Of a stretch of DNA of 20,000 bases, positions 1 to 20,000 are shown piece after piece. Under the pieces are notes generated by a model. That model was not told where the DNA came from, did no database searches, and saw nothing but the letters and a program-made list of their open reading frames with translations. The stretch lies in the IMG/VR virus record IMGVR_UViG_3300044675_001378; one strand, given 5' to 3'. The DNA comes from an uncultured virus (IMG/VR IMGVR_UViG_3300044675_001378). Its lineage: Duplodnaviria > Heunggongvirae > Uroviricota > Caudoviricetes. The translations under genes and the position numbers were made by a program. Each line of letters starts with the position of its first letter. Within the stretch, counting starts at the first letter, position 1.

Positions 1-1
1 C

Positions 2-1621
2 GGCCATAGGCACGGAGATGGGCGCTGCTGCCTTGCTGTAAATCTTGCCAGCGAAGACGTAGGTATCGTCCTCTTGCCAGCCATAGTTTGATGGCACTTT
101 AACGGCTGCCTTACCGGTACTTGCTTGTTCCACGCATGCCCTCACATATTCAAAAAGGTTTTTGTCATTACCAGCGCCAAAGGAGGCGATGATGTTTTGT
201 TGAGCCAGTGCTTTGACTGTCTCGTCTTTGCTCACCACCGCTCTTTGCGGGATGGTGATTGTTGCTGGGCCTTCTGGCCGCAGCGCTAGCATGTGAACAG
301 TGTGTTCACCGCCGCTGTTCAGGATATCCACCACGAACAGATCGTATGGCAACAACATCACCTGCTTCTTGGTTGTTTTGCCGTCAGCATCTTCCATCGA
401 CTTTTCGGAAAACACGCCGCCCTTGCTGCCGTAGCCGAACCCACGCGGAGGCGTAGGACGCAGCAGTTTCTTGACCTCGGGCGCGATGCTAGGGCTTTCC
501 GATGGGATAACGATTTCGATTTCTTTCTCAGCCACGTCCATTTCAATCACACGGCCAAGCGCAAGCGGGTTGGTGATCTTGCCAAAGTGTTGACACCCGT
601 CACAGCCGCCCGGGTTCTCGCTCTCAAACTTCACGCACGGGTACGGCCCCTTGATCTGCGCCTGCTTTTCACGCATGCGCTGCTCGTCGTAGGGATGCAA
701 CCCACTGAGCCACGCCGCTGCACGCTCGCCGTCCGAACACTTCTGGGCAATGCTCAGCCAGCCACGCCACAAGGGCTCCATGCCGTCCTCTTCGGCGTTC
801 TCTACGAAGTGCTTGAGCTGAGCGCAGCCGGTGCCGTTCTTGGTCTTCAGGAAGATCGTGCCGAACTTGGTCGTGCTGTTCTCAAACAACTTGGCTCCGG
901 CCATCGTAGTCGGCACTGCTGGCGCTGCATCTGGGCGCTTCCCCGGCAGGCTCAACGCAGACGTTGCCGCTGCTGGAGCCGTCGTAGTTAGCTTGGCTGC
1001 AATGGCTTGGCTGATGGTGTCAAAGTTAAAGCGGTCGCCCTCGGTCAGCAGCTTGACTTGCTTAGGCTCCCCGTACTTCCACGAGCCATCCTCTTTGTTC
1101 TTCTTAAAGTTGAACGTGTTGGGGATCCGCAGCACCCGTGCAGCGTCTGCTGTCACAGTCATGTCGATGTTGAGCTTTTGCTGCTTGCACAGGCGCTTCA
1201 AGTTCTCGGCAGTGGGCTTCCACACAGCCACATCGATGTCTTCAGTGAACGGCCAGTAGCAGTGCAGCCCGCCGCCAGAGAACACGATCCACGGAGCGCC
1301 CAGCGCATCCAAGCCAGTTTCGGCAAGGAACGCACCGAGTGCCAGCGCAGCCTGCTTCTTGGAAGCGTAGCCGTCCATGTCGATGAACAGGGATTTGATG
1401 GAGCGAGCGTTCTCTGCCGTGCGCTTGCCCGATGTCTCGAACGATGCCAGTGCGAAGTAAACGTCCTGCTGTGCCTCGACCCAGTTGTCTACGGCAGGGT
1501 AAAAGTCTTCCAGATTCTCGACATACCGGTGCTCTTTCTTTTTTGTGCTCAGTTCCGCCGCGCAGTACAACCCGTTATCCGGGGACGGCAAAACCACCGC
1601 AAGGAATTCAAGCGGGTTCAT
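2..1621 (-). CDS. Primase/replication protein: N-terminal AEP (RepB-like) primase, Cys-containing primase C-terminal region, probable DUF927 region; 3' end runs off the window
   Basis: Absent from the ORF track (no stop within the window). Manual translation from ATG at 1621 (SD AAGGA): MNPLEFLAVVLPSPDNG...SLFIDMDG (AEP motif I DxD)...WIVFSGGGLHCYWP (motif II)...DAARVLRIP (motif III)...EPLWRGWLSIAQKC...GPYPCVKFESENPGGCDGC. Confidence 0.85.
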   Translation of the reverse strand, partial: MNPLEFLAVVLPSPDNGLYCAAELSTKKKEHRYVENLEDFYPAVDNWVEAQQDVYFALASFETSGKRTAENARSIKSLFIDMDGYASKKQAALALGAFLAETGLDALGAPWIVFSGGGLHCYWPFTEDIDVAVWKPTAENLKRLCKQQKLNIDMTVTADAARVLRIPNTFNFKKNKEDGSWKYGEPKQVKLLTEGDRFNFDTISQAIAAKLTTTAPAAATSALSLPGKRPDAAPAVPTTMAGAKLFENSTTKFGTIFLKTKNGTGCAQLKHFVENAEEDGMEPLWRGWLSIAQKCSDGERAAAWLSGLHPYDEQRMREKQAQIKGPYPCVKFESENPGGCDGCQHFGKITNPLALGRVIEMDVAEKEIEIVIPSESPSIAPEVKKLLRPTPPRGFGYGSKGGVFSEKSMEDADGKTTKKQVMLLPYDLFVVDILNSGGEHTVHMLALRPEGPATITIPQRAVVSKDETVKALAQQNIIASFGAGNDKNLFEYVRACVEQASTGKAAVKVPSNYGWQEDDTYVFAGKIYSKAAAPISVPMA

Positions 1622-1636
1622 TAGCGTCCTTGGGGT

Positions 1637-1819
1637 TTACGCGAACAGGTCGAGTTGCTTTTCGTCGCGGACGGGGTATTCGTTGATAACGGCGAGGCGG
1701 CAGAAGCGGGAGTACAACTCAAACTGAACGTCGAGCGGGAAGCCCTCTGCTGTCCAGATGTTGTCGCAGTGCAAGATCAACTCGCGGTTGCTCAGGCTTG
1801 AAGGTTGTAGTGTTGACAT
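1637..1819 (-). CDS. Small hypothetical protein (60 aa, MSTLQPSSLSNRELI...QLDLFA)
   Basis: Internal ATG at 1819 of ORF 1637..1999, preceded by GGA; fills the gap between the HTH and primase genes and overlaps the end of the HTH gene. Confidence 0.7.
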   Translation of the reverse strand: MSTLQPSSLSNRELILHCDNIWTAEGFPLDVQFELYSRFCRLAVINEYPVRDEKQLDLFA

Positions 1820-2070
1820 ATTTTTTTCCATGCCTCGTCGGCAGAGCGTGAAGTTTGAAGGAATTTGAGCAGCGTTTCTACGCGGTGCTCGTACGCAGGA
1901 AAGATGTCTCCGCCTGCGAACCAGTTGTATGCGGTCTGGCGTGTAACGCCTAGCGCTTTGGAGATGCGAACGACAGAGAAGTCGTGGTGAACTGCCCAAC
2001 GTCCGAGCTGATTGCCCGGAGTCTTCGGCGCACGCATAACCATGTCGATTGTTTTTTGTGAGTAAGCCAT
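1792..2070 (-). CDS. Cro/XRE-like helix-turn-helix DNA-binding protein
   Basis: SVVRISKALGVTRQTAYNWFAG matches the HTH pattern (A/S-x-x-LGV-S/T-R-Q-T-x-Y-x-W); lies upstream of the primase. Confidence 0.8.
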   Translation of the reverse strand: MAYSQKTIDMVMRAPKTPGNQLGRWAVHHDFSVVRISKALGVTRQTAYNWFAGGDIFPAYEHRVETLLKFLQTSRSADEAWKKICQHYNLQA

Positions 2071-2080
2071 AGTGTTCTTA

Positions 2081-2179
2081 AAGGTGGGGGTACTCGCTGC
2101 GTCTGTGCCTTACTGGTTATTGCCACAATTCCCTGTTACGGGTCAGAGGCATCACAGCATCCGCTTTCCCCCCGAAACT
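2081..2179 (-). ncRNA. Putative structured cis-RNA element, copy A
   Basis: Minus strand AGTTTCGGGGGGAAAGCGG...AGTACCCCCACCTT. Basal GGGGG/CCCCC stem with GAA/AGUA internal loop; inner CUG/CAG and UGCCU/AGGCA pairings. Termini are shared with 2778..2864. Confidence 0.5.
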
Positions 2180-2182
2180 TAC

Positions 2183-2467
2183 TTAGGTCTTGGCAGGGAA
2201 CAGTTGGGCCAGCACAGCCTCATACTGGGTCTTGCGGCGCTCCAGCAGCGCTACCTTGTCCAGCTTGTCCAACAGGCTCGGGAAGTTGATGTCTTCCTTG
2301 GCGCACTGCTCTTGGATGTCTGCCTCAAGGCGAATGAGTTCATCGTCCAGCTTGGCCATCTCTAGCTCAGCTTGGCTGCGAACCTTGCGTGCTCGGATGG
2401 GTGCCAGTGCTTCGGACAGTTTCTCCTTGGACATGGCGATGATTTCTGCGAATGGTTTGAGTTTCAT
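2183..2467 (-). CDS. Hypothetical coiled-coil protein (94 aa)
   Basis: SD GGAGA; start overlaps the upstream stop; helical, charged sequence. Confidence 0.8.
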   Translation of the reverse strand: MKLKPFAEIIAMSKEKLSEALAPIRARKVRSQAELEMAKLDDELIRLEADIQEQCAKEDINFPSLLDKLDKVALLERRKTQYEAVLAQLFPAKT

Positions 2468-2763
2468 AATGTTTCTCCTGTGAGTAAAAGTTTGTTGTCT
2501 GGTTTGTTGAGGAATGCCAACGGGCTTTTTGGATCGTGTTTTGGTTTTTGGCTCTGTTCCTGACTCATCTGACCGAAAAGTGCTTGGCCTCCCTGTATGT
2601 GCCCGAAGCCTTGTTGCACGTACATCTGCTGCTGCTGTATGAGTCGGCGGTAGTCTTCCTCTTTCATGTGGCGAAGCTGCATCTCACGCTCGTGCTCGTA
2701 CCTCTCTCGCTCAAGATATACGTCACGGTTGGCATCGTAAAGCTGGTTCGTTGTTACTGCCAT
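2464..2763 (-). CDS. Hypothetical Gln-rich protein (99 aa)
   Basis: SD AAGGAG before ATG; coupled to the downstream gene. Confidence 0.75.
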   Translation of the reverse strand: MAVTTNQLYDANRDVYLERERYEHEREMQLRHMKEEDYRRLIQQQQMYVQQGFGHIQGGQALFGQMSQEQSQKPKHDPKSPLAFLNKPDNKLLLTGETL

Positions 2764-2777
2764 GTCTTTCTCCTTGT

Positions 2778-2864
2778 AAGGTGGGGGTACTGACGGTGCT
2801 CTCCTTGTGACGGCACCAGTTTATTGGTAGAGAGCGAGGCGACTCCCGCGTTCCCCCCGAAACT
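2778..2864 (-). ncRNA. Putative structured cis-RNA element, copy B
   Basis: Minus strand AGTTTCGGGGGGAACGCGG...CCGTCAGTACCCCCACCTT. Same basal stem and GAA/AGUA loop as copy A; inner GCGG/CCGU and GCUCUC/GAGAGC stems. Confidence 0.5.
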
Positions 2865-2866
2865 AA

Positions 2867-3838
2867 TTATTCGTCATCCCAGTCGGCAACGACATCGGCC
2901 AGCGCTTTCTTGCCGGGCACAGCCGTTGGCTTTGCCGCTGCTGCCTTCTTCACGACTGGCTCTTCGTCTTCCTCGGGCGCTTCGACCACTGGGGCTGGCT
3001 TGGCCTTGGCTTTAGCCTTGGGGGCTGGTGCGGGGGCTTCGTCTTCCTCGGGCTCTTCGACCACTGGTGCGGCCTTGGCCTTCGGCGCTGCACCCTTGAG
3101 CGCATCAGCAGGCTTGCCCATGTCCATACCAGTGGAGTCCATCGTGATGGCTTTCTTGGCTTCGGCGGTGTCGCCCTGCTTGGTGGCTTCAGCGAACTCG
3201 TCATCAGTCAACCAGCGCATGGCCTTGAAGAACAGCTTGGGGGACTCGCTGGCAGTGTCGAACTTCATGCGGGTCACAACAGTGCTCGGGTCAACGCCTT
3301 GGGCCACGAGCCAGCGTGCGTACGCTTGCAGTGGGCGGTTGTCGCCTTCGTCCTTACCGAAGATCGAGGTGGCTGGCAGGGATAACTGCATCACATCGCC
3401 TTCGATGTTGTTGGCCAAGACGACTGCCAAGCGCTGCTGGTAACGGCAAGCGCGGGTATTGCCAGTACCGGAACCGGCCACGTTCTGTGGGCAGGCTGCG
3501 CAGGTGTCGGACTGTTTGTTCTTGCTATTGGAGTCTGGTGTGTCGCCATCGTTGGACTGACAGTCAGGTTTGGCGGCGGTTGCGTCCTTGTCGTACTTGG
3601 CGGCGTAGAACACACGGGCCACTTTCGGTGCGGCCTTGACGATCACCACATCGAGGAAGCGCTCATCGACTGCTGCGATTTCTTTGCCGTCAGAGATCAG
3701 ACGGAACACGCCACCTTTGATCGACACGCGTTTGCCGCTGGCACCACCACCCGCAAGGGCTTTGGCAATGTCAGACATCTCGGCCTTGCGTGCGAAGGCG
3801 GGTACTTGGGCGGGGTTAAACAGAGCTACATTACTCAT
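2867..3838 (-). CDS. Putative ssDNA-binding/recombination protein (323 aa)
   Basis: Beta-rich N-terminal domain with Cys cluster (PDCQSNDG...CAACPQN...RACR), Ala/Pro/Lys/Glu linker and acidic-aromatic tail (VADWDDE) typical of SSBs; located in the replication module. Confidence 0.6.
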   Translation of the reverse strand: MSNVALFNPAQVPAFARKAEMSDIAKALAGGGASGKRVSIKGGVFRLISDGKEIAAVDERFLDVVIVKAAPKVARVFYAAKYDKDATAAKPDCQSNDGDTPDSNSKNKQSDTCAACPQNVAGSGTGNTRACRYQQRLAVVLANNIEGDVMQLSLPATSIFGKDEGDNRPLQAYARWLVAQGVDPSTVVTRMKFDTASESPKLFFKAMRWLTDDEFAEATKQGDTAEAKKAITMDSTGMDMGKPADALKGAAPKAKAAPVVEEPEEDEAPAPAPKAKAKAKPAPVVEAPEEDEEPVVKKAAAAKPTAVPGKKALADVVADWDDE

Positions 3839-3849
3839 GGTCTTCTTTC

Positions 3850-4254
3850 TTACTTGCTTGGTTTGCGAACGGAAATATCGTACTCAGCGTTGGAGTTGAG
3901 TCCGGGTGGCAGAACGCCGGGGTTTTCTTCGAGGAACTGCTTCATGTTGGTCTGAGCAATTCGTTTCTCGAACAGGTCGAGCGCGTCATGCTGCGTCACA
4001 AAGGTCTTGAACGAGTCCCAGTCCGTTGTTGAGTAGCGTGTCTTGATCGACATGACAACAGTGCCTTGCGGCGTGTTGACGGATGTGACGCCAAGCGCTT
4101 GCATCTGGTCTTTCATTGCATGCTTGATGTCGTCTTGCGTAGCCTTGAGCAACTCCACTTTCGTGTCGTACTCTCTGGTCAGGGTTTCGATTTCGCTGCG
4201 AATCTTTCGGTAGACCTTCGCTAACTTGTCGAGTGGTATGACTGTTGTAGTCAT
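3850..4254 (-). CDS. Hypothetical phage protein (134 aa, N-terminal coiled coil)
   Basis: SD AGGAG; lies between the SNF2 helicase and SSB-like genes. Confidence 0.8.
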   Translation of the reverse strand: MTTTVIPLDKLAKVYRKIRSEIETLTREYDTKVELLKATQDDIKHAMKDQMQALGVTSVNTPQGTVVMSIKTRYSTTDWDSFKTFVTQHDALDLFEKRIAQTNMKQFLEENPGVLPPGLNSNAEYDISVRKPSK

Positions 4255-4274
4255 GGGCTTCTCCTATTTTTGTT

Positions 4275-4290
4275 TGTCTAAGGTTGGACA
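4275..4290. promoter_or_regulatory. Operator-like inverted repeat TGTCTA-AGGT-TGGACA
   Basis: Near-perfect palindrome abutting the -10 box; second copy at 14318..14333. Confidence 0.55.
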
Positions 4291-4317
4291 GTGTACACAG
4301 GTTTCTGGTCTTTGCAA
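4290..4317 (-). promoter_or_regulatory. Putative sigma70 promoter (TTGCAA-16 nt-TACACT)
   Basis: -35 at 4317-4312 and -10 at 4295-4290, in the intergenic gap upstream of the 134-aa gene. Confidence 0.5.
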
Positions 4318-4322
4318 CTCCT

Positions 4323-5885
4323 TTATTTTTTAATTTCCATGTTGAACATCTCAGTCAAAAGTGAGTGACTGCTTACATTACTTTGCAAGGCTTTGAACAT
4401 CTTCTTCTCGATGGGGCTACCCTCGATGTGAATGACCGTCACCTTGTCAGAGTTCTGACCCTTCCTGTCAGCGCGTGCAATGCACTGCACGTACTGCTCA
4501 ACAGACATCAACGGTCCGTAGAACACCACAGTGTCCGCAGCAGTTAGGGTAATCCCGTGTGCCGATGCCTGCGGTTGCATCACAAGGACTCGCGGGTTGG
4601 CTTCGGTTTGAAAGCGCTTGATGATGTCAGCACGCTTGGGCGCTGTAACGCCGCCGTGTATGCACTCCGCGCTGATGCCCTTCTTGAGCAGGTGCGTGTG
4701 CAGCGCGTCAATGCTGGAGCGGAACAGCGCGAAGATCAGAACCTTGCGGTCAGTCTCCTCAAGGATTTCTTCAATGACGCTAAGCCTTGGGCTGGCATCA
4801 AACTCTACTACCTCGTGGTCGTCCGTGTAGGCCGCACCACAACTGATCTGGAGCAGCTTGGACACGCTAGCTGCGGCATTGACCGCGCTGATTGTCTCCC
4901 CCGCCGCATGGATCATCATGCTGTCCTTGAGCAAGTTGTAGTACTTGGCCTGCTGCGGTGTGAGCGCCACTTCACGCGTCACGGTAACGACCGGTGGCAA
5001 GTCCAGACACTGCGCCTTGGTGAACCTGATGGCCGGTTGCAGCGCCTCATGCACGAGGTTCTTTGCGTCAGGCTTCGGTGCCCACTTGAACATGGTGATC
5101 TTGTTCATCACTTTGTCGCGCCATGCTGTGAAGAACTTCGGAACACCCTCCGGGTTCACCAGCTTGGCCAAGCCATACGCATCGACCGGAGACTGAGACG
5201 CAGGAGTTCCCGTCATCATCCACAAAAAAGTCTGGGGCTTGATGATTGTTGATAGGGACTTCCAGCGCTTGGTGCTCATGGTCTTGTACGCATTGGCCTC
5301 ATCAACGATGACCAGATCAAACTTGCCGTTGGCCACGATCTCACTGGCGATCAGGTTCAAGCCCTCGTAGTTGGTGATGACGATCTCGTAGTTCTTCTGG
5401 ATCATCTCGATGCGGCGCGATGCTTGCGGGTGGTGGGCAATGATGGCCGAGCGGTGGATGACGCTGTTGCTGATGTCTCCCATCCAAGCGGACTGCATGA
5501 TCGACAACGGGCACAGGATAAGCACGCGCCTGATCTCCCCACGCTGCATCAGATAGTCAGCCGCCCACAGCGCACTGAGCGTCTTGCCTGTGCCGGGTTC
5601 ACTGAACACGAACGCCTTGCGGTTAAGCGTCAGGAACGATGCCGTCTCGATCTGGTGCTCCATCGGCGTGTAGCGCCCGGGCCAGTCGTAGTTGCGTGTG
5701 ATTGGCGATGGCAAGTTCTTGACGCCGAGGTTCTTGAGAACTCTGACTTCATCCAACCCCCAGAAAACTGCTACCGAACTTGATCCGTCATCGTGCTCTT
5801 CAACTACCTTGCTTCTCGGAATTACCCGATACTTCTCAGGGCTGCGCGTACGCAAGAGCAGCGCCTTGTTCTCGATGATTTCCAT
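4323..5885 (-). CDS. SNF2-family (SF2) DNA helicase/ATPase
   Basis: Walker A EPGTGKT, motif Ia LILCPLSI, Walker B LVIVDEAN, motif III MTGTP, motif V HGITLTAAD, motif VI QCIARADRKGQ. Confidence 0.93.
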   Translation of the reverse strand: MEIIENKALLLRTRSPEKYRVIPRSKVVEEHDDGSSSVAVFWGLDEVRVLKNLGVKNLPSPITRNYDWPGRYTPMEHQIETASFLTLNRKAFVFSEPGTGKTLSALWAADYLMQRGEIRRVLILCPLSIMQSAWMGDISNSVIHRSAIIAHHPQASRRIEMIQKNYEIVITNYEGLNLIASEIVANGKFDLVIVDEANAYKTMSTKRWKSLSTIIKPQTFLWMMTGTPASQSPVDAYGLAKLVNPEGVPKFFTAWRDKVMNKITMFKWAPKPDAKNLVHEALQPAIRFTKAQCLDLPPVVTVTREVALTPQQAKYYNLLKDSMMIHAAGETISAVNAAASVSKLLQISCGAAYTDDHEVVEFDASPRLSVIEEILEETDRKVLIFALFRSSIDALHTHLLKKGISAECIHGGVTAPKRADIIKRFQTEANPRVLVMQPQASAHGITLTAADTVVFYGPLMSVEQYVQCIARADRKGQNSDKVTVIHIEGSPIEKKMFKALQSNVSSHSLLTEMFNMEIKK

Positions 5886-5900
5886 TGCTTCTCCATGTTC

Positions 5901-6134
5901 TTATTTGTTGTCGCCTTGATTGGCGCTCTTGCTGCGTAGTCGCGTGTTGCCCGGTATGGTCTTGCCACCTTTGCGCAGGGGCTTGATGTGGTCGATGTCC
6001 TTGCCTGCGCGGTCTACGCCCTTCTTGTCGTACGCCCGCCGTGCCTTCTGGCGTTCGTGTTGGTCTGAACTAGGGCCGGACTTGCCGGTTTCTAAATCGC
6101 GCTTGTACTCTTTCTTGTAGTCTCTGGTTGCCAT
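5901..6134 (-). CDS. Short HNH-type endonuclease (77 aa)
   Basis: DIDHIKPLRKGG...GNTRLRSKSANQG (H-N-N beta-beta-alpha pattern) with a basic N-terminus RDYKKEY. Confidence 0.75.
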   Translation of the reverse strand: MATRDYKKEYKRDLETGKSGPSSDQHERQKARRAYDKKGVDRAGKDIDHIKPLRKGGKTIPGNTRLRSKSANQGDNK

Positions 6135-6137
6135 GAT

Positions 6138-6806
6138 TTACCTCTTAGTGTTGAACTCGCAGCCAGCGCAGGGGCACCAGCCGCAGAGCGGGGTTCGTGT
6201 GGGGTTCCACACATTGTTTGCTACTGACGCCTCAATCTTAGCGACTCGCTCCCGATAGCGCCACCACTCAGCTTCGGCTTCGTCAACCGTCATGCTGTGC
6301 TTGACCATCGAGTTCTTGACCACAAACAAAAGCGCAGAGTTAACCTTGCGTATGTGCGGGAAGTGCTTGAACACCATCAATGACATGAGGCGTAGCTGGT
6401 CGCGGTCTGGGTACTTGTCGTTGCCCGTCTTGTAGTCCACGACCCACGCTGTCATGTTCTCGTCGTCGATGATGAGCAAGTCGGCAATACCCCGCGCCCA
6501 TGCGTCTTTGGACTTCCAATCGCACACCCGCAAGTCCTGAGTCAGCGCCATCTGAAGCTCGGCTATCTTGCGCCCGGGCTTGGCGAGCAGCGCATCGAGC
6601 GTGTCCTTGACGTACTCGAACTCAGGGGGGATGGGCGTGCCGTCAGCCACGTACTCTTCTGCGGCCTTGTGCAGTATCGTTCCGTAGCGCGTTGCCTCAG
6701 TCTCAACGAACGGGTACTTCTTGAGAATCTTGACTTCGTGGTAGCGGCGGGCGCAGCCCTCGTAGTCCTTGAGGGAGCTGTGGCTCCACGTTACTGGTTT
6801 GGTCAT
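6138..6806 (-). CDS. PD-(D/E)XK (RecB/Cas4-like) exonuclease
   Basis: WSHSSL..YEGC, GTILHKAAE, RGIADLL, VVDYKTG, QLRLM, and C-terminal LCGWCPCAGC cysteine cluster. Confidence 0.88.
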   Translation of the reverse strand: MTKPVTWSHSSLKDYEGCARRYHEVKILKKYPFVETEATRYGTILHKAAEEYVADGTPIPPEFEYVKDTLDALLAKPGRKIAELQMALTQDLRVCDWKSKDAWARGIADLLIIDDENMTAWVVDYKTGNDKYPDRDQLRLMSLMVFKHFPHIRKVNSALLFVVKNSMVKHSMTVDEAEAEWWRYRERVAKIEASVANNVWNPTRTPLCGWCPCAGCEFNTKR

Positions 6807-7124
6807 TCAAAATCTCGCTGAGTTAATGGCCTTGGTAAGCCGGTGTGCAAACTCGGTAACAAACTTCTCGTCTCGGTTCAGCGTGTCACGCCCCATGTCG
6901 TGCAGGATTGCGTGGGTTACTTCGTGCCAGAACGACTCCTGTACTTGCGTCGGTGCGAATGGTTTGTGCGTCACATTACTGCGCCTGCCCAGCTTGATTG
7001 TCTGCGCCGTGTAGCTGATGCGTCCCATGACTCTCTTCTCAAGCATGGCCTCCACGATCTCGATTGAATACTGCTTGTTACCCACGCGCACCTTGCGCGG
7101 TATGGGTGCTTTGATTACTGCCAT
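6807..7124 (-). CDS. Small HExxH zinc-metallopeptidase-like protein (105 aa)
   Basis: ESFWHEVTHAIL motif with downstream DEKFV; G-x-I/TIKL beta strands precede the motif. Confidence 0.65.
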   Translation of the reverse strand: MAVIKAPIPRKVRVGNKQYSIEIVEAMLEKRVMGRISYTAQTIKLGRRSNVTHKPFAPTQVQESFWHEVTHAILHDMGRDTLNRDEKFVTEFAHRLTKAINSARF

Positions 7125-7630
7125 TACTTCTCCTTGCTTTCTAAGAATTCTTTGAATAGCGCATCCAACCCACCCTTAGCAAAGGTGGCTGCGTCGGCCT
7201 CCCACTCGGCTTTCTCGGTTTCGTAGCGGCGCATAAACTCCTCCCACGAAATGGCGGGCTCTGGAATCGGCTCACCTTGTTCTCTTTCGTGCCAGTGTGC
7301 CATCACAAGCTCGACGTATTCTTTGTTCAGCCCGAACGCTTCGGCAACCGTTTGCCAAACACCGTCCGCCGCTTGTGCAGCCGTAGCCGTCAGAAGGCTG
7401 TCAATCGGGGAGCCCTCTTCAAAATCCTCGGGTTCATATAAACGCGCCGCAAAAAGTCGCGCTTCATCTCGCACTTCACACCAATGTCTCGGCCCTGCTT
7501 TGTCAAAGTAAACGTGCATTGCGTCTCCAATATCGACTTCGGCTTCGTCATCGTCGTACTCGTTTAGGCTCCAACGAATTATGGTTTCAAACACCTCGTC
7601 CTTATCTTGCTTGTGGTACGGTCTCTTCAT
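7124..7630 (-). CDS. Hypothetical acidic helical protein (168 aa)
   Basis: SD AAGGAG; stop overlaps the next start; no recognisable motif. Confidence 0.75.
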   Translation of the reverse strand: MKRPYHKQDKDEVFETIIRWSLNEYDDDEAEVDIGDAMHVYFDKAGPRHWCEVRDEARLFAARLYEPEDFEEGSPIDSLLTATAAQAADGVWQTVAEAFGLNKEYVELVMAHWHEREQGEPIPEPAISWEEFMRRYETEKAEWEADAATFAKGGLDALFKEFLESKEK

Positions 7631-7641
7631 CTGCTTCTCCT

Positions 7642-9612
7642 TTAATTCTTCGCCAAGCCATAACGCTTGTGTGCGCCTCCGTCAGCGGCCAGTGGTATGC
7701 CCGGCATGTACTTCGGCTCCATAGTCATCTGCGCCAAAACCCATGTTTTAGCGTCAGCAACGTCCTCATCAGGCACAACAGCAATCTGCTCGTCATGCAC
7801 GGTTCCAGCCACGAAGTACCTCTTCGCGGTTCTCAGCATCCCATCAGTCATCACGCATCTCGCTACGCCCTGCGTGACATTGTTGGTTATTTTTCCTGCA
7901 TACAGTTTAGTCTCATCTGCGCCGTATGTCCACTGCAACCTGCCTTTTTCATCTTTCCCCGGTTTCAGGTCAGGATATAGCAGGCTCATGCCAGAGGGCA
8001 GCACGATCTCCCCCTTCTTGAAGGTCACGCACTTGTGGGTGTACTCCTTGCCTTCGTACAGGCTGTACTGGATCAGGTGCCCGAACATGTTCCACAGCGC
8101 CACCACAGGCTCGGCAGTCAGGCGGTACTTGTCGATGATGGCCTTGGCCGCGAGACAGTGGATGACCAACTCCGTCATGGTGCAGATGTGCGGTATCTCT
8201 TCGAGCTTCTTGAGGTTGTCATCCCAGTCCAAGAACTTCTCGGCGGTCTCGGCAGTCACTCCAAGCGTCTTGGCGAACTCCTTGGTGTACCTGACCGGCG
8301 GTGCCCCAAGGAAACCGACGAGTAGCTGAGCCGCAAACGATGCCCAGCCAAGACCATAGCCGCACCCGAGTAGGGCCGATTTAGCAGACTGACGAAGGTC
8401 TGGATGCGACTCCTTGGTAAGCCCGGGAATGTTAAACATCTGGGAGCCGAAAGCGGCATAAGGGTCACCCCCTGCGCTGAAGATGTCGAGCATATTCCCG
8501 TAATCCGAAAGCCACGCGAGGACTCGCGGTTCAATCTGCGATAAGTCCCCCACGACGAGCTGGTGCCCCTCGGGAGCCATAATTGCTTTGCGTAGGAACG
8601 AGCCTCGTTTGAGGTTCTGCATATTGATGGCGCTGCCTTTGCTGGCCGTCCACCTACCCGTGCTGGCCCCGTAATAGCTGAGCGGGACCGGCAGCGCTCC
8701 GCGCTTGCTGATGTCGAGGAACCGCTGAGCACGCGTACGTTCAGTAGTTGATTTGACCGCCAGTCTCGCTTCGCATAGATGCGCCACGTCTTCATTGGCT
8801 CCGTTGAGGAGGGCTTGGAACATAGCGTCATTTTTAGCGAGAGCAAGCGTGCTCTTGCCGGTTGTCTTACTGATTTTGCGCGGCGGCGGTATGCCGAGCG
8901 CTTCCAGTGCTTCTGCAAATTTAGGGTTCGATGCCAGTACAGCCTCGTCCACGCCGAGCCGATGTAGTAGTGCTTCACGTTTTTCCTTTTCTTCATGTAG
9001 TGCGTCAACCAGCATGGCGCTGTCAAGTTGTAGCACCGGGTTCGTGTACATCTTGAGCGTCATGTCTATAAGCCTAAGTTCCTTCGCTGGGTAGCCTCGT
9101 GATAGCCGTTGGAAGATTTGTTCGCATAGATATACGTCGTGTTTGCAATACTCTGCAAGTTCATGTTCCATGTTCGCGTCCAGCTCGGCCAGACCATCGG
9201 TACTGTATACGGCGGTCCCTTTGGCGGGAAGACCAAAAGCTGCTGCAAGTCGGGCGAGACTGTTGCCAACCTCAACGCCACGCAAAGCTCGCGCCATTGA
9301 CAGGGTATCGAAGATGAAACAGGGGTGGGTGTCGTACTCCCATCCAAGGATGGATACGTCGAACTGTGCGTTATGAGCAAGGATGGCGGTTCGTCCCCAG
9401 TCGTACTGCTGAAGGTACTCAGATAGGTCTCGTCCTCGTACCCACTCAATTGGCTCATCGCTTCCGTATACATGGACGCAAGCTCCGAACGCGTGGAATC
9501 TCTCATGGCGTATGTACTCCTCGGTTGTCATCATGGACAGTGAGTAGCCGGTCTTGCGGTCCCACACTGTCTCAAAGTCAATGCTTACTATCTGGTCGTA
9601 GGGGGCGCTCAA
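7642..9612 (-). CDS. polA: Family A DNA polymerase with 3'-5' exonuclease domain
   Basis: ExoI SIDFET, ExoII AHNAQFD, ExoIII YCKHDV, TGRW, motif A GDLSQIEPRVLA, motif B RQSAKSALLGCGYG, motif C TVHDEQI. Confidence 0.96.
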   Translation of the reverse strand: MSAPYDQIVSIDFETVWDRKTGYSLSMMTTEEYIRHERFHAFGACVHVYGSDEPIEWVRGRDLSEYLQQYDWGRTAILAHNAQFDVSILGWEYDTHPCFIFDTLSMARALRGVEVGNSLARLAAAFGLPAKGTAVYSTDGLAELDANMEHELAEYCKHDVYLCEQIFQRLSRGYPAKELRLIDMTLKMYTNPVLQLDSAMLVDALHEEKEKREALLHRLGVDEAVLASNPKFAEALEALGIPPPRKISKTTGKSTLALAKNDAMFQALLNGANEDVAHLCEARLAVKSTTERTRAQRFLDISKRGALPVPLSYYGASTGRWTASKGSAINMQNLKRGSFLRKAIMAPEGHQLVVGDLSQIEPRVLAWLSDYGNMLDIFSAGGDPYAAFGSQMFNIPGLTKESHPDLRQSAKSALLGCGYGLGWASFAAQLLVGFLGAPPVRYTKEFAKTLGVTAETAEKFLDWDDNLKKLEEIPHICTMTELVIHCLAAKAIIDKYRLTAEPVVALWNMFGHLIQYSLYEGKEYTHKCVTFKKGEIVLPSGMSLLYPDLKPGKDEKGRLQWTYGADETKLYAGKITNNVTQGVARCVMTDGMLRTAKRYFVAGTVHDEQIAVVPDEDVADAKTWVLAQMTMEPKYMPGIPLAADGGAHKRYGLAKN

Positions 9613-9887
9613 TTAAATTTCTCCTTGGGTGGTGCGCCTACTGTGGCCATGAACGACGTCAGGTTGTGTGCGTAGTTAATCATGTTGGCAGCGGGTATCT
9701 CGTCACAGTTAACGGTACACATTGCGATCTGGTTGGTGTTGTCCCTGCCGAACAGCAGCACCGCCTCGTGGTCGTCATCTACAAAGCAGCGCACTATGCG
9801 GCTGATGAGGAGCTTGAGGTATTCCCGCTCGGCTTCGTCCAGCTCCCCGATTGCTCTGTCAATTTCTTCTCGTGTCATCTCATCCAT
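9609..9887 (-). CDS. Hypothetical protein (92 aa)
   Basis: SD GGAG; coupled to the polymerase start. Confidence 0.75.
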   Translation of the reverse strand: MDEMTREEIDRAIGELDEAEREYLKLLISRIVRCFVDDDHEAVLLFGRDNTNQIAMCTVNCDEIPAANMINYAHNLTSFMATVGAPPKEKFN

Positions 9888-10168
9888 TGCAGCTTCTCCC
9901 TTAGTTCCTGTATGTTTGTTTCGTTGACCACCATCGTCATGCCCCCTGCTGTGCGGATGGCGGCTAGCTCCCTGTCTTGCAGGGCCGTGGTGACTCCCTT
10001 ACCTGCCTTGCACTCGATGGCAATGAAGCGCCCCCCGAAGCAGCAGATGATGTCCGGTATCCCCGCACGCCCGTAGCCATTGGCCGCAGGCGAGAAGTAA
10101 TAGATACCGAACTCAACCAGCAGCTTACGCACTGCTGCCTTGACTTTGCCTTCGGGGGTTTGTGCCAT
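9875..10168 (-). CDS. VRR-NUC domain nuclease (putative Holliday junction resolvase)
   Basis: TPEGKVK, GRAGIPDII, FIAIECKAGKG..TALQ (PD..ExK with Q), GG..MVVNE. Confidence 0.9.
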   Translation of the reverse strand: MAQTPEGKVKAAVRKLLVEFGIYYFSPAANGYGRAGIPDIICCFGGRFIAIECKAGKGVTTALQDRELAAIRTAGGMTMVVNETNIQELREKLQWMR

Positions 10169-10383
10169 CAGATCACTTCTTTGAGTTTTTGCATATAGTG
10201 CTTGGCCTTGCCTGCGTCATCGCTGCCGTCCTTACGGCCAGCACGCATGGCGTACTTGATGATGTTGCCCTTGAGAAATCCTTGGAACTCCTCTGGGGTA
10301 AGCACCGCTTCCATCAGCGCCCACGGCTGGATGGGCATGTCCTTGTAGTGGCTACCACTGACCTGTACTTCGTCTGCTTTCAT
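10168..10383 (-). CDS. DUF3310 family protein (T7 gp1.7/SaV-like, putative nucleotide kinase)
   Basis: QVSGSHYK...GFLKGNIIKYAMRAGRK...DAGKAKHY signature. Confidence 0.85.
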   Translation of the reverse strand: MKADEVQVSGSHYKDMPIQPWALMEAVLTPEEFQGFLKGNIIKYAMRAGRKDGSDDAGKAKHYMQKLKEVI

Positions 10384-10706
10384 TGGGCTACTCCTTTAGC
10401 TCGTTGTGCTTTGCTGTAAATGGTGAACTGCTTGGGCTTCAGCGCGATCAGGGCTTCTGTCTTGGTGGTGAACGGCACGGTGCCGTAGTTCGGGTTAGTC
10501 TCACGCACTCTCTCAACAGTCTTGGTTGACATTGTGCTGCGTTTGTAAGTCATGTCCTGTGTGACGGGCTTGTCGCCGCGCCTGCTTGCTTCTTCTACAA
10601 CATAGCGCTTCCACTCGAACGCATTGGCGGGGGGCTTGGGGTTTAAATCTTTCAAAACAAAACATCCTTTGATGGGGTCATAACGGGACAGGGTGGCTAT
10701 TGTCAT
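10380..10706 (-). CDS. Hypothetical basic protein (108 aa)
   Basis: SD GGAGA; ATGA-coupled to DUF3310. Confidence 0.7.
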   Translation of the reverse strand: MTIATLSRYDPIKGCFVLKDLNPKPPANAFEWKRYVVEEASRRGDKPVTQDMTYKRSTMSTKTVERVRETNPNYGTVPFTTKTEALIALKPKQFTIYSKAQRAKGVAQ

Positions 10707-10875
10707 CTACTTTCTCCTTGGTTTTCTTTGGGCGTCCGCGCTTCTTGTCGGGGATTACCCGCTCTTCGGTTGTGAATGTGTGGTCGTTAGCGCATCTGCG
10801 TCTGCGCTCTACAAAGCCGCCCAAGTTCTTTGTCTGTTCGACTGTCGTCCACTCGTTACAGGTTGGGCATTTCAA
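10678..10875 (-). CDS. NrdR N-terminal-like zinc-ribbon protein (65 aa, TTG start) with AT-hook-like KRGRPKK
   Basis: TTG at 10875 after AAGGAGAAGAACAC; (M)KCPTC...ERRRRCANDHTFTTEE resembles the NrdR zinc ribbon; no ATP-cone. Confidence 0.7.
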   Translation of the reverse strand: MKCPTCNEWTTVEQTKNLGGFVERRRRCANDHTFTTEERVIPDKKRGRPKKTKEKVDDNSHPVPL

Positions 10876-11050
10876 GTGTTCTTCTCCTTGGTTCAGGGTC
10901 ACGCCAGATGTCCGGTGTTGCCCATGCAAACAGGCAGTGCCACATGGTTGCGGACTTGTTCCCAAAGCGGCCGTAGAAAAGTTTGGCAAGGTCAAGCTGG
11001 TTCTCACGCTCTTGCAGCCACCATTCACGGGCGGTTGTAGGTCTGGTCAT
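10856..11050 (-). CDS. Hypothetical protein (64 aa, MTRPTTAREWW...)
   Basis: Internal ATG at 11050 with SD GAGGAG; ATGA overlap with the upstream stop. Confidence 0.65.
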   Translation of the reverse strand: MTRPTTAREWWLQERENQLDLAKLFYGRFGNKSATMWHCLFAWATPDIWRDPEPRRRTLEMPNL

Positions 11051-11229
11051 GTGTTCTCCTCTTCGGGCCATGAGTTGGCGTTCAGCACGGCTGAAAGAAT
11101 TTTGGCGTCCAGCTTTTCTCCGTGCTCTTCTTCGTACCAGCGCATAGTTTGACCAAGCCAGATTAAACGGTTGAGCGTTTCCTCTACGGACAATCCAAAC
11201 TGCTCGTTCAGTGGCTTCTGTTTTTTCAT
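11047..11229 (-). CDS. Hypothetical protein (60 aa)
   Basis: ATGA overlaps on both sides; SD GGAG. Confidence 0.7.
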   Translation of the reverse strand: MKKQKPLNEQFGLSVEETLNRLIWLGQTMRWYEEEHGEKLDAKILSAVLNANSWPEEENT

Positions 11230-11492
11230 GTGCTCTCCATAATTTTTTCAAGCAACGCAGCTTCGTTTTGTCTCCACTGCGGCACTACATTCGGGTCATA
11301 CAACATGTAGTGGTCGTACATCTTGAGCATGGTCTCGCGGTCAATGTAATAGTCGCGCGTCACAGCCAACTCAAAAATGTCTCTTGCAAGCCTACGCATC
11401 GCATTCTTGTGGAGATGGTCATCTCTGTCCCACTCAGACTTCAGTTTGGCTTGCCAGTTCAGGTCGTTACCGTTTCTGCGTAGCACTCTCAT
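11226..11492 (-). CDS. Hypothetical protein (88 aa, MRVLRRNGND...)
   Basis: Internal ATG at 11492 with SD GGGAG and ATGA overlap. Confidence 0.7.
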   Translation of the reverse strand: MRVLRRNGNDLNWQAKLKSEWDRDDHLHKNAMRRLARDIFELAVTRDYYIDRETMLKMYDHYMLYDPNVVPQWRQNEAALLEKIMEST

Positions 11493-11668
11493 GTGTTCAA
11501 CTCCCTCAACATGGCTTGCACCGCCTTTGCAAACACCACTTGTCCCCAAGGCATAGGCGCACCTCGGTGTTCCGCTACCACCTCGTAGTAGATCGCTTCT
11601 AGTTGTGAATCACTCAGGTTTACCCACGGCTTCTTGTAGACCTGTGTGTCATCGTCATCGTCAATCAT
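11489..11668 (-). CDS. Small hypothetical protein (59 aa, MIDDDDDTQVYKKPWVNLSDSQL...FAKAVQAMLRELNT)
   Basis: Manually translated, below the ORF-track cutoff; ATGA overlaps at both ends. Confidence 0.7.
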   Translation of the reverse strand: MIDDDDDTQVYKKPWVNLSDSQLEAIYYEVVAEHRGAPMPWGQVVFAKAVQAMLRELNT

Positions 11669-11826
11669 TTCTTCTTCTCCTTGGGCTGCGTTTCTTTAAA
11701 TTGTTCGCACGTCCCCTCTGGCGTAAGCGACTTGACGCAGGGCTTTTCGATGACGGCGCACATCAGAATGACGGTGTGCTTGGTGCGTTGTTTTTGTAAA
11801 TAAATACATTTCAGGCATGGCTTCAT
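11665..11826 (-). CDS. Small Cys-rich, putative zinc-binding protein (53 aa, MKPCLKC...C...C...CEQF)
   Basis: Manually translated; SD AAGGAG; ATGA overlaps at both ends. Confidence 0.65.
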   Translation of the reverse strand: MKPCLKCIYLQKQRTKHTVILMCAVIEKPCVKSLTPEGTCEQFKETQPKEKKK

Positions 11827-12131
11827 GTGTTCTTCTCCTTGAGTTCGGCTTCAATGGCTCGGTCAATTGCTTCATCCAAGTTCGGGCCGCGAATGTCTCG
11901 CAGACTCATGTGCCAGTAATGATTGCCACCCATGTCCAGCGACATTGCACGGGCCATACCCTTGATGTGTTGGTAGCGTGCAGCATCCTTCTGCGCTGGC
12001 TGTGCCAAGGCTGCTTTAATGGCATCAATTGCAACAAAGCCCGCTTCACGCTCGGGGTCAGTCCAGACAAACTTCATTCCGTTTTCCAGCGCCTCCAGCG
12101 CCAGCTTCAGTGCTTCTGTTTCTTTGGTCAT
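11823..12131 (-). CDS. Hypothetical protein (102 aa, MTKETEALKLALEALE...DAARY...LDEAIDRAIEAELKEKNT)
   Basis: Internal ATG at 12131 with ATGA overlap. Confidence 0.75.
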   Translation of the reverse strand: MTKETEALKLALEALENGMKFVWTDPEREAGFVAIDAIKAALAQPAQKDAARYQHIKGMARAMSLDMGGNHYWHMSLRDIRGPNLDEAIDRAIEAELKEKNT

Positions 12132-12259
12132 ATCCACCCCAATCCTTGGCAAGCAGCCGCAATAAGAAAGACGCAGCCAACAGTAATGCAGTAAACCCTG
12201 TCACAGTGTGGAGCTATCCAGATGATTCCCGTCAATATCAGAAGTTGAGGGTCAGTCAT
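12128..12259 (-). CDS. Small hydrophobic (membrane) protein (43 aa)
   Basis: Manual translation MTDPQLLILTGIIWIAPHCDRVYCITVGCVFLIAAACQGLGWI; SD GGAGG; ATGA overlap downstream. Confidence 0.6.
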   Translation of the reverse strand: MTDPQLLILTGIIWIAPHCDRVYCITVGCVFLIAAACQGLGWI

Positions 12260-12410
12260 GCTCGTCCTCCTTTGCTTCATCAATCAGTTGCTGTTTAACA
12301 AACTCCAAGCAGCCAACCACGGTTGCCGAGTACAGGGTGTCATCGTATTTGTGGATTGTGTTGAGCAAGTCCTCCACAAAGCTGTCTATAAGTTTCTTTT
12401 GGTCAGTCAT
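12252..12410 (-). CDS. Small acidic hypothetical protein (52 aa)
   Basis: Manual translation MTDQKKLIDSFVEDLLNTIHKYDD...VVGCLEFVKQQLIDE; ATGA overlap with the upstream stop. Confidence 0.65.
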   Translation of the reverse strand: MTDQKKLIDSFVEDLLNTIHKYDDTLYSATVVGCLEFVKQQLIDEAKEDEHD

Positions 12411-12631
12411 GCTTGTCCCCTTGCTCGGATTGCTTCGGCAATGAACTCGCTCACGGCATCGTCAGGGATAAACAAACTCTCAATTAACTGAGCACACGCC
12501 TCACGCTCATCAGCACGGACAAGCTCAATGAGCTTTGGCAAGTTCACATACCCGTCCCAGTCGTTCTCTACCCACGCTTGTCGAGCGAACTCTCTGTCTG
12601 CTTCGCTCATGTCTTTCATGCGCTTGTTCAT
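12407..12631 (-). CDS. 'IRARG' family small protein, paralog 3 (74 aa)
   Basis: LVRADEREACAQL...IAEAIRARGQA. Confidence 0.75.
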   Translation of the reverse strand: MNKRMKDMSEADREFARQAWVENDWDGYVNLPKLIELVRADEREACAQLIESLFIPDDAVSEFIAEAIRARGQA

Positions 12632-12828
12632 GTGTTCCCCCTCGCTCGAATGGCTTTGCCTACACCTAAATTTGTCCCTTCACACCCCTCTATGTATTCG
12701 TCAGCCAGCTTCGCACACGCCTCACGCTCTGCTGCTGCGACAAGGGCGGCAAACTTAAACATAGATTCGGCTGTTTCAAAACTTGCATTCGCCTCACGCG
12801 CCATGCGGATGATGTCTTCTTGTGTCAT
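12628..12828 (-). CDS. 'IRARG' family small protein, paralog 2 (66 aa)
   Basis: MTQEDIIRMAREA...FAALVAAAEREACAKL...AIRARGNT. Confidence 0.75.
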   Translation of the reverse strand: MTQEDIIRMAREANASFETAESMFKFAALVAAAEREACAKLADEYIEGCEGTNLGVGKAIRARGNT

Positions 12829-13046
12829 GTGTTCCCCCTTGCTCGGATGGATTCTGCACAAGCTAACTCAGGTCGGTCGCCATAATAATCTTCCAAACTG
12901 TTAATTCCCTCGCAGTGTTTTGCACACTCTTCACGCTCATCAGCACGGACAAGGGCTTCAAAGCGCTTGAGAAACGGCAACAGGCTGTATTCGTCATCAA
13001 TCACAACCATGCCAGCCTCACGGGCCATCTCAATGATTGTTTTCAT
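12825..13046 (-). CDS. 'IRARG' family small protein, paralog 1 (73 aa)
   Basis: MKTIIEMAREAG...FEALVRADEREECAK...CAESIRARGNT. Confidence 0.75.
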   Translation of the reverse strand: MKTIIEMAREAGMVVIDDEYSLLPFLKRFEALVRADEREECAKHCEGINSLEDYYGDRPELACAESIRARGNT

Positions 13047-13204
13047 GCGTCCACCCACTTCCAGCCCAGCACCAGACGCACACCCATGCGGTGAATCCAG
13101 AGGGGTTTTTTGGTCAGGTTGAAGGTAATTTCGCCCATGCGGTAGCCGCCAACATATTTGGGGGAGGTAAGCATCTTGAGCATTTCTGTGTCGTATATCG
13201 TCAT
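13043..13204 (-). CDS. Hypothetical protein (53 aa, MTIYDTEML...KKPLWIHRMGVRLVLGWKWVDA)
   Basis: Internal ATG at 13204; ATGA overlaps at both ends. Confidence 0.65.
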   Translation of the reverse strand: MTIYDTEMLKMLTSPKYVGGYRMGEITFNLTKKPLWIHRMGVRLVLGWKWVDA

Positions 13205-13464
13205 ATCAGCAGACTCCAAATCCAAGCGCCAGTAAAGAACAGTCCAAGGCAGATCACTGCCAGCACTGTAAAAATAGACCAAAGCATGAACGCTCCAATC
13301 CTGTGCCATGTTTCTGGCACTGGGTCGATGTCGGCGGGTACGACGGGATACGGCTTGACCTTGCGCGTCTCTGGCTCAAGCTCTGCCGTGGTGAAGTGGC
13401 AGTCCATGCCGCAAGTCGGCTGGCGTGGGCATTCACGATAACCCGTGTCGCACATCCTTGTCAT
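13201..13464 (-). CDS. Membrane protein with Cys-rich N-terminus (87 aa)
   Basis: CDTGYRECPRQPTCGMDCH at the N-terminus; long hydrophobic C-terminal segment; SD GGAGG. Confidence 0.7.
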   Translation of the reverse strand: MTRMCDTGYRECPRQPTCGMDCHFTTAELEPETRKVKPYPVVPADIDPVPETWHRIGAFMLWSIFTVLAVICLGLFFTGAWIWSLLI

Positions 13465-13667
13465 GCTGCCTCCTCGGTCTTGCCCAAGTACGCCTTCAGG
13501 CGCTTGACTCGTTGCTTGTTGTAAGTCACCAGCGCTTGTGCATATTCGACCCCTGATTCAGCCTTCAACAATTCATGCTCGGCGTGCATCAACTCGTGCG
13601 TAACGGCTTGTGTCGGCGTCACGGTCTTGAGCATCAACCTCAATTCGGTCCACATATATTTCCACAT
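13461..13667 (-). CDS. Hypothetical coiled-coil protein (68 aa, MWKYMWTEL...)
   Basis: Internal ATG at 13667 with SD GGAGG. Confidence 0.7.
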   Translation of the reverse strand: MWKYMWTELRLMLKTVTPTQAVTHELMHAEHELLKAESGVEYAQALVTYNKQRVKRLKAYLGKTEEAA

Positions 13668-13668
13668 A

Positions 13669-14289
13669 TCAACCTCCAAACATTGTTTGCAATTCGCGGT
13701 ACAGCATGTGCGCTTCCTTGATACTGAGCGTCTCCAACACCTGCTTGGCCGTGAGAAGTGTCGGCGCGGGGGCAGCTTGGGCATGGGACGCGTTGAGCGT
13801 AGCTATCCCTGCGCGTATCCCGTTTTGCTTCTTGATGGCCGCGATGTCGATGTTCACTTTCGCTGGTTGGCGTGGCGGTGGGTCTGCTTTGGTGGGGGCT
13901 TTCGTATTGGCCAGCTTCTTTCTCAGCAACGCTCCCATGTTGCGTATGGTGGCCGTTGCCTTCAGTGGACGGAACTCTGGAATGAGCGCCGTCAGCTTGC
14001 CGTCCTTGTCTCTGCTCAAGTGTCCTTGCCTAATCATCTGCGTGTACAGCGAGGTCAGCGAGCTTTTCTTGAACCCTTGCTTCTCCAGCGCTTGCACGGC
14101 TTGCGTTGCGGTTGTGTAGGGGTTGTCTCTGACATAGTTGAACGATGCTTGCGACACCCCCACTGTGGGTTGGAAGTAGTGCCTTTGCTTGGCGGATGCA
14201 GCTTGCTCCTGAGAAGATGTTGATAGGGGAGTCTCGGCTTTTTCCCACTCGTTCAGCACGGCATGCAGTGCGGTCTTCATATCTGGCAT
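13669..14289 (-). CDS. Putative winged-helix DNA-binding protein (206 aa)
   Basis: Start MPDMKTAL at 14289 with SD AAGGAG; SFNYVRDNPYTTATQAVQAL...SSLTSLYTQMIRQGHLSRDKDGKLTA resembles a wHTH. Confidence 0.6.
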   Translation of the reverse strand: MPDMKTALHAVLNEWEKAETPLSTSSQEQAASAKQRHYFQPTVGVSQASFNYVRDNPYTTATQAVQALEKQGFKKSSLTSLYTQMIRQGHLSRDKDGKLTALIPEFRPLKATATIRNMGALLRKKLANTKAPTKADPPPRQPAKVNIDIAAIKKQNGIRAGIATLNASHAQAAPAPTLLTAKQVLETLSIKEAHMLYRELQTMFGG

Positions 14290-14317
14290 TGTTTTCTCCT
14301 TGATTGAAATCGGGTAT

Positions 14318-14338
14318 TGTCCACTATTAGACATGTTA
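14318..14338 (-). promoter_or_regulatory. Operator-like inverted repeat (minus TGTCTA-ATAG-TGGACA, 14333-14318) with abutting -10-like TAACAT (14338-14333)
   Basis: Same palindrome and same -10 overlap geometry as 4275..4295; no good -35 box. Confidence 0.5.
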
Positions 14339-14373
14339 GTGTTCACTCTTTTTTGTAAGGGGTTTCCCCCCCC

Positions 14374-14466
14374 TCATAACGGCCTCCAGTAAAGTAAATC
14401 AAGCGCTACTACGATAAGCGCGAGTAGGAACACTACCCGCGTGATGGTGTCTCCTCTGTCAAACAT
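14374..14466 (-). CDS. Small single-pass membrane peptide (30 aa, MFDRGDTITRVVFLLALIVVALDLLYWRPL)
   Basis: Manual translation; strong SD GGAGGAG; hydrophobic core. Confidence 0.6.
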   Translation of the reverse strand: MFDRGDTITRVVFLLALIVVALDLLYWRPL

Positions 14467-14752
14467 TCAGCTCCTCCGGTATCTCAATGTCATTGCCAAG
14501 TCGGCTTGCTACATAACAGCGCATGGCTGCGATCAGGGGTGTTGGGCCGGGGTGTTCGATCACGCCACGCCATGCAACCCAGCGTGTGAGGTGCCAAGCT
14601 GTTGCGATCTTCTCCCGCTCAATGATCGGGCCGCCTTGCTCCCAAGAGCTTGAGTACCAGTCCCAATTTTCTTGTCGCACGATGATCTCTACACCCTCAC
14701 ACTTCGCCACTGCCCAATCAAGGGCGGCACCTGTCAGTTCATCTGTTTTCAT
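14459..14752 (-). CDS. DUF2591 / NinX-family phage protein (97 aa)
   Basis: ELTGAALDWAVAKCEG, YSSSWEQGGPIIERE, GPTPLIAAMRCYVASRLG. Confidence 0.8.
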   Translation of the reverse strand: MKTDELTGAALDWAVAKCEGVEIIVRQENWDWYSSSWEQGGPIIEREKIATAWHLTRWVAWRGVIEHPGPTPLIAAMRCYVASRLGNDIEIPEELNV

Positions 14753-15018
14753 TTGTCTTCTCCTTGGTCGATATAGATGTTGTCGGCCACTGGCCCGATG
14801 CGGGTGCGGTGCTTGACCTCGCAGTTGCTGTTCATCATCCAGCAAGCTGTCTCGATGGCATCGCGCACATCCTCCATGATGGAAAACCCAGCGCCATGCC
14901 GAGGCTCGTCAACACTGAACACTGTGGTTATGTAAACTCCTCCGAACTTCCAAGCCTGCTCCCAACTGTCGTAGTTGCTGGCGTTGTACATCTCAATGAA
15001 CGTGTGTTTCTCAGTCAT
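14749..15018 (-). CDS. Hypothetical protein (89 aa, MTEKHTFIEMY...)
   Basis: Internal ATG at 15018 with SD AAGGAG; ATGA overlaps at both ends. Confidence 0.7.
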   Translation of the reverse strand: MTEKHTFIEMYNASNYDSWEQAWKFGGVYITTVFSVDEPRHGAGFSIMEDVRDAIETACWMMNSNCEVKHRTRIGPVADNIYIDQGEDK

Positions 15019-15185
15019 TTGCTTTCTCCTTGGTCGATGTAGTGCTTGATGCGCCAGAGCATCTCTTGCATGCCTTCCCATGCAACGCGACTAGGGGGCG
15101 TTCCGTCTATACCGCGCTGCACAGTGTTTAGCATCACATCGACGTACGTTTCGATCACGCCTTTGGATATGGTTATCTTGATCAT
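15015..15185 (-). CDS. Small hypothetical protein (56 aa, MIKITISKGVIETY...HYIDQGESK)
   Basis: Manual translation; SD GGGAG; abuts the upstream stop. Confidence 0.65.
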   Translation of the reverse strand: MIKITISKGVIETYVDVMLNTVQRGIDGTPPSRVAWEGMQEMLWRIKHYIDQGESK

Positions 15186-15428
15186 TTACTTCTCCCATTT
15201 AAGGGTTGTGCCGCTGCCGCTGTAGTTGCAGAGGTCGTAGTTGGTCATGACTAGCTGCGTAAGGGTGTAGGGGTCTATGTCCCGCCCACTCAAATAGTGG
15301 CCCAATAGTATCGAGCCGTTGATGTGTCGGCTCAGGTCAGAGAACATAACCTCCTTCTCGTGTACTTCGGCAACCATGCGCTGCCCATGTTCGTCATACC
15401 CTCGGCCTGTGTTCCATTGATGTTTCAT
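15186..15428 (-). CDS. Hypothetical protein (80 aa)
   Basis: SD AAGGAG directly after the conserved hairpin. Confidence 0.75.
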   Translation of the reverse strand: MKHQWNTGRGYDEHGQRMVAEVHEKEVMFSDLSRHINGSILLGHYLSGRDIDPYTLTQLVMTNYDLCNYSGSGTTLKWEK

Positions 15429-15440
15429 TTACTTCTCCTT

Positions 15441-15473
15441 AAAGCGCAGCCTGAGTCGGCAGGCTGCAAACCG
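15441..15473 (-). repeat. Conserved intergenic hairpin, copy 1
   Basis: Minus strand CGGTTT-GCAGCCTG-CCGACT-CAGGCTGC-GCTTT. Confidence 0.7.
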
Positions 15474-15504
15474 TTTCCAACGGTGCAAACCGAAATGACA
15501 CCCG

Positions 15505-16611
15505 TCAGACTTCGCAGTGAACTGTGTCGAACAGAGACAGCAACACAGTATCGGCATCGTAGACAGCGCAGTCAGACATCGCACGCTGCAACACCTCGTC
15601 AGTGAGCATGCGCTTGTTGAGGAACTTGAGCGCCATCATGGGGTCTTCTGGGTACGCCGCCTCTGCGATCATGTCGAGCAGGTCGTGATACATCCCACGC
15701 ATGGCATCGCGCAGTGCGTCCTCCAGCATGTCGTTGTCCGTGTACCCGTAGGCGCTGGCGTCAGACCACTTGCCGTCCCATGAAGTCAGGCTGGTCGTGC
15801 TGTAGTAACTCTTCCAGTCCATCAGGGGCAGCTTCTCGATGACTGTCGGGTCACGCCCCACGGGCAGGGCATCCCACTTGATCTTGACGGCCGCAGCAGC
15901 CAGCGCTGTGAAGTGGAAGATGTCCAGAGTCTCGCGGTCTGAGTGCTCGTTGTCGTAGCCCACGCTGATGTTGGTGCATTCGGGGATGATGTCAACGAAC
16001 TCGGCAGTGTCGGTGTACACACCTGTGTCATCGCCCAGATACATCAGCACGCCGTCAGCACACAGCTCACCGGACAGTGCGTCAGCGAACTCATCAGAGC
16101 AGCACCTGCCCCACCCCTGATGCGTGATAACGCTGTCGATGCCGCGCCTGTCGAACGCAATGGCACGATCAAAGCAGGCCAGCAACTCGGGGCTGTGGTC
16201 GGCAAGGTACTTAGCACCGATACCCCCGCGCTCCTCGCCCTGCGTGAAGATGTAGTACGCCGGTACACCAGCATGCAGCATGTGCATCAGCATCGCGCAA
16301 CCCGCACCATCGTCAGCACCAAGGGGCGCACCATCGGCATACCACTTGCCTTGAGTCTTCCTGATCTTGTTGGCACCTGTCTCACGATGCACTGTGTCCA
16401 CATGGGCTACGAACAGCGTGCGGTTGGTGTCGTCGAGTCGTGCGTCTACATGCAGGTTGCCCACCTTGTCATAGCTGACAGCGATGTGCTTGCGCTTGGG
16501 TATGTGTGAGTGCAGCCAGTCCGTGAACTCGATGACTGCGCGTGTGCCGTGTGGCCGCTTCATTGACAGGGCGCGTGATAGCGTCTTGCAGAGTATTGAT
16601 TTCTTGTTCAT
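15505..16611 (-). CDS. M28/M20-clan (MH) zinc-dependent peptidase/amidohydrolase (368 aa)
   Basis: Metal/catalytic motifs in the canonical order: AHVDTV, LGADDGAG, GEERGGIG, AFDRRG, NISVGYDNEH; acidic helical C-terminal extension. Confidence 0.85.
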   Translation of the reverse strand: MNKKSILCKTLSRALSMKRPHGTRAVIEFTDWLHSHIPKRKHIAVSYDKVGNLHVDARLDDTNRTLFVAHVDTVHRETGANKIRKTQGKWYADGAPLGADDGAGCAMLMHMLHAGVPAYYIFTQGEERGGIGAKYLADHSPELLACFDRAIAFDRRGIDSVITHQGWGRCCSDEFADALSGELCADGVLMYLGDDTGVYTDTAEFVDIIPECTNISVGYDNEHSDRETLDIFHFTALAAAAVKIKWDALPVGRDPTVIEKLPLMDWKSYYSTTSLTSWDGKWSDASAYGYTDNDMLEDALRDAMRGMYHDLLDMIAEAAYPEDPMMALKFLNKRMLTDEVLQRAMSDCAVYDADTVLLSLFDTVHCEV

Positions 16612-18065
16612 GTTGATTCCTTGATTGTTACTGTGGTTGGTTCAATGGACAGGCACGCATCCCGTACGGGGCATGGCTCGACTTCTTCTGGCTCGGGTAC
16701 ATAGTCCTCGTGGTACATGTTGCCGTCAATCTCGACAGGTGCATCGTCATCGTACAAGTAGAAGTTGCCCGACCCTTGGCACTCCCATGTCTCGTCAAGC
16801 AGCGCCCACTCGCCATCGTGTAGCTCTACGCAGTTATCGCGCAGTTGGTAGTCGCCCACATGGTCACAGACAATCGCATCGTCATCGCAGTGATACCACT
16901 CGTCACCAACACTGACCGCATCATCCATCGAGCAGTACTCGCCGTTCTCAAGCTCCACGATGCCGTTGTCACTGAGGTAGTCGCGGTCGTAGTAAGTGCC
17001 GTCAACCTCCACGGCGTCATCGTTGGGCACATAGTAGTCGTTGCCCCTGCGCCCAGTGACATGCGTGTACTCGTCGATGCAGCATTCGCCAACGACATGA
17101 TCGTCGTATATACCTGTGCCGCGCTGCTCGTCCTCACTGATGCGCTGGCCACAGTCCGCACAACTGCATGCGTTCTGCTCAGTCGCAGTGCCGTTTTGAT
17201 TACTGCACTGCCAGTCACCACTGCTCGTGATGCGTAGATACTGTCTGTATGTGCCGTCAGGCATGCGCTCGTTCTCAATGTCAACATCCTGCGTCCCGCC
17301 GTCGATGTAAGGAGCGATGAAGTCGCAGTCGCTGTGCCCGCTCTTGATGTACGCCAGCCGCTCCCCCTTCCATTCGTTGCGCTTCTCGTACCCCTGCGAA
17401 TGTAGCCACTGATGCAGCTCGTCATCGGGTTGCGAGTACCGCTCACCATCCTTGTGCCGATAGGTACGCACGAAGTACTTGGGGTTGCTCTCTAGGTTGT
17501 CCCGTTGCATGAGTAGCGCACGACCCACGATCTGATGCCCCAAGCGGCGGGTTGCCACATGCCAGCCGTAGCACGGCGCGTACACCTCGTAGGGATGCGC
17601 CCCGAGTTCATCAAGCTCGTTGCGATCTCCCTCCTCGTTCTCATCGAACTTCATACATGAGGCGGGGCCATGTTGCACAGCACGCACGATGGCCTCAGTG
17701 GTGCGCTCGATGTGAAAGCTAGCCGCTGTAGCGTACTTGGCTACGAAATCCCTTATGTGATGGTCTGCCATGCGCGGCCAGTGTTGCTTGATGTACTTGC
17801 CCAATGATGTCAGCGTCTGCCTGTCGGCCTCGCCTGCTCGCTCGTCCCGTGTGTAGGCAAGGCGGGTCACATCGGTCGTGGCCTCATGCGGCCACTCAAG
17901 CAGCAACTGTTGCCAGTCTTCGGGGTCGTGCATCTGGAACGCATCGGCCACTGCGGGGTGCAGTTCGAATCTGTTTTGCAAACTCTGATGCCACTGGCGC
18001 GAGTAGCGCACAACATCGGCGGCGTACATAAAGCACTTGGCCTTGGGGGAATATCCTAAGAACAT
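16608..18065 (-). CDS. Uncharacterised phage protein (485 aa): N-terminal globular domain, CxxC...CC element, C-terminal acidic tandem repeats
   Basis: SD AAGGAG; ATGA-coupled to the peptidase; motifs GPASCM, GRALL, YFVRTY, PYIDG; repeats DD-A-V-E-V-D-G-x-Y-Y. Confidence 0.85.
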   Translation of the reverse strand: MFLGYSPKAKCFMYAADVVRYSRQWHQSLQNRFELHPAVADAFQMHDPEDWQQLLLEWPHEATTDVTRLAYTRDERAGEADRQTLTSLGKYIKQHWPRMADHHIRDFVAKYATAASFHIERTTEAIVRAVQHGPASCMKFDENEEGDRNELDELGAHPYEVYAPCYGWHVATRRLGHQIVGRALLMQRDNLESNPKYFVRTYRHKDGERYSQPDDELHQWLHSQGYEKRNEWKGERLAYIKSGHSDCDFIAPYIDGGTQDVDIENERMPDGTYRQYLRITSSGDWQCSNQNGTATEQNACSCADCGQRISEDEQRGTGIYDDHVVGECCIDEYTHVTGRRGNDYYVPNDDAVEVDGTYYDRDYLSDNGIVELENGEYCSMDDAVSVGDEWYHCDDDAIVCDHVGDYQLRDNCVELHDGEWALLDETWECQGSGNFYLYDDDAPVEIDGNMYHEDYVPEPEEVEPCPVRDACLSIEPTTVTIKEST

Positions 18066-18093
18066 AAAAACTCCTTGATGTTTTACTTAACTG

Positions 18094-18124
18094 AAAGCGA
18101 GGGTGAGACAGCACCCTCATACTG
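18094..18124 (-). repeat. Conserved intergenic hairpin, copy 2
   Basis: Minus strand CAGTAT-GAGGGTG-CTGTCT-CACCCTC-GCTTT. Confidence 0.6.
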
Positions 18125-18126
18125 TT

Positions 18127-18142
18127 GGGGACAAATGTCCCC
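18127..18142. promoter_or_regulatory. Inverted repeat GGGGACA-AA-TGTCCCC
   Basis: Perfect 7-bp arms with a 2-nt spacer, just after the upstream stop codon. Confidence 0.45.
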
Positions 18143-18144
18143 GT

Positions 18145-18351
18145 CTACTCCTTGCCTATGAGTTCATTGCGAAGCTCGTCCATTTGTGCGAGCACCTGCT
18201 CACGAGTGCCTTTGAACCCCATCTGTTTGAGCATGGAGTAGGCGCTCGGTGAGCGGCTGCGGGACATACCTTTCATCTCCAGCTTGAGCATGGAGCGCAG
18301 TGTGAGTAGTCGAGCGCCCTCGATCTGATTGGGTGTGCTGAGTGTTGTCAT
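18145..18351 (-). CDS. Hypothetical basic protein (68 aa, MTTLSTPNQIE...)
   Basis: ATG at 18351 with SD GGAGG and ATGA overlap. Confidence 0.75.
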   Translation of the reverse strand: MTTLSTPNQIEGARLLTLRSMLKLEMKGMSRSRSPSAYSMLKQMGFKGTREQVLAQMDELRNELIGKE

Positions 18352-18530
18352 TGGCAATCCTCCGGTACTTCATCGCCAAGGCCAAACGCCTCGGCCAACT
18401 CTTGAATGGTCTGGCGGTGTGCGTCCCAGTCGTGGAAACTATCTGGACTGCCCCGCTGCTGGTAGTCCTGCAATGCGCCGCACAGGTCAGCGAGGGCGCA
18501 GCGTGCTGCGAAAGTTTGGTTCTCTGTCAT
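18348..18530 (-). CDS. Hypothetical protein (60 aa)
   Basis: SD AAGGAG; ATGA overlaps at both ends. Confidence 0.7.
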   Translation of the reverse strand: MTENQTFAARCALADLCGALQDYQQRGSPDSFHDWDAHRQTIQELAEAFGLGDEVPEDCQ

Positions 18531-18751
18531 TTGCCTTCTCCTTTGGTTGTCTCCTTCATACGCTCATTGCGGCAGTGCTCCGCGTAGAACTTGAGGAACA
18601 ACATATCGAATGTCGTCAACAACTTCTCTGCGTTCTGCGTGTCGGCCACATAGAACGCTCGGGCGATATGCTCTGCGAAGCTACCTCCCTCACGCTCCAT
18701 GCATCGGGCGGCTTGTAGCCGCATGTCGTGGTCTAAGTGCATTGCTGTCAT
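18527..18751 (-). CDS. Hypothetical protein (74 aa; MEREGGSFAEHIARAFYVADTQN)
   Basis: ATGA overlaps at both ends; SD AAGGA. Confidence 0.75.
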   Translation of the reverse strand: MTAMHLDHDMRLQAARCMEREGGSFAEHIARAFYVADTQNAEKLLTTFDMLFLKFYAEHCRNERMKETTKGEGK

Positions 18752-18993
18752 TTCTTCTTTCCTTTCTTGGTTTCAAAATAGCCGAGCCACTTTGTGCCCT
18801 CGACTTGGGGTTGGTACATCTTGATCTCGTAGTTGTCAGTGTGCGGTACGGGCACGAGGAACAGGTTGTACGGATAGCCGAACCCGTCCATCATCTTGAG
18901 CAGTTCCCGTAGGTCTCGCGTGTCGTTGGTTGTTACCCAGTCCGCTACGCTGGATGCGTAGAAGTGGGCGTTATCTGGCATGTTCTCGTTCAT
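18748..18993 (-). CDS. Hypothetical protein (81 aa)
   Basis: SD AAGGAG; coupled to the downstream gene. Confidence 0.75.
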   Translation of the reverse strand: MNENMPDNAHFYASSVADWVTTNDTRDLRELLKMMDGFGYPYNLFLVPVPHTDNYEIKMYQPQVEGTKWLGYFETKKGKKK

Positions 18994-19010
18994 TTGCTTT
19001 CTCCTTGTGG

Positions 19011-19277
19011 TTAAAGTGTGCAGTACCAGCGATGGGCGCTGATTCGTTTTGTCTTGAGGCGAACGCCTACTGTCTGGCGCAGGTGGCTGTTGAACATCTT
19101 GACCAACACAGACTCAACACCGCCGCTTGGCATGGTGCGTAGCTGATCGCTCTCGATGATGACAAAACCCCGCGCTTTGAGCGTCTCGTACAGGGCCTGC
19201 CAGTCATGCACCACCTTGGTAGGCACCGGGGTAGGTGCGGCGCTGAACGCCGTGTCGGGTATGTCCTCAATCCTCAT
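19011..19277 (-). CDS. Hypothetical protein (88 aa, MRIEDIPDTAF...)
   Basis: Internal ATG at 19277 with ATGA overlap. Confidence 0.7.
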   Translation of the reverse strand: MRIEDIPDTAFSAAPTPVPTKVVHDWQALYETLKARGFVIIESDQLRTMPSGGVESVLVKMFNSHLRQTVGVRLKTKRISAHRWYCTL

Positions 19278-19504
19278 TTGCTTTCTTCTAAGTGTTGCCG
19301 CACTGCGGCGTCTATGACATCCCATGTGATGCCGACATTGCAATCGAACGCACGAGCAACAAGCTCAAGCACCATCACGCAGTCATCCTCTGTGAAGTTC
19401 TCTGTCCCCTCTATTTCGTTGCACTCGATGACATTGACTACATCCTCCACGCTCCAGTCATCACGCAGAACCCACTTTTTGTTTTCTTGAACCATGTGTG
19501 CCAT
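19274..19504 (-). CDS. Hypothetical acidic protein (76 aa, MAHMVQENKKW...)
   Basis: Internal ATG at 19504 with SD AAGGAG. Confidence 0.75.
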   Translation of the reverse strand: MAHMVQENKKWVLRDDWSVEDVVNVIECNEIEGTENFTEDDCVMVLELVARAFDCNVGITWDVIDAAVRQHLEESK

Positions 19505-19515
19505 TTGTCTTCTCC

Positions 19516-19665
19516 TTAGTTGGTTGCGTTTATATCTACAAAACACTCGCTCTCGAATGAGGGGTCTACATCCGCCACTGCGCGGCGCTCCCCGTCCACC
19601 CACAAGTACACCTCGCAGTCAGGCGGCAGGTGCTTTAACTGCTCGATCAGTTCGCTTGTCTTCAT
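19516..19665 (-). CDS. Small hypothetical protein (49 aa, MKTSELIEQLKHLPPDCEVYL...)
   Basis: Manual translation; SD AGGAG; ATGA overlap with the upstream stop. Confidence 0.7.
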   Translation of the reverse strand: MKTSELIEQLKHLPPDCEVYLWVDGERRAVADVDPSFESECFVDINATN

Positions 19666-19922
19666 TTGCTTTCTCCTATTGTGAAACTGTGGATAGGCTC
19701 GGGCAGGTTGTCCACCCAGTCGGCGGGGTATGCGTCCACATGCAGGTCTGTTTCCTCTTTGGCGTGGCCTGAGACTTCACTCCCCGACAAGTTGATGTCG
19801 TAGCCTCCCCAGACCACCCAGTCCTCGACTCCGGCCAGCGTTGTGCCGTAGAAGGCACGATCAGTGGTAAGTCCCAAGCGGTAGCCCTCGCAGAAGGCAC
19901 GCAGTTCGTTCAGTGTTTTCAT
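19662..19922 (-). CDS. Hypothetical acidic protein (86 aa)
   Basis: SD AAGGAG directly after the conserved hairpin. Confidence 0.75.
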   Translation of the reverse strand: MKTLNELRAFCEGYRLGLTTDRAFYGTTLAGVEDWVVWGGYDINLSGSEVSGHAKEETDLHVDAYPADWVDNLPEPIHSFTIGESK

Positions 19923-19935
19923 TTGTCTTCTCCTT

Positions 19936-19969
19936 AAAGTGCGGTCTGAGAACGGCAGACCGCTAACCG
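19936..19969 (-). repeat. Conserved intergenic hairpin, copy 3
   Basis: Minus strand CGGTTA-GCGGTCTG-CCGTTCT-CAGACCGC-ACTTT. Confidence 0.7.
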
Positions 19970-20000
19970 CTTTTTAAACAACTCTCCCATTAGCTTCACA

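What the first reader, a model, noticed from the sequence alone, without database searches (positions are those of the whole stretch)
2081..2864. Two-copy structured intergenic element with a conserved GGGGG-GAA / AGUA-CCCCC basal stem and variable interior
Seen: 2081-2179 and 2778-2864 both read (minus strand) AGTTTCGGGGGGAAnGCGG...AGTACCCCCACCTT. Each starts just after a stop codon and ends just before a translation start. The interiors differ in sequence but both can pair extensively (A: CUG/CAG, UGCCU/AGGCA, CCC/GGG and AUUG/CAAU hairpins; B: GCGG/CCGU, GCUCUC/GAGAGC, GAG/CUC and CCA/UGG hairpins). Known: GAA opposite AGUA is the signature of the bulged-G (sarcin-ricin/loop E) RNA motif, often a protein-binding or tertiary module. 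Inference: a phage cis-regulatory or processed RNA family acting in the SSB-to-primase part of the replication operon. I do not recognise it as a named family.
Basis: partly seen in the sequence, partly recalled or inferred. Interest (0 to 1): 0.72.

Follow-up and report, generated by a model that had tools for sequence, protein, structure and literature searches.

The report
Phage RNA cassettes with swappable cargo
The two repeats belong to a large, uncatalogued family of phage RNA cassettes that often sit right behind the gene for single-stranded-DNA-binding protein, keep a constant base that ends like a tRNA, and carry interchangeable folded tips, so they are probably small RNAs cut out of the messenger by the host's tRNA-trimming enzyme.

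Summary
Real, and much larger than two copies. The basal stem covaries strongly around an invariant GAA/AGUA loop, although single-sequence folding is unremarkable. The stem is followed directly by RCC in 71 of 113 independent copies versus 3.8 expected, with G at +1 and an A/U-rich leader: the signature of bacterial RNase P substrates. Tips are hypervariable (160 tips, 135 clusters), yet single tips, including both of this window's, recur in other frames and gene contexts and in tandem arrays. 58 of 109 copies follow SSB-type genes of several kinds. No Rfam hit; no target in the phage's own genome, no reverse transcriptase, no integrase. Best reading: carrier-plus-cargo small RNAs released from SSB mRNA by host RNase P. 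Cleavage and cargo function are inferred, not shown. This scan noted what is probably the same family before on other DNA (e1-6233237).

The parts
2867..3838 (-). gp32-like single-stranded-DNA-binding protein, 323 aa, acidic WDDE tail; the gene whose 3' end carries the cassette slot
   Evidence: ORF; AF2 model of residues 1-240, pLDDT 70; best structural matches phiC31 RDF Z 8.5, BRCA2 OB 6.8, T4 gp32 6.3, RB69 gp32 6.0; no Pfam hit; Foldseek gave nothing at E<=0.001. SSB is a likely, not proven, assignment.
2780..2858 (-). Cassette B, predicted mature RNA of 79 nt: G+1 at 2858, 5-bp basal stem (2858-2854 with 2787-2783), GAAC/CAGUA loop, GCGG/CCGU helix, cargo, ACC end at 2782-2780
   Evidence: the ends are predicted from family conservation, not measured
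2797..2845 (-). Cargo of cassette B: conserved AG(U/A)CGCCUC segment, covarying 6-bp helix, UAC/GUG hairpin, CCG..AAG segment
   Evidence: found in 30 of 32 scan hits in five different carrier frames; 88.4% paired, covariation 0.301 vs 0.128, 0 of 500 shuffles, 21 sequences
2464..2763 (-). 99-aa unknown ORF, first gene of the insert between the two cassettes
   Evidence: no Pfam or PHROG hit; absent behind the cassette in relatives such as L130, L133
2183..2467 (-). 94-aa helical unknown ORF, second gene of the insert; its homologues in L128 and L227 are followed by the core frame with other tips
   Evidence: Atlas best score 0.82, a lead only
2083..2173 (-). Cassette A, predicted mature RNA of 91 nt: G+1 at 2173, 5-bp basal stem (2173-2169 with 2090-2086), GAAA/GAGUA loop, GC/GC, GGA bulge, UG/CA, ACG bulge, CUG/CAG, tip, ACC end at 2085-2083
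   Evidence: 68.3 bits with model R1, which was built with this copy included
2106..2154 (-). Cargo (tip) of cassette A: three-way junction with a CCC/GGG hairpin of variable loop
   Evidence: same tip in 10 of 12 aligned loci, 7 flanking contexts, 4 basal stems
1792..2070 (-). 92-aa helix-turn-helix gene directly after cassette A, without a recognisable Shine-Dalgarno site
   Evidence: weak HTH_23 hit below cut-off, E 3.6e-4; sequence
2..1621 (-). primase/polymerase-like gene further downstream (runs off the window)
   Evidence: PHROG 2478 E 3e-7, PHROG 10514 E 9e-5

Best explanation
Each copy is a two-part RNA cassette. The carrier is a 4-6 bp stem that starts with G, follows an A/U-rich leader and ends in unpaired RCC, capped by a bulged-G (loop E) motif and, in the commonest type, a fixed GGA-bulge helix. 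The cargo is an interchangeable folded tip. Shown: the structure, the conserved ends, the exchange of cargo between carriers, the tandem arrays, and the position behind SSB-type genes. Inferred: (1) the cassette is co-transcribed with the SSB mRNA, which is probably abundant; (2) host RNase P cuts 5' of G+1, anchored by the RCC end, with the stacked stem, loop E and 2-bp helix placing the GGA bulge about 11-12 steps from the cut, where a tRNA elbow would lie; (3) a cut in the A/U-rich spacer and 3' trimming free a stable 60-110 nt RNA and also separate SSB from the downstream genes; (4) the cargo acts in trans on a host protein or RNA as a decoy, mimic or aptamer, which would explain its diversity and optional presence; (5) recombination through the constant flanks swaps tips and produced the B-ORF99-ORF94-A arrangement.
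For: Covariation: basal pairs 98/98/98/89% paired vs 51/64/74/60% shuffled, 116 distinct copies; 90.3% vs 73.0%, score 0.404 vs 0.113, 0 of 500 shuffles, 75 sequences. Ends: RCC after the stem in 83 of 116; in a second collection 71 of 113 vs 3.8 shuffled, and 41 of 62 among stems that are not G-runs; +1 is G in 76 of 83 and 80 of 82. At the SSB slot of relatives, all 21 long elements end in RCC and 0 of 4 minimal hairpins do (34 of 39 loci readable). RCCA pairing, G+1, hairpin model substrates and the 12-bp measure are described in passages of PMC11143913, which also lists pre-4.5S RNA, phage M3 RNA, C4 RNA and T4 gene 32 (SSB) mRNA as RNase P substrates. Tandem copies with short U-rich linkers in L010, L163, L209, L223 and L407, L434, L451. 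Cargo under selection. RNA and strand: G-U 15 vs A-C 5; 7-nt T-loop hairpins in 5 of 135 tips vs 0.5 shuffled and 0 on the reverse strand; same-strand stop within 15 nt in 72 of 103, while the opposite strand has a stop within 80 nt in only 11.
Against: No cleavage or RNA end was observed: only contigs were available, and one B-like contig reads from the SSB stop through the element. The base after RCC is mostly U (ACCU 52 of 83), so a CCA end would need repair. About a quarter to a third of copies lack RCC. The basal stem is only 4-6 bp, not 7, and most tips have no T-loop. G+1 is partly compositional, because the 5' strand is G-rich. The core pairs GC/GC and UG/CA hardly vary and were fixed by the search patterns, so they are not independently supported. 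No target or binding partner of any cargo was found. Copies are related, so counts are not independent events.
Confidence: 0.55

Rival explanations
1. Purely cis element: a processing or stabilising structure that sets the ratio of SSB to downstream HTH/primase expression, or helps the downstream start that often lacks a Shine-Dalgarno site; the tip only needs to fold.
For: Tight spacing to the upstream stop (72 of 103 within 15 nt) and a downstream ATG (67 of 103 within 30 nt); the same slot holds plain GC-rich hairpins in 4 relatives and in cultured phage Rollin; SSB mRNA processing matters in T4 (passages of PMC3014915).
Against: Invariant unpaired cargo sequences kept across carriers; tandem arrays and copies followed by a separate terminator with no gene to regulate; 9 of 34 relatives have nothing in the slot. 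Not exclusive with the best reading.
Confidence: 0.23
2. The constant core is a handle for another factor (RNase III as at T7 early sites, or a host or phage RNA-binding protein that reads loop E and the GGA bulge), and RCC has another role.
For: The core is nearly invariant in sequence: the exact 14-mer GAAAGCGGATGCTG is in 57 of 121 loci of a scan that did not ask for it, which suggests sequence-specific binding. A 4x5 internal loop is also a feature of T7 R1.1 (recalled).
Against: Above the loop the helix is broken into 2+2+3-5 bp pieces, too short for RNase III (recalled requirement of about one helical turn); this reading does not explain G+1 and RCC, which persist in carriers without loop E.
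Confidence: 0.1
3. Single-stranded DNA element: an attC-like recombination site for gene cassettes, or a replication or primosome signal near ssb.
For: Two copies flank a two-gene insert; conserved base with a variable tip resembles attC architecture (passage of PMC5737381); association with SSB genes as for STAXI (passage of PMC2864571).
Against: No tyrosine recombinase in 5 of 5 records, 3 of them at least 90% complete; loop E, T-loops and UNCG loops (9 vs 3.6) are RNA features; strictly on the sense strand; dispensable in relatives; DNA folding z only -0.56 and -1.18.
Confidence: 0.05
4. C4/CI-type antisense RNA that represses a gene of the same phage through its unpaired segments.
For: C4 is a phage RNA processed by RNase P; cargo B has two conserved unpaired segments.
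Against: The complement of the first segment occurs only at the element itself in 4 of 5 records and nowhere in the fifth; the second has no more near-matches than its control; no C4 Rfam hit. Only cargo B was tested, and the records nearest the window are 57-81% complete.
Confidence: 0.04

Closest known systems
C4 antisense RNA of phages P1/P7 (Rfam RF01695) and phage M3 RNA: phage RNAs processed by RNase P (passages of PMC11143913, PMC2864571)
   Same: Small structured phage RNA embedded in a longer transcript, with tRNA-like ends for host RNase P.
   Different: No sequence or model match; no target in its own genome for cargo B; the interior is exchangeable and hypervariable; found in phages that appear mostly lytic (3 hits in 185,579 prokaryote genomes), behind SSB genes.
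pre-4.5S RNA and hairpin model substrates of bacterial RNase P (passages of PMC11143913)
   Same: Long hairpin with G+1 and an RCC end, no cloverleaf needed.
   Different: Basal stem of 4-6 bp followed by a bulged-G loop; no SRP match in Rfam; hundreds of different tips.
T4 gene 32 mRNA as an RNase P substrate; T4 RNA C and RNA D (passages of PMC11143913, PMC3014915)
   Same: Links RNase P to a phage SSB message; stable small phage RNAs of unknown role.
   Different: T4 control of gene 32 uses a 5' pseudoknot and RNase E sites; here a defined cassette sits at the 3' end. RNA C and D come from the tRNA region, whereas these cassettes rarely lie near tRNA genes.
UG27 reverse-transcriptase ncRNA arrays (bioRxiv 10.64898/2026.09.22.753630, passages)
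   Same: Phage arrays of RNAs with a constant frame and sequence-diverse hairpins, gained and lost as modules.
   Different: No reverse transcriptase in 5 of 5 records tested; different conserved motifs.
STAXI motif (passage of PMC2864571)
   Same: Structured motif near genes for single-stranded-DNA-binding proteins.
   Different: STAXI is a repeated pseudoknot; no Rfam match here.
pseudo-ToxI RNA mimics of phage phiTE (PMC3475682, search listing and start of abstract only)
   Same: Precedent for a phage RNA that acts by mimicking a host RNA; one cargo here is an H-type-pseudoknot-like module.
   Different: No similarity to ToxI was tested or shown; analogy only.

Membership tests
Any Rfam 15 family | match over the element at the gathering score | tested here: not met
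   window and 20, 20 and 17 related loci; only sub-threshold hits, such as the Pistol 5' half on a different cargo, E 0.32
Bacterial RNase P substrate | unpaired RCC(A) directly 3' of the stem | tested here: met
   RCC in 83 of 116 and 71 of 113 vs 3.8 shuffled; the final A is mostly absent
Bacterial RNase P substrate | G+1 paired with C, single-stranded A/U-rich leader | tested here: met
   +1 G in 76 of 83 and 80 of 82; -1 C or U in 69 of 83; -2 A or U in 77 of 83; G+1 is partly compositional
Bacterial RNase P substrate | about 12-bp stacked acceptor plus T stem ending in a T-loop | tested here: inconclusive
   4-6 bp stem, loop E and 2 bp give about 10-12 stacked steps before the GGA bulge; true T-loops in only 5 of 135 tips
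Bacterial RNase P substrate | cleavage 5' of G+1 | not testable with these tools
   only contigs could be laid; no ends listed
Bulged-G (loop E / sarcin-ricin) motif | AGUA opposite GAA between two helices, invariant while flanking helices vary | tested here: met
   4x5 loop kept with a covarying basal helix; also present in many hits of cargo-only scans that did not ask for it; consensus recalled; 3D fold not tested
C4 antisense RNA | Rfam C4 match and complementary a/b target sites in the same phage | tested here: not met
   (cargo B only)
tRNA or tmRNA gene | cloverleaf with 7-bp acceptor stem and anticodon arm | tested here: not met
   ARAGORN called tRNAs in only 4 of the loci scanned, none over a cassette; a few tips carry D-arm or T-arm-like pieces (L014, L138)
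UG27 ncRNA array, retron or DGR | associated reverse transcriptase | tested here: not met
   PF00078 in 0 of 5 records, 3 at least 90% complete; a very divergent RT could be missed
Integron attC site | integron tyrosine recombinase in the element's replicon | tested here: inconclusive
   PF00589 in 0 of 5 phage records; a host enzyme in trans is not excluded; the ends do not match the attC boxes (recalled consensus)
Intrinsic terminator | short GC stem followed by a U-tract | tested here: not met
   neither copy is called; 10 of 103 copies are followed by a separate terminator-like hairpin
RNase III site (T7 type) | about one helical turn of continuous duplex beside the cut | tested here: inconclusive
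   helices of 5, 2, 2 and 3-5 bp; requirement recalled; cleavage untested

The most novel reading that the evidence does not exclude
Aquatic phages run a plug-and-play small-RNA platform: a standard handle for host RNase P, parked behind the strongly expressed SSB gene, releases any of hundreds of different folded RNAs that act as decoys or mimics against host defence or regulatory proteins (tRNA-elbow pieces, pseudoknots, aptamer-like folds), and phages trade these cargoes by recombination as they trade anti-defence genes.
Probability: 0.25. Interest if true: 0.9.

Novelty: new variant of a known kind. Interest (0 to 1): 0.68.

Why it matters
Few phage small RNAs have known functions. This family gives several hundred natural examples with sharply predictable ends, so a plain in vitro RNase P assay can test the central claim. 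It ties an RNA module to SSB genes of several different kinds, which hints at a general design rule of phage replication operons. If the cargoes act on the host, they form an unexplored RNA counterpart to phage anti-defence proteins, with at least two cargo families that are themselves uncatalogued covarying RNAs. The carrier could also serve as a compact natural scaffold for expressing stable small RNAs in bacteria.

Tried and rejected
Single-sequence folding gave no support. Rfam: four searches, nothing over the element. The window's genome is not held. blastn of the region against cultured and deposited phages found only short chance pieces; a core copy found one uncultured record, MW202879, where it is unannotated. 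Five cultured phages with related SSB genes have no full cassette in the stretches fetched. Antisense to own genes was rejected for cargo B. Anti-Shine-Dalgarno motifs are not enriched in tips (4 vs 5.5), nor UGNRA (44 vs 42.9), and GNRA only weakly (14 vs 8.6, 17 of 300 shuffles). A UUG/CAA pseudoknot in cargo B shows no compensatory change, 0 of 5 pairs; one search used a structure off by one column and is discarded. The first cargo-B scan was mostly chance, 5 real of 120. RNA libraries: four runs, contigs only; a B-like copy lies on a contig of depth 10.8 in X2 and 2 in X4, copy A is barely covered, and DNA carry-over cannot be excluded, so this is no evidence of expression or ends. Literature: nine searches found no description of this family. 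The catalogue of Fremin et al. 2023 (PMC10690425) could hold it among 8,495 unnamed candidates: its sequence files could not be searched (files 1, 2, 4 and three oversize files), and the part of file 3 that I read has no sequence column. The script machine was lost, so the second cargo family was examined only by aligning 34 of 100 loci.

Full report
Observation. The shared frame occurs twice in the window and never twice in 200 shuffles; the 14-nt 3' end is identical and has no other near-match. Folding energies are ordinary (z -0.65 and -0.96), and Rfam has nothing here. The window is a phage replication region: DNA polymerase A, PD-(D/E)XK nuclease, SNF2 helicase, a 323-aa protein, an HTH gene and a primase-like gene. 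The 323-aa protein folds like phiC31 RDF and T4/RB69 gp32 (Z 8.5, 6.3, 6.0), so SSB is likely though the scores are middling. Cultured relatives infect Proteobacteria; the host is unknown.

The family is large. A scan fixing only the core returned 120 viral loci and 120 metagenome loci, both at the limit. Prokaryote genomes gave 3 hits: one strong copy on a short contig of a betaproteobacterial MAG, one weak, one without model support.

Structure. With the basal stem left free, its four innermost pairs are 98, 98, 98 and 89% paired in 116 distinct copies, against 51-74% when partners are shuffled; the metagenome set repeats this (99, 97, 97, 93%; 113 copies, 100 not in the earlier core set). 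On an alignment of 75 sequences (this window's copy A and 74 that I chose from 161 references, favouring varied stems), 90.3% of cells pair versus 73.0%, covariation 0.404 versus 0.113, 0 of 500 shuffles; all five basal pairs show compensatory change (19 rows are shifted by one in the inner helix). The inner CUG/CAG helix also covaries. The GC/GC and UG/CA pairs and the GGA bulge are nearly invariant, and were fixed by two of the patterns.

The ends look like those of an RNase P substrate. RCC follows the stem in 83 of 116 copies; among these, +1 is G in 76, -1 is C or U in 69 and -2 is A or U in 77. In the second collection RCC follows the longest stem directly in 71 of 113, against 3.8 for shuffled tails, and in 41 of 62 copies whose stem is not a G-run, so slippage of G and C runs does not explain it. 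Passages of the review PMC11143913 describe the RCCA pairing, the G+1 pair, hairpin substrates and the 12-bp measure, and list pre-4.5S RNA, phage M3 RNA, C4 RNA and T4 gene 32 mRNA as substrates. Against this: the fourth base is usually U, and a quarter to a third of copies lack RCC.

The interior is cargo. 160 distinct tips fall into 135 clusters and fold better than their shuffles on average (mean z -0.83; 19 of 135 below -2); T-loop hairpins are enriched but rare (5 of 135 vs 0.5). Tip lengths of 24-60 nt are bounded by the search patterns. The tip of copy A recurs almost unchanged in 10 of 12 aligned loci (12 of 15 hits aligned; three near-identical phages left out) with seven flanking contexts and four basal stems. 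The interior of copy B is a conserved module of its own: 30 of 32 hits lie in five carriers, namely the full core (15), a plain stem without loop E ending in ACC (8), an unrelated ACGCAUGG-type carrier (5), a short loop-E frame (1) and one other; its central helix has compensatory changes in 5 of 6 pairs while the unpaired segments stay fixed (21 sequences). A further cargo, a pseudoknot-like module, occurs in 100 loci and is mostly closed by a G/C stem with ACC, with or without loop E (34 of 100 aligned). Cassettes also stand in tandem with short U-rich linkers.

Context. Of 103 copies with enough flank, 72 start within 15 nt of a same-strand stop codon and 67 have an ATG within 30 nt downstream; within 80 nt the counts are 77 and 75, against 11 and 20 on the opposite strand; 10 are followed by a separate terminator-like hairpin. 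By my count of C-termini, 58 of 109 upstream genes are SSB-type: 18 of this window's family, 10 DUF669-type, 5 Enc34 SSB, 2 Pam3 gp34-like and 23 small proteins ending in an acidic tail plus Phe. Pfam confirmed the DUF669, Enc34 and Pam3 labels for the members among the 54 of 96 ORFs scanned, and gave no SSB family for the acidic-tail class; reading DUF669 and that tail as SSB is recalled knowledge. Among 39 loci with a close SSB relative, 34 show the slot: 21 hold a long RCC-ended element of four kinds, 4 a minimal hairpin without RCC, 9 nothing. The element is therefore accessory, and RCC travels with cargo. Cultured Pseudomonas phage Rollin has a minimal G/C hairpin followed by GCC at the same slot, a single case.

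Mechanism. Most likely the cassette is transcribed with the SSB message and cut out by host RNase P and 3' trimming, giving 79- and 91-nt RNAs here, with the cargo acting on a host partner (0.55). Structure, ends, modularity and context are shown; cleavage, stability and action in trans are inferred. The main rival is a cis-only processing or stabilising site (0.23), which may also be true in part. A handle for another nuclease or protein (0.10), a DNA-level site (0.05; no integrase) and C4-type self-antisense (0.04) fit less well. No reverse transcriptase was found, which separates it from the UG27 arrays described in passages of bioRxiv 10.64898/2026.09.22.753630. RNA-library contigs gave no usable evidence on ends.

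Novelty. No Rfam family and no paper in nine searches describes it. It may be an unnamed entry in Fremin et al. 2023, of which I read the first fifth of the text and the head of one table and could not search the sequence files. Earlier notes of this scan describe what is probably the same family on another phage, and similar carrier-cargo designs; they are unchecked and not counted as support. It works like RNase P-released phage RNAs such as C4, but it is not a member of that family: I class it as a new variant of a known kind, with a chance of 0.25 that it is a general RNA cargo platform against the host.

Noticed in passing
L531-L630 (for example L547:480-600, L555:497-535): A second conserved cargo, GUCG-GCUCGG-CGAC then UAAAUAGCCUGUA, probably an H-type pseudoknot, with a weak match to the 5' half of the Pistol ribozyme model (E 0.32) and often a CUCCU or CUUCACA segment further on; 100 viral loci.
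   Followed up: partly
L129, L131, L132, L144, just after the SSB stop: A different long structured element (GCUGGG...CCCAGC then GCC) fills the same slot, also with G+1 and an RCC end but no loop E.
   Followed up: no
L411, L448, L484, L646, L650: Another carrier type (ACGCAUGG...CAGUCYCCAGCCGUG) stands next to the loop-E cassettes in RNA arrays and can hold cargo B; L484 also has a tRNA-Met nearby.
   Followed up: partly
L433, L478, L192, L195, directly after the cassette: A recurring conserved element beginning ACGCCAAGCCGGUAGUGGCG, without an Rfam hit in L433 and L478.
   Followed up: no
L014, L033, L282, L138, L149, L057: Tips made of tRNA pieces: D-arm plus anticodon-like arm plus T-arm without an acceptor stem, or two T-arms in series.
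   Followed up: partly
L162, L178, L180, L204, L208, L214: A second class of upstream gene: small proteins ending in a CxxCCxGxxCxTxC motif; no Pfam family for the three scanned.
   Followed up: no
window 2070 and many relatives: The HTH gene after the cassette often starts 4-12 nt after ACC with no Shine-Dalgarno site, so processing could leave a nearly leaderless message.
   Followed up: no
window 7127-7630: A forward-frame translation request on these coordinates was scanned as a 168-aa acidic ORF between the nuclease region and DNA polymerase; no Pfam hit.
   Followed up: no
window 14749-19934: Repeated gene-start sequences with strong AAGGAGAA-type ribosome-binding sites in front of many small early-region ORFs (repeat families D2-D7).
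   Followed up: no
L678:2968-2996 (Pseudomonas phage Rollin): A minimal 6-bp G/C hairpin followed by GCC directly after the related SSB gene in a cultured phage.
   Followed up: partly

Follow-up and report, generated by a model that had tools for sequence, protein, structure and literature searches.

Predicted compact pseudoknots precede early genes of uncultured aquatic phages and most likely shield downstream mRNA or help in ribosome loading

Three intergenic hairpins on the minus strand of a 20,000-nucleotide stretch of DNA from an uncultured virus of the Caudoviricetes (the window) are, to judge from their pairing, each almost certainly one half of an H-type RNA pseudoknot of ∼30 nt. The elements precede early genes across a large group of uncultured aquatic phages, and there is very little doubt that each forms a compact H-type pseudoknot in the mRNA, 16 to 37 nt before a start codon. 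Most likely, they either protect the mRNA behind them from the main RNA-cutting enzyme of the host or help in ribosome loading. The closest known case is the pseudoknot of T4 gene 32, which is single-copy.

The original prediction had taken the conserved loop and 5′ flank of the hairpins for a signal recognized through its loop. Instead, these parts pair with each other: the flank (CGG or CAG) pairs with the first three bases of the loop (CCG or CTG) to form stem S1, which occurs in five covarying versions. All 77 distinct type I cores from related phages had three Watson-Crick pairs in S1 (CGG/CCG in 62, GGG/CCC in 9, CAG/CTG in 4, and AGG/CCT and TGG/CCA in 1 each), after 15 of 92 cores without G-U at S1/L1 had been dropped as chance matches; the third pair is invariant and formed part of the core filter, and a fourth pair showed no covariation. 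The hairpin stem, S2 (7 to 8 bp), was 99.7% paired, with double changes at six of its eight pairs and a covariation score reached by 0 of 500 shuffles, and its wobble pairs were biased on the mRNA strand (14 G·U versus 1 A·C). The hairpins are present in the window with intact stems, as first described, and a scan of the collection with five stem positions left free gave 31 distinct contexts that all pair at all five (30 entirely Watson-Crick and 1 with one G·U); control patterns were fully paired in 0 of 39 and 0 of 34 cases. Perfect hairpins of ≥7 bp are not enriched in the window (5 versus 6.7 ± 2.1 in 20 shuffles), and the motif stem+TG-C..CT-CA, which was defined post hoc, occurs three times there compared to a mean of 0.01 in 100 shuffles.

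The predicted fold comprises S1 of 3 to 4 bp, L1 of 2 to 3 nt, S2 of 7 to 8 bp, L2 of 0 to 1 nt, and L3 of 2 to 5 nt, with 10 to 12 stacked pairs. The spanning of 7 to 8 bp by L1 and of 3 to 4 bp by L3 is like that in the TYMV acceptor pseudoknot. Type I also contains invariant bases beyond those explained by pairing, which fit tertiary contacts or a protein. An extended bulged hairpin (G3-U4 paired with the 3′ RY) can be drawn in every row, yet changes are one-sided in the 73 non-CAG rows, the two pairs that it adds are incompatible with S1, and types II and III keep the 3′ tail without a partner; we rejected it as the main structure, and it is possible as an alternative fold. A role of the loop as an anti-Shine-Dalgarno (SD) sequence was also rejected, since the first L3 base varies (U, A, or C) with the SD unchanged.

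Pseudoknot copy 3 (positions 19941 to 19969, minus strand, as are all features below) matches the type I model at 45.4 bits, a score for a copy that is part of the model's training set. Its S1 5′ strand (19969 to 19967) is followed by L1 (19966 to 19964), S2 (19963 to 19956), the S1 3′ strand (19955 to 19953), an L3 of 4 nt (19952 to 19949), and S2′ (19948 to 19941). On its 5′ side lies an A/U-rich linker (19970 to 19982) that is unpaired in the centroid fold, and no upstream palindrome was found within the window. The SD AAGGAG (19930 to 19935), 5 nt past the pseudoknot, serves an 86-amino-acid ORF without a family (19662 to 19922), which heads a series of small early ORFs that overlap or lie close together. 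Copy 2 (18099 to 18124) has the compensated S1 (CAG at 18124 to 18122 with CTG at 18111 to 18109), an L1 of 3 nt, a 7-bp S2 (18118 to 18112 with 18105 to 18099), and an L3 of 3 nt. It is preceded, directly behind the stop codon that ends the previous ORF, by a palindrome with 6-bp arms and a 4-nt center (hairpin A, 18127 to 18142), which could be either an RNA hairpin or a DNA operator. Behind it are the SD (18071 to 18076) and the gene of a 485-amino-acid protein (16608 to 18065) that is found clade-wide and has no family assignment; many relatives also have a pseudoknot in the gap upstream of this gene. A 368-amino-acid M28/M20-like peptidase (15505 to 16611; phrog_4191) overlaps it by 4 nt.

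Copy 1 (15446 to 15473) pairs 15473 to 15471 with 15459 to 15457 in S1 and has an L1 of 3 nt, an 8-bp S2 (15467 to 15460 with 15453 to 15446), and an L3 of 3 nt. Two overlapping short hairpins lie at its 5′ side (15470 to 15492): in the folding model, the one at 15484 to 15470 (−5.2 kcal/mol) would sequester S1 of this copy, and the one at 15492 to 15481 (−3.1 kcal/mol) would leave it free. The SD (15435 to 15440), again 5 nt past the pseudoknot, leads an 80-amino-acid ORF without a family (15186 to 15428), and other genes stand behind the same cassette in relatives. The short distance to an SD that was first noted for all three hairpins needs a minor qualification for copy 2, in which the SD starts ∼22 nt after the stem, compared to 5 nt in copies 1 and 3.

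In the relatives, three further pseudoknot types that are dissimilar in sequence occupy the same kind of slot, making four types in total, and different types share single genomes (e.g., L198, L205, L107, and L139). The slot runs from a stop codon through a short palindrome or hairpin, an A-rich linker, and the pseudoknot to the SD. As originally proposed, the elements behave as a conserved structured signal on the mRNA strand in gaps of the early transcript: pseudoknots were found in 50 of 267 uncoupled early-region gaps of >20 nt and in 0 of 121 later gaps, and type I occurrences were on the sense strand in 168 of 168 cases. Of 129 hairpins that have a palindrome upstream and an SD downstream on the sense strand, 86 carry an S1 partner, compared to 157 of 2,087 antisense-strand hairpins. 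Loci hold one to five copies, and 11 of 42 related loci have no pseudoknot; in such relatives, an A/U-rich tract often precedes the SD instead. The linker between palindrome and pseudoknot measures 0 to 14 nt (2 to 3 nt in 38 of 86) and is 57% A and 18% U. The spacer from pseudoknot to SD (∼5 to 24 nt) is 67% A+U, and the start codon follows the pseudoknot end by 16 to 37 nt (median, 22; n = 99). Most SDs behind pseudoknots are strong (median duplex, −7.3 kcal/mol), and some pseudoknot-led genes have a weak or absent SD (loci L145, L146, L175, L220, L248, L281, and L317). Pseudoknot-led genes did not differ from other uncoupled genes in the strength of the ribosome-binding site (RBS) (P = 0.46) or in local structure (P = 0.31). 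As in operators, the palindrome has symmetric arms around a free central base; a comparison of its strand bias was confounded by a G-first filter.

Rfam 15, a search proposed with the original prediction, returned no family for the window, with one unrelated chance match at an E value of ≤1, and gave no match at the gathering threshold for five loci with other pseudoknot types. Mimics of CRISPR repeats or ToxI, ribozymes, riboswitches, and attC sites were rejected on the lack of an Rfam match, on the lack of a base common to all types, and on the dispersed rather than tandem copies. A scan for type I elements with a changed second loop base gave 39 matches, none paired, and a type II pattern scan gave one match, an already known contig. 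Intrinsic terminator predictions in the window (21 sites versus 20.7 expected) flagged, of the three copies, only copy 2, and weakly, in keeping with the earlier view that hairpins without a long U tract are not plain terminators. No description of the hairpin or pseudoknot element was found in the literature searched, nor was a match found in the text and supplements examined of Fremin et al. 2023 (PMC10690425), among whose 8,495 unnamed candidates the hairpin may be.

The early-to-replication region forms one long same-strand operon. A nut/boxB-like antitermination site had been suggested at the outset. The lambda site has an unpaired, conserved, purine-rich loop that is read by a protein together with boxA, whereas the loop here is pyrimidine-rich, paired, and covarying, and the dissimilar pseudoknots in the same slot of relatives argue against such loop recognition. 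An RNA-only antiterminator or Rho shield, through which host RNA polymerase would read along the long operon, is very unlikely, even though no phage RNA polymerase was detected (no match among the large proteins of genome G004, where divergent enzymes could be missed and the control of one search was silent), palindrome and pseudoknot offer two structured modules, and folded RNA in gaps without ribosomes would hide sites of Rho loading. HK022 put is likewise a cis-acting structured RNA of phage early transcripts; according to excerpts of PMC9378689, it consists of two bulged stems in ∼70 nt, occurs once per early promoter, and requires specific bases, with no mention of a pseudoknot, unlike the one to five sequence-dissimilar copies per locus here with their spacing of 0 to 14 nt. 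Least probable, and highly unlikely, is an element acting in DNA, either as a single-stranded hairpin promoter or as a recombination cassette. N4-type promoters combine a template-strand hairpin with a virion RNA polymerase; here, the 14:1 excess of G·U on the sense strand argues against the template-strand hairpin signal first considered, and the exclusive sense-strand placement of type I also speaks against an element acting in DNA. Identical cassettes lead different genes in relatives, and alignments to 13 related loci often stop at cassette SDs; however, they also stop at plain SD overlaps without cassettes, and selection for S1 would not be expected from the shuffling of genes. The PeSLs of T4-like phages resemble the cassettes in their repeated stop codon-structure-SD order, variable small early genes, and possible gene swaps nearby, but have a σ70 promoter and a terminator stem-loop (PMC2839356 and PMC4122927, in the parts consulted) where the cassettes have neither and carry a pseudoknot; the window has 2 promoter-like sites versus 8.4 expected, none at a cassette.

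The translational options raised originally remain live, as does processing or stabilization: the structural part of the proposed structure-plus-loop signal held, and reading of the loop sequence did not. A gene 32-like operator, at which a phage single-stranded DNA/RNA-binding protein would nucleate on the pseudoknot and spread along the A/U-rich spacer as far as the SD, turning off several early genes together, is unlikely. The anatomy is that of the gene 32 leader of T4, T2, and RB69, with an H-type pseudoknot in an intercistronic leader before an A/U-rich stretch and the RBS (PMC3014915, excerpts), and the invariant type I bases would suit a protein. However, dissimilar types coexist within one genome, no RNA-binding candidate was found (the conserved 274-amino-acid early protein has no family), and in none of the window, G003, and G004 did the pseudoknot model match within the replication region. 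No copy precedes the replication genes, including that of a 323-amino-acid acidic-tailed protein (2867 to 3838), a candidate SSB, whereas the gene 32 pseudoknot lies in the leader of the SSB gene that it controls. The gene 32 pseudoknot is moreover single-copy, autoregulatory, and ∼67 nt upstream, whereas the elements here are multicopy, lead unrelated early genes in four sequence types, and usually follow a palindrome. Binding of the pseudoknot to ribosomal protein S1 or the 30S subunit (as a standby site or enhancer), aiding de novo initiation where coupling breaks, is possible but rather doubtful. Pseudoknots occur only at uncoupled gaps, just outside the SD region, persist ahead of genes with a weak or absent SD, and are often replaced by A/U-rich tracts. 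In excerpts of PMC7708055, ribosomal protein S1 binds small H-type pseudoknots (SELEX, tmRNA, rpsO, preQ1, and tisB +42), and that of tisB, in a bacterial-type leader like those here, is required for standby. Short gaps nevertheless force nearness to the start codon, most SDs are strong with occlusion no greater than without a pseudoknot, and the tisB pseudoknot lies ∼100 nt from a sequestered RBS, unlike the near RBS here. The lack of a difference in RBS strength or structure likewise does not suggest that ribosomes require assistance.

By analogy to what the leader of T4 gene 32 may do, we tentatively favor, at somewhat below even confidence, a roadblock that would impede RNase E scanning by its structure alone and so stabilize downstream cistrons. 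The early message would be translationally coupled except at the pseudoknot gaps, which would be free of ribosomes. RNase E scanning from an upstream 5′-monophosphate end would bypass a plain stem-loop there, and a pseudoknot, as a coaxial obstacle, would slow its access to downstream cistrons, while the hairpin before it would protect the 3′ end of the preceding segment. Such a decay insulator would let chosen blocks outlive the upstream RNA; in the window, these would be the 485-amino-acid gene with the peptidase and the two small-gene runs. Action by shape is suggested because the fold is kept and the sequence is not (five S1 versions and three other types). In L198, L205, and L107, the early region starts with a −10-like hexamer and a hairpin just after it, followed by a pseudoknot, which is the position of a 5′-end stabilizer. 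RNase E scanning is impeded by H-type pseudoknots and not by orthogonal stem-loops, with size rather than composition being decisive (PMC9943677, excerpts); the obstacles used in those E. coli reporters (VPK, BWYV, hTR, and SARS-CoV-2) share the H-type fold and the 10 to 12 coaxial pairs and act independently of sequence, as the phage elements would, but were heterologous and inserted by design, whereas the phage elements would represent natural, repeated use. RNase E cuts T4 gene 32 mRNA at −71, beside the pseudoknot at about −67; this mRNA is the most stable one of T4, with upstream pieces decaying fast (PMC3014915, excerpts).

Against the insulator, the impediment posed by a pseudoknot of 11 bp was just "modest" in the same parts of PMC9943677, and PMC3014915 partly ascribes gene 32 stability to translation. 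The short, A-rich rather than U-rich linkers mean that a cut directly before the pseudoknot cannot be general, and the location of all copies just before start codons, some with a weak or no SD, fits a ribosome role. The type I invariant bases, the loci without a pseudoknot, and the possible sequestration of S1 in copy 1 also speak against it. With slightly more reserve still, we suggest that the phage clade may punctuate its early mRNA with a portable hairpin-plus-pseudoknot insulator of at least four sequence types, which would protect chosen blocks in cis against the RNase E of the host with no anti-nuclease protein. Pseudoknots would then serve naturally, constitutively, and in multiple copies as roadblocks to a nuclease, and would make up a library of ∼30-nt stabilizers. 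Whichever mechanism holds, an abundant uncultured phage group reuses a minimal pseudoknot, both stems of which have naturally occurring compensatory variants. The elements suit published RNase E scanning and ribosomal protein S1 toeprint assays and would there test whether evolution deploys obstacle-based mRNA protection, so far mostly shown with inserted obstacles; hairpin-only screens misread this motif class as a conserved loop. The gene 32 pseudoknot was considered possibly the sole viral example in translational autoregulation in a 2010 review (PMC3014915, in part).

The host presumably has RNase E. Neither the literature nor helicase homologues pointed to a host, and GTDB contained no prophage relative and no relative of the 485-amino-acid protein, with 0 of 34 pattern matches paired. 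Among cultured kin, no credible copy was found in the parts searched of Pag-Yong1 (45 of 65 kb), DSL-LC04 (50 of 62 kb), HTVC023P (20 of 61 kb), and CRP-901 (25 of 53 kb). Where a host is stated for cultured capsid and terminase kin, it mostly belongs to the Proteobacteria, and the best capsid match was recorded from cyanobacterial cultures.

The three hairpins on the minus strand (copy 1, 15446..15473; copy 2, 18099..18124; copy 3, 19941..19969) exist as described in the original prediction. Hairpins in general are not enriched in the window; the motif shared by these three was seen three times, with 0.01 occurrences expected, and when five stem positions were left free in a scan, 31 of 31 contexts were paired, compared to 0/39 and 0/34 for control patterns. 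Related loci were gathered through protein anchors and then searched without using 5'-flank pairing. Among 92 distinct cores of the window's type (type I), the 77 with G-U at the 5' flank were kept and 15 were discarded as chance. In all 77 cores, which are distinct sequences rather than independent evolutionary events, the first three loop bases form a stem (S1) with the triplet that ends in the 5'-flank G, so that flank and loop are not the separately conserved recognition sequence once proposed. S1 occurs as CGG/CCG (62 cores), GGG/CCC (9), CAG/CTG (4), AGG/CCT (1), and TGG/CCA (1), a variation that requires at least four double changes and includes no single-sided break among the 77 cores; copy 2 is one of the compensated versions.

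For the hairpin stem itself (S2, 7 to 8 bp), a pair counter run on the type I alignment gave 99.7% pairing, with double changes at 6 of 8 pairs. The four S1 mismatches in this count all fall in CAG rows, whose 7-bp S2 puts them one column out of alignment. On the mRNA strand, the S2 pairs that were not Watson-Crick comprised 14 G·U and 1 A·C, and type I lay in the sense orientation in 168/168 occurrences in the anchored loci. Together, the invariant S1 pairing, S2 covariation, G·U excess, and sense-strand placement argue from sequence that the window element is an H-type pseudoknot in RNA, a structure we regard as real and well supported. A covariance model and an Rfam search had been suggested as checks: matches to the model built from the alignment were confined to the early regions across the whole records of two related phages (G003 and G004), and no Rfam family was found.

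In kind, the window pseudoknots would act like known leader pseudoknots; what is new here is the presence of a pseudoknot in multiple copies, and its function lends itself to direct testing. By the tests run, none of the T4 gene 32 operator, PeSL, put, nut, a terminator, or an Rfam family fits the element. We found no description of the element in the literature, though the hairpin may be among the unnamed candidates in the alignments of PMC10690425.

The window belongs to an uncultured phage and encodes DNA polymerase A, a PD-(D/E)XK exonuclease, an SNF2 helicase, and an M28-like peptidase, each of them on the minus strand. No cultured close relative was found (the top polymerase match is 31%); two records, G001 and G002, are 99.9% identical to the window. 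In G004 and G003, both members of the clade, the capsid and the terminase have matches in Pag-Yong1/MinM2, DSL-LC04, and Pelagibacter phage HTVC023P (63-70% and 47-52%), and the clade's larger contigs reach ∼60 to 68 kb. The hairpins lie in an early region made of small ORFs, where 14 of 17 neighboring gene pairs (listed by hand) overlap or sit ≤17 nt apart; copy 1 and copy 2 each occupy one of the three larger gaps, and the gap at the window edge contains copy 3. The usual cassette reads, 5' to 3', stop codon, palindrome (15 to 19 nt), A-rich linker (0 to 14 nt), pseudoknot, spacer, and SD, with the start codon 16 to 37 nt beyond the pseudoknot end. Copy 1 may fold less cleanly because of competing upstream hairpins, one of which (−5.2 kcal/mol) could sequester S1, while another (−3.1) could free it.

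Relatives without type I often have different pseudoknots, either in the equivalent place before the 485-amino-acid gene that follows copy 2 or in other early gaps; these types II to IV were assigned by eye after the scan. Type II has an S2 of 7 to 8 bp and an S1 of at least 4 bp, with double changes of its own (S2 100% paired; S1 85%, reduced by three rows in shifted register). In type III, there is a case of CCG/CGG swapped for CGG/CCG (L144, L288). Type IV (L198, L205, L107) has GTG/CAC or CTG/CAG and comes where the early region begins, behind a hairpin beginning just past a −10-like hexamer. Several types coexist within single genomes. In a sequence-blind scan, an S1 partner was present in 86/129 sense hairpins preceded by a palindrome and followed by an SD versus 157/2,087 antisense hairpins. 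A classified pseudoknot occurred in 139/235 anchored loci, many of which overlap or share a genome; across 42 loci, pseudoknots occupied 50/267 early gaps of >20 nt and 0/121 later gaps, and 11 loci had none. In some cassettes (L105 1772, L137 6431, L138 6920, L211 8618), the place between palindrome and SD is taken by a long plain hairpin rather than a pseudoknot.

That a pseudoknot is selected for at constant size, with its sequence left free, speaks for a physical role. According to PMC9943677, RNase E scans from 5'-monophosphate ends and gets past orthogonal stem-loops, H-type pseudoknots hinder it in proportion to stacked length, with composition of little weight, and an 11-bp pseudoknot has a modest effect; PMC3014915 places an RNase E cut directly 5' of the pseudoknot of the gene 32 message, the most stable in T4. 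On these grounds we tentatively favor, by analogy, a role in which the pseudoknots would act as decay insulators in early mRNA. This presumes a host with RNase E; counting against it, linkers are frequently too short for cutting, and some pseudoknot-led genes have no good SD. These points keep ribosome loading through ribosomal protein S1/30S (PMC7708055) a close second, itself rather doubtful, since RBSs behind pseudoknots are neither weaker nor more folded than others, leaving less need for standby. Decay insulation and loading are compatible, not mutually exclusive. A gene-32-like operator is improbable, an antitermination or Rho-shielding element more improbable still, and a role at the DNA level the least credible of all.

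The palindrome, which follows stop codons, reaches up to about seven copies per early region (window 18127-18142; L004 4728-9936; G003 7.7-13.3 kb), with arms alike within one phage and unlike between phages. The free base at its center speaks for a DNA operator, and the variability of its arms and spacer for an RNA hairpin. It also occurs alone, within one coding region and, in G003, directly behind the promoter-like site of a conserved early protein of ∼250 to 274 amino acids and no known family (L049 9217-10041 and relatives), a candidate regulator. In Pag-Yong1 (L359 32000-39800, minus strand), a different palindrome, 17 nt long and likewise with a free base at its center, is repeated after early-gap stop codons; other structured repeats are present, and no pseudoknot was found in that stretch.

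Most small ORFs at window 14749-19934 (minus strand) begin with a near-identical SD-plus-overlap motif, and these junctions are sites of gene swaps in relatives. A 166-nt gap without a pseudoknot (14293-14458, minus strand) contains G-rich hairpins and a GGACA/TGTC repeat that recurs at L005 5856 and L004 4417; it is a candidate control region for replication genes. An origin-like stretch (L004 6145-6540, L005 529-930), in which repeated AGTGAGAT-type boxes flank a TATATA-rich palindrome, precedes a conserved early gene of ∼250 amino acids. G004 encodes an LPD38 polyvalent protein of ∼3,100 amino acids (∼36.8-46.2 kb), whose N-terminal 2,057 amino acids have no match in Pfam, PHROGs, or PDB.
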